A DNA stretch of 64,000 nt. Source: an uncultured Gemmatimonadales bacterium (GTDB lineage Bacteria; Gemmatimonadota; Gemmatimonadetes; Palauibacterales; Palauibacteraceae). Both the position numbers and the translations under genes were made by a program. The stretch's first letter is position 1. Each line of letters opens with the position of its first letter. Location: the NCBI GenBank assembly GCA_963783385.1, contig CAWANJ010000009.1:704001-768000 (forward strand), in the 5' to 3' direction. The notes under the pieces were generated by a model. That model made no database searches. It saw only the letters and a program-made list of their open reading frames with translations, and was not told where the DNA came from. Positions 1-64,000 of the stretch are shown piece after piece.

Positions 1-2119
1 CCTCGAGCCTGAACTCGAGCGCCCACACGGCCTCCGCCCATGGCGGCGCGTCGACGGCCTCCCGCCGCACGCGGCCGGCCCATCCGATCCGCCCCACCGG
101 GCCCACCAGCTCGAACCGCTCCGCACCGAGCCATCGCGCCGCCCCGAAGCGCCCCAGCGCCGGCGCGTCCTCCCCGGCAGTGGGCGGAAGCGGCTGCAGC
201 GTCGCGCCGCACAGCCCGGACGCCACCTCCTCGGCCACCCCCTTGAGGTCCCACATGTCCACCGCGGCAGGCTCGTCGGACCAGTGCGGCGGCCGGCGCC
301 GACCCGTGAGCAGCGCCGCGACGCGAAGCTCCTCCGCCACGGGCACCTCGCCCGACTCGTCCTCGGCACGCCGGCGGAACACCGTGCCGATCTCGTAGAG
401 CCGCACATCGCCGGTCCCGCGCGCCCAGTTGTGCTCGAGGCGGCGCAGGAGGACCGGCACCAGCGCTCCGCGCAGGAACCCTTCCTCCGCGGAGATCGGA
501 TGGAGGAGCTCGACGGGCCGCTCCGCGTCGGCCTCGGACCGGGCCACCAGGCTCGAGCTCCTCGCCTCCAGCAGGCCGCGCGCCTCCAGCAGCCTCCGGA
601 CCCGGTCGCTCCGCTCGAAGGACGGATCGTCGGGCACCACCGAGGGCCGGGTGGGGCGGGTGGCCGAGGGGAATCGCTCGTAGCCGTGCCGGCGCGCCAC
701 CTCTTCGATGAGGTCCACCTCCCGCCGGATGTCCCCTTCCCGCCAGCCCGGGATCCGGAAGGCCAGGCCCCCGGTCTCGTCGCGCTCGAAGCCGATCGGC
801 GCCAGCAGGCCCTCGATCGTCCCGGCGTCGAGGGCCAGGCCGAGGACACGCTGGACGCGCTCCGGACGCAGCGGCACCACGGTCCTCGGCCCCGGCAGCT
901 CCCCGACGCGGACGGCCCCAGCCTCCGCGTTCCCTCCCGCCGTGGCCAGGATGAGCCGCACGCAGCGCGCGAGCGCCGCCTCGCCGCCCCGGCGGTCCAC
1001 GCCGCGCTCGAATCGGTAGGAGGCATCGGTGCTCAGCTCCAGCGAGCGCGCGGTGTGACGTGTGTGGGAAGGGTCGAACCACGCGCACTCCAAAAACACG
1101 TCGGTCGTCCCGGCCGTCACCTCGCTCTCCTCCCCACCCATCACTCCGGCCACCGCCACGGGCCCCTCTCGGTCCGCGATCACCGTGGCCAGCGGCTCGA
1201 GCGCGCGCTCCACGCCATCCAGCGTGCGGAGCCGCTCCCCGGACCGGGCCGCGCGCACGCCGATGCGCCCGCCCCGGATCCGGGCCAGGTCGAAGGCGTG
1301 CAACGGCTGGTTCAGCTCCCGCAGCACGTAGTTGGTGGCGTCGACCACGTTGTTGATGGGACGGGCCCCGACGGCGCGGAGCCTGGCCTGCAGCCAGGCG
1401 GGCGACGGCTTCACCTCCACGCCGCGGACCACGGCCCCGAGGTACCGACCGCAGCGTGCCGCGTCCTCGATCTCCACCGTCACGCCCCCGGCGCTCGCCG
1501 TCTCGGGGCCGTCGCGCCACGTCGGCTCCCAGTCGGCGCCCTCCACCGGCGGGACCCGGAGCGCCAGGCCCTGCTCGGCCGCGAGCTCCCGGGCCACGCC
1601 CACGTGGCACGCCAGGTCCACCCGGTTGGGGGTGATCTCCAGCTCGAGCGCCGCGTCCGGAAGGTCGAAGGCCTGCACCAGCGGGGTGCCCGGCTCGAGT
1701 CCGTCCGGAAGCCGGAGGATCCCGGACGCATCGGATCCCAGGGCAAGCTCGCGCTCCGAGCACAGCATTCCGTGGCTGGTGACCCCCCGGATGGCCCGCT
1801 CCTCGATGCGCAGCCCCCCCGGAAGCGTGGAGCCCGGCGCGATGAAGGGATACAGCCCCCCCTCGTGGATCACGGGGGCTCCACACACCACCTCCACCGG
1901 CGTCTCGCCGGCGTCCACCAGGCAGAGGCTGAGCCGGTCCGCGTCGGGATGCTCGCGGAGCTCCAGCACCCGCGCCACCCGGATGTCCTCGAGGCCTCGT
2001 CCCACCGGCACGATCTCCTCGACGCCGGTGACGGCCATGGCCAGCCGGTCGGCGACCTCCTCGGCCGTGCCCTGGAGCCCCGGCACGAGCTGCCGCAGCC
2101 AGTTCAGCGAGACGCGCAC
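1..2119 (-). CDS. pheT: Phenylalanine--tRNA ligase beta subunit (runs off the left edge)
   Basis: Not in the ORF track. Manual translation from GTG at 2119 gives MRVSLNWLRQLVPG..., with HPDADRL, VVCGAP, SHGMLCSEREL and EITPNRVD motifs. Directly downstream of pheS. Confidence 0.95.
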   Translation of the reverse strand, partial: MRVSLNWLRQLVPGLQGTAEEVADRLAMAVTGVEEIVPVGRGLEDIRVARVLELREHPDADRLSLCLVDAGETPVEVVCGAPVIHEGGLYPFIAPGSTLPGGLRIEERAIRGVTSHGMLCSERELALGSDASGILRLPDGLEPGTPLVQAFDLPDAALELEITPNRVDLACHVGVARELAAEQGLALRVPPVEGADWEPTWRDGPETASAGGVTVEIEDAARCGRYLGAVVRGVEVKPSPAWLQARLRAVGARPINNVVDATNYVLRELNQPLHAFDLARIRGGRIGVRAARSGERLRTLDGVERALEPLATVIADREGPVAVAGVMGGEESEVTAGTTDVFLECAWFDPSHTRHTARSLELSTDASYRFERGVDRRGGEAALARCVRLILATAGGNAEAGAVRVGELPGPRTVVPLRPERVQRVLGLALDAGTIEGLLAPIGFERDETGGLAFRIPGWREGDIRREVDLIEEVARRHGYERFPSATRPTRPSVVPDDPSFERSDRVRRLLEARGLLEARSSSLVARSEADAERPVELLHPISAEEGFLRGALVPVLLRRLEHNWARGTGDVRLYEIGTVFRRRAEDESGEVPVAEELRVAALLTGRRRPPHWSDEPAAVDMWDLKGVAEEVASGLCGATLQPLPPTAGEDAPALGRFGAARWLGAERFELVGPVGRIGWAGRVRREAVDAPPWAEAVWALEFRLE

Positions 2120-2135
2120 GCTCGGCCCCGGCCGC

Positions 2136-3179
2136 TCAGGTGGAGGCGAACTGGCGCAGGAAGCGCACGTCGCCCTCGTGCAGGAGACGGAGGTCCGGGA
2201 TCCCGTGCCGCAGGAGCGCCATCCGACCCGGGCCCATGCCGAAGGCGTAGCCGGTGTAGCGCTCCGGGTCGTAGCCCACGGCCTCGAACACCGCCGGGTC
2301 GACCATGCCCGAGCCCATGATCTCGATCCAGCCCGTCCCCTTGCACGTCGCGCAGCCCGAGCCCCCGCAGATCGTGCAGCTCACCTCCACCTGGGCCGAG
2401 GGCTCCGTGAACGGGAAGAAGTCGGGGCGGAAGCGCGTGCGGGCGTCCGGTCCGAAGAAGCGCCGGACGAAGTGCTCGATCGTGGAGCGGAACTCGACGA
2501 AGTCGACGCCCTCGTCCACCGCGAGGCCCTCGATCTGGTCGAAGACCGCGGCGTGGGAGGCGTCGATGGACTCGCGCCGGTAGCACACGCCCGGCACCAC
2601 CACCCGCACCGGAGGTTCGTGGGTCTGCATGGTCCTCGCCTGGACGGGCGAGGTGTGGGTGCGCAGGACGACGCCGTCCTCGAGATAGAAGGTGTCGTGC
2701 ACGTCGGCCGCGGGGTGGTCGAGCGGGATGTTGAGGGCGGTGAAGTTGTACCACTCGGTCTCCACCTCGGGACCCCGCACCCGCGTGAATCCGAGCTCAC
2801 GGAAGATGTCGCAGATCTCGTCGATGACGGCCGTGACCGGATGGGAGCCCCCCTGCCAGGCGGTCCGGCCGGGCAGGCTCAGGTCGCGCTCGGCCGCCGC
2901 TCGGGCGCTCTCCCTAAGCCGCAGCTCCGCGGCGCGCGCCTCGTGCGCCTCCTCGAGGACGCGCTTGACCGCGTTGCCCTTCTGTCCGACCGGGCGGCGT
3001 TGATCGGCCGGCAGCGATCCGATCTGTCCCAGCACCGCGGCGACACCGCCGCTACGCCCCAGGAAGCGGACGCGCGCCGCCTCCAGCTCGTCGGGGTGGG
3101 CGGCGTCCCGGAGGGCGGCCAACCCCTCCTCCTCGATGGCCGCGAGCCGCTCGAGGAGGGGGCTCCCCCCCTCGCTCAA
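2136..3179 (-). CDS. pheS: Phenylalanine--tRNA ligase alpha subunit
   Basis: [28 protein letters not shown] and GYAFGMG motifs. Confidence 0.98.
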
Positions 3180-3532
3180 CCGATGTGCTCGGCGGCGATG
3201 CGGGCCAGCTCGGCGAAGGCCTCGGGCTCGCGCACGGCCAGGTCCGCCAGAACCTTGCGATTCAGCTTGATATCAGCGGTCTTCAGTCCATTGATGAAGC
3301 GGGAATAGGACAGACCGTTCTGCCGCGCGGCGGCGTTGATCCGGATGATCCACAGGCGTCGGAAGTCCCGCTTCCTCCGCCGGCGATCGCGGTAGGCGTA
3401 CTGCCAGCCACGCTCGACGGCGTTCTTGGCAGGACGGTATAGCTTGGAGCGGCCGCCGAAGTAGCCCTTGGCCTCCTCGAGGACCTTCTTTCGGCGCTTG
3501 TTGCGCGCCACGTTGGTCTTCACGCGCGGCAT
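3176..3532 (-). CDS. rplT: 50S ribosomal protein L20
   Basis: MPRVK...AKGYFGGRS...YAYRDRR...[14 protein letters not shown]; 118 aa. Confidence 0.99.
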
Positions 3533-3533
3533 G

Positions 3534-3731
3534 TCAGCCCCCCGCCAGCAGGCGGCGCACGCGCTTCTCGTCGGCCTTGGACACCAGGGTCGAGTGGCGC
3601 AGACGGCGCTTCCGCTTGGTCGTCTTCTTGGTCAGGATGTGGCTCTTGTACGCCCGGTTCCGCCGGTACTTGCCGCTTCCGGTCTTCTTGAAGCGCTTCG
3701 CGGCCGAACGGTTGGTCTTCATCTTCGGCAT
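3534..3731 (-). CDS. rpmI: 50S ribosomal protein L35
   Basis: [21 protein letters not shown]...HILTKK; 65 aa. Confidence 0.99.
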
Positions 3732-3771
3732 GATCGCGTCCTCTGTGGTCCGATCTCTCGTCCGCGCCGCA

Positions 3772-4283
3772 TCAACGGCGCGGGGCCAGCACGAGGCTCA
3801 TGTTCCGGCCCTCGTGGCTCACGCCCGAATCCACCACGGCCAGCTCCTCGAGCTCCGTCCGGATCCGGTCCAGGAGCCGATGCCCGAACTCCGGGCGCGT
3901 CACTTCTCGGCCCCGCAACATGACCGTGAACTTGACCCGGTCGCCCGCGGCCAGGAACTCGCGGGTCCGGCGCAGCTTCACGCTCAGGTCGTGCTCGTCG
4001 ATGGCCGGGCGGAGCTTCACCTCCTTGACGTGCACGACGCGCTGCTTGCGGCGCGACCCCTGCTCTTCCGCGCCAGCGCGTACTTGTACTTCCCGTAGTC
4101 CATGATCCGGCACACCGGGGGCCGGGCGTCCGGCGCCACCTCGACCAGGTCCAGGCCACGCTCTTCGGCCATGGACCGGGCCTCCTCGGTGGGCAGCACA
4201 CCGACCTGGGCGCCCGTCTCGTCGACCAGCCGCACGGAGCTGATCCGGATCGCGTCGTTGACGCGGAGCTCGCCCTGGCTCAA
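3772..4283 (-). CDS. infC: Translation initiation factor IF-3, split by one frameshift near 4058 (probable sequencing error)
   Basis: N-domain (RVNDAIR...[26 protein letters not shown]) is in ORF 4017..4388; C-domain ([14 protein letters not shown]...[14 protein letters not shown]) is in ORF 3772..4443. One extra G in the G4 run joins them. Probable TTG start at 4283 after GAGG. Confidence 0.93.
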
Positions 4284-4345
4284 CTGGACCTCGCGGCCGC
4301 CAACCGTTCGCCGCCGGGGCCCGGCGGCCACGCTGCGCCCGACGG

Positions 4346-4499
4346 CACGAAAAAACCCGGTTCGGCAGAGCCGACCGGGTGCAGTCACGGCGAGGCGACC
4401 GCGCCCCGCGCGCTCGCCTCGTCCCCTGCGACCCGGTGGCCACGCCCGCCCGCGGGCGCGCCGAAAGGTGGGAGCCTCCGCTCCACTTGCCTCGTTGTG
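4346..4499 (-). ncRNA. Putative ribosomal protein L20 leader (autogenous attenuator)
   Basis: 5' motif CAAGTGGAGCGGAGGCTCCCACC resembles L20-leader openings as recalled. Lies between a promoter and a terminator, upstream of infC-rpmI-rplT. Confidence 0.65.
4350..4380 (-). terminator. Intrinsic terminator/attenuator in the infC leader
   Basis: Minus strand ACCCGGTCGGC-TCT-GCCGAACCGGGT followed by a T run, about 70 nt upstream of the infC start. Confidence 0.8.
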
Positions 4500-4505
4500 C
4501 AGGAG

Positions 4506-4534
4506 AAGCTAGGCAATGCGGCCCCGGTCGTCAA
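4506..4534 (-). promoter_or_regulatory. sigma70-type promoter for infC-rpmI-rplT-pheST
   Basis: TTGACG-N17-TAGCTT on the minus strand. Confidence 0.65.
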
Positions 4535-4738
4535 TCGCGGACTCGGCCGGCGGGACCCCACTTCTCGCGCTCCGGCACGACGTTCGCGGGGCAGGTCGGG
4601 CCCGCGTGGCGCGTGGCGGAGGCAGGCCTCGCCGCCGGCGACTCGGACCTCGACTCGACGCACGATGCCCCGTGCCCTACACTGGGCAGCCGCGCGGCGC
4701 ACACAGGACCACACCACGGGAAGGGAGCGAGGGGAACC

Positions 4739-5440
4739 GTGAAGGGATCCAGGATACCCACGATCGTCGCCACCGTCGTCGTATGTCTCGTCGTGGCAGC
4801 GGGAGCCATCTGGCTGTTCATGATCTCCGGGACGTTCAACGTGGCGGCCTCCTCGCCCACGTCGGGCCTGGAGCGCTGGGTGCTCAACACGGTCCGCAGC
4901 CACTCCATCGAGCGGCGGGCGAAGAACCTGACCGTCCCCGACCTCGACGACACTACCCGCATCCGCCAGGGCTTCATCCACTACCGCGAAGCGTGCGTGG
5001 ACTGCCACGGCGTGCCAGGCAAGGGCCGGGAGGAGTTCGCCTCGGACATGAACCCCCGGCCTCCGCGCTTCTTCCGCACTCCCGAGGACCTGGCCCGCAT
5101 GCGGGCCCGCCGGCAGCAGCTGGAGGCCGGGGGAGGAGAAGCCGGAGAGGGCCGACGCCCCGGCGGGGGCGCGGACCGTGAGGCGCGCGAGACCCGGGAG
5201 AACCAGCACAATTTCTGGAAGATCAAGAACGGCATCGAGATGACCGGGATGCCCGCCTTCGGCGGCTCCCACTCCGACGAAGAGATCTGGGACATGGTAG
5301 CTTTCGTGAACCGGCTGCGCCGGGGCATGACCGCCGCCCAGTACGACTCCCTGGTGGCCACGACCCCCGCCGAGAGCGCCGAGGAGCACGAGCACGAGCA
5401 TCCCAGGGACGGAGCGAACGGGGAGCCCTCGGGCGGCTGA
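4739..5440 (+). CDS. Membrane-anchored monoheme cytochrome c
   Basis: GTG start after a purine-rich SD, N-terminal TM helix, CVDCH heme motif, IKNGIEMTGMPAFG (Met ligand) and a His/Glu-rich tail. Confidence 0.88.
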   Translation: MKGSRIPTIVATVVVCLVVAAGAIWLFMISGTFNVAASSPTSGLERWVLNTVRSHSIERRAKNLTVPDLDDTTRIRQGFIHYREACVDCHGVPGKGREEFASDMNPRPPRFFRTPEDLARMRARRQQLEAGGGEAGEGRRPGGGADREARETRENQHNFWKIKNGIEMTGMPAFGGSHSDEEIWDMVAFVNRLRRGMTAAQYDSLVATTPAESAEEHEHEHPRDGANGEPSGG

Positions 5441-5453
5441 GCCGCCCCGGATC

Positions 5454-5485
5454 GCGGGCCTCCCGGGCTCTTCCCGGGAGCCCGC
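5454..5485. terminator. Hairpin between convergent cytochrome c and thrS
   Basis: CTCCCGGG-CTCTT-CCCGGGAG with a GC-rich extension; no U tract. Confidence 0.4.
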
Positions 5486-7429
5486 TCAGGCCGGGGCCAG
5501 CGCCCGGCTCTCGACCTCCCGCGCGACGCGCTCCACGAAGTCCTCCACCGACATGACCTGCTGCTTCTTCTCGGCCCCGCGGGCCCGGACCGCGACGGTG
5601 CCGGCCTCCACCTCGCGGGCTCCCACCACCAGCAGGTAGGGGATCTTCTGCAGCTCGCCGTCCCGCACGCGGTAGCTGAGCGTGTCGGAGCGAGCGTCGA
5701 TCTCGGCCCGGATCCCGGCCGCCTTGAGCGCCCGCACGACCTCGCCGGCCGCCTCCTCCTGATCCTCGGTGATCGGGATCACCCGCGCCTGGACGGGTGC
5801 CAGCCACGTCGGAAACGCCCCGCCGAAGTGCTCGATGAGCACGCCCGTGAACCGCTCCAGGGTCCCGAAGATGGCGCGGTGGATCATGACCGGCCGGTGC
5901 GGCGCGTTGTCCGGGCCGATGAACTCCAGCTCGAAGCGCTCGGGCAGGTTGAAGTCCAGCTGGATCGTGGCGCCCTGCCACTCGCGGCCGATGGCGTCGC
6001 GAAACTTGATGTCGATCTTGGGCCCGTAGAAGGCTCCGCCCCCCTCGTCGAGGCCGTAGTCGGCGCCCGCCCGCTCCAGCGCCTGCCGGAGGGCGGCTTC
6101 CGCCCGGTCCCAGACCTCGTCGGCGCCGATCCGGTTCTCGGGCCGGGTGGAGAGGTCGAAGCGGTACTCGAGACCCAGCGTGCCCATCACCGTGTCGACC
6201 AGGTCCAGGCAGGTGAAGATCTCGTCCTCCACCTGATCGGGCGTGCAGAACAGGTGCCCATCGTCCATGGTCAGCATGCGGACGCGCAGGAGCCCGTGCA
6301 GGGTGCCCGAGCGCTCGTACCGGTACACGTTGGCGATCTCCGACAGGCGGAGCGGCAGGTCCCGGTAGCTCCGCTGCCGCGAGGCGTAGATCAGGATGTG
6401 CCCCGGGCAGTTCATGGGCTTGACGCGGTAGGCCTCGCCCTCGCCCTCCCCCTGCATACGCGGGAACATGTTCTCGGCGTAGGTCTGCAGGTGACCGGAG
6501 CGCGCGAACAGCTTCTCGCTGGTCACGTGCGGCGTGAACACGAAGTCGTAGTCCTGAGCCGCCAGGAGGTCCTCGATCCAGCGGCGCAGGTGGAGCTGCA
6601 CCGTAGCCCCCTTGGGATGCCAGAACACGAGCCCGGCCCCGGCGTCCTCCTCGATGCTGAACAGGTCGAGCTCCTGGCCCAGCTTGCGGTGGTCCCGCTT
6701 ACGGGCCTCCTCGAGCCGGTGCAGGTGCTCCTCGAGCGCGGCTTCCGTATAGAAGGCCGTGCCGTAGATGCGCTGCAGCATGGGCCGGTGCTCGTCGCCT
6801 CTCCAGTAGGCACCGGCGGCCGACAGGAGCCGGAAGTGCCGCACCTCGCCCGTACGCGGCACGTGAGGTCCCCGGCACAGGTCCACAAACTCGCCGTCCC
6901 GGTAGATCGAGATCGTCTCGTCCTCGGGGATCTCCGCGAGCCGCTCGAGCTTGTAGGGATCCCCCTCGAACAGCGCGCGCGCCTCCTCGCGGCCGACCTC
7001 CTGCCGCTCCATGGCGAGGTCGGCCTCGACCACCTCCCGCATGGCGGCCTCGATGCGCTCGAGGTCCTCCGGGGTGAACGGCTCCGGGACGTCGAAGTCG
7101 TAGTAGAACCCTTCCTCGATGGGCGGACCGAACCCGATCCCGGCGTCCGGGTGGAGCTCCCGCACCGCCGAGGCCAGCACGTGGGCCGCCGTGTGCCGCA
7201 GGACGTACAGCGCGTCCGCGCTGTTGTCGTCCCGGGTGACGATGGAGACGCGAGCTCCGTCGGGCAGATCCCGACCCAGGTCCCGGAGCTCGCCATCGGC
7301 CTTCGCCGCCACCGCGTCGCGGGCCAGGCCCGGCCCGATCGAGGCGGCCAGGTCCGCGGCCGTGGAACCGGCAGGAAGCTCCTTCGTGGAGCCGTCGGGG
7401 AGGGTGATCGTGATCGTCTGGTCGCTCAT
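5486..7429 (-). CDS. thrS: Threonine--tRNA ligase
   Basis: TGS domain, DLCRGPH, RDHRKLG, KPMNCPGH, GAFYGPKID and PVMIHRA motifs. Confidence 0.99.
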   Translation of the reverse strand: MSDQTITITLPDGSTKELPAGSTAADLAASIGPGLARDAVAAKADGELRDLGRDLPDGARVSIVTRDDNSADALYVLRHTAAHVLASAVRELHPDAGIGFGPPIEEGFYYDFDVPEPFTPEDLERIEAAMREVVEADLAMERQEVGREEARALFEGDPYKLERLAEIPEDETISIYRDGEFVDLCRGPHVPRTGEVRHFRLLSAAGAYWRGDEHRPMLQRIYGTAFYTEAALEEHLHRLEEARKRDHRKLGQELDLFSIEEDAGAGLVFWHPKGATVQLHLRRWIEDLLAAQDYDFVFTPHVTSEKLFARSGHLQTYAENMFPRMQGEGEGEAYRVKPMNCPGHILIYASRQRSYRDLPLRLSEIANVYRYERSGTLHGLLRVRMLTMDDGHLFCTPDQVEDEIFTCLDLVDTVMGTLGLEYRFDLSTRPENRIGADEVWDRAEAALRQALERAGADYGLDEGGGAFYGPKIDIKFRDAIGREWQGATIQLDFNLPERFELEFIGPDNAPHRPVMIHRAIFGTLERFTGVLIEHFGGAFPTWLAPVQARVIPITEDQEEAAGEVVRALKAAGIRAEIDARSDTLSYRVRDGELQKIPYLLVVGAREVEAGTVAVRARGAEKKQQVMSVEDFVERVAREVESRALAPA

Positions 7430-7540
7430 CGCATACCCGTCGATGATCCGTGATGTGAGTCGGCCCGGGCGTCGGCGACGCCCGGGCCGGAGAACCTAGG
7501 CCCGCCGACGGCCCGCCGAAAGCGGCGGGCCGTCCGCGGA

Positions 7541-8068
7541 TCAGGGCTTCTTCAGGATGCCGTAGCGAACCACGGCCCCCTGCGCGTTGGTCACCACCCA
7601 CACCTTGGCGCCGACCTGGTCTGCCAGCCCGCTCGAAACGGAGTTCAGGGGCACGTCCTGCCCGCCCTCGGTTCGCAGGAAGAAGTCCCCGGCGTCCGAG
7701 CGGCGCAGGTAGCCTACCGTGGGCGTGTCGCCGTCCACGGACAGGACGGTGTAGCCGGAGGCCCGCAGGTCAGGCCCCATGGCCTGGCCGCGGGAGGCGG
7801 AGTCGATGACGCCCACGACCCGGACGCGGGCACCGACCAGGCGGCTGATCTCGCTCTCGTACGGACCGACGATCCGCACCGTGCCGGACGAGTCCTCCAC
7901 GATCGTGCGCACGAACGGCGTGTTACCCACCTGGCGCACGCTGCCGCTCACCGTGTCGGCTGCCGTGCTGTCGGCCGAGCCGGACTCCACGCGCACGTGG
8001 CGCGCGCAGGCCAGCGGCCCCCCGGTCGCGAGGAGTAGCACGAGCGCCGTCCGAGCCGTCCTGTTCAT
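7541..8068 (-). CDS. Hypothetical lipoprotein
   Basis: Signal peptide ending in lipobox-like PLAC; GGAGG SD; co-oriented downstream of the 640-aa lipoprotein. Confidence 0.75.
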   Translation of the reverse strand: MNRTARTALVLLLATGGPLACARHVRVESGSADSTAADTVSGSVRQVGNTPFVRTIVEDSSGTVRIVGPYESEISRLVGARVRVVGVIDSASRGQAMGPDLRASGYTVLSVDGDTPTVGYLRRSDAGDFFLRTEGGQDVPLNSVSSGLADQVGAKVWVVTNAQGAVVRYGILKKP

Positions 8069-8141
8069 GCGCGCCTCCTGTCGCCGAGTGAGGGAGTGGC
8101 CACACGCCCCGAGCCGTCCGGCGCTCGGCCGCCCATCAGGT

Positions 8142-10064
8142 CTACTGGGTTCGCACCACCGTGACCTGGGCCGCCGCCGAGCCGGGCAAGGCCCCGCCCG
8201 TGGGGTCGGTGAGCCGCAGCTCGAAGATGGGGACCGAGCTGGCGGCGCTGAACTCGAAGTACTTCTCCGCGCTCCCCTTCACGTCGAACGAGACGGTGTC
8301 GGCCACGAACCCGCGGCTCGTCACCGCGAGCGGATAGGGCTGCTGGAACTCCGGGTTCTGTCCCGTGCCGCTGTTGTTGTGCAGACCCAGATACAGGTCC
8401 CGCAGGTCCCAGGTCGGCAGGTCCTGCTGGCTGGACGCGAGCGACACCCCGATGTCGTCCACGTCCGGCATGATCGAGAAGTCGGCCAGCAGCTCCGGCC
8501 AGGTCACCTGCTGGCCCGTCATGTCCGCGATCGCGCCGATGACGTCGTCGATGCCCGCCTGGTGCGCCGATCCGCCGCTGGCAAGCCGCTGGAAGAGGGC
8601 CTGCTCGTCGCTCCCCGGGATCGCGCCGCTGCCGGACGGCCCGAAGTGATCCCCGAGCCAGCGCAGGAACACCCAGGCGAAGCCCCGCATCTCCAGCGAG
8701 GGGATGCCGCCCGGGTCCTTGTCCGTGACCACGGTCTGCGTGCCCGACGGGTTCATGAAGTAGCGGGCCAGCCGGCCGAAGTCGTCCAGGAAGAAGGTAT
8801 TGAACACGTCCGTCTGGGTCTCGGTGGTCCCGATGGGCGCCGGGGCGCTGCCGGTCACGTCGCTGAAGGTGAGGTTGTTCCGCACGCCGTGCCCGCCGGC
8901 CGCCAGCCCCACGATCTCCTCGGCCACGTGGGACAGTCCCTCGTCCAGCCACACGTCGTTGAGGTCGTTGAAGGTGCCGTCGGACTTGATGATCCGGTCC
9001 TCGGCCCCCAGCAGATGCTGGAACTCGTGCGAGCTCACGCTGCGGGCGTTCTCCTTGGCCCGAGTGATCGACACCGCGTCGCTGAAGTCACCGTTGGGAT
9101 CCGGCGCCAGCAGGTACAGCATCTCGGCCTCGTTGCTGGTCGGGCAGGTGCCCGCCGTCTGCGACCCGGCCGTCGAGCTCGCGTCGCGTCGCGCGAGGTC
9201 CGTGGGGATGAAGAAGCCGCCGATGAAGGTCTGGGAGCCCTTGGAGGTGAGCGCGTTCACCTCCCTGGTGAACAGCACGATCACGTGCCCATTGTTGTCG
9301 ATGTCACCCGGCCCGCCGAAGTAGGCGCTGTCGATGGCGAAGATGTAGTTGTCGAACTCGTCGGCGAGCTGCTGGTAGTCGGTGACCGAGAAGTCGGCGG
9401 TGTTGCCCGTGTCGGCCACGAAGACGGCCCGCTGGCCGACCTTTTCGACCACCGCCGTGATCCGGCTGTCCTTCGTGGTGTCACAGGTGATGCTGAGGTC
9501 GGTCTTCTGCACCGGGTAGTTGAAGTGCAGCGTGTCCCCCAACGCGGGGGCTGTGGCGGCGCGGAGAGCGAAGGCCGGTCCCCTGCCCCCGGCGCCGGGT
9601 CGCGCCGGCTGCAGTGGATGGCTGCGCAGGTAGGCCCGGATGTTGAGCCGCAGCCTGAGCTCCATCACATCGCGCTGCGCCCAGCGTTGGGCGAGATCGG
9701 ACGAAAGGCGTGGCGTCGCCGCGTACCGCGGACGAACGTCCGCCGAGCCCGAGCCCGAGGCCGAGGTGACCAGCTTCATGGAGGTGGAGGCCGTGGTCTG
9801 GGACGCGCTCTGCACGGCGAGCCGGTACTCCCGGGCCCCGCTGGCCGCCGGGAACTGCAGCTTGAGGATTTTGCCGTCCGCCGTCACCGTCTGACCCTGT
9901 CCGAGGGCCAGATCGAGGTTGACGGCGGTGCTGTCGCCCGCCGGTGGGGGAGCCGTCGTGCCGCCGCCGCAGCCGACCAGGAGGGCCGCGAAGCCCACGA
10001 AGATCGCCGCACGCGCGGGAGCCCGCCCAGGGCTCCCCGTGCCCATCGTCCGCTTGCTTGCCAT
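8142..10064 (-). CDS. Lipoprotein with a HExxH zinc metallopeptidase domain (M30/hyicolysin-like)
   Basis: Lipobox LVGC; DIDNNGHVIVLF, SNEAEMLY, HEFQH and WLDEGLSHVAEE (gluzincin-type third ligand). Confidence 0.8.
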   Translation of the reverse strand: MASKRTMGTGSPGRAPARAAIFVGFAALLVGCGGGTTAPPPAGDSTAVNLDLALGQGQTVTADGKILKLQFPAASGAREYRLAVQSASQTTASTSMKLVTSASGSGSADVRPRYAATPRLSSDLAQRWAQRDVMELRLRLNIRAYLRSHPLQPARPGAGGRGPAFALRAATAPALGDTLHFNYPVQKTDLSITCDTTKDSRITAVVEKVGQRAVFVADTGNTADFSVTDYQQLADEFDNYIFAIDSAYFGGPGDIDNNGHVIVLFTREVNALTSKGSQTFIGGFFIPTDLARRDASSTAGSQTAGTCPTSNEAEMLYLLAPDPNGDFSDAVSITRAKENARSVSSHEFQHLLGAEDRIIKSDGTFNDLNDVWLDEGLSHVAEEIVGLAAGGHGVRNNLTFSDVTGSAPAPIGTTETQTDVFNTFFLDDFGRLARYFMNPSGTQTVVTDKDPGGIPSLEMRGFAWVFLRWLGDHFGPSGSGAIPGSDEQALFQRLASGGSAHQAGIDDVIGAIADMTGQQVTWPELLADFSIMPDVDDIGVSLASSQQDLPTWDLRDLYLGLHNNSGTGQNPEFQQPYPLAVTSRGFVADTVSFDVKGSAEKYFEFSAASSVPIFELRLTDPTGGALPGSAAAQVTVVRTQ

Positions 10065-10209
10065 GGCTCCCCTTTCCCGGTCGCGGGTCCCGGCCTCTGG
10101 TCGAAGACGAAGTCCGAGCGGCCTCCGTCACCCGTCCCACCAACGGCTTGGCTACCTCCATTGGGCAACGAAAGGTCCCCCTGAAGGCGTTCCTCGATTC
10201 CCGAAACGC

Positions 10210-10238
10210 GGAGAGCCCGGCACGAGGCCGGGCTCTCC
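10210..10238 (-). terminator. Hairpin downstream of groL
   Basis: Perfect 12-bp stem GGAGAGCCCGGC/GCCGGGCTCTCC, followed by GCGTTT on the minus strand. Confidence 0.55.
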
Positions 10239-10302
10239 ACATTCCAGCGACGGGCCAGCCACACGGGCATCGGGCCCGGCAGCCACCCCGGACGGGCGGG
10301 TT

Positions 10303-12417
<2,115 letters not shown>

Positions 12418-12435
12418 TCATCCTCTCGTCCCTTG

Positions 12436-12462
12436 CTAGCACTCCTTCTCGATGAGTGCTAA
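12436..12462 (-). promoter_or_regulatory. CIRCE element (HrcA operator)
   Basis: TTAGCACTC-N9-GAGTGCTAG on the minus strand, one mismatch to consensus, 50 nt upstream of groS. Confidence 0.95.
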
Positions 12463-12527
12463 AGAGACGGTCTGAAAAAACGGGAACCGGGCCCGGACGG
12501 GCTCTCGATCCCACACGGATTGGTTGG

Positions 12528-12544
12528 TGCACTATGCATGCCAG
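12528..12544 (-). promoter_or_regulatory. Putative sigma54 (-24/-12) promoter of groSL
   Basis: CTGGCATGCATAGTGCA: GG-N10-GC spacing, close to the TGGCACG-N4-TTGC consensus. Confidence 0.6.
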
Positions 12545-12784
12545 CCGAAACGCCCCGCAGCGGGCCCCATCCGGCCCCCCCGGGGCTGCCAGCCTGACGC
12601 TATCCTGTCACAATGACGCGCGCCGGCGGCCGCCGCGACCGATTCCGCCCTGAAACCGGGGGCGACCCGGGCTCGTAGGGAGGTGTGCGGGCCGGAGGAT
12701 CCGGCACGCCACTTGAGAGGATGGATCGAGCACTGGAACCCGTGGTGCCGCGACGCGGCGCCGGAGCGGGACGAGGAGGAATCG

Positions 12785-12985
12785 ATGATCCGTGCGCTGC
12801 TGATGCTGTTCGTGGTGGGAGTCGTGGGCATGGTGGCCGTGGGGCTGCTGCTCGGGATCCTCCTGCCCCTGGCCCTGGTGGCGATCAAGGTCGCCCTGGT
12901 GCTCCTGGTCGGGTACTTCATCCTGCGGCTGGTACGGCCGGACCTGGCGGAGAAGTACCGCTCGCGCCTGCAGAACGGGAGCTGA
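12785..12985 (+). CDS. Small membrane protein (66 aa)
   Basis: GAGGAGG SD then ATG; long hydrophobic stretch and a basic C-terminus. Confidence 0.75.
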   Translation: MIRALLMLFVVGVVGMVAVGLLLGILLPLALVAIKVALVLLVGYFILRLVRPDLAEKYRSRLQNGS

Positions 12986-12998
12986 TGCGGGCCGCGCC

Positions 12999-13811
12999 TC
13001 AGGGCGCCGCCAGCTCCCGGTCCGCCAGGGCCAGCCCGATCAGGGTGAGGTGGGGCTCGATCCGCTGCACGCTTCGGCAGTGGGGGGCGAGTAGCCCCAC
13101 CAGCCCGCCGGTCGCGACGACCAGGGGGTCCTCGGGCCCCCACTCCTCCAGGATGCGCCGTACCAGCCCGTCGATCCCGTCCACGATCGAGTAGAACACG
13201 CCCGAGCTCAGGCAGGCCTCCGTGCGGCGGCCGATGACGACGGGAGGAGCGGCGATCTCCACCTGGGGAAGCCTGGACGCCGCTTCCGTGAGCCACTCGA
13301 GGCCGGCGCGCGGACCCGGCGCGATGACCCCGCCAAGGAAGACCCCACCGGCCGTGATGCAGTCGAACGTCGTCGCCGTGCCCAGGTCCACGATCACCGT
13401 GTCACGACCATACAGACGCGCGGCCGCCAGCGTGTTCACGATCCGATCGGCGCCCACGCCCGCCGGGTCGTCCACGTCGAGACGAATGGGCAGGCTGGTG
13501 CGCGCGTCCACGGCGACCAGCGACAGGCCCAGAGACTCGCACGCCCGCTTCCAGACCCTGTCCATCACGGGCACCACGCAGGCCATGACCCCGCGGCACA
13601 GGGGCCCGTCGGAGGGCGACAGGGATCGATCCAGGAACCCCTGCAGGACGAAGGCATGCTCATCGGCCGTGCGGCGCCGGTCGGTGGCGAGCCGCCAGGC
13701 GTGCACCGGCCGGAGCTCGGCTCCAGCCTCGTTCGGCTCCGCGGCCGGGTCCAGCTCGTGGAACAGACCGAGCACGGTCTCGGTGTTCCCGACGTCGACG
13801 GTCAGGATCAC
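12999..13811 (-). CDS. coaX: Type III pantothenate kinase
   Basis: DVGNT, VGADRIVN, VDLGTATTFD and VATGG motifs; GTGA overlap with the birA stop. Confidence 0.95.
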   Translation of the reverse strand: MILTVDVGNTETVLGLFHELDPAAEPNEAGAELRPVHAWRLATDRRRTADEHAFVLQGFLDRSLSPSDGPLCRGVMACVVPVMDRVWKRACESLGLSLVAVDARTSLPIRLDVDDPAGVGADRIVNTLAAARLYGRDTVIVDLGTATTFDCITAGGVFLGGVIAPGPRAGLEWLTEAASRLPQVEIAAPPVVIGRRTEACLSSGVFYSIVDGIDGLVRRILEEWGPEDPLVVATGGLVGLLAPHCRSVQRIEPHLTLIGLALADRELAAP

Positions 13812-14614
13812 GACTCGGCCTCCACGCTCACCCGCGTCAGGCGCCGCAGGGCGCCTCGGTCGGGACGGAACAGGATCGCGCCGTCCGGCGCGATCCCCAC
13901 GCACGTCCCGGCGAGCCTCTCGCCGCCGTCCAGGGGCGTGACTCCGACGCGGCGGTCGCGGAGCCAGTCGAAGCGATCCGCCAGCGACAGCAGGGTGGCA
14001 TCGAGCCGCTCCGGGGCCCGCGGCACGAACGCCTCCAGTCCCGCGATCACCACGTCGGCGGTCTCCTCGAGCGGCACGTCCCTGTCGAGGACCGTCTCGA
14101 GCGACGTGGCGCGGTTCCGGAGGCCACGCGGGGCTCCACCCTTGAGCGGCGCCACGTTGACCCCCGTGCCGATCACCAGGAAACGGATCCCCTCATCGCC
14201 CCACACGGCCTCGCTGAGGATGCCGCCGACCTTGCGATCGTCGGCCATGAGGTCGTTGGGCCACTTGAGCGCGGGCCTCAGACCCTCGAATCGGCGCTCC
14301 AGCTCCCGTACGATCCCCAGTCCGGCCAGCAGCGGCAGGAGCTCGGGATTCTCCACGCGGCCCGGACGGAACACCATGCTGAGGTAGAGCCCGCCGGCCG
14401 GCGAGTGCCACGAGCGCCCCGCCCGGCCCCGTCCTCCCTTCTGCTCCCGCGCCAGGACGATCGTGCCCGCGGGCGCGCCTCCGTCGGCGAGCTCCCGGGC
14501 CAGGTCGTTGGTCGAGTCCACCGCACCATACAGGTGGACGTCCTCGCGGTCCCAGCGTTTCCGGAGCTCCGCGGCCGACAGACCGGCCCACGTCTTCGCC
14601 TTCCTTGTCGTCAT
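13808..14614 (-). CDS. birA: Biotin--[acetyl-CoA-carboxylase] ligase (no HTH domain)
   Basis: DSTN, GRGRAGRSW, LKWPND and KVGGIL motifs; ATGA overlap with nadC. Confidence 0.93.
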   Translation of the reverse strand: MTTRKAKTWAGLSAAELRKRWDREDVHLYGAVDSTNDLARELADGGAPAGTIVLAREQKGGRGRAGRSWHSPAGGLYLSMVFRPGRVENPELLPLLAGLGIVRELERRFEGLRPALKWPNDLMADDRKVGGILSEAVWGDEGIRFLVIGTGVNVAPLKGGAPRGLRNRATSLETVLDRDVPLEETADVVIAGLEAFVPRAPERLDATLLSLADRFDWLRDRRVGVTPLDGGERLAGTCVGIAPDGAILFRPDRGALRRLTRVSVEAES

Positions 14615-15477
14615 CCGGCCTCCACCAGCAGAGACAGATCGAGGGCGGGCGCGGAGTGGGTGAGAGCCCCGACCGAGACCAGGTCCACGCCGGTCTCCGC
14701 CACCGCCCGCACCGTGGCGAGGTCGACCCCTCCGGATGCCTCGAGGAGGGGCCGTGGGGCGGGGCGCCGCCGGACCCGCTCCACCGCGCTCCGCAGCCAT
14801 GAGGGGTCCATGTTGTCCAGCAGGATCCGGTCCGGCGCTCCCGGGAGGACCTCCTCGAGCTCTTCGAGCGAGGTGACCTCGATCTCCACCTGGAGGCCTT
14901 CGCGTCCGGCCGGAGCGCGAACGCGTTCCAGGGCCTCCCCGATTCCGCCGGCCGCCCGGATGTGGTTCTCCTTGATGAGCACCATGTCGTACAGGCCCAG
15001 GCGGTGGTTCACGGCCCCACCCGCCGCCGTGGCGGCCTTCTCCAGGATCCTCCAGCCCGGGGTGGTCTTGCGGGTGTCCGTCACCCTGCATCCGGTACCG
15101 CGGACCGCCTCCACGAACCGGGCGGTCAGCGTGGCGATCCCTGACAGGCGGGCGAGGAAGTTGAGGGCCGTACGCTCGGCCGTGAGCACGCCCCCGAGTG
15201 GACCGCTCACGGTCATCACCGACTCGTTCGCGCCGACCGCCTGCCCATCCTCACGCTCCCAGCGCAGCTCCAGGGCCGGCTCCACCGCGAGGAAGGCCGC
15301 CCCGGCGACCCGCGTGCCCGCCACGACGCCGGGCTCCCGGGCCACGATGCGGGCCCGACCCCGAAGATGTTCCGGGACCGTCCATGCCGTGGTGCGATCC
15401 CCGTCGCCGATGTCCTCCGCGAGCGCGGCGGCCACCAGGTCGTCGGGGCCGAGCGGCCCGCGCGGCGCGTCCGTCAC
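14611..15477 (-). CDS. nadC: Quinolinate phosphoribosyltransferase
   Basis: ALAEDIG, ERTALNFL, DTRKTTPG, HRLGLYD, LLDNM and EASGG motifs. Confidence 0.96.
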   Translation of the reverse strand: MTDAPRGPLGPDDLVAAALAEDIGDGDRTTAWTVPEHLRGRARIVAREPGVVAGTRVAGAAFLAVEPALELRWEREDGQAVGANESVMTVSGPLGGVLTAERTALNFLARLSGIATLTARFVEAVRGTGCRVTDTRKTTPGWRILEKAATAAGGAVNHRLGLYDMVLIKENHIRAAGGIGEALERVRAPAGREGLQVEIEVTSLEELEEVLPGAPDRILLDNMDPSWLRSAVERVRRRPAPRPLLEASGGVDLATVRAVAETGVDLVSVGALTHSAPALDLSLLVEAG

Positions 15478-16709
15478 CCCGCCTCTCCGCGCCCGGGCTC
15501 CGCCCCGGTTTCCGCCGCGGGCTCCCGCGTCCCGTTCCCGCCCGGCTCGCCGGGGTAGGTCCCCCGGGTCCGGCCCCCGCCGCCGGCCATGACCTCCGCG
15601 TAGAAGGCTTCGTACAGGGGCACGATGCGGTCCGCCGCGAAACGGCCCGCCGCCCGCTCCCGCGCGGCGTTCGAGGTCCGGATCCACAGGTCGCCGTCCT
15701 CGAGAACGCGGATCCCGCTCGCGGCCATGGCATCCACGGCACCCACCGGATGGAGCCATCCCGTGACGCCATCCTCGAGCACCTCGTCGAGGCCGCTCCC
15801 GGCCGAGCCCACGACGGGGACGCCGCTCGCCTGCGCCTCCAGCGCCACGAGCCCGAACGACTCCTCCTCGCTGGGCAGGAGGAAGAGATCGGCGCAGGAG
15901 AGGAGCTCGGCCACCGACTCCAGCTTGCCCAGGAACATCGTCCGGTCGGTCACGCCCTCGTGCTCGGCCACCTGGACGGCGGTGGCGCGTTCCGGACCGT
16001 CTCCGATGAGCACGAGACGGGACGGAACCCTGGCCTGGATGCGCGCGAACACCCGGACCACGTCGTCCACCCGTTTCACCTTGCGGAAGTTGGAGATGTG
16101 CATCACCAGCCGCTCTCCGGCACGCACCAGGTCACCCCGGTGACAGGGGGTGTTCTCACGATCGTAACGGGACGGGTCGATGAAGTTCGGGACGACCTGG
16201 ATGCGGCGGCCGTCGCAGCCGAAGGCGTCCAGCGTGCGCCGCTTGAGGTGCTCGGACACGGCCGTCAGGCCGTCGGAGCGCTCGATCGAGAACCGGGTGA
16301 TCGGCTCGAACGAAGGGTCCTGGCCCACGAGCGTGATGTCGGTTCCGTGAAGCGTCGTGATGATCTTCACGTCCCGCCCGTCCGCCCGGAGCATCTCGCG
16401 CGCGACCCAGGCGCTGGTGGCGTGCGGTACGGCGTAGTGGACGTGCAGGAGATCGAGGGCATGGTCGAGCGTGACCCGGTGCAGGGCCACGGCCAGCGCC
16501 AGGGAGTACGGAGGGTACTCGAACAGCGGGTAGGGCATCATCTCCACCTCGTGGAAGAAGACGCCCGGGCGAAAGCTGGTCAGCCGGAAGGGCTGCGCAT
16601 AGGAGACGAAGTGCACCTCGTGCCCCCGACGCGCGAGCTCGAGACCGAGCTCGGTAGCCACCGCCCCCGATCCCCCGTACGTCGGATAACAGGTGATACC
16701 GACCTTCAT
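15474..16709 (-). CDS. bshA: N-acetyl-alpha-D-glucosaminyl L-malate synthase (GT4)
   Basis: MKVGITCYPTYGGSG, HVHYAVPH, TTLHGTDITLVG and ESFGLVALEA; GGAGG SD. Confidence 0.95.
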   Translation of the reverse strand: MKVGITCYPTYGGSGAVATELGLELARRGHEVHFVSYAQPFRLTSFRPGVFFHEVEMMPYPLFEYPPYSLALAVALHRVTLDHALDLLHVHYAVPHATSAWVAREMLRADGRDVKIITTLHGTDITLVGQDPSFEPITRFSIERSDGLTAVSEHLKRRTLDAFGCDGRRIQVVPNFIDPSRYDRENTPCHRGDLVRAGERLVMHISNFRKVKRVDDVVRVFARIQARVPSRLVLIGDGPERATAVQVAEHEGVTDRTMFLGKLESVAELLSCADLFLLPSEEESFGLVALEAQASGVPVVGSAGSGLDEVLEDGVTGWLHPVGAVDAMAASGIRVLEDGDLWIRTSNAARERAAGRFAADRIVPLYEAFYAEVMAGGGGRTRGTYPGEPGGNGTREPAAETGAEPGRGEAG

Positions 16710-17018
16710 CCGTCCTCCCACCGACCCTTCGATCCCGCTCGTGCCGCGCCCCGAGGCGGGCGCCGCAACCTCGCATGGCGTGCAACTTCGCCCGCCGGCC
16801 CCCGGTCGTCCAGCCGTCGGCGCGCCGCGGCCTCGCGTCCCGAGCCGGTGCTCGCCCGGTGGGCCCGGCCGGCGTCCCGTCGCGGCGCGGCTTGCCCTCC
16901 GCGACGCGAATCGCCATCGTTTTTCACGAAATTCGCGGCCTCGTCGGCTCCTGGATGGGAGGCCGCTTCCAGCCGGCGGCCTCCCCGGGCGGCCGGCCCA
17001 TACGCCGGAGCGAGCGTC

Positions 17019-17561
17019 ATGTCCCGATACCGCGTCCCAACCGCCCTTCCCACCCTCCTCCTGCTCGGGCTCCTCCTCGCTCCGACCACGCCCTCCCTCG
17101 CCCAGGTGCCGGGGGGCCGGCCGGGAGAGCAGCTGTCGCGCTTCAGGGCGGGCCTGGCACGGGTGCGGGCCGAGGCGATGGTCACCATCTCGCGCCAACT
17201 GGCCCGGTGGCAGGACGACTGGACCAACGACGACGCCGGCGCCCTGGCCGGGCAGTACGCGGACAGCGCCCACATCCAGCTCGTTCCGGGCGGTCCGATG
17301 ATCGAGGGAAGGAAGGCGATCGAGGCGACGTACCAGGACATGCTCGCGCAGGTGGGCTCGATGAGCCTGCAGATCCGGGACTTCGACGCGGGAGAGAACC
17401 TGGCTTTCGTGCTCGGCGACTATCGCTACGACGATGCCGGCGGACGCACCGAGCGCGGCACCTTCGTGATGTCTCTGCGTCGGCTGAGCCACGACCGGTG
17501 GCGCATCCACTCGCAGATGTTCGCGCCGGCCACCCGCGACACGGCCGCCGACGGAGGCTAG
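17019..17561 (+). CDS. Exported NTF2/SnoaL-like (DUF4440) protein
   Basis: Signal peptide (SLA/Q); DAGALAGQY...IEGRKAI...WRI pattern. Confidence 0.75.
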   Translation: MSRYRVPTALPTLLLLGLLLAPTTPSLAQVPGGRPGEQLSRFRAGLARVRAEAMVTISRQLARWQDDWTNDDAGALAGQYADSAHIQLVPGGPMIEGRKAIEATYQDMLAQVGSMSLQIRDFDAGENLAFVLGDYRYDDAGGRTERGTFVMSLRRLSHDRWRIHSQMFAPATRDTAADGG

Positions 17562-18540
17562 GACCCGCCGCGCGCGTCCGCCGCCGCACGCCAGTCCGCC
17601 GCCACCCGGGCCACCAGCTCTCCGGTCGGCCGCCCGGCATCCAGCCGCACGGCGCCCCCGGGGAGCTGGTGCCGGAACCAGGTCCGCTGCCGCCGCGCGT
17701 ACTGCCACGTCAGCGTCGTCACGGCCTCGATCACCTCCGCGGCGTCGCACTCCCCGCGCACCAGCCGCGCGACCTCCGGGTAGCCGAGCGCGCTGAGGGC
17801 CGGGTCCCCCTCCCTGGCTCCGGCGTCCAGGAGCCGTCGGACCTCCGCGGGCCAGCCGCCCTCGACCAGCCGCCGCGTGCGCGCCCGGATCCTCTCCCGG
17901 AGCATCGCCGGAGGAAGCTCGAGCGCGAACACCAGGAGGGGCAGCGGAGGGGCCTCCGGGTCGCCGTGCGCCTGCCACCAGGTGACCGGTCGACCGGCGA
18001 GGAGGGCCAGCTCGAGGGTGCGGGCGCAGCGCTGCGGGTCGAGGGCGTCCAGCGTGCGGGACAGATCCGGGTCGAGCCGGGCGGTCCAGCGCTGCAGCTC
18101 ACCCGGGGAGCGGGCTTCCAGCCACCCGCGCAGGGACTCGCGCCGACCGGCGTCCATGGGCGGCTCGCGGAACACCGGGTCGGTGAGCGCGGCCAGGAAG
18201 AAGCCGGTCCCGCCCGCCAGGATCGGCACGCGTCCCCGAGCCCGGATCCCCTCGATCCACCCGCGCGCCAGCCGCGAGAAGCGGCCGGCGGAGTAGCGCT
18301 CGCCCGGATCCAGGAAGGCGACCCCGTGATGGGGCACCGCCTCCCGCTGCGCCGGAATGGGCGCCGCCGTCCCCACCTCGAGGCCGCGGTACGCCTGGCG
18401 GCTGTCCACGGAGACCACCTCGCCACCGAGCGCCTCCGCCACGGCCACCGCGAGCTCGCTCTTGCCGGTCGCCGTGGGGCCGACGAGGGCGAGCCCGACC
18501 GGTAAGGCGCCGCCGGTGCGCGCGCGGCTCGGCACGTCCC

Positions 18541-18544
<4 letters not shown>
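17558..18544 (-). CDS. miaA: tRNA dimethylallyltransferase
   Basis: GPTATGKS, DSRQAY, GGTGFF, ALGYPE and YARRQRTWF; overlaps the mutL stop. Confidence 0.96.
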
Positions 18545-20358
<1,814 letters not shown>

Positions 20359-20518
20359 GCGGAAAGGGACCTTCGCTGTTCGGGTCGGGGGATGGATCCT
20401 GCCGGGTCAGGGGCGGACCCGTCGCACCCGCGCCGACCGGCGGCGCCGAAGCTACTTCCGGAGCCCGTTCGCCTCAACCGGACGTACCCCTCACCGGCCG
20501 CCTCCGCCGATCGGCGCC

Positions 20519-21781
20519 TCAGGCCAGGAAGTACCGGAGCACCTCGAACAGGCCCACCGCCAGGGCTCCAGCGACCGGGAGCGTCACGATCCACGAGTTC
20601 ACGATCCGTACGACCATCCGCAGGTTGATCGCCGCCAGCCCCCGGGCCAGCCCCACCCCGATCACCGCTCCCACGAGCGTGTGCGTCGTCGAGACTGGAA
20701 GGCCCATGCGCGAGGCGACGAGCACGGTGGTGGCGGCTCCGAACTCGGCGCTGAAGCCGCGGGTGGGCGTGAGCTCGGTAATCGCACCGCCCACCGTGGC
20801 GATGACCTTGTAGCCCCAGGTGGCCAGGCCCACCACGATCCCGATCCCGCCCACGACCAGAATCCACTCGGGCACCGGGACGTTCGGGGGCAACGACCCG
20901 AGGGAGTGGATCTGTACGACGGCGGCCGCCGGGCCCACGGCGTTGGCCACGTCGTTGGCCCCGTGCGCGAACGCTACGTAGCAGGCCGTGATGACCTGGA
21001 GCCGGCCGAACACCCGCTCCACGTAGGCGAAGGGCCGTTCCGGCTCCTGCCATCCCCGCTCGATGAGGGCTTTCGCCATCAGGAAGGCGAGGCCCGCCAG
21101 GACCGCCGCCACACCCACGACCGACCACCACGGGGGCGAGGTGATGATGTGGCCCAGGACCTTGTAGATGAAGCTCAGGACCAGCAGGAACACCACCGCA
21201 CCGACCAGGTGCGGGCCCAGCCTGCGGGTCGCGCCCACGGGATCCTCCTGCCTGAGGATCCCGTAGGAGACGAACATGAACATCCCCGCCGCGACCATGG
21301 CGCCCAGCACCGGGGAGAGGACCCAGCTGGCCGAGACCTTGGCGACCACGCCCCAGCGCACCGAGTGACTCCCCACCGAGACCAGCGCGAACCCGACCAG
21401 GGCGCCCACGATCGAGTGGGTCGTCGACACCGGGAGCCCCAGGCTCGTGGCCAGCTGCAACCACAGGCCCGCCGCCAGGAGTGCGGAGACCATACCGAGC
21501 AGGAGGATGCGCGGTCCCTCGGAGCCAAGGATGGGGCTGTCGGTGGCGAACGCCGACGTGTCCAGGATGCCGGTGCGGATGGTCTCGGTCACGTGGGTCC
21601 CGACCAGCGAGGCACCGGCGAACTCGAAGATCCCGGCCAGCACCACGGCCGCGGTCAGGCTCAACGCCCCCGAGCCCACCGAGGTCCCCATGGCGTTGGC
21701 CACGTCGTTGGCCCCGATATTCCACGCCATGTAGGCGGCCGAGACCAGCCCGATCACCAGGGCCAGGGTCGAAGTGCTCAC
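20519..21781 (-). CDS. Inorganic phosphate transporter, PiT family
   Basis: Two GANDVAN signatures and two PVSTTH motifs. Confidence 0.96.
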   Translation of the reverse strand: MSTSTLALVIGLVSAAYMAWNIGANDVANAMGTSVGSGALSLTAAVVLAGIFEFAGASLVGTHVTETIRTGILDTSAFATDSPILGSEGPRILLLGMVSALLAAGLWLQLATSLGLPVSTTHSIVGALVGFALVSVGSHSVRWGVVAKVSASWVLSPVLGAMVAAGMFMFVSYGILRQEDPVGATRRLGPHLVGAVVFLLVLSFIYKVLGHIITSPPWWSVVGVAAVLAGLAFLMAKALIERGWQEPERPFAYVERVFGRLQVITACYVAFAHGANDVANAVGPAAAVVQIHSLGSLPPNVPVPEWILVVGGIGIVVGLATWGYKVIATVGGAITELTPTRGFSAEFGAATTVLVASRMGLPVSTTHTLVGAVIGVGLARGLAAINLRMVVRIVNSWIVTLPVAGALAVGLFEVLRYFLA

Positions 21782-21788
21782 GCGCCCC

Positions 21789-22463
21789 TCACCGGCGGTG
21801 GACCATCATGCGGAGGAGGTCCCCCGTGTTCTCCGCGTGGTTGGCGATCCGGCCCAGGACGTTCAGCGTCCGCATCCACAGGAAGACGGACACGGGGTCC
21901 AGACCGTCTGCCTCGTCCAGGAGCGCCCGCGTCACCGTCCGCTGCCGCTTGTCGGCCTCCCACTCCTGCTGGTTCACCTCGGCCACCATCTCCAGCACCC
22001 GGTCCACCTCGGGCCCGCCGAAGGACGCCTCGAACAGGTCCACCAGCTCCGAGCCGGCCTGGACGAGGAGCTCGCTCGTCCTGATGACCTGGTCGGCGAA
22101 GTCCCGGATCATGGGCTTGAGGGTCTCGGGCGTCGGCCGAGGCCGGAAGGTGAGCATGACCGCCAGGTCCTCGGTGGCGTCCGCGATGGCGTCCTGCTCC
22201 TTCAGGTAGGAGAGCAGGTCTCCGCGGTCCACGGGGAGGAAGAGGAACTTGGGCAGGTGGTCGCGGATCTCGTTCTTCTGGATGTCCGCCTTGTGCTCCC
22301 GACGGGAGATCTCCTCGTACAGATCCTCGCAGCGGGCCCAGTCCTCGTCGAGGTAAGCGTCCAGCACCGGACGTACGAGCTCGACGGTCTCGTGGACCCG
22401 TTTGGTGTGCTCGACCAGGGGACCGAACGGCGAAGTTCCGAACAGCTGGTGGATCGTGCGCAT
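21789..22463 (-). CDS. DUF47/TIGR00153 PiT-associated regulator
   Basis: EHKAD, LPVDRGD, QDAIAD and EWEAD; adjacent to the PiT gene. Confidence 0.9.
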   Translation of the reverse strand: MRTIHQLFGTSPFGPLVEHTKRVHETVELVRPVLDAYLDEDWARCEDLYEEISRREHKADIQKNEIRDHLPKFLFLPVDRGDLLSYLKEQDAIADATEDLAVMLTFRPRPTPETLKPMIRDFADQVIRTSELLVQAGSELVDLFEASFGGPEVDRVLEMVAEVNQQEWEADKRQRTVTRALLDEADGLDPVSVFLWMRTLNVLGRIANHAENTGDLLRMMVHRR

Positions 22464-22510
22464 GACGTCACCTCCTCTCGGCGGTCCGGAGGCCCGACGC
22501 GGCTACCGAC

Positions 22511-23296
22511 TCAGCCCGACAGCTCCCGAAGTCCGTAGAACGTTCGCGCGGCGGCGCGCGTGGAGGCCGCCACCTGGTCGGCTCCCTCCCCTCGCAGCCG
22601 GGCCACGGCGCGGCAGGTGTGCACCAGAAAGGCCGGCTCGTTCCGGTGGCCCCGCTCCGGCACGGGGGCCAGGTAGGGGCTATCGGTCTCGATGAGGAGC
22701 CGGTCGCCCGGCACCCGGGCCACCCGCTCCGCCCCCTCGAAGCTCCGGAAAGTGACGATGCCGGAGAAGGAAACGTACCAGCCCGCCTCGAGGGCCGCGT
22801 CCAGGAGGGCGTCGCCCCCCGTAAAGCAGTGGAGGACGCCGGCCAGGTCACGGCCCAGGTCCCGGAGCAGCGCAGCCGTGTCCTCGTCCGCCTCCCGGCT
22901 GTGCACCACCACCGGGAGGCCGCACCGGCCGGCCAGCTCCACCTGGGCGCGGAAGGCGGTCCGCTGCGCATCGCGGGACGCGTGGTCGTAGTGGTAGTCG
23001 AGGCCGGTCTCGCCGATGGCGACCACCTCGGGCCGGCCGGCCAGCCGGTCCAGGTCGGCGAGGACGTCGTCGCCGAACCGGTCGGCCTCGTGGGGGTGCA
23101 GCCCGACGGTGGCCCGGATCCCCGAATGAGACTCCGCGATCCCGCAGGCCTCGGCCGCGTCCTCGGGCGTGGTCCCGACCGTGACCATCTCCTCGACGCC
23201 GGCGGACCGCGCCGAAGCGAGGACGGCCTCCAGCTCGGCGAGGAGTCGCTCGTCCGTGAGGTGGAGGTGCGAGTCGAAGAGGCGCGCCGGCGTCAC
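22511..23296 (-). CDS. tatD: TatD family nuclease
   Basis: DSHLH, GLHPH, IGETGLDY, HCF and IETDSPYL. Confidence 0.95.
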   Translation of the reverse strand: MTPARLFDSHLHLTDERLLAELEAVLASARSAGVEEMVTVGTTPEDAAEACGIAESHSGIRATVGLHPHEADRFGDDVLADLDRLAGRPEVVAIGETGLDYHYDHASRDAQRTAFRAQVELAGRCGLPVVVHSREADEDTAALLRDLGRDLAGVLHCFTGGDALLDAALEAGWYVSFSGIVTFRSFEGAERVARVPGDRLLIETDSPYLAPVPERGHRNEPAFLVHTCRAVARLRGEGADQVAASTRAAARTFYGLRELSG

Positions 23297-23300
23297 CCTG

Positions 23301-24209
23301 CTACGCGCTCGCCTCCCGGCGGCGGTACCAGTTCTCGATCTCGAGGAGCACCGGGGAGGCCACGAAGATTGAGGAGAAGGTCCCGATGCCGATCCCGAGG
23401 ATGAGGACGAGCGCGAAGGGCCGGATCACGTCGCCCCCGAAGATGAACAGCGCGATCAGGGTGGCCAGCGTGGTGCCGCTGGTGAGGATCGTGCGCGGCA
23501 GCGTCTCGTTGATGCTCCGGTTCAGCGTCTGGACGTAATCTTCCTTGCGCTTCCCCTTGAAATTCTCGCGCATGCGGTCGAACACGATGATCGTGTCGTT
23601 CAGCGAGTAGCCCACGATGGTGAGCACGGCCGCCACCGTGGCCAGCGTGATGTCCACGTTGAAGGCCGAGATGAAGCCGAAGGTGATGATGATGTCGTGG
23701 GCGGTCGCGACGACCGCCGCCACGCCGAAGCGCCACTCGAACCGGAACGCCAGGTAGATCAGGGTCAGCCCGAAGGCGATGAGGATCGCCTCGAGCGCCT
23801 TGCGCTGCAGCTCGTTGCCCACCTTGGGCCCCACCGCCTCGGTACGGACCACCTGGTAGTCCTTCCCGAACGTGCCCGTCAAAGCGTTGCGCAGGTCCTC
23901 GCCCACATCCTTCTGCGAGGTCGCCTGGAAGCTGGGCAGGCGGATGACGTACTCGTTGCTGGTCCCGAACTGCTGGATCTGGGCCTCGCCACCGCCCAGC
24001 CCGGAGATGGCGCCACGCACGGCCCCCACGCTGGTGGCCGAGTCGAAGCGGACCTGCATGAGCGTGCCGCCCGTGAAGTCCACCCCGTAGTGGAGCCCGT
24101 GGTGGACGAACAGGAAGAAGCCTCCCATCAGGATCAGGGCGGCGGAGAAGATGTACGCCCGCCGCCGGATTCCGAGGAAGTCGTAGTGCGCGTTCTTGAA
24201 CAGTCTCAT
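23301..24209 (-). CDS. secF: Protein translocase subunit SecF
   Basis: GVDFTGG, VGPKVG and GYSLNDTIIVFDR. Confidence 0.97.
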   Translation of the reverse strand: MRLFKNAHYDFLGIRRRAYIFSAALILMGGFFLFVHHGLHYGVDFTGGTLMQVRFDSATSVGAVRGAISGLGGGEAQIQQFGTSNEYVIRLPSFQATSQKDVGEDLRNALTGTFGKDYQVVRTEAVGPKVGNELQRKALEAILIAFGLTLIYLAFRFEWRFGVAAVVATAHDIIITFGFISAFNVDITLATVAAVLTIVGYSLNDTIIVFDRMRENFKGKRKEDYVQTLNRSINETLPRTILTSGTTLATLIALFIFGGDVIRPFALVLILGIGIGTFSSIFVASPVLLEIENWYRRREASA

Positions 24210-24242
24210 GGCGTCCCGGCTGTGACCTGTCCTGTGTTCCGC

Positions 24243-25930
24243 CTAGATGCTGACCGGCTCGCCGGTCTTGTGGCGCTCGAGGTAGATCATGAAGAAGGTG
24301 CGCGTGACGAACACGGCCGTGAAGAACGACGCCACGATCCCGATCGACAGCGTGACCGCGAAGCCCTGCACGGGACCGGTTCCGAATTGGAACAGGATGA
24401 CGGCCGTGATCAGGGTGGTCAGGTTCGAGTCCACGATGGCCGACATGGCCTCCTGGAAACCCGCCTCGACCGCGGTCCGCGCCGATTTCCCGCGATCCAG
24501 CTCTTCCCGCACGCGTTCGAAGATCAGCACGTTGGCATCCACCGCCATCCCCACCGACAGGATGAGGCCCGCGATCCCGGGCAGCGTCAGCGTGGCCTTG
24601 AGGCCCGCCAGGCCGCCGAGGACGAGCAGGATGTAGACGGCCAGCGCGCACACGGCCATGAACCCCGCCACCCGGTAGTAACCGACCATGATGAAGATGA
24701 CCGCGACGATGCCGATCGCGAAGGCGAGCTTGCCCTTGTGAATCGAGTCGGCGCCCAGCGAGGGCCCGACCGTACGCTCCTCGACGATCTTGATCTTCAC
24801 GGGCAGGGCGCCGGCCCGCAGCACGAGGGCCAGGTCCTGGGCCTCCTGCAGCTTGGACCCGGTGCCCATCTCGATCTGGGCCCGGCGGCTCAGGGTCTGC
24901 TTGATGACCGGTGCGCTCTGCACCTTGCCGTCCAGGACGATGGCCATGAAGTCACCGACGTGGCGGCTGGTGCCGCGCTCGAACATGCGGGCGCCCCGCC
25001 GGGTCATCGTGAAGGGGACGACAGGCTGGTTGTAGGTGGGATCGCGCGTGGCGGGCCCGGCGTCGGCCAGCTGGTCGCCGGTCACCAGGTCCTGCTTCTC
25101 GAGCACGTAGAGCGGCAGGTAGCTGTTGCCGCCCTCGCCCACCGGGCTGGCGCCCCACGCCAGGTCCGTGTTCCGGGGCAGGGCCTTCTGGACCCCCGGC
25201 AGGGCCAGGTACTTCTGGACGGTGGGCACGTCCTGCTGCGCCACCAGGAACTCTCCCGGCGTGCCCGACTCGAGGAGGAGCGCGCTCAGCGGGCGGAGCG
25301 AGGTGCCCGCGGTGTCCGAGGAAGCCGCGGCGGCGGTGTCCGCATTCGCCGTGTCGGCGATGGCCTGGCCGGACGTGTCGGAGGCGGCGCCCGTGTCCGC
25401 CGCGCCGCCCTTCAGGATCTGCTCCAGGCCTGGCTGCTTGGCGCTGGCCGACTCCCCTGCCAGACCCGGTGTGCCCAGGTTCTGGGGGCCGAGGGTGTCG
25501 ACGATCGCCCGGTCCAGCCGGGACAGGTTGCGCCGGAACTCGTCCCCGCTCTTGACGATCTTGAACTCCAGGAAGGCCGTCTTCTCGATGACCTCCTTGG
25601 CGCGCTCCGGGTTCTCGATCCCGGCCAGCTCGATGATGATGCGGTCGTTGCCCGCCTTCTGGATGGTGGGCTCCCGGACGCCGAACTGGTTGATCCGGTT
25701 GCGGATCGTGGTCAGGGTGCGATCGATGGCGTCGGCGCGCTGCTGCGCATCCAGGGTGCCGTTGGGGTCGTCGATCTCGACGGCCAGATGCATCCCCCCT
25801 GGAGGTCCAGCCCCAGATTGATGGGGGAGATCTCCTTCCCGTCGGGCCCATGCTTGGGCACCAGTGCCCACACGCACACCAGGAGGAGGGCGCCGATGAG
25901 GACGATACGTCCCTTGATCGTGCTCAGCAT
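24243..25930 (-). CDS. secD: Protein translocase subunit SecD, one frameshift near 25796 (probable sequencing error)
   Basis: The N-terminus with NLGLDLQGG is in ORF 25712..25930; the rest (LRAGALP, VGPSLG, GMAVDANVLIFER) is in ORF 24243..25877. A G6 run would need to be G7 to read LDLQGGMHL. Confidence 0.95.
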
Positions 25931-26042
25931 CTCACGTCGAAGCTCGGTTCACGGCATCGCGGCCGGTACCCCGCCGCACCAGAAACTCGGCAAGCTATGG
26001 GGGGACGGAGGCCGATGAAAGAGGCGAGTCCGGGGCGGCGGA

Positions 26043-27338
26043 TCAGCGGCGACGCCGGCCCCGGCTGAGGCGCGACCGCGGGCGCGACGCTTCCGGCTCC
26101 TCGGCCGCGGCGGCCGCCAGCGGTTCGACCGAGGGCTCGAACCCCTCGACCGCGCGGCGCTCGATGGGCTCGCCGGTCAGCTTCTCGATGTCGCGCACCA
26201 TCAACCACTCGTGTGGAGACATGAGGGTGATGGCGTCGCCGGTCTCGTCGGCGCGGGCCGTGCGGCCGACCCGGTGCACGTAGTCCCGCGGATCTTCGGG
26301 CACATCGAAGTTGACCACGTGCTTGATGCCGCGAATGTCGAGCCCGCGGGCCGCCACGTTGGTGGCCACCATGATGCGCGTCTTCCCGTCGCGGAAGTCC
26401 TGGAGTGTCCCGGTGCGCTCGGCCTGGGAGCGTCCCCCGTGCAGGTCCTCCACCGACAGCCCCTGGTCCCGGAGGTAGTCGGCCAGGTAGCTGGCCGTGT
26501 CGCGCCGGCGCGTGAACACGAGGATCTGGCCCTCCGTGCGGCTCTCGAGCAGGTGGAGCAGAAGCTCGTGCTTCTCGGCGCGGTCCACGGGATGGATGAC
26601 CTCGTCGATCCCCTCGGCCGCCTTCTCGAGCCCCACCTGGACCCGCACCGGCTCCCGCATGACCTGGTGGGCCAGGTAGAGGATCGCGTTGGGGATGGTG
26701 GCCGAGAACAAGAAGGTCTGCCGGGAGGAGGGGGTCTCCGCCACGATGCGGCGGACGTCGTCGATGAAGCCCATGTCGAGCATCCGGTCGGCCTCGTCGA
26801 GGACGAGCACCTCGATGCTCCCCAGGTCCGCCGTGCCCCGCTCCACGTGATCGAGGAGCCGGCCCGGCGTGGCGACCAGAATGTCGCATCCCCACTCGAG
26901 GGCCCGGATCTCGGGTCCGATCGGGACGCCTCCGTGCACGACGGTCGACTCGATCGAGGTCGTGGCGGCGTAACCACGGATAGCCCGCTCGACCTGCTGT
27001 GCCAGCTCCCGCGTCGGGGTCACGACCAGGCCTCGGAGCGTGCCCTGGTCCACCTCGTTCTCCGCGAGGCGTTCGATCATCGGCAGGGAGAAGGCGGCCG
27101 TCTTCCCGGTGCCCGTCTGCGCGGAGCCGAGTACATCACGGCCCTCGAGGGCGGGAGGGATCGCCCCGCGCTGGATGGCGGTCGGCTCCACGTAGCCCAA
27201 CCGGTCGAGGGCCTCCAGTGCCCGTGTCGACAGGCCGAGAGAGTCGAAGCCCGGCAACGGCTCCTCGCGTGGCGCGTCCTTCATTTCGGTCGGTGCCTCT
27301 GCGTCCGTGTCCGTGTCGGTTTCCGTTTGCATATCCAT
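26043..27338 (-). CDS. DEAD-box RNA helicase (RhlE-like)
   Basis: AQTGTGKT, PTRELA, TPGR, DEAD, SAT and HRVGRT motifs. Confidence 0.96.
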   Translation of the reverse strand: MDMQTETDTDTDAEAPTEMKDAPREEPLPGFDSLGLSTRALEALDRLGYVEPTAIQRGAIPPALEGRDVLGSAQTGTGKTAAFSLPMIERLAENEVDQGTLRGLVVTPTRELAQQVERAIRGYAATTSIESTVVHGGVPIGPEIRALEWGCDILVATPGRLLDHVERGTADLGSIEVLVLDEADRMLDMGFIDDVRRIVAETPSSRQTFLFSATIPNAILYLAHQVMREPVRVQVGLEKAAEGIDEVIHPVDRAEKHELLLHLLESRTEGQILVFTRRRDTASYLADYLRDQGLSVEDLHGGRSQAERTGTLQDFRDGKTRIMVATNVAARGLDIRGIKHVVNFDVPEDPRDYVHRVGRTARADETGDAITLMSPHEWLMVRDIEKLTGEPIERRAVEGFEPSVEPLAAAAAEEPEASRPRSRLSRGRRRR

Positions 27339-27501
27339 CGTCCTGGAATCGCTTCCGTCAGGCCGCGAGCCCAGTACGTGGCCGACGCGGCGTCGTCTCT
27401 GCTACCTCTTCTACCATCGTTCCGGCGGAGGGCTACCCTGCCCGCCCGCCGTGGATCCGGGCCCCGGGGACCGGCGACCCGTCCATCGTCGGCGGACGGC
27501 C

Positions 27502-28131
27502 TTACCTCTCTCCCTGTTCAAGGGCCCGGAGCTCGCGCTCCAGCTCCGCGGCCACGCGCCCGTCGGCCGTGGCGCGCTCCCGCACTTCGCGGAGGGTCTG
27601 CAGGGCCTCAGGGCGACCGTCGCGCGCCGCCAGCCGACGCGCCAGCAGGATGGCGAGGCCGGGATCCGGATCGCGGTCCAGGAAGCCGCGGAGCGCCTCG
27701 ATCACGTCATCGTGGGCTGCCTCGTCCGCGCCCGCGGGCGCCCCGGTCCGCGCCTCCACGTAGGCCCGCAGGCTCGCCCGGGCCTCCGCCACCAGCCCCA
27801 TGTCGAGCTGGAGCTCGGCCAGTCGCCGCAATGGCTCCGGGTCGTCCGGATACACCCGGACGACCTTCTCCCAGACGGCGACGGCGTTGACCATGAGGCC
27901 GAGCTCCCGGTACAGCTCGGCGGCGCCCCGGTACCATTCCATCGCGTCGACCGATCGCCCGGCCCGAAAGTGCAGGTCGGCGATCCTCAGGTACAACGTG
28001 GGCTCGGGCATCGCATCCGGATCGCGCAGGGAGGCACGCAGCGCCTCGTCGTAGAGCGCGAGGGCGCGATCGTAATCTCCCGCCGACTCGAGCCGGCGAG
28101 CCTCGGATTTCAGCTGCGTCTCGGATTTCAT
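27502..28131 (-). CDS. Tetratricopeptide repeat protein
   Basis: TPR-like helical patterns (GDYDRALALY, AVAVWEKVVRVYPDD). Confidence 0.75.
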   Translation of the reverse strand: MKSETQLKSEARRLESAGDYDRALALYDEALRASLRDPDAMPEPTLYLRIADLHFRAGRSVDAMEWYRGAAELYRELGLMVNAVAVWEKVVRVYPDDPEPLRRLAELQLDMGLVAEARASLRAYVEARTGAPAGADEAAHDDVIEALRGFLDRDPDPGLAILLARRLAARDGRPEALQTLREVRERATADGRVAAELERELRALEQGER

Positions 28132-28289
28132 TCCGGGGCGGTCCGTGAAAAGTCCACCGAGCGTCGGGCCGCTGGACGGCTGCCGCGACCGGACGGCGAC
28201 ATCGCGTCTGCCCCGTCCGATCCTGCCATGCCACTCTTGTATTTACGACATCGTGCGTGTCTTGGGAACCGTCGTCCCCTCGGGGAGGA

Positions 28290-28363
28290 TGGGCCCGCCG
28301 GGATTCGAACCCGGGACCTTGGAATTATGAGTTCCCTGCTCTGACCAGCTGAGCTACGGGCCC
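28290..28363 (-). tRNA. tRNA with CAU anticodon, probably tRNA-Ile2 (lysidine-modified); CCA not encoded
   Basis: GGGCCCGTAGCTCAGCTGGTCAGAGCAGGGAACTCATAATTCCAAGGTCCCGGGTTCGAATCCCGGCGGGCCCA folds as a cloverleaf. It has a G1-C72 pair, so it is not the initiator. Ile2 versus elongator Met is inferred from the acceptor stem. Confidence 0.93.
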
Positions 28364-28578
28364 CCGGCGACCGGCGTCGCCGCGACGCCATCATACGGGG
28401 GCCGTGGAGCGATGTCGACCGCCTCCGGCTCGCCCCCGGTGAGAGCCGGCCCGCGGGGGACGATGCTTGCGCCGGCCCCGAACGGGCGGTAGCGATACGT
28501 CCTCGCGCCATCCCCGTGCCGCCAAGGAGCGACCGCATGCGCGCCTCACCGTCCCCGGACGTCCGGGCCTAACCCGCC

Positions 28579-29982
28579 GTGTTCCTGGGCCGCAGCCCGT
28601 GGGAGCTCCTCGGCCAGGGGGCGTCCGACCGCCGCCGGTCGCTCCCGGCGACCCAGCTCTTCCTGCTCTCCTTCGCCGGGCTCATCCTGTTCGGAACGCT
28701 GGGCCTCCTCGTCCTGCCCGGCCTGTACACGGGTCCCCGGCTCGGCGTCGTGGACGCCCTGTTCACCTCGACGAGCGCGGTGTGCGTCACCGGGCTCATC
28801 GTGGTCGACACGGCCACCTACTTCACCCCCCTGGGACAGGCGTGGATCGCCCTCCTCATCCAGCTCGGCGGCCTGGGCATCCTCACCTTCACGACGCTGG
28901 TGATCTCGCTCCTGGGGCGGCGCGCCAGCCTCGGAGCCGAAGAGGCGGCCGGGGGGCACGCGTCGGCCTTCCGGCACCTGGATCCGAGGACGCTGGTGCG
29001 GGCCGTCGTGATCTCGACCCTCATCCTGGAGGGGACGGGCGCCGCCATCCTGTGGGTGGACTGGGCGGGTCGGATGGGCTGGCTCCACGCCCTGTGGCCG
29101 GCCGTGTTCCACGCGATCTCGGCCTTCTGCAACGCCGGCTTCTCGGTGTTCTCCGACTCCCTGGTCGGCCTGCGCACCTCGCCGGTGACGCTGCTCACGG
29201 TGTCGGGGCTCATCGTCCTCGGCGGGATCGGCTTCGTGGTGATGACGGACATGCACGCCCGCCACCTGCGCGGGAGAACGGACCGCCTCTCGACGCATAC
29301 CCGCCTCGCCCTGCTCACCACCGCCGTGCTCCTGGTCGGCTCCACGATCCTGTTCCTCGTGTTCGAGTCCGGGCACGCGCTCCGCGGGCTGGGGTGGACC
29401 GACAAGCTGACCAACGCCTGGTTCATGGCGGCCACCCCCAGGACGGCCGGGTTCAACACGGTGAACTACGACACGGTCTCGAACCCCTCCCTGTTCCTCA
29501 CGATCGTGCTCATGATCATCGGGGGCTCGCCCGGGTCGACCGCCGGGGGCCTCAAGACCACCACCGTCGCCCTCCTCCTCCTGGTGCTGTGGTCCCGCCT
29601 CAAGGGGCGCGACCACGTGTCCTTCATGGGCCGCACGATCCCCGACGAGACGCTGCAGCGGGCCACGGGCCTCACGATCGGGGGGCTGTCCATCCTGGCG
29701 GTGGCGGTCTTCTTCCTGTCGATGACCGAGCTGCCGGTGCAGGGACCCGCCGAGCGGGCCGGCTTCCTGCGACTCGTGTTCGAGGCGCACAGCGCTTTCG
29801 GCACGGTCGGCCTGTCGATGGGCGTCACCTCGACACTGACGAAGATGGGAAGGCTCATCATCATAGCATTGATGTACTTGGGACGTGTCGGTCCGCTGGC
29901 CGTGGCCTCGGCCATGGCGCTGGCCGGCGGCCGGGGCGGGCCGCGCTACCGCTACGCCCGCGAGGACGTGGTGATCGGATGA
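28579..29982 (+). CDS. Trk/Ktr potassium uptake membrane subunit (KtrB/TrkH)
   Basis: SAVCVTGL, SAFCNAGF, PRTAGF and SAFGTVGLS pore loops; start uncertain. Confidence 0.95.
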   Translation: MFLGRSPWELLGQGASDRRRSLPATQLFLLSFAGLILFGTLGLLVLPGLYTGPRLGVVDALFTSTSAVCVTGLIVVDTATYFTPLGQAWIALLIQLGGLGILTFTTLVISLLGRRASLGAEEAAGGHASAFRHLDPRTLVRAVVISTLILEGTGAAILWVDWAGRMGWLHALWPAVFHAISAFCNAGFSVFSDSLVGLRTSPVTLLTVSGLIVLGGIGFVVMTDMHARHLRGRTDRLSTHTRLALLTTAVLLVGSTILFLVFESGHALRGLGWTDKLTNAWFMAATPRTAGFNTVNYDTVSNPSLFLTIVLMIIGGSPGSTAGGLKTTTVALLLLVLWSRLKGRDHVSFMGRTIPDETLQRATGLTIGGLSILAVAVFFLSMTELPVQGPAERAGFLRLVFEAHSAFGTVGLSMGVTSTLTKMGRLIIIALMYLGRVGPLAVASAMALAGGRGGPRYRYAREDVVIG

Positions 29983-30052
29983 TCGGACGGGGCGCGGCGG
30001 TCCGGTCGAACTGGAACCAGCGGGGCCCGTCGCGGTCCACCGAGGAGGACGC

Positions 30053-30724
30053 ATGCCGGCAATGAAGCGGTTCCTGGTGATCGGCCTGGGGCACTTCGGC
30101 TCGTGGGTGGCCCGGGCGCTCCACGCCCAGGGCCACGAGGTCATCGCGGTCGAGGAGCAGGGAGAACTGGTCGACCGACATGCCTCCATGGTGAGCCGGG
30201 GCGTGGTCGGGGACGCCACCGACCGCGAGCTCCTGCGCGAGATCGGAGCAGGCTCGGTGGACGCCGCCGTGATCAGCACCGGCGAGGACCTGGCTACCTC
30301 GATCCTGGCCACCCTCGCGCTCCGCGACATGGGCGTGAAGGACATCTTCGTGAAGGTGACCAGCCCGGAGGCGGCCCGCGCCCTGGAGGCGTTCCAGGTG
30401 AGGGAGACGATCTTCCCCGAACGGGAGGTCGCCTACCGACTGGCCCACCGCATCGCCTCGCAGACGGTGCTCGACTACCTGCCGCTCTCGGAGGGCTACT
30501 CGATCCAGGAGATCGCGATTCCCGACCGGTGGCTGGGGAAGACGCTCCGGGAGCTCGCCCTCCCCCAGCGCTACGGGATCCAGGTGGTGGCCGTATACGA
30601 CGTCCTGACCGACTCCATGCAGGTGGTTCCCGACGCCGAGAAGCCGCTCAAGGAATCGGACGTGGCCATCGTGGCGGGCCGGGACGAGCGGGTGGCCGAG
30701 GTGCTGGGCGAGAGCCCGGGCTGA
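30053..30724 (+). CDS. Trk/Ktr RCK regulatory subunit (KtrA/TrkA)
   Basis: VIGLGHFG Rossmann motif, GDATD, IFPE and an RCK-C domain. Confidence 0.93.
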   Translation: MPAMKRFLVIGLGHFGSWVARALHAQGHEVIAVEEQGELVDRHASMVSRGVVGDATDRELLREIGAGSVDAAVISTGEDLATSILATLALRDMGVKDIFVKVTSPEAARALEAFQVRETIFPEREVAYRLAHRIASQTVLDYLPLSEGYSIQEIAIPDRWLGKTLRELALPQRYGIQVVAVYDVLTDSMQVVPDAEKPLKESDVAIVAGRDERVAEVLGESPG

Positions 30725-30736
30725 GCGGCGGGGCGC

Positions 30737-31378
30737 CTACTCCGTCCCGAACAGACGATCCCCGGCGTCCCCCAGGCCCGGGAGGATGTAGCCGTGCTCG
30801 TTCAGCTCCCGGTCCAGGGCCGCCGCGTACACCGGGACCTCCGGGTGCTCCTCGGCCAGCCGCGCGACGCCCTCCGGCGCGGCGACCACGCAGGCGAACC
30901 GGATCCCCCCGGCGCCCGAGCGCTTCAGGAAGCCAATGGCGGCGCTCGCCGAGCCGCCCGTGGCCAGCATGGGATCGACCACGATGAACTCCCGCTCGCC
31001 GGGATCGGGAGGGATCTTGAAGTAGTAGTCCACCGGCTCCAGCGACTCGTGCTCCCTCTGGATCCCAATGTGACCCACGCGCATGGTCGGAAGGATGCGC
31101 AGGAAGCCCTCGGTCATCCCGAGGCCGGCCCGCAGGATCGGGACGAGCACCAGTCGGTCTCCGTCCACCTCCTCGCCCGTCGTGCGCTCCAGCGGCGTCC
31201 TCACTTCGCGGCGCCGCGTGGGCAGGTCCGCCGTCACCTCGTAGGCCAGGAGCAGGGTGATCTCGTCCAGGAGCTCCTTGAACCGCTTCTTGGGCGTGGA
31301 CACGTCGCGAAGCAGCGTGACCTTGTGGCGCACGAGTGGGTGCTCGACCAGCCGGAAGCCCCGGTGCGGCCCGCTCAT
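30737..31378 (-). CDS. upp: Uracil phosphoribosyltransferase
   Basis: HPLVRHK, ILRAGLGM, DPMLATGGS and YILPGLGDAGDRLFGT. Confidence 0.98.
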   Translation of the reverse strand: MSGPHRGFRLVEHPLVRHKVTLLRDVSTPKKRFKELLDEITLLLAYEVTADLPTRRREVRTPLERTTGEEVDGDRLVLVPILRAGLGMTEGFLRILPTMRVGHIGIQREHESLEPVDYYFKIPPDPGEREFIVVDPMLATGGSASAAIGFLKRSGAGGIRFACVVAAPEGVARLAEEHPEVPVYAAALDRELNEHGYILPGLGDAGDRLFGTE

Positions 31379-32430
31379 GCCGCCGTCACCCGCACGTGCG
31401 GCTCGCCGGCCTCGAACCGGCCAATGACGGAGGCCTCGTATCCACGCGCCACGAGCGCCGCGGCGACGGCCTCGCCCGCGTCGGCGGGCACCGCCGCCAG
31501 CAGACCTCCCGACGTCTGCGCGTCGCACAGCAGCACCCGCCGCGCCTCGGCGACGCTCTCATCCCAGGTGGTGGCGCGCTCGGCGGCGGCCCGGTTCCGC
31601 CCGGTGCCACCCGGGATGAAGCCCTCCCCCGCCAGCTCCAGGGCCCCGGGGAGGAGCCGCGGCGACCCGGCCGCGACCGTAGCCCCCAGCCCTCCCGCAC
31701 GGCACATCTCGAGCAGGTGGCCGAGCAAGCCATACCCGGTCACGTCCGTGGCGGCATGCACCTCGAAGCCCCCCAGCGTCTCCATCGCATCCCGGTTCAG
31801 ACGCCGCATGGAGGCCACCGCCGCCTCCACCACCGGCACGGCGGCCTTCCCCATCTTGAGTGCCGTGGTCACGACGCCCGTCCCCAGGGCCTTGCCCAGC
31901 ACAATGGCATCGCCGGGCCGCGCCCCACCCTTCCGCCACACGGCATCGGGGTGAACCTCACCGAGCACGACGAGGCCGAACTTGGGCTCCGGGTCGTCGA
32001 TCGAGTGCCCCCCGGCCACCGGGATGCCCGCCTCGGAGCACGCCTCGGCCGCGCCTACCAGGATGGCGGCCACCACCTCCTCGGGTAGCTCTTCGGCGGG
32101 GATCGCGAGGATGTTGAGCGCGAACAGGGGCCTCGCATGCATGGCATACAGGTCGCTGAGCGCGTTGGCGGCCGCGATGGCGCCGAAGTCGGCCGGGTCG
32201 TCGACCACGGGCGTGAAGAAGTCCAGGCTCGCGACCACGGCGCGGTCGGCGCCGAGGGCGTACACGACCGCGTCGTCCGGCGCCTCGAGACCCACGAGGA
32301 GACTCGGGACCGACCCGATGGGAACGTGCTTAAGCAGGGTTTCCAGGTCCTCCGGACCCAGCTTGCACGCTCACCCGGCGCCGTGGGAATATTGCGTGAG
32401 CCGCACCCGGGCCGCGGCCGGTGTGTTCAT
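31375..32430 (-). CDS. selD: Selenide, water dikinase; selenoprotein with in-frame UGA at 32371-32373
   Basis: ORFs 32371..32565 and 31375..32295 are in the same frame: RLTQYSHGAG-UGA-ACKLGP...DDAVVY...DFFTP...ANALSD...GGHS...TDVTGYGL...QTSGGLL. Confidence 0.96.
32326..32370 (-). promoter_or_regulatory. Bacterial SECIS-like hairpin just 3' of the selD UGA
   Basis: CTGGGTCC-GGA-GGACCTGG stem-loop; the G-first loop starts 17 nt after the UGA. Lower stem GTGC-AAGC/GCTT-GCAC. Confidence 0.7.
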
Positions 32431-32579
32431 GTGGGACCCTCGCGTGCGGGGCTCGAGTCTCGCCTGGCGTCCCGGCGGTCCTTCCGCCGTGACCGTGGAC
32501 CCGGCGAAGGTAGGGGCGGCGCGGGCCTTGCGGCAACGAGCGACGCACCCCGGGGGCCCACCCAATGCATGGGGCGATC

Positions 32580-33266
32580 ATGGGATGGTTCCACCGACCC
32601 GACCACCGATCCGAGCCCGACGACCCGGACGCGCTGCGTGCGCGCATGGTGGACCGCCAGATCCGCGCGCGGGGTGTCCGGGACCGGCGCGTCCTCGAGG
32701 CCATGACGCGCATCCCCCGGCACCTGTTCGTGCCCGCCGCGCGCCGGTCCGACGCCTACGCGGACGCCGCCCTCCCCATCGGGCAAGGCCAGACCATCTC
32801 CCAGCCCTACATCGTGGCCTTCATGACCGAGGCCCTCGAGCCCGCGGACGGACTTCGCGTCCTCGAGGTCGGCACGGGCTCGGGCTACCAGGCGGCAGTC
32901 CTGGCGGCCTGCGCAATGGAGGTGTGGAGCGTGGAGCGCCTGCCGGAGCTCCAGCGGAGCGCCGCCGAGGCCCTGCGCGACTCCGGCCTCGGCGACCGGG
33001 TCCACCTTCGACTCGGCGACGGCTCGAAGGGCTGGCCGGAGGAGGCCCCCTTCGACCGCATCGTGGTGACGGCGGCCGCGTCCACCGTGCCGCCCGCCCT
33101 GCTCGATCAGCTCGCCTCCCCGGGGATCCTGGTGGCGCCCGTCGGCGGCCCCGCACTGCAGCGGATCCTCCGCGTTCGCCGGGACGCGCAGGGACGTCTG
33201 AGCGAGCAGCCGCTCGAGGGCGCGCGCTTCGTCCCCCTGGTGGTGGACGAGGAAGGGGACGTCTGA
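32580..33266 (+). CDS. pcm: Protein-L-isoaspartate O-methyltransferase
   Basis: IPRHLF, GQTISQP, VLEVGTGSGY, APFDRI and RFVPL. Confidence 0.96.
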   Translation: MGWFHRPDHRSEPDDPDALRARMVDRQIRARGVRDRRVLEAMTRIPRHLFVPAARRSDAYADAALPIGQGQTISQPYIVAFMTEALEPADGLRVLEVGTGSGYQAAVLAACAMEVWSVERLPELQRSAAEALRDSGLGDRVHLRLGDGSKGWPEEAPFDRIVVTAAASTVPPALLDQLASPGILVAPVGGPALQRILRVRRDAQGRLSEQPLEGARFVPLVVDEEGDV

Positions 33267-33302
33267 GGGCCGCGCGCGCAGCTCCCGTCGGCCGTCCCCG
33301 GG

Positions 33303-34967
33303 TCAGCGCTTGAGGCGTTGCCCCCCGTCCTCGGTCCGGAACACGTACGCGGCCAGCGCCCCCGGCCGGATCTCACCGCTGCGGCTGCGGACGTCCAGGT
33401 CCGCGACCGAGCCCGCAGCGGCCCCGGGGCCCTCCACCTCCTCCGCGACGAACGCCCGGCAGCGCTCCGCCCAGTCGCTCCACGACCGCACGCGCAGGTC
33501 CACCCAGCCGCGCGCCGCCAGACGGTCCACGTCCACGGGCTCGTCCGGGCCCGGCGAGACCTCCACGTCCGGCCCTCGCAGCAGCCTGGCCCCGTCGGGG
33601 AGGAGCACCGGGATGCCGACGGACAGCATGTCGGAGCGGAGGGTGGCGTCTTCCTCCACGAGCTCGGCGCTCCGCCTCGCCATGCCCTCCGGATCCATGG
33701 CCGCCGCCGCCTCGAGGTCGGGTAGGAGCCGCTGGAGCAGCGAGGCCTCGAACAGCAGCTTGCTGAGCCGCGGCGGCCCCAGCATCTCGAACGCGACCGA
33801 GCGCACCCCGTGCTCCGCCTCGAGCTCCTCCATGCGCCGCAGCGCCGCCTCCCGCAGCACGCCACCCCGGTAGGTCGGGCCCGAGCAGGCACCGTCGAGC
33901 GCGCCGACAATGTCGCGGCCGGTGGGCCGGCCCTCGATCTCGGCCACCACGGTGGCCGCGATCTCCTCGGGAGTGATCACCTCCATCATCCGCAGGGTGG
34001 AGATCGCCTCGAACTCGCCCAGGCTGAAGCGGCCGTTCTCGCCGGCATCCAGGTAGACGGATTCGAGCACGCCCTCCGCGGCTCGATACGCCTCTCCGGC
34101 TCCGTCCCCGGCGAACGCCGAGGCGACAGAGATGGGCCCGGTGGCGTCGAAGCGCTGGATCGGCCGGTTGCCGCGCAGCACCGGACCGTAGCCGATCTCC
34201 TTCCAGGCGATGGCCGCGGTCGGCTTGATCTCCTTGACGGCCGGCGCGCCGTTGGTTCGGGCCATGAGAAAGAGGAGGAGCGAATGGGCCCCCGCGAGGC
34301 TCGACTTGGCCAGCAGGGTGGCCGACGGCCGCTGCTCGGAGTGGGTGAAGGGGATATCGAGGCCCATGCCCCCCGTGCCGGACGTGCCGATCTTCAGGTA
34401 CACGCGGGTGCCGGCCCGGCGGATCCCCTCCAGGAGCAACTGGATGTGGCGGATGAGCTGTGGAAGGTAGAGCGTGCACAGGTGAGCCTCCACCTCGGCC
34501 CTGTCCACGCCCTCCTCGGAGCCCACCAGCCGGCGGAGACGGCGGGCCGAGCCGAACACGTCCTGGTAGGCGATGGCCGTCGCCGTGTTGATGCAGTCGA
34601 CCAGGATGTCCGGTCGATGGCGCTCCAGGAGGGCGACCAGGGCGGAGCGTCCCACGGCGTCCGCATCGAGCGGGCCGTACAGGTCGTCCAGCAGCCGACC
34701 CCTGCCCTCCTCCTCCTCCAGGAGCTCGCGGCGGGAGCGCTCCCGGTCGGCCTCCCGGAGGAAGACGTCTCCCCACTCCGGCACCAGATCCACGCCTCCC
34801 GCGGCCGGATGCGCGGCCAGAGCCTCGACCGCCTCCCGGGCCTCGCCCTCTCGCAGCCCGGCCACCACGACCCGCGCGGGGCCGCGCCCCAGCACCTGTC
34901 GGGCGATCGCCGATCCGACCAGCCCCGTGCCGCCGAGCAGAAGGACCGTCTTTTCCCCGAGCTCCAT
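33303..34967 (-). CDS. Conserved protein with an N-terminal SDR/KR-like Rossmann motif, function unknown
   Basis: LLGGTGLVG; KIGTSGTGGMGL; abuts the rluB stop. Confidence 0.75.
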   Translation of the reverse strand: MELGEKTVLLLGGTGLVGSAIARQVLGRGPARVVVAGLREGEAREAVEALAAHPAAGGVDLVPEWGDVFLREADRERSRRELLEEEEGRGRLLDDLYGPLDADAVGRSALVALLERHRPDILVDCINTATAIAYQDVFGSARRLRRLVGSEEGVDRAEVEAHLCTLYLPQLIRHIQLLLEGIRRAGTRVYLKIGTSGTGGMGLDIPFTHSEQRPSATLLAKSSLAGAHSLLLFLMARTNGAPAVKEIKPTAAIAWKEIGYGPVLRGNRPIQRFDATGPISVASAFAGDGAGEAYRAAEGVLESVYLDAGENGRFSLGEFEAISTLRMMEVITPEEIAATVVAEIEGRPTGRDIVGALDGACSGPTYRGGVLREAALRRMEELEAEHGVRSVAFEMLGPPRLSKLLFEASLLQRLLPDLEAAAAMDPEGMARRSAELVEEDATLRSDMLSVGIPVLLPDGARLLRGPDVEVSPGPDEPVDVDRLAARGWVDLRVRSWSDWAERCRAFVAEEVEGPGAAAGSVADLDVRSRSGEIRPGALAAYVFRTEDGGQRLKR

Positions 34968-35705
34968 CTATCCTCCGTGCGTACGAACTCTCGTCTGCAG
35001 GGCCTCCCGCTCCGCCGGGCGCAGCTCGCGCCACGCCCCGGACGGGAGGTCGGCCAGCTCCACCGGGCCGAACGCCACCCTCTTCAGGTAGCGTATCCGG
35101 GCGTCGAGCGCATGCAGCATTCGCCGGATCTCGCGGTTCCGTCCCTCGTGCAACGTCACCAGGAGGACCGGGCCCGGGCCCGCATCCGGCAGAAGGCTCG
35201 ACGCGTCGGCGGCCGCGAGACCGTCCTCGAGCTCCACTCCCTCGAGCAGCCGCCGGGCCAGGCCCGGCGGGGCGGGCGCCACCAGCCCGACCTCGTAACG
35301 CTTCTCGACCTCCGCCGAGGGATGGAGGAGCCCGTGCGCCAGGTCTCCCTCGTTCGTGAGGAGGAGGAGTCCCTCGCTCATGTAGTCCAGCCTTCCGACG
35401 TGGAACAGCTCGCCGAGCCCGGCGGGCAGGCCATCGTACACGGTGGGGCGACCCTGCGGATCGGACCGGGTGCACAGCGTTCCGGGCCGCTTGTGAAGCG
35501 CGATCCACCGCGGCGGGGACAGCTCGACCCGGCGGCCGTCCACGGTCACGTCGCTGCTGGCCGGATCGACGCGCGAGCCCATCTCCGTGACCACTTCGCC
35601 GTCCACCCGGACCCGCCCCTGCCGGATGAGATCCTCGCTGGCCCGCCGCGATGCCACCCCGGCGCGCGCCAGGTACTTCTGAAGTCGCATCGAGCCCGTC
35701 GTCAC
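34968..35705 (-). CDS. rluB: rRNA pseudouridine synthase (RluB/RsuA family)
   Basis: RLQKYLARAGVASRR, VGRLD, EGLLLLTN and EGRNREIRRM; start is GTG 35705 or ATG 35690. Confidence 0.9.
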   Translation of the reverse strand: MTTGSMRLQKYLARAGVASRRASEDLIRQGRVRVDGEVVTEMGSRVDPASSDVTVDGRRVELSPPRWIALHKRPGTLCTRSDPQGRPTVYDGLPAGLGELFHVGRLDYMSEGLLLLTNEGDLAHGLLHPSAEVEKRYEVGLVAPAPPGLARRLLEGVELEDGLAAADASSLLPDAGPGPVLLVTLHEGRNREIRRMLHALDARIRYLKRVAFGPVELADLPSGAWRELRPAEREALQTRVRTHGG

Positions 35706-36355
35706 GGCGGTGGGCCTCCGCTGGCGGCCGGCCCCTCCGCCGCCGGATCCTCCCCGCCGGCCGGGTCCGGCTGCGCCGCCGGCTCCAGCGCCGCGAACAG
35801 TCCGGCCTGATCCCCCGCGGTCCCCTCCTCGCCTCCGCCCAGCGTCACGCTCAGGGCCCCGGGCTCGGGCAGGTCGTCGAGACCCTGGAAGCCGAAGTGG
35901 TCCAGGAAACGCTGCGTGGTGCCGTACAGGAGGGGCCGTCCCAGCCCTTCGCCCCGACCCACGACCTCGACCAGATCCCACTCCTGCAGCGTCCTGAGGA
36001 CGGAGCTGGACCCGACCCCGCGGACCTCCTCGATCTCGACGCGCCCGATCGGCTGCCGGTAGGCGATGATGGCCAGGGTCTCGAGGGCGGCCTCGGAGAG
36101 AATCGGCGAGCGCGGGACGGAGTCGAAGCGCTCCAGGTAGGGCGCGTACTCCGGCCGCGTGAGGATCTGGAACCCGTCGCCGAGACGGAAGACCTGGAAG
36201 GCACGATCCGACGCGTCATACGCCTCCCTCAAGGCCTCGAGCGCCTCGCGGACGCGGTCCGGGGTGAGCGCCTCGTCCGCTCGCGCCAGCTCATCGGGCG
36301 TGAGCGGCGTCTGGCTGGCGAACAGCGTCGCCTCGACGATCTGCTCCGGGCTCAC
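35702..36355 (-). CDS. scpB: SMC-Scp complex subunit ScpB
   Basis: EATLFA, ALETLAIIAYRQP and GRPLLYGTT. Confidence 0.95.
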   Translation of the reverse strand: MSPEQIVEATLFASQTPLTPDELARADEALTPDRVREALEALREAYDASDRAFQVFRLGDGFQILTRPEYAPYLERFDSVPRSPILSEAALETLAIIAYRQPIGRVEIEEVRGVGSSSVLRTLQEWDLVEVVGRGEGLGRPLLYGTTQRFLDHFGFQGLDDLPEPGALSVTLGGGEEGTAGDQAGLFAALEPAAQPDPAGGEDPAAEGPAASGGPPP

Positions 36356-36374
36356 GGGGCCGACCTCCGCGCGC

Positions 36375-37193
36375 TCACGATGCCGCCCCGCCCGAGGCCG
36401 CCTCCGCGACCTCCTCCTCCGGCTGGTCGGCCTCCTCGGCAAGCCGGGGTCGCGGGAAGATCCAGATCGAGCCGAACGGGACCGACTGCTCGATGCGCAC
36501 GAGCTGCTGGCGCGCCATCTCGAGGCAGGCGAGGAGGGCGGCCACGGCGTGCGGCCGCGTGCCCCACGGCTTGACCAGCCGCTCGAAGGCCAGGCGCTGG
36601 ACCGTCCTCAGCAGGCGGCCCAGCAGGGACATCTTCTCGTCGACCGTCACCACGCGCACGGGCGCCCGGTGCGTGGGCTCGGGGCCCGCCTCGGGCATGC
36701 TGCGCACGGCCTCGAGAAAGTCGTCCCGGCTCGTCTCCAGCTCGGGCAGGAGGTTCCCAGGGGACGGCCGCGGCTGCGAGTAGCCGCGCTCGAAGTGGCG
36801 GCTCCGGTCGGCCTCGGCCGCTCCCAGGACGTGGGCCACCTCCAGGAAGTGCTCGTACTCGAGCAGTCGCCGGACCAGGTCGGCGCGCGGGTCCTCGTCC
36901 CAGTCCGGGACCACGTTTCGGGGCAGGAGCAGCTGCGCCTTGATGCGCACCAGGGTCGCCGCCATCTCGAGGAACTCCCCTGCCCGGTCCAGCTCCAGCC
37001 GCTCGAGACCGGCCCCGAGCGCGGCCTGGAACTGGGCCGTGATCGTGGCAATGGGGATGTCGAAGATGTCGATGTCCTGGGAGCGGATCAGGTGGAGGAG
37101 GAGGTCCAGGGGCCCGCGGAAGCGCTCCAGCTCGACGACGAACGGCTCCGGCCCCAGGTAGGAAGCCGGTCCGGAGGCGAGGGCCCGCGCCAT
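36375..37193 (-). CDS. scpA: Segregation/condensation protein ScpA
   Basis: FRGPLDLLLHLI, FLEMAATLVRIK and DPRADLVRRLLEY. Confidence 0.95.
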   Translation of the reverse strand: MARALASGPASYLGPEPFVVELERFRGPLDLLLHLIRSQDIDIFDIPIATITAQFQAALGAGLERLELDRAGEFLEMAATLVRIKAQLLLPRNVVPDWDEDPRADLVRRLLEYEHFLEVAHVLGAAEADRSRHFERGYSQPRPSPGNLLPELETSRDDFLEAVRSMPEAGPEPTHRAPVRVVTVDEKMSLLGRLLRTVQRLAFERLVKPWGTRPHAVAALLACLEMARQQLVRIEQSVPFGSIWIFPRPRLAEEADQPEEEVAEAASGGAAS

Positions 37194-37194
37194 C

Positions 37195-37860
37195 TCAGCT
37201 CAGCGCGTAGGCGAGCGCCATGGCCGCCCGGTCCAGGACGGTGACCGGCGAGAGGATCACGCCGAGGATCCCCGGAAAGAAGAACACGATCGCCAGCAGG
37301 ATGATGCTGTACCGGCTCAGCGCCCGGTAGCGCGCACCGAGGGCGGGCGGGAGGAAGTGATACAGCACGTGAGAACCGTCCAGCGGCGGCACCGGAATCA
37401 GGTTGAACACGGCCAGGATCAGGTTGATGAAGATCCCGTATCGGGCCATCACCTGCAGGACGGACGCGGACCGCGCCAGGCTGCCCCCGGTCCATCCGAT
37501 CAGATGACTCAGGAGGGCGAACACCAGCACCCAGCCGATCACCTGGGCGAAGTTGATCGCGATCCCGGCCAGGGAAACGAGGATGTCCCCCTTCCGGTAG
37601 TTCTTGAAGTTCCGGCTGTTGATGGGCACGGGCTTGGCCCAGCCGAACAGGAACGACCCGGGGAGCAGCCACAGGACGATCGGCACGACAATGCTGCCGA
37701 TCGGATCGATGTGCGGAAGCGGGTTCAGGGTCAGACGCCCGAGCATGGCCGGCGTGGGGTCGCCCTGCCACACGGCCACTCGCGCGTGCGCCCACTCGTG
37801 CAGCACCACCGCGAGGAGCAGCACGGGCAAGACCAGGACCAGCGTGCTGATGGAGTTCAT
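37195..37860 (-). CDS. Site-2 protease (M50) family protein
   Basis: HEWAH, GRLTLNP and FNLIPVPPLDG. Confidence 0.93.
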   Translation of the reverse strand: MNSISTLVLVLPVLLLAVVLHEWAHARVAVWQGDPTPAMLGRLTLNPLPHIDPIGSIVVPIVLWLLPGSFLFGWAKPVPINSRNFKNYRKGDILVSLAGIAINFAQVIGWVLVFALLSHLIGWTGGSLARSASVLQVMARYGIFINLILAVFNLIPVPPLDGSHVLYHFLPPALGARYRALSRYSIILLAIVFFFPGILGVILSPVTVLDRAAMALAYALS

Positions 37861-37909
37861 CCCTTTCCCGTCCCCACACCCGGCGGACGCGCGCTCTTCT
37901 CGCTACACC

Positions 37910-37938
37910 TTGATCGCGCGCGATTCCGCATCTATGTT
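37910..37938 (+). promoter_or_regulatory. sigma70-type promoter of rpsT
   Basis: TTGATC-N17-TATGTT, 45 nt upstream of the start. Confidence 0.5.
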
Positions 37939-37983
37939 GAAAGACTCGATTCGTGACCCTGAGAACACCGGAGTCGACGCACC

Positions 37984-38241
37984 GTGCCGAACATCAAGAG
38001 CGCCAAGAAGCGCCTCCGCCAGTCGGAGAACCGCCGTGTCCGCAACAAGTCCGTGCGGTCACACATCCGCACCCGGATCCGGGCCCTGCTGGCCACCACC
38101 TCGGCCGAGGACGCGCAGGCCCTGCTCCCGGACCTGTATGCCCTGCTGGACCGCGCGGCCGGCCGCGGCGTCCTGCATCCGAACACGGCCGCCCGTCAGA
38201 AGTCGAGACTGGCCCGCCACGTGGAGTCGCTCTCCGACTGA
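37984..38241 (+). CDS. rpsT: 30S ribosomal protein S20
   Basis: PNIKSAKKR...HPNTAARQKSRL. Confidence 0.98.
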   Translation: MPNIKSAKKRLRQSENRRVRNKSVRSHIRTRIRALLATTSAEDAQALLPDLYALLDRAAGRGVLHPNTAARQKSRLARHVESLSD

Positions 38242-38260
38242 CGCCGACCGGCGCGGCTCC

Positions 38261-39211
38261 TCAAGCCGCGCCGTCCCCTCCCTCCCGCTCCGCGGTTCCG
38301 TCGTCCTCGTCTTCCTCCTCGCCCTCGTCGAGCACGAGCGAGAGGGTGTCGAGTGAATCGGCGTCGTCCAGGGACAGCGACTCCAGGAAGTCCAGTTCGT
38401 CCTCGTACCCCGACTCTCCGCCGTCCTCTTCACCGGCGGCTTCCCCGTCCCCCGCCGGGACGGCGTCCGACCCCGGCGGCGCCTCCGGGCGCTGCTCGAG
38501 GAACGACAGCACGTCGTCCTCCTCCTCGGCCTCCTGTTCACCGACCTCGTCCGGGCCGGCGGCCGACGCCTCGGACCGCGTGGAGGCCGCCGCGCCTCCA
38601 CCCAGCGCCGGCTCGGGCATGGTGCCCGACATCCAGCCGGGCCTCGTCTGGAGTCCGGAAACCTCCGCGGCTTCGTCCTCCACGGTGGCTTCGTCCTCCA
38701 CGACTTCCTCGGCCTCCATCGCGTCGGCCGCCTCGGCTCCGGACTCCACGGCGCCTGGCACCGGAGCGTCGAGCTCGGCCAGGACCTCCTCCAGTCGATC
38801 CACCGCGGCGGCCTCCTCCTCCAGCCGGCCCTCGAGCTCCCCGAGGGCTCCCTCGTGCTCGGCCCGGTGGGTCTCCCACTCCTCGTCGGAGTACTCGCCC
38901 ACGCGGTGGCGGAGCTCGGCCTCCTCCTTCCGGGCGGCGCGCTCTTCGCGCTGTCCCTCGAGGTCCTCCATGCGCTCCCGGCGCTCCGAGAGCGACGCCT
39001 CGAGCCCGTCGCGGTGGCCCTTGAGCTCGTCCTCGACCTCGCCCAGGCGCTCCAGGTAGTCCTCGCGCACCCGTTCGTACACGGCCCGGCGCACACCGCC
39101 GACCTGACCGTCGAGCCTGGTGAGCCACCCCCGGTAGGTGGAGCGCCGCTCGAGGAGCTCGGAGATCTCCTCGGGTATCGTGGCTGTCCCGGTCCCTTCC
39201 TGGTCCTCCAT
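38261..39211 (-). CDS. Very acidic coiled-coil protein (possibly CdvA-like coiled coil)
   Basis: GGAGG SD and ATG at 39211; VYERVREDY...ELRHRVGEYSDEEW coiled coil; Asp/Glu-rich disordered tail. Confidence 0.7.
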   Translation of the reverse strand: MEDQEGTGTATIPEEISELLERRSTYRGWLTRLDGQVGGVRRAVYERVREDYLERLGEVEDELKGHRDGLEASLSERRERMEDLEGQREERAARKEEAELRHRVGEYSDEEWETHRAEHEGALGELEGRLEEEAAAVDRLEEVLAELDAPVPGAVESGAEAADAMEAEEVVEDEATVEDEAAEVSGLQTRPGWMSGTMPEPALGGGAAASTRSEASAAGPDEVGEQEAEEEDDVLSFLEQRPEAPPGSDAVPAGDGEAAGEEDGGESGYEDELDFLESLSLDDADSLDTLSLVLDEGEEEDEDDGTAEREGGDGAA

Positions 39212-39252
39212 CCGATCCTCCGACAATGCTCGCGCTGCTCCTCGGTGGCCGC

Positions 39253-40590
39253 TCAGGCGGCCTCGTCCGGCACGCTCCGCCGGTATCGCTCCACACCGCC
39301 CACCAGGGTCACGTGCACCCGCCCGGTGAGCTCCCGTCCCCCGAACGGCGTGTTCCGGCTCCGGGAGAGGAACGCCTCGGGCTCGACGGTCCAGCGCTCC
39401 TCCGGGTCGAAGAGGACGATGTCCGCGGGGCTGCCGGGCCGCAACGTCCCCGCATCGATCCCCATGATCCGCGCCGGCGAGCAGGACATCCGGTCCACCA
39501 GCCCGGCCAGGGGCAGGTGCCCTGGCTCGACCAGCTCGCACATGCCCAGCCCGAGCGCCGTCTCCAGCCCGACGATCCCGAACGGCGCATCGTCGAACTC
39601 CCGCTCCTTCTCCTCGTAATGGTGCGGCGCGTGGTCGGTGGCGATCACATCGATCACGCCGTCCACCAGGCCCTGCCGCACCGCCTCGCGGTCCTCCTCG
39701 GTGCGCAGGGGAGGGTTCATCTTGGAGTCGGTCCTGTACCCGCGCACGGCCGTCTCGGTCAGGGCCAGGTGGTGGGGCGTCACCTCCGAGGTGACGCTCA
39801 GACCACGCTCGCGGGCCATCCGGAGTTGCTCGACCGTCTGCCGCGCGGAGACGTGGCACACGTGCAGGTGCCCGCCGGTGAGCTCGGCGAGCTGGATGTC
39901 GCGCGCCACCATGGCCGCCTCGGCCGCGTTCGGCTGGCCGCGGAGCCCGAGGGCGGTGGACACCTTGCCCTCGTTCATAACTCCGAACCCGGCTAGCTCC
40001 CGCACCTCCGAGTGCTGCAGGACCGGGATCCCGAACGTCTGCGTGTACTCGAGCAGGCGCCGCAGGAGCCCGGCGTTCCAGATCGGATGACCGTCGTCCG
40101 ACACGGCCACGGCCCCCGCGGCCACCATCTCCCCGATCTCGGTCATGCGCTCGCCGGCCAGGTCCAGGGAGGCCGCCCCGATCGGCATCACCCGTGCGCC
40201 GCCTGCGCGCTCACCCTCGGCGCGCACGAAGCCCACCGCGGCCGGGTCGTCGATCGGGGGGTCCGTGTTCGGCATCGTCCACACGGTGGTGAACCCGCCG
40301 GCCGCGGCGGCCCGCGCCCCGGTCAGGATCGTCTCCTTGTGCTCGCCCCCGGGCTCACGCAAGTGGACATGGAGGTCGATGAAGCCGGGCGCCACCACGA
40401 GGCCGTCCGCGTCCAGCGTCTCGCACCCCTCGGGGGGCTCCAGCGTCCCGCCGGCCGCCTCAATGCGGCCATCCACGACCAGGAGGTCGCCGACCCCGTC
40501 CACGTCCCGGGACGGATCGAGCAGCCGCCCCCCCTTGAGGAGGACGGGCCGCCCGCCCGGTCCGCCGGCCGGCCGCGGGCGCGAGCTCAC
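39253..40590 (-). CDS. pyrC: Dihydroorotase
   Basis: [21 protein letters not shown] and TDHAPH. Confidence 0.96.
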
Positions 40591-41565
40591 GCCTCTCCCT
40601 GCTTGGCGGCTTCGGCGGCCTCGGGCTTGCCGCCCGCCAGGAGGTAGAGGACCGCCATGCGCACCGCCACGCCGTTGGTGACCTGGGGCAGGATCATCGA
40701 CCGCGGTCCGTCGGCCACGTCGGAGTCGATCTCGACCCCGCGGTTCATCGGTCCGGGGTGGAGCACCACGAGATCCTCCCGCGCGCGCTCGAGGCGCTCG
40801 GCGCTCACCCCGAACACCCGGTTGTACTCACGCACCGAGGGGATGAACCCGGCCTTCATGCGCTCGAGCTGCAGGCGGAGGACGTAGAGGGCGTCGGACC
40901 ACTCGATCGCCTCCTCCACCCGCCCGAACACGCTCACGCCCAGCTCCTCGATCCCCAGCGGGATGAGCGTCCTCGGACCGCACACCGCCACCTCGGCGCC
41001 CACCTTGAGGAGGCCCCAGAATGTTGGATCGGGCGACCCTGGAGTGCAGGATGTCGCCCACGATGCAGACCTTGAGGCCCTCGAGCTCGCCGAACCGGTC
41101 TCGCAGGGTGAGGAGGTCGAGGAGCGCCTGGGTGGGGTGCTCGTGCTGCCCGTCCCCGCCGTTGATCACGTTGGAGGGGATGCGATCGGCCAGGAAGCGG
41201 GCCGCCCCCGAGGAGCCGTGCCGCATCACGACCATGTCGATCCGCATGGCCTCCAGCGTGCGCGCCGTATCCACCAGCGTCTCCCCCTTCTGCACGGACG
41301 AGCCGGTGGCGGAGATGTTGACCGTGTCGGCCGAGAGCCGCTTCTCGGCGAACTCGAAGGAGATGCGGGTCCGGGTGGAGGGCTCGAAGAACAGGTTGAC
41401 GATCGTCTTGCCGCGCAGCACCGGGACCTTCTTGATGCGGCGCTCGCTGATCTCCTTGAAGGGCTCCGCCGTGTCGAGGATGGTGCGGATCTGCTCGCCG
41501 GTGAGCCCCTCGAGGCCGACCAGGTCCTTGCCGAGCCCGGCTCCCGGGGGCGTGCCGTCCCTCAC
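40587..41565 (-). CDS. pyrB: Aspartate carbamoyltransferase catalytic subunit, one +1 frameshift near 41020
   Basis: [14 protein letters not shown] and GDILHSRV in one frame; RLQLER and HPGPMNRG in the next. Removing one T gives RSNIWGLLKVG. Confidence 0.95.
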
Positions 41566-42122
41566 CCGGCCTCCGGCGTGTCGACCAGGCACACGCACAG
41601 GTTGCCGTCCAGGTCGGGGACGCTGACCGCCACCTGGCGGCCAGGAGGGACCTCGAGGCGGCGGCCCACGTAGTCGGGCTGGATGGGGAGCTCCCGGCCG
41701 CCCCGGTCGACGAGGACGCACAGCTCGATGCGGCGAGGTCGGCCAAAGTCCGCCAGCTCGTCCAGAGCGGCGCGCACTGTGCGGCCCGTGAACAGGACAT
41801 CGTCCACGAGCACGACCCTGCGGCCGGTGATCTCGCCCGGCAGCTCGGTGGGCCCGATCACCGGTCGGGGGCCGACCTGCTCGAAGTCGTCGCGGTAGAG
41901 CGTGATGTCCAGGGATCCGGTGGCCACGGGTCCAAAGCCGGCCCGTTCCAGGTGTTTGGCGATGCGGTCGGCGAGCTCGACGCCCCGGCGGCGGATTCCC
42001 ACGACCATCAGGTCGCTCGGATCGTCGGTGCGGTCGGCGATGAGCCCGGCCAGCTCGCGGAGGGTCTCCTCCACGGCTTCCCGGTCCATCACCTTGTCGC
42101 GGCCGCCCGTCGTCCCGGGCAT
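41562..42122 (-). CDS. pyrR: Pyrimidine operon regulator / UPRTase PyrR
   Basis: [25 protein letters not shown] and [15 protein letters not shown]. Confidence 0.96.
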
Positions 42123-42223
42123 GACCCTCCGTGCTCGTGGCGTGGGTGGGCCCGCACCCGCCCGGGCGGGCGCGGGACTCGAGGCGCCGGCCCTCTCGGG
42201 CCGACGGACCCGGCGCTGGCCGG

Positions 42224-42252
42224 AGTATACGGGCCGGGACACCGCCAATCAA
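42224..42252 (-). promoter_or_regulatory. sigma70-type promoter of pyrRBC
   Basis: TTGATT-N17-TATACT on the minus strand. Confidence 0.65.
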
Positions 42253-42310
42253 CGGGGGACGGCGCGGCCTTTACACGCCCTCTGCCCCTCTCTAGGTTGC
42301 GCCGGCCGCG

Positions 42311-43894
42311 TTGCTGCCCGCGACCCACAGGGAGGTGCCTCTGCTCGCCAAGCTGCTTCGACGCAAGCCGATCCCCGAACGGGCGGAAGACGCCCTCGAG
42401 ACCGACCTCAAGCGCACGCTGGGCAAGTGGCAGCTGACCGCGCTCGGCGTGGGCGCCATCATCGGCGCCGGGATCTTCTCGGCCGCCGGCACGGCCGTCG
42501 CGGGAGGGGCCGATCACCTGGGCGCCGGTCCGGCGCTGGTCGTCTCCTACATCGGCGTGGCCATGGCCTGCGGGTTCGCGGCCCTGTGCTACGCCGAGTT
42601 CGCGGCCATGATTCCCGAGTCGGGGAGTGCCTACACCTACGCCTACTCGACCCTGGGCGAGATCGTGGCGTGGATCATCGGCTGGGACCTCATCATCGAG
42701 TACGCGGTCGGCAACATCGCCGTGGCGGTGAGCTGGTCGGGCTACTTCCAGCAGTTCCTGCGCGGCTTCGGCATGGCGCTGCCCGAATGGATGGCCACCG
42801 ACCCGATCACGGCCAACAAGGCGGCGCACACGGTGGCGCAGGCGACGCAGGCGGACACGCTCTCGTCGGTCGCCCCCCACATCGTGCGGGCCGCACAGTC
42901 GCTCTCCGAGGCGCCGCACCTCCTGGGGCTCCCGATCGTGGTCAACGTTCCCGCGGTCATGATCGTGGCGCTCATCACCTGGATCCTGGTCGTCGGGATC
43001 CGGGAGAGCTCGTGGTTCAACGTGGTGATGGTGGTCATCAAGCTCGCCATCCTCGGCTTCTTCATCGTGGCCGGGGCCTTCTACGTCCGACCGGCCAACT
43101 GGACACCCTTCGCCCCCAACGGGCTGCAGGGAATCTGGACCGGCGCGGCGCTCATCTTCTTCGCTTACATCGGCTTCGACGCCGTGTCGACCGCGGCCGA
43201 GGAGACGAAGCACCCGCAGACGGACATGCCGTTCGCGATGATCGCCTCCCTGATCGTCACCTCGATCCTGTACATCGCCGTGACCCTGGTCCTGACGGGA
43301 CTGGTGCCCTGGACCCATCTGGGGACGGCCGAGCCGCTGGCCACGGCGTTCAGCGAGCGCGGCCTCAACATGGCGGCCGGCATCATCTCCGTGGGAGCCC
43401 TCGCCGCCACCACCTCGGTGCTGCTGGTGTTCCAGCTGGGGCAGCCGCGCATCCTGTTTTCCATGGCGCGGGACGGCCTCCTGCCGCCCGTGGTGGCGAA
43501 GGTGCACAAGAAGCACCGTACGCCCTACGTGGCCACGATCATGACCGGGATCTTCGTGGCGTTCTTCGCGGCCTTCATGCCGATCGCCGAGATCATCGAG
43601 CTCACCAACATCGGCACCCTGTTCGCCTTCGTGCTGGTGGCCATCGGGATCATCGTGCTCCGCCGGCTGGAGCCTGACCGGGAGCGACCCTTCAAGACCC
43701 CGTGGGTGCCCTTCGTGCCGCTGGTGGCGATCCTCGCCTGCCTGGGCCTCATGCTGGGGCTGCCGCTCCTGACCTGGATCCGGTTCGGCATCTGGCTCCT
43801 GGTGGGACTGGCGTTCTACTATCTGTACGGGCGCAAGCACAGCGTCCTGCGCCGCCCGGACCGGGAGGCGGCCGCGGCGGGCGGCGGCGAGTAG
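42311..43894 (+). CDS. APC family amino acid permease
   Basis: GAIIGAGIF, CYAEFA, GSAYTY and FAYIGFD. The real start may be GTG ~42335 after GGAGG. Confidence 0.93.
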   Translation: MLPATHREVPLLAKLLRRKPIPERAEDALETDLKRTLGKWQLTALGVGAIIGAGIFSAAGTAVAGGADHLGAGPALVVSYIGVAMACGFAALCYAEFAAMIPESGSAYTYAYSTLGEIVAWIIGWDLIIEYAVGNIAVAVSWSGYFQQFLRGFGMALPEWMATDPITANKAAHTVAQATQADTLSSVAPHIVRAAQSLSEAPHLLGLPIVVNVPAVMIVALITWILVVGIRESSWFNVVMVVIKLAILGFFIVAGAFYVRPANWTPFAPNGLQGIWTGAALIFFAYIGFDAVSTAAEETKHPQTDMPFAMIASLIVTSILYIAVTLVLTGLVPWTHLGTAEPLATAFSERGLNMAAGIISVGALAATTSVLLVFQLGQPRILFSMARDGLLPPVVAKVHKKHRTPYVATIMTGIFVAFFAAFMPIAEIIELTNIGTLFAFVLVAIGIIVLRRLEPDRERPFKTPWVPFVPLVAILACLGLMLGLPLLTWIRFGIWLLVGLAFYYLYGRKHSVLRRPDREAAAAGGGE

Positions 43895-43915
43895 GGCGAG
43901 CCGCAGCGTGCGCCC

Positions 43916-45075
43916 GTGACGCACGCCCCCGGGTACGACCTCGAGGCGGTGCGGCGGAGGATCCCCCTCCTCCGCCGCCTCGTCCCCATGAACGCCTGCT
44001 CGCACGCGCCCCAGTCCGACGCCACCCGCGCCGCCGCCGAGGCCTACCTGGGCTCGTGGGACCGCGGACGGCATGGACTGGGACCGCTGGATGGAGGAGG
44101 TGGAGCGGGCCCGGGCGACCTTCGCCGCACCTGGTCGGCGCGGAGCCCGCGGACGTGGCCGTGGCCGCCTCGGTCTCCCAGGCCACCTCCAGCGTGGCCA
44201 GCGGTCTGGACTACGCGGGCGAGCGGCGCCGCGTGCTGGTGAGCGGCGCGGAATTCCCCACCGTGGCCCACGTGTGGCTCGCCCAGGAGCGCTTCGGCGC
44301 CGAGGTGGCCCGGGTCCCGGTGCGGGATGGCGTGGTCGCCCTGGAGGACTACGAGGCCGCCCTCGACGAGCGCACGCTGGTCGTGTCGGCCTGCCACGGC
44401 TACTACCAGGACGGGTTCAAGCAGGACGTCCCCGCCATCGCCGCGCTGGCTCACGCGCACGGCGCCCTCCTGTACGTCGACGCCTACCAGACCCTGGGCA
44501 CCGCGCCGTTCGACGCCCCCGCCAGCGGGGCGGACTTCGTGGCCGCCGGCTGCCTCAAGTACCTGATGGGGATCCCCGGCATCGCCTTCGTGTGGGTGCG
44601 GCCCGGGCTGGCGGAGCGGCTGCGGCCCGCGCTCACCGGCTGGTTCGGGCGCCGCGAGCCGTTCGCCTTCGACGCGGAGCGCCTGGACTGGGCCGAGGGC
44701 GCGCGCCGGCTCGACCTCGGTACCCCGCCCGTGCTGGAGGCCTACGTCGCCCGCGCCGGCATGGAGTGGCTGCGCGAGGTCGGGCTCGAGGCCATCGGAG
44801 CGTGGAACCGAGCGCTCGGGGCCAGACTGATCGAGGGAGGCCAGGAGCGCGGCTTCCGGCTCCTCGGAACCGACGACCCGGACCGGAAGACGCCCTCCAC
44901 CGCCTTCGCGTGCGAGGACGGCCACGCCGTGGAGGCCGCCCTGCGGGAACGCGGGGTGCTGGCCTCGGCGCGCGGGCCCGCCATCCGGCTGGCGCCCCAC
45001 TTCTACAGCTCCCTCGAGGACGTGGACCGCGCGCTGGACGCCCTGTCGGAGGTGCTGGGGGGCGGCGAGGCGTGA
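43916..45075 (+). CDS. PLP-dependent class V aminotransferase-fold enzyme, two +1 frameshifts (~44065, ~44130)
   Basis: Three consecutive frames give MNACSHAP...WMEEVERAR...EFPT...VDAYQ...GCLKYL...IRLAPHFY. Span is 1158+2 nt. Confidence 0.85.
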
Positions 45076-46410
45076 GCCCGGCCCGCGAGACCTTCGGGTC
45101 CCGGCTCGGGATGCTGGCCACCATGATCGGGGTGGCCGTGGGGCTCGGGAACGTGTGGCGCTTCCCGTACATGGTGGGGCGCTACGGCGGGGCGGCGTTC
45201 GTGCTCCTCTACGTGGTGCTGGCCGCGGCCGTGGGCGTGCCGGGGCTGATGGCCGAGTGGTCGCTGGGGCGGGCCACGCGGCGCGGGCCGCTGGGGGCGT
45301 TCGAGCGGGCCGGACTCCCGGGCGGACGCGTTCGTCGGCTGGCTCCTGTTCCTGGTCGTCCTCACCGCGCTCGGCTACTACACGAACGCCATCGGGTGGG
45401 TGGCCTGCTACGCCCTCGGCCAGCTCCTCGTCCCCCTGGGGCGGCCTCTGGACCCCTCCGCCATTCTCCCGCCCGCTTCCGGCTTCTCCGGCCGGGCCTT
45501 CGCGCTGCAGCTCACCTTCACGGCCCTCCTCCTCCTGGCCCAGGGCGCGGTGATCCGGAAGGGGCTCCGGGCCGGGATCGAGAAGGCGAGCCGGGTGCTG
45601 ACGCCCCTCGTGTTCGTTTCCCTGCTCGTCCTCCTCGTCCGCTCCCTCACCCTGCCGGGCGCGGGGGCCGGCGCTGCGCTGGTACCTGGCCTTCCACCCC
45701 TCGCGACGTGACCCCGTCCGTGCTGGTGGCGGCGCTGGGCCAGGTGGTGTTCTCGCTGGCGCTGGGCGGCACGATGATGGTCGTGTACGGCTCCTACCTG
45801 GCCGAGGGGGAGGCGCTCAAGGGCGACGCCATCCTCACGGTGGTGGGCGACACGGCGGCCGGCTTCCTGGCGGGTCTCGCCATCTTCCCGGCCGTGTTCG
45901 CGTTCGGTCTCGAGCCCGGCAGCGGCCCCGGCCTCCTGTTCGCCACCCTGCCCCGCGTCTTCGCCCACATCCCGGCCGGCTGGGCCTTCGGCGTCCTGTT
46001 CTTCGGGGCCTCGCTGGGCGCCGCCTTCCTGTCGGGCATCGCCGCCTTCGAGGTGCTGGCCGCCGGCCTCGGCGACGCCCTCGGGATGCCGCGGCGGAAG
46101 GCCGTGAACCTCCTCCTGGGGCTGCTGCCTCCTGCTCGCCCTGCCGCCCATGGTGAACCTGAAGGTCTTCGTCCCCTGGGACCTCACCTTCGGCTCGGGC
46201 GGGCAGACGGTGGGCGCGCTGCTCGCGGCCATCACCGTGGGCTGGGCCCTCCGCCGCGGCGCCCTGCTCGAGCAGATCGGCGGCGACCACCCGGGCCGGC
46301 TGGACCGCTTCCTGGTCGCCTGGCTACGCTGGGTGCTGCCCGCGGCCATCCTGACGGCGGGAGCGTGGTGGGTGGCGTCGGACGTGCTGGGGGTGGCGGG
46401 AGGGGCGTAG
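45072..46410 (+). CDS. Sodium-dependent transporter (NSS/SNF family), four +1 frameshifts
   Basis: AVGLGNVWRFPY, GIEKASR, GQVVFSL and GPGLLF. Shifts near 45330, 45673, 45700 and 46125. Span is 1335+4 nt. Confidence 0.88.
46294..46397 (+). repeat. Direct repeat, left copy (3' end of the NSS transporter gene)
   Basis: 104 nt with 3 mismatches to 50245..50348; weaker similarity extends about 40 nt upstream. Confidence 0.95.
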
Positions 46411-46456
46411 TCGACCGCGCATCGGCATGGCCTCCGGGTGCGGAGCCGGCACCACG

Positions 46457-47648
46457 CTAGCCACTCGATCCTGGCGTGACGATCCGAGGCTTCAGAATCT
46501 CGGCTCGGGTGTCCCCCGCGCGGGTTTCTGACATGCGGTACAGGAGCAGACCGTCGCCGCAGACGGGAGCGACGACCGCATCGAATCAATGCCGCGCCAT
46601 CACGCGGACTCGGGACCCATGGCTGACGTCCAGGACCTCGACCACCGTGTCGAATGTCCGACGGGTCCAGGCGGGTGAGCTGAAGTGGAGCGAGTCGGGA
46701 CTCCAGTGCGCATCAGGTACCACCGAAAACGTCCAGAGCCGGCGGTCGGTGCCCTCCGTCAGGTGCTCGAGGTACACGAGCGGAGGCAAATCCGTGTACA
46801 TCCTCTCCAGCCGGCCCGGCGTGACCTCCTGACGGTCGGGAAACCAGGCCGCATGGCGTGCGTAGCTTCCCTCGACCTCACCCGCATCGCTCCAGTGGTA
46901 GATCTCGTATCTCCACACGCTGGCGGTCCAGAGGTCACCGTGGCGCCCGCCCGCGACGGTCCACCAGTCGAGATCGCCGAACTGGTGGTTGTGAGTTCCG
47001 AATTGTGCTATCCGGGTCCCGGCATCGTCGAGCACACGGAACAGCGGCCGCTCGTTGTCAGACGCCGCCGGTTCGGTCGTGAGGAGCCATCGACCCCCAC
47101 CGAGACGGCTCCATCCGCTCCCACCGCCGGGCAGTCGAAAGGAACCCAGAAACCGGCCTTCTGCCGTGACTGTGACGGCTCGCTGATTGAACCGGTCGAA
47201 CACTTCGAGCGTATCTCCGTGCATGACCGTGAGGCCGAGCTGATTGCCGAACTCTGTGGGCCCCTGCCCTGGGCGACCCACCGCCCTCAGCCACATACCG
47301 TCGCTGCCGTAGACCGCCAGCTGACCGCCCCCGACAAGATCACCGACCACGAAATCCCCGCTCACCAAATGTGCGATCGAGCACAGAGTTCCGAGGGGCG
47401 CATCAGCGGAGATCGAGGCAGGATCGTTCGCCCCTCCGAGCCGGGCGATCACCTGGATCTCGAGAATGGCATGTTGGACAGTTCGAGTCTGCGGCGATTG
47501 AGCTCTGTGACACATTTTCGTTACTTCGGTGCCGTGGACGCGATCCGGTGGCGGAGCAGGCCGCGAGAACGGCGACCAGCATCGTGAGGAGGGGGCCTCC
47601 TCTCGACGGCGTCCAGCGACGGTTTCGTGTAGGAACCTCACGGCGCAA
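46457..47648 (-). pseudogene. 6-bladed beta-propeller lipoprotein with a frameshift (~47466) and an in-frame TGA (46586-46588)
   Basis: Lipobox LAAC and CPTC in ORF 47403..48008, then GRPGQGPTEF and DTVVEVLD in ORF 46586..47656. The frame continues 42 codons past the TGA to a TAG at 46457. Start uncertain. Confidence 0.7.
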
Positions 47649-47827
47649 ATCAGCACACTCAGTTAGCGCCTGGTGAGACTCATCCTCCATGGCGCAGGCC
47701 ATGAAGCGAGTTACCGTGGACCGGTCTGAACATAGACGCCGGCAGTATCCGAGCACTGCAGTCGCCCGAGATACGGACGGACTGCCCAGAGCCGCTCCCA
47801 GACCGGGCTGCACCGTGCCATGCGGTT

Positions 47828-48508
47828 CTATCCGGCCCCATGCTTCTGAAGAGCCTGGCGAACATCCTCGACCAACATGGACTCCGCGGGCAGTCCCGTC
47901 TCGACAATGCGTCCGATAACGAACGTCGGCGTTCCTCGAACTCCCAACCTTCTGCCCGCCTGCATGTCCCTCTCCACGCGGGGCATCGGCGCTGCATCTC
48001 TTAGGCACTCCATGAACCGTTCCGAGTCGAGCACGCCGGCTCTACGGGACAGTTCCACCCAGTTCAGGAGTCCGAGCGAGTCTTGCTTGGAGTACGCTAC
48101 GTGAAGGAACGCCGCAAATCGGCCCTCGTCTGCAGCGCATTCCGACGCCACAGCCGCTTCGAGTGCCTGCGGGTGAACCTCTGACAGGGGATAGTGCCTG
48201 AATCTCACTGCCACGTGTCCGCCGAACACGGTGGTCACAGAATCCAGGAGCCCTTCGGCCCGCGCACAATACGGGCATTCCATGTCTGCGAACTCCACGA
48301 CGTGAACACGGGCCGTCTTGGATCCGATGACGTGCCCCCCATTATCGAGTTCCACTGCAAGTTTCCGGTCAATCGTACGGACGGGGGAGCGTGAGGTCTC
48401 GATCGGTTGCGTACTCAATTCACGTCGAACTACGAGGGCCGTGACGGTCACTGCGCAGCCTGCAAGAACCCCGAGCGCCGCATTCTGAAAAAGATCGGAT
48501 GCCTTCAC
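47828..48508 (-). CDS. DsbA/BdbD-type thiol-disulfide oxidoreductase, membrane-anchored
   Basis: N-terminal TM segment, EFADMECPYC active site, FRHYPL, a second Cys pair (ECAA/MECL) and the GTPT cis-Pro loop. Confidence 0.92.
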   Translation of the reverse strand: MKASDLFQNAALGVLAGCAVTVTALVVRRELSTQPIETSRSPVRTIDRKLAVELDNGGHVIGSKTARVHVVEFADMECPYCARAEGLLDSVTTVFGGHVAVRFRHYPLSEVHPQALEAAVASECAADEGRFAAFLHVAYSKQDSLGLLNWVELSRRAGVLDSERFMECLRDAAPMPRVERDMQAGRRLGVRGTPTFVIGRIVETGLPAESMLVEDVRQALQKHGAG

Positions 48509-48636
48509 GATCCAATTTCATCCGGGGGCTCAAGCGTAGTGTCCAGACTTCACCTTCAGATCTGCCAAAGGACCTGATGCCGGATCCCTTTGCACCTTGC
48601 CTGGGGTGCGCCCGCTGCGTTGGAGGTAGCAAGACC

Positions 48637-48855
48637 TCAGAAACACTGACCAGGCATGGGTGACCCGGGGCCAGCTGAGCACTTAGAACACACGGGGTCC
48701 GGACTGCAGTCAGAATTCGAATGGCAGGCCTGGTCGCAGACCAGTGAATTCGTCCTGGTCGAATTCGAATTGGCATACGCCGGTGTTGAAATGTATACCG
48801 CGCCACCGAAGGTCACAATGGCTGCGATCAACCCAGCGATGAGTCGCTTGTTCAT
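48637..48855 (-). CDS. Secreted 6-Cys peptide (72-aa precursor, ~44-aa mature), knottin-like
   Basis: AGGAG SD; Sec signal MNKRLIAGLIAAIVTFGGAVYISTPAYA; mature part NSNSTRTNSLVCDQACHSNSDCSPDPVCSKCSAGPGSPMPGQCF. Confidence 0.85.
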   Translation of the reverse strand: MNKRLIAGLIAAIVTFGGAVYISTPAYANSNSTRTNSLVCDQACHSNSDCSPDPVCSKCSAGPGSPMPGQCF

Positions 48856-48895
48856 GACCTTCTCCTGGCTACGGTGGACTACCACCTCTAGTATT

Positions 48896-48925
48896 ATTTT
48901 AAAAGATCGTTCGACGCCGTGTCAA
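48896..48925 (-). promoter_or_regulatory. Near-consensus sigma70 promoter for the peptide gene
   Basis: TTGACA-N18-TAAAAT, 40 nt upstream of the peptide ATG. Confidence 0.7.
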
Positions 48926-49132
48926 GAATTCAGGGCCAGGACCTTCCCCAGAGACTCCATCTCAGATTCTGTAACCCGTTGATGATCAGTCGCTTGTAGG
49001 CATCTGCGAGTGAAACGGGCCCGCTCGAGCGGAGAATGGGGAACCTTCGTGCAGATGAAAGCGGGCCCCCACTCGCACAAGTTGTTGGTGTCCATCGGCA
49101 AGGAAGCCGACCACCTGGCGAGGGGGACCCGG

Positions 49133-50192
49133 ATGGAGAGTGCGCGGCTCGCGGGGAAGGTGCAAGGTCAGATCCTGCGATTCTCGGGGAAACTTTCGGC
49201 CGGGCTGCCCAGAGATGGCCCGCCGGGCGGTGGGGGAGATCCTCTACGGGATGCAGGCCCGCGGCTCGGTTCGCCTTTCGGAGATCGGACGGGCCCTGGA
49301 GGAAGAGACGGTCCTGAAGACGGTGATCGAGCGGCTGGGCCGACAGCTCGGATGGCCCGAGCTTCGGCGCCGGGTGCGGGAGAACCTCCTGGCCCTCGGG
49401 ACGCCGAAGGTAGGCGAGCAAACGCTGCTGGTCACCGACCTGACCGACATCAGCAAGGCCTACGCTCAGAAGATGGAGCACCTGGCCAGGGTGTACGACG
49501 GCCGGGCGGACGAGATCACCGACGGCTACGAGTGCGTGGAGGTGCTGGCGGCCGAGGCGGGTTCGCCCGACGTGGTGCCCCTGTATCAGGAGCTCTACAG
49601 TTCGGAGGCGCCGGAGTTTGTGAGCGAGAACCGGAAGGTGCTCAAGGCGGTGCGGGCGGTGAGCCGCGCCACCGAGGGCCGGGGGATCTGGGTGATCGAC
49701 CGGGGCGGAGACCGCCGGAACATCACCCCGCGGCTGGAGCGAGGCCAGGACTTTCTGATCCGGCTCTAGGGCCGGCGGCACCTCGAGTGGAGGCGCTCGG
49801 CTCTGAGCGCCCGGGAGCTGGCGACCCGCACACGCCGCCCTTTCGAGGAGACGGTCGTCAAGGAAGAGGGCGCCGAGGAGAGAGCCTATGTCCTGCGCTT
49901 CGGCTCCACCCCGGTGCGCTTTCCCGGCTCGGCGCGCCGACTCTGGCTGGTCGTCGTGGACGGACGGGGAGCGAAGCCGCTTCTGCTGCTGACCACCCTG
50001 CCCGCCGGCCGGTCCAGGAGGCGCACCTGGCGGATCGTCCAGAGCTACTTGACCCGCTGGCGGGTGGAGGAGACGATCCGCTTCCTCAAGCAGAGCTACG
50101 ACGTGGAGGACATCCGGCGGCTCAAGTACGACCGGCTCCGGGCCATGGCCACGCTCGTGATGGCCGCCGGTCACTTCGCCACCTTCGGCTAG
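49133..50192 (+). pseudogene. DDE transposase (IS4-like) remnant
   Basis: SVRLSEIGRAL, LVTDLTDISK, WVIDRGGD and YLTRWRVEETIRFLK motifs. Frameshift near 49210, in-frame TAG at 49767, 3' end truncated. The IS left end is probably near 48931 (CAGGGCCAGG). Confidence 0.85.
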
Positions 50193-50244
50193 GGCGGACA
50201 GACCGCCGGCGGCCCTCCTGCGCCAGCTCGGGGGCGGGGCCCCC

Positions 50245-50348
50245 GGCCGGCTGGACCGCTTCCTGGTCGCCTGGCTGCGCTGGGTGCTGCCCGCGGCCAT
50301 CCTGGCGGCGGGGGCGTGGTGGGTGGCGTCGGACGTGCTGGGGGTGGC
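50245..50348 (+). repeat. Direct repeat, right copy (orphan 3' fragment of the NSS gene, ending at TAG 50358)
   Basis: Translates as GRLDRFLVAWLRWVLPAAILAAGAWWVASDVLGVAGA*, matching the transporter C-terminus. Confidence 0.95.
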
Positions 50349-50433
50349 CGGCGCCTAGACTCGACGGGTCCGGCGGCGGAGACTCGCGGCCGCGCCGCTG
50401 GCGACCGGTGGCCAAAATGAAAGGAGACGGACC

Positions 50434-51066
50434 GTGCATCGATCCCTCTACGTCCCGCTGGCGCTCGTCACCCTGGCCTGGGCCCCGGGTACGCCGGGGT
50501 CCGGGAGCGCCGGCGTGAGTCCCTCCTCCGCCCCGCTGGCCGCGGATTCGGTGGTCGTGTTCGTCGTGCGACACGCGGAGAAGGTCGAGGACGGCTCGCA
50601 GGACCCGCCCCTCACCGCGGCCGGCCGCGCCCGCACGGCCCTGCTGGCGCGGATGCTGAGCGACGTCGCCCTGACCGGGGCCTACGCCACCGACTACCGC
50701 CGCGCGCGGGCCACGGCCGAGCCCGCGGCCCGCGCGGCCGGCCTCGAGGTCCGGCTCTACGACCCCGCGAAGCCGGAAGCCCTGGCGGCCCGGCTCCGAG
50801 CCCGCGCCGGGCGCTACCTCGTGGTCGGGCACAGCAACACGGTGCCGGGCCTGGTGCGCGCCCTGGGCGGGGATCCCGGACCGGACCTGTCCGAGGCCGC
50901 GTACGACCGGCTCTACGTCGTGCTGATCGGACCCGGGGGCGTCACCACGCTGCGGCTGCGCTACGGGGCGGAGTCGGGAGGAGGCACCATGGGGGCAGCC
51001 AATGCGTCCGGCAGCGGGCCCGGACAGGAGGCAGAGTCGGACGGCGTGAAGGCCGTCACCCTTTGA
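50434..51066 (+). CDS. Exported histidine phosphatase family protein
   Basis: Signal peptide; VRHAEK, LTAAG and VVGHSNT. Confidence 0.88.
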   Translation: MHRSLYVPLALVTLAWAPGTPGSGSAGVSPSSAPLAADSVVVFVVRHAEKVEDGSQDPPLTAAGRARTALLARMLSDVALTGAYATDYRRARATAEPAARAAGLEVRLYDPAKPEALAARLRARAGRYLVVGHSNTVPGLVRALGGDPGPDLSEAAYDRLYVVLIGPGGVTTLRLRYGAESGGGTMGAANASGSGPGQEAESDGVKAVTL

Positions 51067-51172
51067 CGATCGAGCGCATCCTCGGTCCGGCCCACGATCC
51101 GGTCCGCTCCAATGGCCACGTGCCCGAGGGTGGTACCGGATCCCTCGACCCAGCCCGCGTCCGAGCCGTCTT

Positions 51173-52222
51173 CTAGCCTCTCCCCACCGGCGTCAGCGGC
51201 GGGCGCCCCTTGAGCACCCGGCGCACGTTGGCGGCGGCCACCTCCCACATGGCCCGCCTCGCCTCCCGGGTGGCGCTCCCCAGGTGCGGGAGGACGAAAG
51301 CGTTGGGGAGCTCGCGGAGCGCCGCCGGGACCTCGGGCTCCTCCGGGTAGACGTCGATCCCGGCGGCCGCCAGCCGCCCCGCTCGCAGCGCCTCCACCAG
51401 CGCCCCGGTGTCCACGATCTCCCCGCGCGCCGTGTTCACGAGCACCGCGCCCTCGGGGAGCCGGCTCAGGGCCTCCGCGCCCAGGAGCCCTTCCGTGTCG
51501 TCCGTGAGCGGCAGGTGGATGGAGAGGATGTCGGAGGCCGCGAGCGCCTCCTCGAGGCTCGCGGCCCGGCGCGCGCCGACCTCGTGCTCCAACGCCTCGT
51601 TCCGGGAGCGGCTCCAGTACACGACGTGCATCCCGAAGCCGGGGGCCCGCCGCGCCACGGCCGAGCCAATGCGGCCGGCCCCCAGGATCCCGAGCGTCTT
51701 CTCTCCGAGGCCCATGCCGAGGAGCTGGTCGGGCTCCCACCCCTCCCAGGCACCCGACCTCGCCAGCTCCAGCCCCTCGCGGAGACGCCGGGCCGCGGCC
51801 AGGAGCAGCGCCCATGTCAGGTCGGCGGTGGCGTCGGTGAGGACGTCGGGCGTGTTGGTGACGACCACCCCGCGCTCCGCGGCCGCCTCGACGTCCACGT
51901 TGTCGTGGCCCACCGCGTAGTTGGCGACGATCCGCAGGTTGGGCAGGCCGTCCATCTCCCCGGCGCCCACCGGCCGCGACAGGAGCGGCACCAGCGCCTC
52001 GACGGCGTCCGCCTCCGGGCCGGACGACGGCAGGGGCTGGTCGGCCGCCACGAAGCGGGACTCGCGGCCGCCCGGCCACGCGGGGCTCTCGCCGCACAGC
52101 GGGACGAGCTCGCGGGCCACGAGCACGATGCCCCGCGGGTCGCCGCCGTGCGCGCCGCCTCCGGTCCGCGCCTCGCCGCCCGATCTCGAGCGGCGTCCGG
52201 CGTCCGTGCGCGCGTCCACCAC
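51173..52222 (-). CDS. D-glycerate dehydrogenase / glyoxylate reductase
   Basis: AVGHDNVD, NTPDVLT, GAGRIG, VNTARG and PHLGSAT; start uncertain. Confidence 0.92.
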   Translation of the reverse strand: MVDARTDAGRRSRSGGEARTGGGAHGGDPRGIVLVARELVPLCGESPAWPGGRESRFVAADQPLPSSGPEADAVEALVPLLSRPVGAGEMDGLPNLRIVANYAVGHDNVDVEAAAERGVVVTNTPDVLTDATADLTWALLLAAARRLREGLELARSGAWEGWEPDQLLGMGLGEKTLGILGAGRIGSAVARRAPGFGMHVVYWSRSRNEALEHEVGARRAASLEEALAASDILSIHLPLTDDTEGLLGAEALSRLPEGAVLVNTARGEIVDTGALVEALRAGRLAAAGIDVYPEEPEVPAALRELPNAFVLPHLGSATREARRAMWEVAAANVRRVLKGRPPLTPVGRG

Positions 52223-52226
52223 GCTC

Positions 52227-52703
52227 CTAGCGCCTCTCCCGGAAGAAGGCGCGCAGGAGCTCGGCGGCCTCTTCGGCCAGCACGCCCTCGGTCACCTCGA
52301 CCCGGTGGTTGAGGCGTGGGTCCTGGACCAGGTTCTCGAGCGACCCGCACATGCCCGCCTTGGGATCCCGGGTAGCGAACACGAGGCGGGGCACCCGGGC
52401 GAGCACGATGGCGCCGGCGCACATGGCGCACGGCTCCAGGGTCACGTACAGGGTGTGGTCCAGGAGGCGCCAGTCGCCCAGCGTCCGGGCGCCCTCGCGC
52501 AGGACGGTCATCTCGGCGTGCGCGGTAGGGTCGGCCGCCTCGCGGGTGCGGTTGTGCGCCTCGGCCACCAGCCCCTCCGGGCCGACCAGGACGGCCCCGA
52601 CGGGGACCTCCTCGCGCCCGGCCGCGAGCCGCGCCTGCGCCAGGGCGCGCTCCATCCAGCGCTCGTCAGCCGCACCCGTCGGAGCCCCCTCGCCCGCCGT
52701 CAC
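52227..52703 (-). CDS. tadA: tRNA adenosine(34) deaminase
   Basis: EVPVGAV, TAHAE, TLEPCAMC and FFRERR; overlaps the gltX stop. Confidence 0.95.
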   Translation of the reverse strand: MTAGEGAPTGAADERWMERALAQARLAAGREEVPVGAVLVGPEGLVAEAHNRTREAADPTAHAEMTVLREGARTLGDWRLLDHTLYVTLEPCAMCAGAIVLARVPRLVFATRDPKAGMCGSLENLVQDPRLNHRVEVTEGVLAEEAAELLRAFFRERR

Positions 52704-54166
52704 GCGGTCCCCCTCACCCCGCCGCCGCCCGCCTCCGCGCGCAGGTAGTCGAGCGCGGCGTCGACGCGGGCCAGCGCGCGCTCCCGGCCCATGAGGGCGA
52801 GGGTGATGAAGATGCCGGGCCCGACGCCGACCCCCATGAGCGCCACCCGCAGCGGGTGGATGACCTTGCCGGCCCCCTCCCCGCGCGCCTCGGCCAGGCC
52901 GCGGACGGTCTCCTCGAGCGGCTCGGGCTCGAACGCGTCCGCATCCATCCCTTCGAACAGGCCCCGTACCGCCTCCAGACGCTCGGCCGAAGCGGCCGGG
53001 TCCTTCCAGAAGCGCTTCACCGCCGCCTCGTCGTAGGTCAGCTCGGAGGCGAAGAAGGGCGCCGCCTGGCGGGCCAGCTCCCCCAGGGTCCGGGCCCGGT
53101 CGCGCACCACCGCGAGCACGGCGAGGAACCGCTCCCCGTCCTCCGCCAGCTCCGCGGCCGGGATCCCCGCCTCCTCGAGCCGCGGCTCCACCAGCTGGGC
53201 CAGCCGCTCCGGCGCGGCCCGCGTCATGTGCTGGCCGTTCAGCCACAGGAGCTTGTCGGGGTCGAACACGCCGCTCTTCCGAAGGATGCGGTCCAGGGAG
53301 AAGGCCTCGACCAACTCCTCCCGGGTCATGACCTCGCGGTCGTCCCCGGGCGACCAGCCCAGGAGGGCCAGGAAGTTCACCATCGCCTCGGGCAGGATGC
53401 CCTCGTCCCGGTAGGCCTCCACGGACGTGGCCCCGTGGCGCTTGGAGAGCCGCTTCCCGTCCGGGCCCAGGATCATGGGGACGTGCGCGAAGGCGGGCAG
53501 CTCGGCCCCCAGCGCCCGGTACAGGAGGATCTGCTTGGGGGTGTTGGACAGGTGGTCGTCGCCGCGGATGACGTGCGTGACGCGCATGTCGATGTCGTCG
53601 GAGACCACGGCCATGTTGTACACGGGCGTGCCGTCCCGGCGCAGGAGGATGAAGTCCTCCAGGCTGTCGTTCGGGAAGGCGGTGTGGCCGTGGACCGCGT
53701 CCTCCCAGGCGGTCTCGCCGGCGGGCACGCGGAAGCGGACCGCGTACGCCTCGCCCTCCTCCGCTCGCCGGGCGGCCTCGTCGGGGTCCAGCTCCCGGCA
53801 GCGCCCCGGACAGCCGCCCACGGCGTGGGCGCTCTTCCCGCCCTCGGCCGGCTCGCAGAAACAGCGGTAGGCCGCACCCGACCCGAGGATCCGCTCCACG
53901 TCGGCGCGGTGCCGCTCCAGCCCGTCGGCCTGGTGGAAGGGCCCCTCGTCCAGGTCGAGCTCCAGCCACGCCATCGCCGCCAGGATGGCCTCCGTCATCG
54001 CGTCGCTGGAGCGCTCGCGGTCGGTGTCCTCGATCCTGAGGATGAAGGCACCGCCCTCGCGGCGGGCGAACAGCCAGTTGAAGAGCGCCGTGCGCGCTCC
54101 CCCCACGTGCAGGTAGCCGGTGGGGCTCGGGGCGAAGCGGACGCGCGGAGTGGAGCTTTCGGTCAT
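52700..54166 (-). CDS. gltX: Glutamate--tRNA ligase
   Basis: RFAPSPTG, HVGG, RIEDTD and LSKRHG. Confidence 0.97.
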   Translation of the reverse strand: MTESSTPRVRFAPSPTGYLHVGGARTALFNWLFARREGGAFILRIEDTDRERSSDAMTEAILAAMAWLELDLDEGPFHQADGLERHRADVERILGSGAAYRCFCEPAEGGKSAHAVGGCPGRCRELDPDEAARRAEEGEAYAVRFRVPAGETAWEDAVHGHTAFPNDSLEDFILLRRDGTPVYNMAVVSDDIDMRVTHVIRGDDHLSNTPKQILLYRALGAELPAFAHVPMILGPDGKRLSKRHGATSVEAYRDEGILPEAMVNFLALLGWSPGDDREVMTREELVEAFSLDRILRKSGVFDPDKLLWLNGQHMTRAAPERLAQLVEPRLEEAGIPAAELAEDGERFLAVLAVVRDRARTLGELARQAAPFFASELTYDEAAVKRFWKDPAASAERLEAVRGLFEGMDADAFEPEPLEETVRGLAEARGEGAGKVIHPLRVALMGVGVGPGIFITLALMGRERALARVDAALDYLRAEAGGGGVRGTA

Positions 54167-54344
54167 GGAGACTCGGTCCTCCCGTGAGAATGACTGGTCA
54201 GGGGATCGGCGTCCGGGCGATACGCACGATCCGTGCGGCTCTCATCTTGCGCGTCTCGCCGGCGGCTCGCCACCATGCGTCGGGCCGTCCCGTCCGTCCG
54301 CCGGCCGCGCGGACGGGAAAGTGCGCAGAGCCAGGGAGGACCGC

Positions 54345-55637
54345 ATGACGTCGCAGGGACCCGAGATCTTCGTCGCGCCCGGGCTCAGGAGCCCGTTCGC
54401 GCGCATCGACCGCGAGCTGGCCGACCTCGACGGGCTGCGTCTGTCGACGCCGGTCGTCCAGCAGAGCGTCATGGGTCCGCGCGGGCCGGGGAAGGCGGAC
54501 GCCGTGGACCTGGTGCTGTGGGGCTCGGTGATCCCGAGCCTCGAGGTGAGCAACTGGGGCCGCGAGGTGTGGCTGGAGTCGGGGCTCGACCCGCACGTGC
54601 CGTCCCAGGGCATCGTGCAGGCATGCGCCACCAGCCTCGCCGCCGCCACCCACGCCGCCGGTCAGGCACGCTCGGGACGACTGGAGCTGGCCCTGTGCGG
54701 AGGCGTCGAATCGATGTCCTTCACCCAGATCGGCCTGCCCCTCCACCTGAGCCGCACCCTGCGGCGCACGGTGCAGGCCGGCAGCCCGGTACGCGCGGTA
54801 CGCACCCTGGCGCAGCTCCGTCTCAAGGACATCCGGGTGCGCATCCCGACGGCCACCGAGCGCACCACCGGCCTCACCATGGGCGAGCACGCCGAGCAGA
54901 TGGCGAAGACGTGGTCCATCGGGCGGGAGGCGCAGGACCGGCTCGCGTTCGAGAGCCACATGCGGGCCGTGTCCGCCACCGAGCGCGGCTTCTTCCGTCC
55001 CCTCCTGGTCACGCCGGGGACCTTCCCCGCCGACGTCGACACGGTGCCGCGCCCTGACACGTCCCCCGACAAGCTGGCTCGCCTGCGTCCCTCCTTCGAC
55101 CGCGAATCCGGGACGCTGACCGCCGGCAACTCGACGCCGCTCACCGATGGGGCCGCGGCCGCATGGGTGGGGACCGCCGAGGGGATGGCCCGGCTGCCGG
55201 ACGACCTGCCGCGCGTCCGCCTCCTGGACTGGGAGCAGGCCGCCGTCGACCTGCGCCGGCAGGGGCTTCTCATGGCGCCGACCCTGGCCATCCCGCGCCT
55301 CCTGGCCCGGCACGACATGGGCTACGGGGACGTGGCCCTGTGGGAGATCCACGAGGCGTTCGCCGTGCAGGTGCTGTGCACGATCGCGGCGCTCGAGGAC
55401 CGGGATTGGCTTCGGGAGCAGGCGGGGGTGGACCGGGATCTGGGGACCTTCCCGCGCGACCGCCTCAACCCGAACGGCGGCAGCGTGGCCCTCGGTCACC
55501 CGTTCGGCGCCACCGGCGCGAGGATCCTGTCGCAGGCGGCCGCCGAGCTGGCGGAGAGGGAGTCGGGCAGCCGCGCCGTGGTCAGCATCTGCGCGGCCGG
55601 CGGGCTGGGGCACGTGGCGCTGCTGGAGGCGGTGTAG
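54345..55637 (+). CDS. Acetyl-CoA C-acyltransferase (FadI-like thiolase)
   Basis: QACATS, NSTPLTDGA, HEAF, GHPFGATG and SICAAGG. Confidence 0.92.
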   Translation: MTSQGPEIFVAPGLRSPFARIDRELADLDGLRLSTPVVQQSVMGPRGPGKADAVDLVLWGSVIPSLEVSNWGREVWLESGLDPHVPSQGIVQACATSLAAATHAAGQARSGRLELALCGGVESMSFTQIGLPLHLSRTLRRTVQAGSPVRAVRTLAQLRLKDIRVRIPTATERTTGLTMGEHAEQMAKTWSIGREAQDRLAFESHMRAVSATERGFFRPLLVTPGTFPADVDTVPRPDTSPDKLARLRPSFDRESGTLTAGNSTPLTDGAAAAWVGTAEGMARLPDDLPRVRLLDWEQAAVDLRRQGLLMAPTLAIPRLLARHDMGYGDVALWEIHEAFAVQVLCTIAALEDRDWLREQAGVDRDLGTFPRDRLNPNGGSVALGHPFGATGARILSQAAAELAERESGSRAVVSICAAGGLGHVALLEAV

Positions 55638-55805
55638 AGGTGCCGGAGGCCGGCGCGCAGGCGTAGAGGTCTCGCCGCCGGCCGGAGCTACGAGCGCCGC
55701 CGAGCTTCGCCCGCGGCGCCCCGCACGTTTCAGCTGAAACGTCGGATTGCGCGAATCAGCTTCGATTGTAGCGATTCGCGTCGCGCCCTTTCTCGCGCTG
55801 CCGCC

Positions 55806-56846
55806 TCAGTACCCCTCGCCCTCCAGCGACACGCGGCCGGCGAAGCGCCGGTACATGAAGGTCACGTAACCCAGCGCCAGCAGCATCCCGGGAATCCACC
55901 AGGCCAGACCGATCACCAGGCCCGAGTGCCCCGCGGCGGCGTTGTGCACCGTGAGGCCCGCGCCCGGGTCGCCGACGGCCGGGAGCACGTACGGGTACAG
56001 TCCGACCGCCACGCTGCCCAGCATCCCGGCCAGGTAGGCGCAGGACGAGAGAAACGCGCTGCGGTCCGAGCCGCGGCCCAGGCCCACGCGGATCCCGACG
56101 AGCGACCCCACGGCCAGGACGGGGAACAGCCAGCCCCACGGCCGGGCGCGGAGGTGAGCGGCCACCAGGGGCTGCACGAGCCAGGTGAAAGGCGTGACGA
56201 GGACGGTCCCCGCCACTACCAGCCACCAGGCGCGCCGCGCCAGCGCCAGGGAACGCTCCCGCAGCGAGCCCTCCGTGCGCAGGCCCACCCACAGCGCGCC
56301 GTGCATCGAGAGCGCGACCAGCGCTGCGAGCCCCACGGAGAGCGTGTACCAGTCCAGCACGCCCACGTCCGGCCCCACCCGCCAGTCGGTCCACAGCGCC
56401 TCGAAGAACCACCCGTGCGCGTCGAGGGGCACGCCCCGGACGACGTTCCCGAGCGCGGCGCCGAAGAACAGGGCCAGCAGCAGGCTGGCGCCCGCGAACA
56501 CCACGTCCCAGAACGGTGCCCACACTCCGCCGCGCAGGTGGCTCCGGAACTCGACCGCGATCCCTCGCAAGACCAGGAGCCACAGGACGATCATCAGCGG
56601 CAGGTAGAAGCCGCTGAAGCTGGAAGCGTACAGGACCGGGAAGGCGAAGTACAGCGTCCCGCCGCCCGCGATGAGCCACACCTCATTCCCGTCCCACACG
56701 GGCCCGATCGAGCGGAGGACGGCGCGCCGCTCGGCACCTGGCTCCGCCACCAGGAGGTGGACGGCCCCGGCCCCGAGGTCGAAGCCGTCCAGGACGACGT
56801 ACATGACGATCATGAACGCCACGAGCCAGAACCATACGGTCTCCAT
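55806..56846 (-). CDS. cydB: Cytochrome bd ubiquinol oxidase subunit II
   Basis: LDGFDLG and PVWDGNEVWL. Confidence 0.96.
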   Translation of the reverse strand: METVWFWLVAFMIVMYVVLDGFDLGAGAVHLLVAEPGAERRAVLRSIGPVWDGNEVWLIAGGGTLYFAFPVLYASSFSGFYLPLMIVLWLLVLRGIAVEFRSHLRGGVWAPFWDVVFAGASLLLALFFGAALGNVVRGVPLDAHGWFFEALWTDWRVGPDVGVLDWYTLSVGLAALVALSMHGALWVGLRTEGSLRERSLALARRAWWLVVAGTVLVTPFTWLVQPLVAAHLRARPWGWLFPVLAVGSLVGIRVGLGRGSDRSAFLSSCAYLAGMLGSVAVGLYPYVLPAVGDPGAGLTVHNAAAGHSGLVIGLAWWIPGMLLALGYVTFMYRRFAGRVSLEGEGY

Positions 56847-56859
56847 GCTCGCCCCCCCC

Positions 56860-58251
56860 TCAGCCGGCCAGCGCGGCCTGGCCCGGCGCGGCGCCGGCGC
56901 CGCCCTCGCCACCCGCCCCCGGACCCTCGTCCCCACCTGCACCCGGGCCGTGCGCGATCTCCCGGCCCACCAGGAACAGGAAGAGGAAGCCCAGCACCAT
57001 GTACAGGCCCATGAAGCCGAGCAGCGTGAACGTCCCGTTCCCGGAGGAGACGCCCGGCGAGGCCCCGGCCGAGGTCCGCATCAGCCGATAGATCACCCAC
57101 GGCTGCCGCCCCAGCTCGGCGGTCATCCACCCCGCCGTGTTGGCGATGTACGGGAAGGGCAGGCTCAGCATGAGAACCCACAGGGCGGCCTTCGAGTCGA
57201 ACAGAGTCCCGCGCCACAGCTTCCAGGCCGAGACCAGCATGATGGCGATGAAGAGGGTCCCGAGCCCCACCATGATGTGGTAGCTGTAGTAGAGGAGCGG
57301 GATGTTGTCGGGCCAGTCCTGCTCCGGGAACGCCTCGAGCCCCTGCACCTCCGCCTCCCAGCGACGGTAGGTGAGGAAGCTCAGCGCCCGCGGCACGTCC
57401 AGCCGGTTGTCGAGCTTCCGCCGGGCCACGTCGGGCTGGCCGAGGATGGCCAGCGGTGCGCCCCGCTCGCTGTGGAACAGGCCCTCCATGGCGGCCAGGG
57501 TGGGCGGCTGGTGCTCGGCCACCATGCGCCCCTGGACGTCCCCGAGCGGAAACAGCTGGACGACGCTCGCCACCACGCCCACCATCACGCCCAGCTTCAC
57601 GAACAGGCGCCCGTAGGTCCGGTCCCGGCCCTGGAGGAGGTAGTAGGCCCCGATGGCCGCCATGACGAAGCAGCCGGTGATGACGGCGCCCACCATGGTG
57701 TGCAGGTACTGCCACACGCCCCACGGGTTGAACAGGAGGGCCCGCAAGCTCTGCAGCGACAGCGCCCCTCCCGGCCCGACCGCGTAGCCGACCGGGTGCT
57801 GCATCCAGGCGTCGGTCGCCACAATGAAGTAGCCCGACAACCACGATCCCAGGAACAGGAGAAGCGCCGTCGCCCAGTGGGCCCGGCGGCTCAGGCGCTT
57901 CCTTCCGAACAGGAAGAGGCCGAGGAAGGAGGACTCCAGGAAGAAGGCGAACACGCCCTCCATGGCGAGCGTCTGGCCGATCACCCCACCCGCCGACCGG
58001 GAGAACGCCGCCCAGTTGGTCCCGAACTGGAACTCCATGGGGATCCCGGTCACCACGCCGATGGCGAAGTTGATGCCGAAGATGCGCGCCCAGAACTGCG
58101 CGGCCCGCTCGTAGCGCTCCTCCCCCGTGCGCAGCGCGACCGTTTCGAGAATCACGATCAGGAGCGCCAGCCCCATGGTGAGCTGGGGAAACAGGTAGTG
58201 GTAGGTGACGGTGAAGGCGAACTGGAGTCGATCGACGGTGAGAGCCTGCAT
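56860..58251 (-). CDS. cydA: Cytochrome bd ubiquinol oxidase subunit I (short Q-loop)
   Basis: YHYLF, MEFQFGTNW, WMQHPVG and ELGRQPW. Confidence 0.96.
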   Translation of the reverse strand: MQALTVDRLQFAFTVTYHYLFPQLTMGLALLIVILETVALRTGEERYERAAQFWARIFGINFAIGVVTGIPMEFQFGTNWAAFSRSAGGVIGQTLAMEGVFAFFLESSFLGLFLFGRKRLSRRAHWATALLLFLGSWLSGYFIVATDAWMQHPVGYAVGPGGALSLQSLRALLFNPWGVWQYLHTMVGAVITGCFVMAAIGAYYLLQGRDRTYGRLFVKLGVMVGVVASVVQLFPLGDVQGRMVAEHQPPTLAAMEGLFHSERGAPLAILGQPDVARRKLDNRLDVPRALSFLTYRRWEAEVQGLEAFPEQDWPDNIPLLYYSYHIMVGLGTLFIAIMLVSAWKLWRGTLFDSKAALWVLMLSLPFPYIANTAGWMTAELGRQPWVIYRLMRTSAGASPGVSSGNGTFTLLGFMGLYMVLGFLFLFLVGREIAHGPGAGGDEGPGAGGEGGAGAAPGQAALAG

Positions 58252-58291
58252 CGGGACCCCCGGTCTGGACTATCCCCCTCCCGGAGCGCGC

Positions 58292-60361
58292 TCAGCGCGG
58301 CGCCGGCGGATCCTCCCGCGGCCCGCGCGGCGAGGACCGCACCAGGTCCACCGGCACGATCCGGACCGCGACCGCGGCCGGCCCGACCCCGGACGCCGCG
58401 CCCTCCAGCGCCACGGTCGGGACCGAGCTCGGGACGACCGGCACCGGCACCAACTGGTCGACCAGCATGGCGCCGAACAGCAGGGCCAGGTAGAGGAGCG
58501 AGTAGCGGTACAGGCGCCACGCCTTGCCGGTGCGCTCCCGCTCGCGCAGGAGCTCCACCATCAGCCACAGGAACCGGCCCCCGAGCAGGATCGCCAGGCA
58601 TCCGTATACGAGGCCGAACGACCCGGTGAGCACCGGCATCACGCTGAGCGGCACGAGCACGAGGCTGTACAGCAGCATCTGCCGCTTGGTCTCGCGCTCG
58701 CCCCACACCACCGGCGCCATCGGGACGCGGGCGTCGGCGTAGTCCCGCTCCTTCATCAGGGCCAGAGCCCAGAAGTGGGGGGGCGTCCAGTAGAACACGA
58801 TGAAGAACAGGAACAGGGCCGGAAGGCCGACGTGGCCCGACACGGCGGCCCACCCAACCAGCGGAGGGAACGCGCCGGCGGCCCCCCCGATCACGATGTT
58901 CTGGGGCGTCGAGCGCTTGAGCCACCGCGTGTACACGAACACGTAGAACAGGAGGCCGGAGAGGGCGAGCACGGCGGCCAGGAGATTGGCCGCCAGCGCG
59001 AACACGGCGAACGCGACCGCGGCGAGCGCCACCCCGAACAGGAGGACGCGCACCGCCGGCACCCGGCCGCTCGGGATGGGGCGCCGCCGCGTGCGGCGCA
59101 TCGTCCCGTCAATGTCACGGTCCAGGTACATATTGAGCGCGTTCGCCCCGCCCGCCATCAGGTAGCCGCCCACCACGGTCCACAGCACGAGCCACGCGGT
59201 CGGGTGACCGGCCACGAACATTGGCACGACCGTGGTCACCAGGAGGAGCGAGATGATGCGCGGCTTGGTGAGCGCCACGTAGTCGAGCATGGCGCGGCGG
59301 ACCCCGCCCCCGCCCCCTTCCAGCGAGCGCACGGGGCACCTGAGGGCGGCCCCCTCCACGCCGGAGCCCATCGTCACGGGTGCGGGCGCGGGATCGGCGT
59401 CTCGGTCGGCCGGCCGCCGCTCGCCCGGACCGGCCGGCGAGGCGGCGGCCCGCGGCCGCGACACCAGGGTCGCCGCCCACACCAGGGAGGCGAACACCGC
59501 GGCCCCGCCGGCCACGTGCAAGGCGCGCAGGAGGGCCGGCAGGTTGCCCAGCATCATGCCGGCCCCGATACCGATCTGGATCAGCACGACGGCCGTCACG
59601 GTGGCGGCTGCTCGCTGCGCGGCCCGGTCCCCCGGCCGGTGTCGGCGCACGTGGAACGGGAGCCACACGGCCAGCCCGGCGAGCCCGTACGCGAACAGCC
59701 GGTGCGTCCAGTGCAGGTGCGTCCGCCACCCTCCCGCCGGCAGGACGCTCCCGTTGCACAGCGGGAACCCGCGGCACGCCGTCGAGGCCCCCAGGTTGGC
59801 GACCAGCGCTCCGAGGAGCACGACGACGAACGCCAGCCCGGCCATGCCGGCCGTGGCGCGGGCCGCCCGGTCCCAGCGCGGCGCGCGGCGTCCGGTCAGG
59901 GCTCGCGTCGTTCCCACCACCAGGAGTGCCAGGAGGAGCATGGCCGTGCCCAGGTGGATCACGATGGTGGCGGGCGGGAGCTCGAGCCACACCGTGACGG
60001 CGCCGAGCAGGGCCTGCACCACGACAAGCGCCAGAGCGACCACACTGAGCCGGAGCGGACGCCGCATGACGTCCGTGCGGCGCGCCGCCCACAGGGCGTA
60101 CACGACGAGGAGGGTCACCAGGGTCACCACGCTGGCCGCGGCCAGGCGATGGCCGTACTCGATGAGAGTCGGGACGTCCATCGGTGGGATCAGCCGGCCC
60201 TGGCACAGCGGCCAGTCGGGCCCACAGCCCAGGCCGCTTCCCGTGATCCGGACAATGCCGCCGAGCACGACGAGACCATAGGTGGCCGCGAGGGTGAGAG
60301 CCGCCAGGCCGCCCCAGCGCCGGAGTGAGCGTCCGCTCGGGTTCTCGGGTCCGGATTCCAT
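58292..60361 (-). CDS. Fused heme A synthase (CtaA/Cox15) - heme O synthase (CtaB/CyoE)
   Basis: N-half: GSGLGCGPDWPLC, EYGHR, HWTHR. C-half: LTKPRII, NMYLDRDID, WTPPHFWAL. One uninterrupted frame from ATG 60361. Confidence 0.9.
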   Translation of the reverse strand: MESGPENPSGRSLRRWGGLAALTLAATYGLVVLGGIVRITGSGLGCGPDWPLCQGRLIPPMDVPTLIEYGHRLAAASVVTLVTLLVVYALWAARRTDVMRRPLRLSVVALALVVVQALLGAVTVWLELPPATIVIHLGTAMLLLALLVVGTTRALTGRRAPRWDRAARATAGMAGLAFVVVLLGALVANLGASTACRGFPLCNGSVLPAGGWRTHLHWTHRLFAYGLAGLAVWLPFHVRRHRPGDRAAQRAAATVTAVVLIQIGIGAGMMLGNLPALLRALHVAGGAAVFASLVWAATLVSRPRAAASPAGPGERRPADRDADPAPAPVTMGSGVEGAALRCPVRSLEGGGGGVRRAMLDYVALTKPRIISLLLVTTVVPMFVAGHPTAWLVLWTVVGGYLMAGGANALNMYLDRDIDGTMRRTRRRPIPSGRVPAVRVLLFGVALAAVAFAVFALAANLLAAVLALSGLLFYVFVYTRWLKRSTPQNIVIGGAAGAFPPLVGWAAVSGHVGLPALFLFFIVFYWTPPHFWALALMKERDYADARVPMAPVVWGERETKRQMLLYSLVLVPLSVMPVLTGSFGLVYGCLAILLGGRFLWLMVELLRERERTGKAWRLYRYSLLYLALLFGAMLVDQLVPVPVVPSSVPTVALEGAASGVGPAAVAVRIVPVDLVRSSPRGPREDPPAPR

Positions 60362-60583
60362 GTCGTTGCTCGAGAGGAGGTGCTCCTCCGGGCACGGGCC
60401 GTAACGGGCCGGCGTGCCGAATCGTTTGCGTCGCGTTCGGGGATCGTGCGAAGTTCCCCGCGCCCGATCCGGGCGCGAACATAGGGATCGACCGGCCGCG
60501 GCGCCACGCGGGGCCTCCGGAGGATATCGAAGCATGCCAATCGAACAGGACCGGGCCCCCCTGCGGGTGTCGCCCGAAGCAAG

Positions 60584-62443
<1,860 letters not shown>

Positions 62444-62448
62444 CCCGG

Positions 62449-64000
62449 GTGCATCTCGCGGCGCTCCTCCTCACCCTGTCGGTCGCGGCTCCCGCGGCCC
62501 GCGACACGACCCCGCCCGACACGTCGGCCGCGTCCGACACCACTCCGCCCCGGTCCGCCCCGCCCCTCCGGGTGACCGTCACCCGCGCCCCGGAGACGCT
62601 CCGGGAGGTAGCCGGAGCCGTCACGGTGGTGGACGCCGCCGCCCGCCAGAGCGCCGGCCGGCGCGTGTCGCTCCGCGACGCCCTGGAGAGTTTGCCGGGG
62701 GTATTCGTGGCGGACCGCCACAACTTCTCCCTCGGCGACCGCATCGTGCTCCGGGGCGCAGGGGCGCGGGCGCAGTTCGGTGTGCGTGGCGTCCAGGTCC
62801 TGGCCGACGGCATCCCGCTCACCCTCCCGGACGGCCAGGCGGCGCTCGGCAACCTGGACCTCGGCTCGGCCGGACGGATCGAGGTGCTGCGCGGTCCGGC
62901 CTCGTCCCTGTACGGAAACGCGGCCGGGGGCGTCATCCAGGTCGAGTCCGGGCCCTTCCCCGAAGCACCGCTGTCCCCCTGGGCCCGGATCACGGCGGGT
63001 GCCTTCGGCTTCCGCCAGGAGGAGCTGGGAGGGGGTGGGCGCGACGGGTCCGTGGCATGGCTGTTCCACGGGACGCATCTGCTCACCGACGGCTTCCGCC
63101 GACACGCGGCCGCGGAGCTGTGGCGGGCCAACCTGGTGGCCCGCGGCGCGCTCGGGGGTGGCGGCGAGCTGCGCGCCGTCCTCGACCTGTTCCAGCTACC
63201 CCTGGCGCAGAACCCCGGAGCGCTGGACCACGCGGCCTCGATCTCCGACCCGCGCTCGGTCCGCCCGCTGCAGGTCGCGCAGGGGACGGGGGAGCGCTCC
63301 GGTCAGATCCAGGGCGGTCTCAGCCTCACGACGCCCTTCGCCTCGGGCTCCACGCTCCGGGCGTCCGCGTGGGTCCTGGGACGGAGCGTGTGGAACCCGA
63401 TTCCGGACCGCGTCATCCGGCTTGGACGGAGCGCGGGCGGCGTCCGGGGGCTGGTGTCGAGCCGGACCGGACCGCTCCAATGGACGGCGGGCCTGGATGC
63501 GGGCCTTCAGGTCGACGACCGGAGGGAATTCGTGAACCTCGGGATCGGAGCGGGGGATCGGGCCCGCGAGGGAGCGCGCCTCCAGGACCAGACGGAACGC
63601 GTCCTCCAGGTGGGTCCCTTCGTACGTCTCGAAGCGCGGCCGGCAGCCAGCGTGAATGTATCCGCGGGCCTTCGTGTGGACGGCTACCGGTTCTCCGTTC
63701 GTGACCGGATCCTGGCGGATGGCAACGACTCCGGCACCCGCTGGATGCGCCACCTGAGCCCCTCGGCCGGCCTCACCTGGAACCCCCTTCCCTGGCTCGG
63801 CGGCTGGGCGCGCCTCGGCACGTCGTTCGAGACCCCGACCACCAGCGAGCTCTCGAACCGCGCCGACGGCCGCGGCGGCTTCGATCCGAAGCTGGGGCCC
63901 GAGAGCACGGTCGAGGGCGAGGTCGGCGCGCGCGGACAGCTGCCGGGCGGGCACCTGGTCTGGGAGCTGACCGCCTTCGACGCCCGGGTCTCCAACGCCC
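62449..64000 (+). CDS. TonB-dependent receptor (YncD-like), runs off the right edge
   Basis: Not in the ORF track. From GTG 62449: signal peptide, RGAGARAQFGVRGV, DGIPLTLPDGQ, IEVLRGPASSLYGNAAGGVI and SFETPT. Confidence 0.9.
   Translation, partial: MHLAALLLTLSVAAPAARDTTPPDTSAASDTTPPRSAPPLRVTVTRAPETLREVAGAVTVVDAAARQSAGRRVSLRDALESLPGVFVADRHNFSLGDRIVLRGAGARAQFGVRGVQVLADGIPLTLPDGQAALGNLDLGSAGRIEVLRGPASSLYGNAAGGVIQVESGPFPEAPLSPWARITAGAFGFRQEELGGGGRDGSVAWLFHGTHLLTDGFRRHAAAELWRANLVARGALGGGGELRAVLDLFQLPLAQNPGALDHAASISDPRSVRPLQVAQGTGERSGQIQGGLSLTTPFASGSTLRASAWVLGRSVWNPIPDRVIRLGRSAGGVRGLVSSRTGPLQWTAGLDAGLQVDDRREFVNLGIGAGDRAREGARLQDQTERVLQVGPFVRLEARPAASVNVSAGLRVDGYRFSVRDRILADGNDSGTRWMRHLSPSAGLTWNPLPWLGGWARLGTSFETPTTSELSNRADGRGGFDPKLGPESTVEGEVGARGQLPGGHLVWELTAFDARVSNA

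Follow-up and report, generated by a model that had tools for sequence, protein, structure and literature searches.

Organization of the locus and its genomic setting

The window analyzed here, a stretch of 64,000 nucleotides from the genome of a soil or sediment Gemmatimonadota bacterium, contained a cassette of three genes, all on the minus strand, in the order peptide, DsbA-like oxidoreductase, and propeller lipoprotein (Table 1). A first-pass annotation of this DNA had placed a promoter-like site and these three genes in one direction, which was borne out by the frames read from the sequence. Its description of the trio held for the promoter candidate, the peptide open reading frame (ORF), the CPYC motif of the DsbA, and the lipobox and CPTC motif of the propeller lipoprotein, but the propeller gene was not a single open frame in the window. 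A second, diverged cassette (type B) was present in the same genome as that of the window (type A), and a third type (type C) was found in two congeners, G002 and G003.

Table 1. Positions of the cassette and of neighboring features, counted from the first letter of the window
Feature	Position	Strand	Remarks
Na+-dependent transporter 3' end (left direct-repeat copy)	46261..46400	+	Forms the left edge of the low-GC variable locus
NHL-type 6-bladed beta-propeller lipoprotein gene (predicted fold)	46457..47648	-	Candidate TTG start at 47648; lipobox LAAC; CPTC
Membrane-anchored DsbA-like thiol-disulfide oxidoreductase gene, 226 aa	47828..48508	-	GTG start; N-terminal hydrophobic anchor; CPYC
Inverted repeat CAAAGG/CCTTTG	48563..48594	-	Hairpin within the peptide-dsbA spacer
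Precursor gene, 72 aa; predicted exported 6-Cys mini-protein	48637..48855	-	ATG at 48855; stop at 48637
Sigma-70-like promoter candidate, TTGACA-18-TAAAAT	48896..48925	-	Peptide start codon ~40 nt downstream
Broken IS4/IS701-like transposase remnant	49140..50192	+	Separates the cassette from the right repeat copy
Right direct-repeat copy, relic of the transporter 3' end	50212..50351	+	Histidine-phosphatase gene comes next

The cassette lies in a low-GC variable locus next to a broken insertion sequence, a setting that the first-pass annotation had overlooked. The locus is bounded by two copies of a 140-nt direct repeat (D1; 89% identity), which is extended by a further repeat (D5; 46185-46216 versus 50180-50211), and between the copies the GC content drops from ~0.75 to 0.52-0.70. 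The frame of the transposase remnant is split (49140-49769 and 49914-50192), with a Pfam match to DDE_Tnp_1 on the latter part (6.9e-6) and matches to IS4 and IS701 models only below cut-off. In the congener G001, a gap of 166 nt lies between the 3' end of the transporter gene and the phosphatase gene.

The promoter candidate had 11 of 12 matches and was the sole such site in 46300-49200 (0.6 ± 0.8 expected from shuffled sequences); TTGACA also occurred upstream of the type B and type C peptide genes. The three genes may be transcribed as an operon, and the spacers of 128 nt (peptide-dsbA) and 179 nt (dsbA-propeller) leave room for separate promoters, a point against co-transcription. The hairpin noted in the first-pass annotation exists as an inverted repeat, but its stability was unremarkable compared with shuffled sequences (-12.3 kcal/mol; z = -1.43; equaled by 16 of 200 shuffles). 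Taken whole, the peptide-dsbA spacer (about 128-131 nt) was less stably folded than its shuffled versions (z = +1.62), 194 of 200 of which were at least as stable, and the spacers of type B (z = -1.18) and type C (z = -0.97) showed no advantage over theirs. Given these folds and the absence of a terminator-like site in the region scanned around the cassette, the suggestion that the hairpin acts as an attenuator favoring peptide mRNA was unsupported and was dropped.

The peptide gene and its family

The peptide ORF, preceded by AGGAGAAGG and provided with a Shine-Dalgarno sequence, is predicted to encode a precursor with a Sec-type signal-peptide-like N-terminus of ~28 aa ending in AYA and a mature part of ~44 aa, in which the six cysteines are spaced 3-5-5-2-11. 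A paralog was encoded by the type B cassette (E = 8.5e-21; 52% identity). When the type B peptide was compared between the window's genome (G000) and G003, four nonsynonymous codons were found, all in the signal peptide, whereas the mature part contained three synonymous and no nonsynonymous codon changes, a pattern indicating that the mature peptide is probably under constraint. Across 10 genomes, with identities of 21-60%, the six cysteines were all retained, as was the synteny; the 1-6 residues that follow the last cysteine were not conserved.

The peptide matched no Pfam or NCBIfam family at or above cut-off. When its family profile was run against 1.84 billion representatives, nothing outside the family itself was matched, and eight members, none of them named, were found among 5.8 billion database proteins. 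A profile search of PDB sequences returned a zinc-knuckle protein (E = 0.55) as the sole match, and a Protein Atlas search with the window peptide returned only unnamed clusters at 0.77-0.81, under the lead level. The AF2 model of the peptide, built from a 3-sequence alignment, had a pLDDT of 51.5, too low for use. A first profile of three sequences, run over 401 Gemmatimonadota genomes, yielded six weak matches beyond the window's genome, each out of frame or inside another gene. A profile of six sequences matched at least 5 of the 401 genomes. Both profiles missed true members in G005, G213, and G246, which were found through their neighbors, so that the peptide counts are lower bounds.

The designation of the cassette as RiPP-like proved loose: disulfide formation is the only modification that would be expected, but a Sec-type signal peptide stands in place of a leader. 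No RiPP maturase family was found in Pfam and NCBIfam scans of the three genes, PADLOC matched 0 families with the peptide, the DsbA, and the propeller, and no antimicrobial or defense family was detected for the cassette.

The DsbA-like and propeller genes

Annotation of the second gene as a CPYC DsbA was upheld by Pfam matches to Thioredoxin_4 (PF13462; 6.5e-22; 78.9 bits against a cut-off of 23.2) and DSBA (PF01323; 2.5e-13; 50.7 bits against 25.6), both of which exceed curated cut-offs. The domain is predicted to face the periplasmic side, and its CxxC motif and N-terminal hydrophobic segment were kept in the other types (CPFC in type B and CEPC in type C). Thioredoxin_4 had five matches in the window's genome, one being the cassette DsbA and another adjoining the only VKOR; the cassette enzyme is thus an extra paralog besides a housekeeping DsbA-VKOR pair, in agreement with the earlier view that it is dedicated. 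No match to the DsbB family was found in this 92%-complete genome. Two differences from the window were read in this gene from public runs, N>D at 48343 and a synonymous one at 47906.

The propeller gene in the window was interrupted twice, by a 1-nt frameshift (one base too many at 47465) and by a TGA in frame (46586-46588). Its signal peptide and CPTC are read in one frame (47403-47648), its body in another (46586-47482 onward). The TGA, at a position where homologs have Arg, removes the last ~42 codons. Neither lesion had been noticed in the first-pass annotation. Contigs from four of four public runs (two studies) lacked base 47465 and carried G for A at 46588 (TGA to CGA); both lesions are therefore absent from these contigs, the gene is intact there, and its interpretation as a pseudogene was dropped. 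The version in the runs had 413 open codons, with 376 aa aligned with the intact paralog at 52% identity.

The CPTC motif directly precedes blade 1, and blade 1 and the C-terminal tail each have one further conserved cysteine; the CxxC is a trait of the propeller subfamily (21 of 28 loci), independent of the peptide. The lipoboxes read from translations were LAAC in types A and B, STAC in type C, and GAC in type D. Pfam propeller families matched below cut-off (DUF5128 at 17.2 and 12.8 bits, cut-off 22.9; NHL at 12.5 bits, cut-off 20), and the broken propeller ORF of the window had no NHL or DUF5128 match in the Pfam scan. An AF2 model of the type B paralog was all-beta (pLDDT 82; pTM 0.82), and its best Foldseek matches were NHL domains (Thin, Brat, TRIM71, and TRIM2; E about 1e-10). 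The predicted fold is six-bladed, the blade number being taken from the matched structures.

Recurrence of the trio in relatives

Gene neighborhoods were inspected for a recurring Cys-rich peptide next to homologous dsbA and propeller genes, and such a peptide was found, as the first-pass annotation had anticipated. The order peptide, DsbA, propeller recurred in eight diverged locus types, which include type B, type C, and the loci of G005, G089, G198, G213, and G404, with identities of only 21-60% between types. Each peptide-family locus found (10 genomes) sits directly upstream of a propeller from one clade. In the tree, all eight peptide-linked propellers fell within one 16-row clade (100/100 support), and none of the 14 rows outside it was peptide linked. 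In G259 and G246, the peptide and propeller were present without an adjacent DsbA, so the DsbA appears to be dispensable in some lineages.

Among the 29 best propeller-subfamily loci, a DsbA was encoded at three, all of which also contained the peptide, compared with none of the 24 peptide-less loci; a DsbA was likewise missing from all 20 stretches surrounding distant propeller paralogs. The DsbA follows the peptide, not the propeller. The peptide was absent at 24 of the 29 best loci, and the propeller subfamily (E ≤ 1e-25) occurred in 102 of 401 genomes versus at least 5 of 401 for the peptide, so that the propeller exists without the peptide, which counts against a module. Distant propeller paralogs were rejected as general peptide partners, since Cys-rich signal-peptide ORFs occurred in only 1 of the 20 stretches and DsbA in none. 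Pairwise identities of the peptide, DsbA, and propeller across seven cassettes gave Spearman coefficients of 0.29, 0.39, and 0.08, which were not significant and come from nonindependent pairs; coevolution of the three is thus not supported.

A wider class of DsbA loci and a DsbA-propeller fusion

ORFs with at least six cysteines and a signal-peptide-like N-terminus were sought around the 29 best cassette-type DsbA loci and around the distant propeller paralogs. Such ORFs were present at 16 of the 29 DsbA loci (18 ORFs in 103 kb), compared with two in 220 kb in the comparison set. The ORFs at the DsbA loci were unrelated and had widely different Cys frameworks, and 27 of 28 mature parts read from the sequences had an even number of cysteines. 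The filter also passed a false positive elsewhere in the window (42742-43020). A propeller was present at 16 of the 29 DsbA loci, and at nine there was a credible peptide with no propeller within the 1.5-kb flanks. Judged by these ORFs, the cassette-type DsbA appears to anchor a wider class of Cys-rich peptide loci.

In one relative, G403, a single 646-aa frame runs from a transmembrane anchor through a DsbA domain with the motif CPFC (Thioredoxin_4, 1.3e-16) into a propeller (HMM, 2.4e-9; DUF5128, 0.013), and an 8-Cys signal-peptide ORF lies 24 nt upstream of it. This fusion would favor a chaperone or maturation role of the propeller over a receptor or immunity role; against this, the fused propeller comes from a less closely related group of propellers and is partnered with a different peptide family.

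Proposed function and alternative explanations

We give about an even chance to the interpretation that the cassette belongs to a conserved type of Gemmatimonadota module in which a dedicated DsbA and a propeller carry out oxidative folding of an exported disulfide-rich mini-protein. The 72-aa precursor would be exported by Sec and its signal peptide removed, after which the membrane-anchored CPYC DsbA of the cassette would oxidize the six cysteines to three disulfides and presumably be reoxidized by the single VKOR of the genome. The NHL-type propeller lipoprotein would physically partner the DsbA, holding or chaperoning the substrate, so that the two might form a foldase of two parts, laid out much as in NHLRC2 and other Trx-NHL proteins. 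The presence of several diverged cassettes per genome and their variable-locus setting suggest that the peptide may have a role in interactions with other cells.

In one alternative, the peptide is a secreted antagonistic or signaling molecule, the DsbA only folds the peptide, and the propeller is its immunity protein or receptor, with peptide-less propellers elsewhere as orphan immunity or receptor genes. This is unlikely but fits several observations. Diverged cassettes accumulate within genomes (types A and B in G000, together with a third propeller that is broken; types B and C in G003; and type C with a decayed type D in G002), their presence varies within the genus (G001 has none), they are located in low-GC variable loci, and the propeller family is large and sometimes arranged in tandem arrays. 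Peptide linkage within the propeller clade is patchy, with at least three changes forced by well-supported branches and six on the best tree. The fusion in G403 is nevertheless hard to square with an immunity or receptor role, the cassette contains no outer-membrane exporter, the detection of antimicrobial or defense families was negative as noted above, and the identity correlations do not support codiversification of peptide and propeller. The 2-4 conserved cysteines of the propeller itself bear on a different objection to a peptide foldase, since the DsbA could serve the propeller instead, leaving the peptide as a passenger or propeller accessory. There is a precedent in uropathogenic Escherichia coli, where a DsbL/DsbI-ASST operon is reported to encode a 6-bladed propeller enzyme with an essential disulfide (PMC13426309), and the G403 fusion fits this arrangement, as do the conserved CxxC before blade 1 and the single cysteines in blade 1 and the tail. 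It is, however, quite improbable for the cassette, in which the DsbA accompanies the peptide (three of three peptide-containing versus 0 of 24 peptide-less subfamily loci), nine of the 29 best DsbA loci have a credible peptide and no propeller in the 1.5-kb flanks, and the propeller matches no arylsulfotransferase family at E ≤ 1.

Two further explanations concern the peptide itself. It could be a bacterial homolog of plant knottin-type metallocarboxypeptidase inhibitors (PF02977) and thus a protease inhibitor: the window peptide (E = 0.036; 14.3 bits) and the type B peptide (6.4e-4; 19.9 bits) gave matches covering model positions 5-40 of 46, the six cysteines occupy a span of similar size, and a precomputed domain label of P0001 gives the same family. 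Both scores are nevertheless under the 25-bit gathering cut-off, only two of the 10 family members matched at all, the PDB-wide profile search returned no such inhibitor, and the peptide profile recovered only its own family. The tail past the last cysteine, whose counterpart is inhibitory in the cystine-knot proteins of PF02977, is short and unconserved in the peptide family, and the peptide model is unusable. Homology of this kind is very doubtful. That the small ORF is no gene, and the DsbA and propeller are unrelated neighbors, is scarcely credible. Spurious ORFs abound in high-GC genomes, and the peptide filter produced one false positive in the window, but chance adjacency is contradicted by the conservation data, namely, the six cysteines and synteny kept over 10 genomes and the synonymous-only substitutions in the mature part; the Shine-Dalgarno sequence, the promoter-like site, and the eight database proteins of the family also stand against it.

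The proposed foldase could be part of something broader. It is possible, though we regard it as doubtful, that the Gemmatimonadota, and perhaps the wider FCB group, have a general, undescribed system of hypervariable disulfide-rich exported mini-proteins with many Cys frameworks, served by a conserved and sometimes fused DsbA-propeller foldase and used in antagonism or communication, of which the window cassette would be one family. Such a system would resemble the venom-peptide repertoires of animals or the knottin repertoires of plants. Disulfide-rich mini-proteins (knottins, defensins, and conotoxins) are valued as stable scaffolds, and to our knowledge few are known from bacteria; the short genes examined here encode a predicted family of them with a folding enzyme and a propeller partner alongside. 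Should the DsbA and propeller together prove to be a substrate-specific foldase, they would represent a dedicated oxidative-folding machine of a new type, of practical use in making disulfide-rich peptides. Part of the very large, uncharacterized family to which such propeller lipoproteins belong, in Gemmatimonadota and perhaps also in Bacteroidota, would then have a function. The cassette may also give an entry point to the secreted effectors of a soil phylum that is widespread but little studied.

Comparison with known systems

The statement in the first-pass annotation that no characterized system has this composition was consistent with the literature, in which a search by topic found none described. 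The sublancin 168 operon (BdbA/BdbB) and the enterocin F4-9 locus carry their own oxidoreductases and, like the cassette as interpreted here, pair a small disulfide-dependent exported peptide with a dedicated DsbA/Bdb-type enzyme besides the housekeeping ones; they differ in belonging to Firmicutes and in having ABC exporters, glycosyltransferases, and small immunity proteins (PMC6606811). In the cassette, the signal peptide is instead of the Sec type, an exporter is lacking, and the constant third partner is a 6-bladed propeller lipoprotein. Sublancin and enterocin F4-9 are bacteriocins, whereas the cassette peptide is not known to be antimicrobial. PMC6339383 concerns a tick inhibitor and has no bearing on the cassette.

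The DsbL/DsbI-ASST operon likewise co-encodes a specialized DsbA paralog with a periplasmic 6-bladed propeller, but ASST, an enzyme of 64 kDa, has a catalytic His and is covered by Pfam families of its own, and the operon includes the DsbI partner and no Cys-rich peptide gene (PMC13426309). No arylsulfotransferase family was among the Pfam matches of the cassette propeller at E ≤ 1, and the cassette has no DsbI partner, with only a distant VKOR in the genome. In NHLRC2, a Trx-like domain and a six-bladed NHL propeller form a cleft that is a proposed ligand site (PMC6107167). NHLRC2 and SOQ1 resemble the cassette in pairing a thioredoxin fold with an NHL propeller, joined in one chain as are the DsbA and propeller of G403. 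Unlike them, the cassette has a membrane-anchored DsbA-type domain (Thioredoxin_4/DSBA), which would act in an oxidizing periplasm, and in the window it is made up of separate genes with a cognate Cys-rich peptide gene attached.

Propeller lipoproteins of Bacteroidales neighbor small exported peptides ("NVEALA"), a likeness that the first-pass annotation had also drawn; the term NVEALA was not met in the literature found by topical search. Sequence similarity to the Bacteroidales DUF5128/DUF4221 propellers was below Pfam cut-offs, with weak DUF5128 matches. In structure, the modeled propeller resembled the Bacteroidales propeller lipoproteins BF0058 (PDB 4RAA) and BVU_1028 (PDB 3S9J), with TM scores of 0.55-0.60 over about 400 columns.

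Organization of the cassette in the window

A peptide gene, a DsbA gene and a propeller lipoprotein gene followed a promoter-like site, in that order, on the minus strand at 46457-48925. The site was the only one of its kind in 46300-49200 (chance expectation, 0.6), and AGGAGAAGG precedes the peptide ORF. The DsbA-like product matched the Pfam families Thioredoxin_4 (6.5e-22) and DSBA (2.5e-13). The first-pass annotation had placed a hairpin between peptide and dsbA; the hairpin exists, with a stability no better than chance.

Elements of the cassette on the minus strand of the window
Feature	Position	Length	Strand	Characteristics
Promoter-like site TTGACA-18-TAAAAT	48925-48896		minus	11/12 matches
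Peptide ORF	48855 to 48637	72 codons	minus	signal-peptide-like N-terminus ending AYA, six cysteines
Spacer, peptide ORF to DsbA-like gene		128 nt	minus	
DsbA-like gene	48508-47828	226 codons	minus	N-terminal hydrophobic anchor, CPYC
Spacer, DsbA-like gene to propeller gene		179 nt	minus	
Propeller gene	47648 (candidate TTG start)		minus	lipoprotein signal, lipobox LAAC, CPTC motif

The propeller gene is broken in the window sequence, yet intact in contigs of four public runs. In the window, its signal peptide and CPTC lie in one frame and the propeller body in another, and an in-frame TGA (46586-46588), where homologs have Arg, removes a conserved tail of ~42 residues. Contigs of the four runs (two studies, soil and sediment), one of which may itself be the sample of origin, were aligned to 46300-49100. 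All four had one base fewer at 47465 and G, not A, at 46588; these readings open a propeller frame of 413 codons, which aligned with an intact paralog over 376 residues at 52% identity. Further differences were synonymous changes at 47368 and 47906 and N>D in DsbA at 48343. At all five positions (46588, 47368, 47465, 47906, and 48343), the window had A or T, or one additional T/A, and the runs had G, C or nothing. These A/T-ward differences are compatible with assembly error and with AT-biased decay of the strain alike, and the two propeller lesions may be assembly errors or features of a decaying variant.

Recurrence and genomic setting

The trio was found again, in the same order, in the same genome, in congeners and beyond the genus. 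A second, diverged copy (type B) in the window's genome (G000) is flanked by recX and a carbonic-anhydrase gene in a region that is likewise of lower G+C, with identities to the window copy (type A) of 52 to 56% (peptide), 50% (DsbA) and 54% (propeller). The type B propeller (L005 8867-9104, G000:C2) has a lipoprotein signal peptide in frame with no upstream ATG, GTG or TTG; an ATG sits in another frame, and the sequence is identical in the congener G003. A third type (C) was found in the congeners G002 and G003, with corresponding identities to type A of 31 to 42%, 30% and 43%; G003 additionally carried type B, spread across two contigs. Types B and C were repeated near-identically on metagenome contigs, copies that are not independent evidence. 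Beyond the genus, the same peptide family preceded DsbA and propeller in G089, G404, G198, G213, and G005, and directly preceded the propeller, without DsbA, in G259 and G246.

The window's cassette occupies a 3.95-kb stretch of lower G+C content (0.52 to 0.70, versus ~0.75 around it), which also contains a broken IS4/IS701-like transposase gene (49140-50192). The stretch is bordered by a direct repeat of 140 to 170 nt, 89% identical (46261-46400 and 50212-50351; extended, 46185-46400 and 50180-50351), corresponding to the 3' end of a Na+-dependent transporter gene. The equivalent site was empty in the congener G001 (flanking genes 166 nt apart), contained ~1.4 kb in G003, and contained ~4 kb in G002 (G002:C16), including a fourth, decayed cassette type in which the propeller was frameshifted, DsbA was reduced to its C-terminal half, and no peptide gene was present. 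The contents thus differ among congeners, and the site is therefore a variable locus.

The peptide family

The window's peptide belongs to a new, small family. Six cysteines (spacing 3/4-5-3/5/7-2-9 to 12) and a G-x-C close to the C-terminus are shared by all members; peptides of the G259 group (L083 2673-2888, P0014 and P0015), whose loci are without DsbA, have a seventh cysteine in the mature part, making the number odd. A first profile matched 2 of 1.84 billion representatives, and a seven-sequence profile matched 8 of 5.8 billion proteins, none with a name. Six-frame searching recovered the peptide in 5/401 sampled Gemmatimonadota genomes, a lower bound that missed three carriers. No Pfam, NCBIfam or PADLOC family reached threshold for either the peptide or the propeller. 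The type B peptide gene of G000 differed from that of G003 at 7 codons: 4 nonsynonymous, all in the signal peptide, and 3 synonymous, all in the mature part.

The window's signal peptide (48771-48855; hydrophobic run, GG, PAxA-like end) resembled those of peptides at L123, L131, L132, L120, and L124, which adjoin other cassette DsbAs and have quite different cysteine frameworks. GG occurred at positions 11 to 26 in 10/28 peptides near cassette DsbAs. A conserved signal peptide may be joined to a hypervariable mature part.

DsbA as the anchor of a wider class

The housekeeping DsbA of G000 adjoins the genome's only VKOR, which makes the cassette DsbAs additional copies; DsbB was not found in this genome (9 contigs, 92% complete). 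A profile of three cassette DsbAs matched 371/401 genomes at E <= 1e-15, frequently with several hits each, a tally that takes in housekeeping enzymes and four unpublished genomes. The 29 best matches, all from outside those four genomes, were examined with 1.5 kb on each side for ORFs of 45 to 110 aa that began like a signal peptide, had six or more Cys, and contained no more than 8% Arg beyond residue 20. At least one such ORF was found at 16/29 loci (18 ORFs in 103 kb). The surroundings of distant propeller paralogs gave 2 in 220 kb, and the 64-kb window gave a single false positive. The window ORF (42742-43020, minus strand, 92 codons) has no convincing signal peptide, lies inside a longer opposite-strand ORF and is probably spurious. 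Judged by eye, 19 of the 29 loci had a credible peptide; a propeller was present at 16, peptide and propeller at 10, and neither at 4, with variable gene order and widely differing cysteine frameworks. As read from the sequences, the cysteine count was even in 27/28 mature parts.

One 646-codon frame in G403 codes for a membrane anchor together with a DsbA domain (CPFC; Thioredoxin_4, 1.3e-16) and a propeller (subfamily HMM, 2.4e-9; DUF5128, 0.013), with an 8-Cys signal-peptide ORF 24 nt upstream. Separately, frames of 446 to 612 codons (L152 2037-3872 of G017:C26, L147, L148, L150, L151, and L153) carried one or two DsbA-like domains C-terminally in a larger protein, two in tandem in L152.

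The propeller subfamily

The broad propeller family had matches in 54/61 relatives, and the full-length subfamily was found in 102/401 genomes at E <= 1e-25. A maximum-likelihood tree was built from 30 propellers, with L087 (too short), L095 (unmatched by tblastn) and G198 (truncated) left out. Its 8 peptide-linked rows all fell inside one clade of 16 (support, 100/100), against 0/14 outside it; linkage was patchy within the clade. CxxC preceded blade 1 at 21/28 subfamily loci, irrespective of peptide. A type B model (eight-sequence alignment; pLDDT, 82; pTM, 0.82) resembled NHL domains as well as two functionally uncharacterized Bacteroides proteins. A third subfamily propeller in G000 (G000:C2:67547-68694; L030 4547-5694), 40 to 44% identical to type A, is split over two frames, with DsbA and peptide absent nearby.

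Possible function and known systems

Judging from sequence, the cassette is most likely a dedicated oxidative-folding module for a Sec-exported cysteine-rich peptide, because the linkage recurs, DsbA follows the peptide and not the propeller, and DsbA and propeller occur fused. The precursor would be exported via Sec and oxidized by the DsbA paralog as catalyst, and the propeller may be the substrate-holding partner of DsbA, in contact with the peptide. Alternatively, DsbA might serve the propeller; a DsbA paralog that is reserved for a 6-bladed propeller enzyme, and shares an operon with it, has been described (PMC13426309). At the 29 best subfamily loci, DsbA occurred at 3, all within the 5 with a peptide, and it occurred at 0/20 stretches around more distant propeller paralogs. 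Cysteine-rich signal-peptide ORFs were found at one of these 20 (G016); there, small ORFs at 7300-7512 and 9121-9384 of L054 (G016:C64) flank the paralog with no DsbA nearby, both with lipoprotein-like signal peptides and an adjacent-CC pattern (6-5-0-3 type).

The propeller might instead be an immunity protein or receptor, a role that fits poorly with the G403 fusion of DsbA and propeller. The peptide might also be a protease inhibitor: a plant carboxypeptidase-inhibitor family gave weak matches to types A (14.3 bits) and B (19.9 bits), both below the 25-bit cut-off, with no match in the other 8 tested members and no support from any other search.

The single ingredients of the proposed folding module have precedents. 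The literature searched contained no system that unites all three parts and has Sec-type precursors with many cysteine frameworks. The sublancin and enterocin F4-9 loci, like the cassette, pair a peptide with its own oxidoreductase (PMC6606811), and Trx-NHL proteins are known with the domains fused (PMC6107167), whereas DsbA and propeller are separate genes in the window.

Follow-up and report, generated by a model that had tools for sequence, protein, structure and literature searches.

A secreted six-cysteine mini-protein encoded with a DsbA-like oxidoreductase and a propeller lipoprotein on an inserted island of a Gemmatimonadales bacterium

Knottins, or inhibitor cystine knots, include squash-type trypsin inhibitor scaffolds, spider and cone-snail toxins, and Evasin-3. 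Their disulfides pair Cys I-IV, II-V and III-VI, with III-VI threading the ring. Together with other disulfide-rich mini-proteins they are valued as scaffolds for drugs and imaging, and nearly all known examples are eukaryotic. The plant inhibitor PCI acts through a longer C-terminal tail, which enters the active site of carboxypeptidases. Among bacterial products, sublancin is a glycocin from a Gram-positive prophage, accompanied by an ABC transporter gene and one for immunity, and papers on its operon reportedly mention BdbB. We know of no knottin family that has a dedicated operon with a DsbA and a propeller protein. In the literature searched, the expression "bacterial knottin" was found only in the 2017 paper on the KNOTTIN database, which mentions "bacterial knottins" only as sequences without experimental structure (PMC5753296).

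The DNA described here, referred to as the window, is a stretch of 64,000 nucleotides from an uncultured Gemmatimonadales bacterium (contig CAWANJ010000009.1). It encodes a small secreted six-Cys peptide, which is considered below together with its neighbouring genes, its relatives, and a wider class of peptides with similar leaders. A literature search for cysteine-rich secreted peptides of Gemmatimonadota found nothing relevant.

The peptide gene and its cassette

The peptide gene P0001 occupies positions 48637-48855 on the minus strand and encodes, by translation, a 72-residue precursor followed by a stop codon. As the sequence-only reading had stated, the gene has its own Shine-Dalgarno sequence, AGGAGAAGG (48858..48866, minus strand), read from the sequence 2 nt ahead of the ATG at 48855, and a near-consensus promoter of the sigma-70 type, TTGACA-18-TAAAAT (48896..48925, minus strand), with 11 of 12 matches. 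This is the single promoter-like site in the 3.6 kb between 46000 and 49600, where shuffled sequences give an expectation of 0.2. An alternative GTG start would yield an 82-residue version, which has no Shine-Dalgarno sequence and begins about where transcription should start, which is why the ATG at 48855 is taken as the likely one.

Residues 1-28 (48772..48855, minus strand) form a signal peptide with predicted cleavage after AYA, as judged from the translation and a leader profile test. By inspection, the leader consists of the n-region MNKR, a hydrophobic core of 18 residues, and a c-region ending in AYA. It thus has the positive n-region, the hydrophobic h-region, and the small residues at -3 and -1 that are associated with Sec export and signal peptidase I, and it lacks a Cys lipobox. 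The mature part (48637..48771 including the stop codon, minus strand) has 44 residues, with six Cys in the translated spacing C-x3-C-x5-C-x5-C-x2-C-x11-C and a single residue (F) past the last Cys. The Sec-type signal ending in AYA, the length of the mature part, the Cys spacing and the one-residue end had all been proposed earlier, and they agree with the translation and, for the signal, also with inspection and with the first rank of the peptide in the leader profile search described below.

On the minus strand the peptide gene is followed by a gene for a membrane-anchored DsbA-like oxidoreductase, and then by a gene for a six-bladed propeller lipoprotein. The DsbA-like thiol:disulfide oxidoreductase (47828..48508, minus strand; Pfam and alignment) has an N-terminal membrane anchor, a CPYC active site and a TPT cis-Pro loop. 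It matches the Pfam families Thioredoxin_4 (78.9 bits) and DSBA (50.7 bits), both above cut-off. The anchor, CPYC and the TPT loop are kept in all five aligned DsbAs of such cassettes. The genome of the window has five Thioredoxin_4 matches, and since the two best-scoring ones lie outside cassettes, the cassette DsbA copies are regarded as extra. The peptide and dsbA genes are separated by a spacer of 128 nt, which is less structured than its own shuffles (z +2.2); an attenuator hairpin considered for this spacer was dropped on that score. With no significant structure in the spacer and no terminator-like site between 46000 and 49600, the three genes probably form one operon.

The propeller gene, similar to NHL and DUF5128 proteins, was located by homology at about 46457..47636 on the minus strand, the start being approximate, and is broken in this assembly. 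A frameshift lies near 47465, and an in-frame TGA interrupts the gene again at 46586-46588, past which the homology resumes. Upstream of the frameshift, the other frame encodes a lipoprotein signal with the lipobox LAAC, followed by a CPTC motif. A CxxC just after the signal sequence is present in nine of the ten aligned propellers, the exception being the broken window copy. Public sequencing runs read the gene without either lesion. All four runs have one base fewer at 47465, and the three runs that cover 46588 have G for A (TGA to CGA), X4 giving no cover there. The breaks are therefore either errors of this assembly or private to it. A symporter-like gene and a transposase are likewise split over frames, and the three split genes together are consistent with an indel-prone assembly.

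The cut-off of PF17170 (DUF5128), 22.9 bits, is not reached by the intact propeller of the paralogous cassette (17.4-18.6 bits), and the window copy gives no match at all. A precomputed PF17170 label is attached to 5 of 13 homologs found by sequence, and by these comparisons the protein is best called DUF5128/NHL-like only. No paper on "DUF5128" was found in the literature searched.

A three-gene cassette on an inserted island had escaped the sequence-only reading. The cassette is carried by a low-GC insertion of 3.9 kb beside a remnant of an IS4 transposase. GC content is 55-66% in 46400-49200, and 73-78% in the surroundings. The edges of the insertion are marked by two copies of a direct repeat of 140 nt, 89% identical to each other, at 46261..46400 (left edge, in the 3' end of a sodium-symporter-like gene) and at 50212..50351 (right edge). 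The remnant of the IS4-type DDE transposase (49140..50192, plus strand; Pfam and NCBIfam) is split over two frames, with a DDE_Tnp_1 match of 26.4 bits for 49914-50192 and weak NCBIfam matches to IS4/IS701 for 49140-49769. A genome of the same genus (G411, 92% complete) has the empty site, the symporter-like gene lying about 158 nt from a histidine-phosphatase gene, compared to 4.1 kb in the window, and the peptide profile found no match in that genome. From the empty site and the lack of a peptide match, the cassette is judged to be accessory, inserted DNA.

Close relatives and a wider class sharing the leader

The same gene order recurs in a second cassette, also of lower GC, which contig C2 of the window genome carries with recX on one side and unrelated genes on the other. 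Its products are 55-63% (peptide), 50% (DsbA), and 54% (propeller) identical to those of the window, and the paralog peptide has the same Cys spacing as P0001. A lipoprotein signal is in frame ahead of the C2 propeller, without a canonical start codon. Two orthologs of the C2 cassette, one on a genome contig and one on a metagenome contig (L021, L022), encode an identical mature peptide. Between the C2 paralog orthologs L020 and L022 there are seven nucleotide differences, giving three synonymous and four non-synonymous codon changes. All four non-synonymous changes fall in the signal peptide; the 42 mature residues have none.

General searches reached little beyond this paralog. A word search of 5.8 billion proteins with P0001 returned the paralog only, and a HMMER search of 1.84 billion cluster representatives returned the paralog and three long repetitive proteins, which were judged unrelated to the peptide. 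A two-row profile run against six-frame translations of 401 genomes gave 13 matches outside the own genome (E 9.5e-4 to 9e-3), which were taken as noise; six of them hold internal stop codons, and none comes from a genome later shown to have a relative. A five-row profile found no sequences in the 5.8-billion set beyond those already known, and no plasmid match to P0001 was obtained with tblastn.

The neighbouring genes were more informative. Matches to the propeller family are present in 245 of the 401 genomes of the phylum, and a distant homolog, P0017, is labelled Gemmatimonadota by NCBI; a search for related loci with the window propeller itself gave no match. A DsbA homolog within +/-1.5 kb is absent at 27 of the 29 top propeller loci of other genomes. 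As the family is so common, and these 27 loci are without DsbA, the link between propeller and peptide is not exclusive. The two remaining loci with a DsbA homolog are exactly those with a secreted six-Cys ORF upstream. These ORFs (L053:5266-5454 and L054:4710-4889), identified by gene context, are preceded by a Shine-Dalgarno sequence and lie just upstream of the DsbA gene. A four-row profile (A4) then matched a complete cassette in genome G086 (L057), in the same order of peptide, DsbA and propeller, and, in G341, a frameshifted peptide copy that is immediately followed by a DsbA gene.

The positions that never vary among the five intact sequences of this subfamily are the six Cys, one Gly, and little else. 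The relatives have the spacing C3-4 C5 C3 C1-2 C9 C, which differs from P0001 in the third and the last loop. The loop lengths of the five intact members (3-4, 5, 3-5, 2, 9-11) are within the ranges for knottins. Past the last Cys the relatives have one to five non-conserved residues, and P0001 has one. Intact members are present in 4 of the 401 sampled genomes (the window genome and three others), the four coming from three families, and a dedicated DsbA adjoins the peptide gene at all five intact loci.

The P0001 ORF is, on these comparisons, a genuine gene. It is more than a chance ORF because of the paralog in the same genome, the relatives in three further genomes, and the agreement of contigs from public runs. 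A search for sequencing runs with this DNA listed seven DNA runs from two studies, of soil and sediment, and no RNA run, which has no bearing on expression. Contigs of three runs (X1, X2, X3) cover the entire gene and those of X4 cover it in part, with no differing letter listed inside the gene. A non-functional origin, as a chance ORF or as a gene in decay on a degraded mobile element, could be argued from the 5.8-billion-protein collection, which has no entry for P0001 itself, and from the neighbouring propeller, transposase and symporter genes, which are frame-broken in this assembly. It is hardly credible, given the ORF, six Cys and signal peptide conserved across the paralogs and three other genomes, the presence of a Shine-Dalgarno sequence and a promoter match, and the fact that the same contigs which leave the peptide gene unchanged read the propeller without its two lesions.

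Searching for small ORFs upstream of dsbA genes, as the sequence-only reading had proposed, proved productive. A profile built from the five cassette DsbAs (threshold E<=1e-25) matches 207 of the 401 genomes, often several times per genome, a count that includes G097, which is flagged as unpublished and on which nothing else stated here depends. Upstream ORFs were filtered, crudely, for a length of 35-110 residues, a start like that of a signal peptide, and at least four Cys after residue 18. A signal-peptide-like Cys-rich ORF was found within 750 nt upstream at 14 of the 30 best DsbA-paralog loci; the density of such ORFs is 0.756 per kb in these 750 nt and 0.078 per kb in the remainder of these loci. 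A propeller gene lies within +/-1.5 kb at 16 of the 30 best loci. Nine loci have the order propeller-DsbA, and at seven of these a Cys-rich ORF is found directly upstream of the propeller gene when the regions are extended. In total, 21 of the 30 best loci have a small secreted Cys-rich ORF, some of which, e.g., that at L090, may be spurious filter matches; counts of loci and genomes include kin genomes and are not independent samples.

When the 21 precursors are aligned, identity is 29.8% in the leader vs 11.8% at the non-Cys positions of the mature parts. The shared leader is made up of M, K/R, a hydrophobic run with GG, and then L-x-S/T-P...A. The mature parts are unalignable and contain four, six or eight Cys in more than ten frameworks, including the classic C6C5CC3C9C pattern (L071), and the peptide genes occur in tandem and in multiple copies. 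Members of the class are invariably encoded beside a DsbA paralog, and mostly beside a propeller as well. A leader-only profile was made from 19 peptides of other genomes, with both peptides of the window genome left out. Among 39,334 ORFs from six-frame translation of that genome, its best match was the window peptide (E 0.0013) and its second best the paralog (E 0.069), with the next ORF at E 0.38. By this ranking, the likeness of the leaders exceeds generic signal-peptide character. NCBIfam models matched none of the 21 class members, and Pfam gave matches for two of the 21, each a lone match below threshold.

Every one of the 21 class precursors has an even number of mature Cys. This bears on the reading that the Cys bind a metal, zinc or copper, and do not form disulfides, the product being a small metal-binding protein of the periplasm. 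In its favour are the likeness of the pairs Cys I-x3/4-Cys II and Cys IV-x2-Cys V to zinc knuckles, the His beside Cys II in P0001, and the weak zinc-finger matches of two relatives in Pfam (E 0.086 and 0.01). These matches are far below cut-offs, however, and the His is not conserved, being replaced by T, T and V in relatives. Export to an oxidising compartment and the dedicated DsbA adjoining the peptide at each intact subfamily locus also argue against metal binding, as does the even Cys number, and we regard this reading as very improbable.

Formation of disulfides is the preferred reading of the Cys, and the comparisons above give good support to a new class of bacterial peptides that are rich in disulfides, may be knotted, and come with dedicated folding genes. 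A larger picture is put forward as somewhat less likely than not: one phylum, probably Gemmatimonadota, would possess a conotoxin-like, fast-diversifying arsenal of Sec-exported disulfide-rich peptides including genuine knottins, all derived with one ancestral signal peptide, each with a private DsbA and propeller lipoprotein, and at least some on mobile islands. In that case no bacterial knottin family before that of the window peptide would have had a dedicated operon for oxidative folding.

Likeness to plant inhibitors, fold and proposed role

The sequence-only reading had likened the peptide to the plant PCI and TCMP proteins. The likeness is measurable, and falls short of family membership. 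PF02977 is the sole Pfam match of P0001 (14.3 bits, E 0.036) and the top match of the paralog (19.9 bits, E 6.4e-4), which carries a precomputed PF02977 label in the protein database (P0002). By sequence, the two-paralog profile finds its best match in PDB in 2hlg_A, "Fruit-specific protein" (E 0.21), with the motif C-x3-C-x-SNSDC in common. The first four Cys spacings equal those of PCI (C3C5C5C2C6C), while the last does not agree. These similarities, and the position of the gene on an inserted island, would fit a true homolog of the PCI/TCMP family, gained by horizontal transfer and inhibiting M14 metallocarboxypeptidases like PCI.

Several observations oppose such an origin. Both PF02977 scores are below the gathering cut-off of 25 bits, and none of the three other subfamily members matches the family even at E<=10. 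Since the relatives differ in spacing, the PCI-like loop lengths and the SNSD motif appear to be local to one lineage. The signal peptide is homologous to the leaders of unrelated Cys frameworks in the phylum, which points to a bacterial origin. The longer inhibitory tail of PCI is absent, as had been noted before, the single residue of P0001 corresponding to a short and non-conserved end in the relatives. Given the differing third and last loops and the relatives without any PF02977 match, homology to the plant family is unlikely, and transfer of a working carboxypeptidase inhibitor is, in our estimate, very improbable. The simplest reading of the plant likeness is convergence within a small Cys framework, and to describe the peptide as a plant-type inhibitor in a bacterium is probably wrong.

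Structure prediction gives some indication of the fold. AlphaFold2 with the 44-residue mature peptide and two sequences was unusable (pLDDT 48.6). With the 35-residue core and five sequences, the best mean pLDDT was 83.3, the five models scoring 83.3, 82.2, 76.1, 52.8, and 45.1. Foldseek found no match of the core model in PDB at E<=0.001. It returned seven weak rows (E 2.7-8.7). Among them are 8se8_I ("CKP" bound to HTRA-1), 6qjb (truncated Evasin-3), and 8vad_B (MCoHNE-I), all three cystine-knot mini-proteins, with 26-30 of the 35 residues aligned at 1.9-2.5 A rmsd and 21-31% identity. Five of the seven are toxin or engineered mini-protein chains known as, or here taken as, knottins. In the ESM Atlas the best feature score was 0.81, with no named family, which serves as a lead only. 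The model agrees with a knottin fold, with scores that are weak and a prediction that may be biased to known folds, and we consider a knottin topology slightly more likely than not.

In the mechanism that we infer from the gene context, the precursor would be exported by Sec and its 28-residue signal peptide cut after AYA. In the periplasm, the membrane-anchored DsbA-like enzyme of the cassette would introduce three disulfides into the 44-residue peptide, giving a compact, probably knotted mini-protein. The propeller lipoprotein, with its conserved N-terminal CxxC, would be the most likely binding partner of the peptide, as a receptor, immunity or handling factor. Prediction of a complex of the C2 propeller with its own peptide (alignments A3 and A8) gave a median of 0.31, beside a mark of 0.32, and is given no weight for or against binding. 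The peptide itself may act as an antagonistic or defensive effector, either a toxin or an inhibitor. This role is suggested by a conserved leader, a fast-changing mature part, several copies per genome and a dedicated oxidoreductase, a layout known from venom and defence peptides and from those bacteriocin operons that include thiol-disulfide oxidoreductases of their own. As a whole, a Sec-exported, DsbA-oxidised, probably knotted mini-protein with a propeller partner, encoded by an accessory cassette and serving antagonism or defence, is an account that we find fairly likely.

There is no outer-membrane exporter among the cassette genes, so that in a diderm the peptide may stay periplasmic. 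Retention there may suit an inhibitor, an immunity factor or a ligand better than a secreted toxin, and the site of action would be either the periplasm of the producer itself, for an inhibitor or immunity factor, or the outside. The same lack of an exporter would fit another role, in which the propeller lipoprotein takes the peptide as its ligand or substrate in the periplasm. The peptide would then be a signal, or be processed by the propeller-DsbA pair, and not be an antagonistic effector. The three genes are repeatedly found together, in two different orders, and the CxxC after the signal sequence, found in all propeller homologs but the broken one, hints at redox chemistry. The hypervariable mature parts, with at least ten Cys frameworks, are nevertheless hard to reconcile with one conserved receptor or enzyme and a single signalling role, and no kinase or regulator was seen in the three-gene cassettes examined. 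A ligand or substrate role is held to be unlikely, though less so than the plant or metal readings, and the effector role is preferred.

Significance and comparison with known systems

The context makes the finding more interesting than a single ORF. A bacterial family supplied with a folding enzyme of its own would offer a natural and genetically compact production system, consisting of the peptide and its cognate DsbA, and a bacterial class would open a new pool of frameworks for mining. The class would further represent a novel type of accessory extracytoplasmic peptide system, one that evolves rapidly, in a phylum of soil and sediment that has received little study, and it gives a first functional handle on the very large propeller family.

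Compared with PF02977 proteins and 2hlg, the window peptide is alike in being a small secreted six-Cys peptide with the same first four spacings and a C-x-SNSD-C loop, these being its best matches in Pfam and PDB by sequence. It differs in its last loop, which has 11 residues here and six in the plant family, in its one-residue tail, and in scores below cut-off. It differs further in the bacterial host, in a leader shared across a bacterial class, in the dsbA and propeller genes as neighbours, and in relatives without the likeness.

Sublancin (sunA, bdbA/bdbB) offers a parallel, in that accessory or mobile DNA encodes a small exported Cys peptide beside an enzyme dedicated to forming disulfides. 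The present system differs from it in Sec export, in belonging to a different phylum, and in the propeller lipoprotein as the third gene. The gene superfamilies of conotoxins resemble the class in the conserved signal and hypervariable mature parts, in the many Cys frameworks, and in tandem or multiple copies. Conotoxins are, however, animal venom genes with propeptides, whereas the class described here is bacterial, has no evident propeptide, and has folding catalysts linked to it in operons. Eukaryotic NHLRC2 combines a thioredoxin fold with an NHL-type propeller; in the present cassettes the two are encoded by separate genes, and both products are extracytoplasmic.

Split genes around the peptide gene

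In the assembly, the propeller lipoprotein gene of the window (46457-47636, minus strand) is broken twice, by a frameshift near 47465 and by an in-frame TGA at 46586-46588. When contigs from public DNA runs were compared, the frameshift was absent in all four runs, and the TGA in all three with cover at 46588. Other genes nearby are also split. A sodium-symporter-like gene (44970-46460, plus strand; motif GNVWRFPY; ORFs 44073-46460 and 45400-45711) seems to be divided between two frames, and this apparent split suggests either further indel errors or a pseudogene. An IS4-type DDE transposase gene (49140-50192, plus strand), present as two ORFs (49140-49769 and 49914-50192), has the six-Cys peptide gene on one side and the right-hand direct repeat on the other.

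Propeller family and the paralogous cassette

Across the phylum this propeller family has very many members, with matches in 245 of 401 sampled genomes and, at a first look, up to 370 candidates in one genome. In nine of the ten homologs aligned (alignment A3), a CxxC motif directly follows the signal or lipoprotein sequence and immediately precedes the first blade, as in the propeller at L020:5104-6171 (L020, the locus of the paralogous cassette in the same genome); the CxxC of the broken window copy sits in another frame. In the intact propeller of L020, a lipoprotein signal with lipobox LAAC lies in frame (4900-5104), 5' of the first ATG, GTG or TTG, so that either a non-canonical start codon is used or the sequence contains an error.

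The recA gene at L020 (2043-3182, 379 aa) has no intein-like insert; at L022, a related metagenome contig carrying the ortholog of this cassette, recA is an 816-aa ORF (1814-4264, plus strand) with such an insert.

Cys-rich precursors beside DsbA paralogs

Related Cys-rich precursor genes stand in tandem at two loci of DsbA paralogs, L070 (840-1055 and 1142-1366) and L095 (1690-1887 and 2100-2306). In both pairs the leaders are near-identical and the mature parts have diverged, a pattern suggesting that genes have duplicated and diversified locally. At L082 (1047-1466, genome G341), a subfamily relative 5' of a DsbA gene has a signal peptide and C-x4-C-x5-C before the frame is lost; the remaining Cys motifs run on in another frame, and this copy is therefore frameshifted. 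The secreted peptide encoded 5' of the DsbA paralog at L071 (1159-1356, plus strand) has the framework C6C5CC3C9C, that of the classic inhibitor cystine knot; it would serve well as a second candidate for a knottin of bacterial origin.
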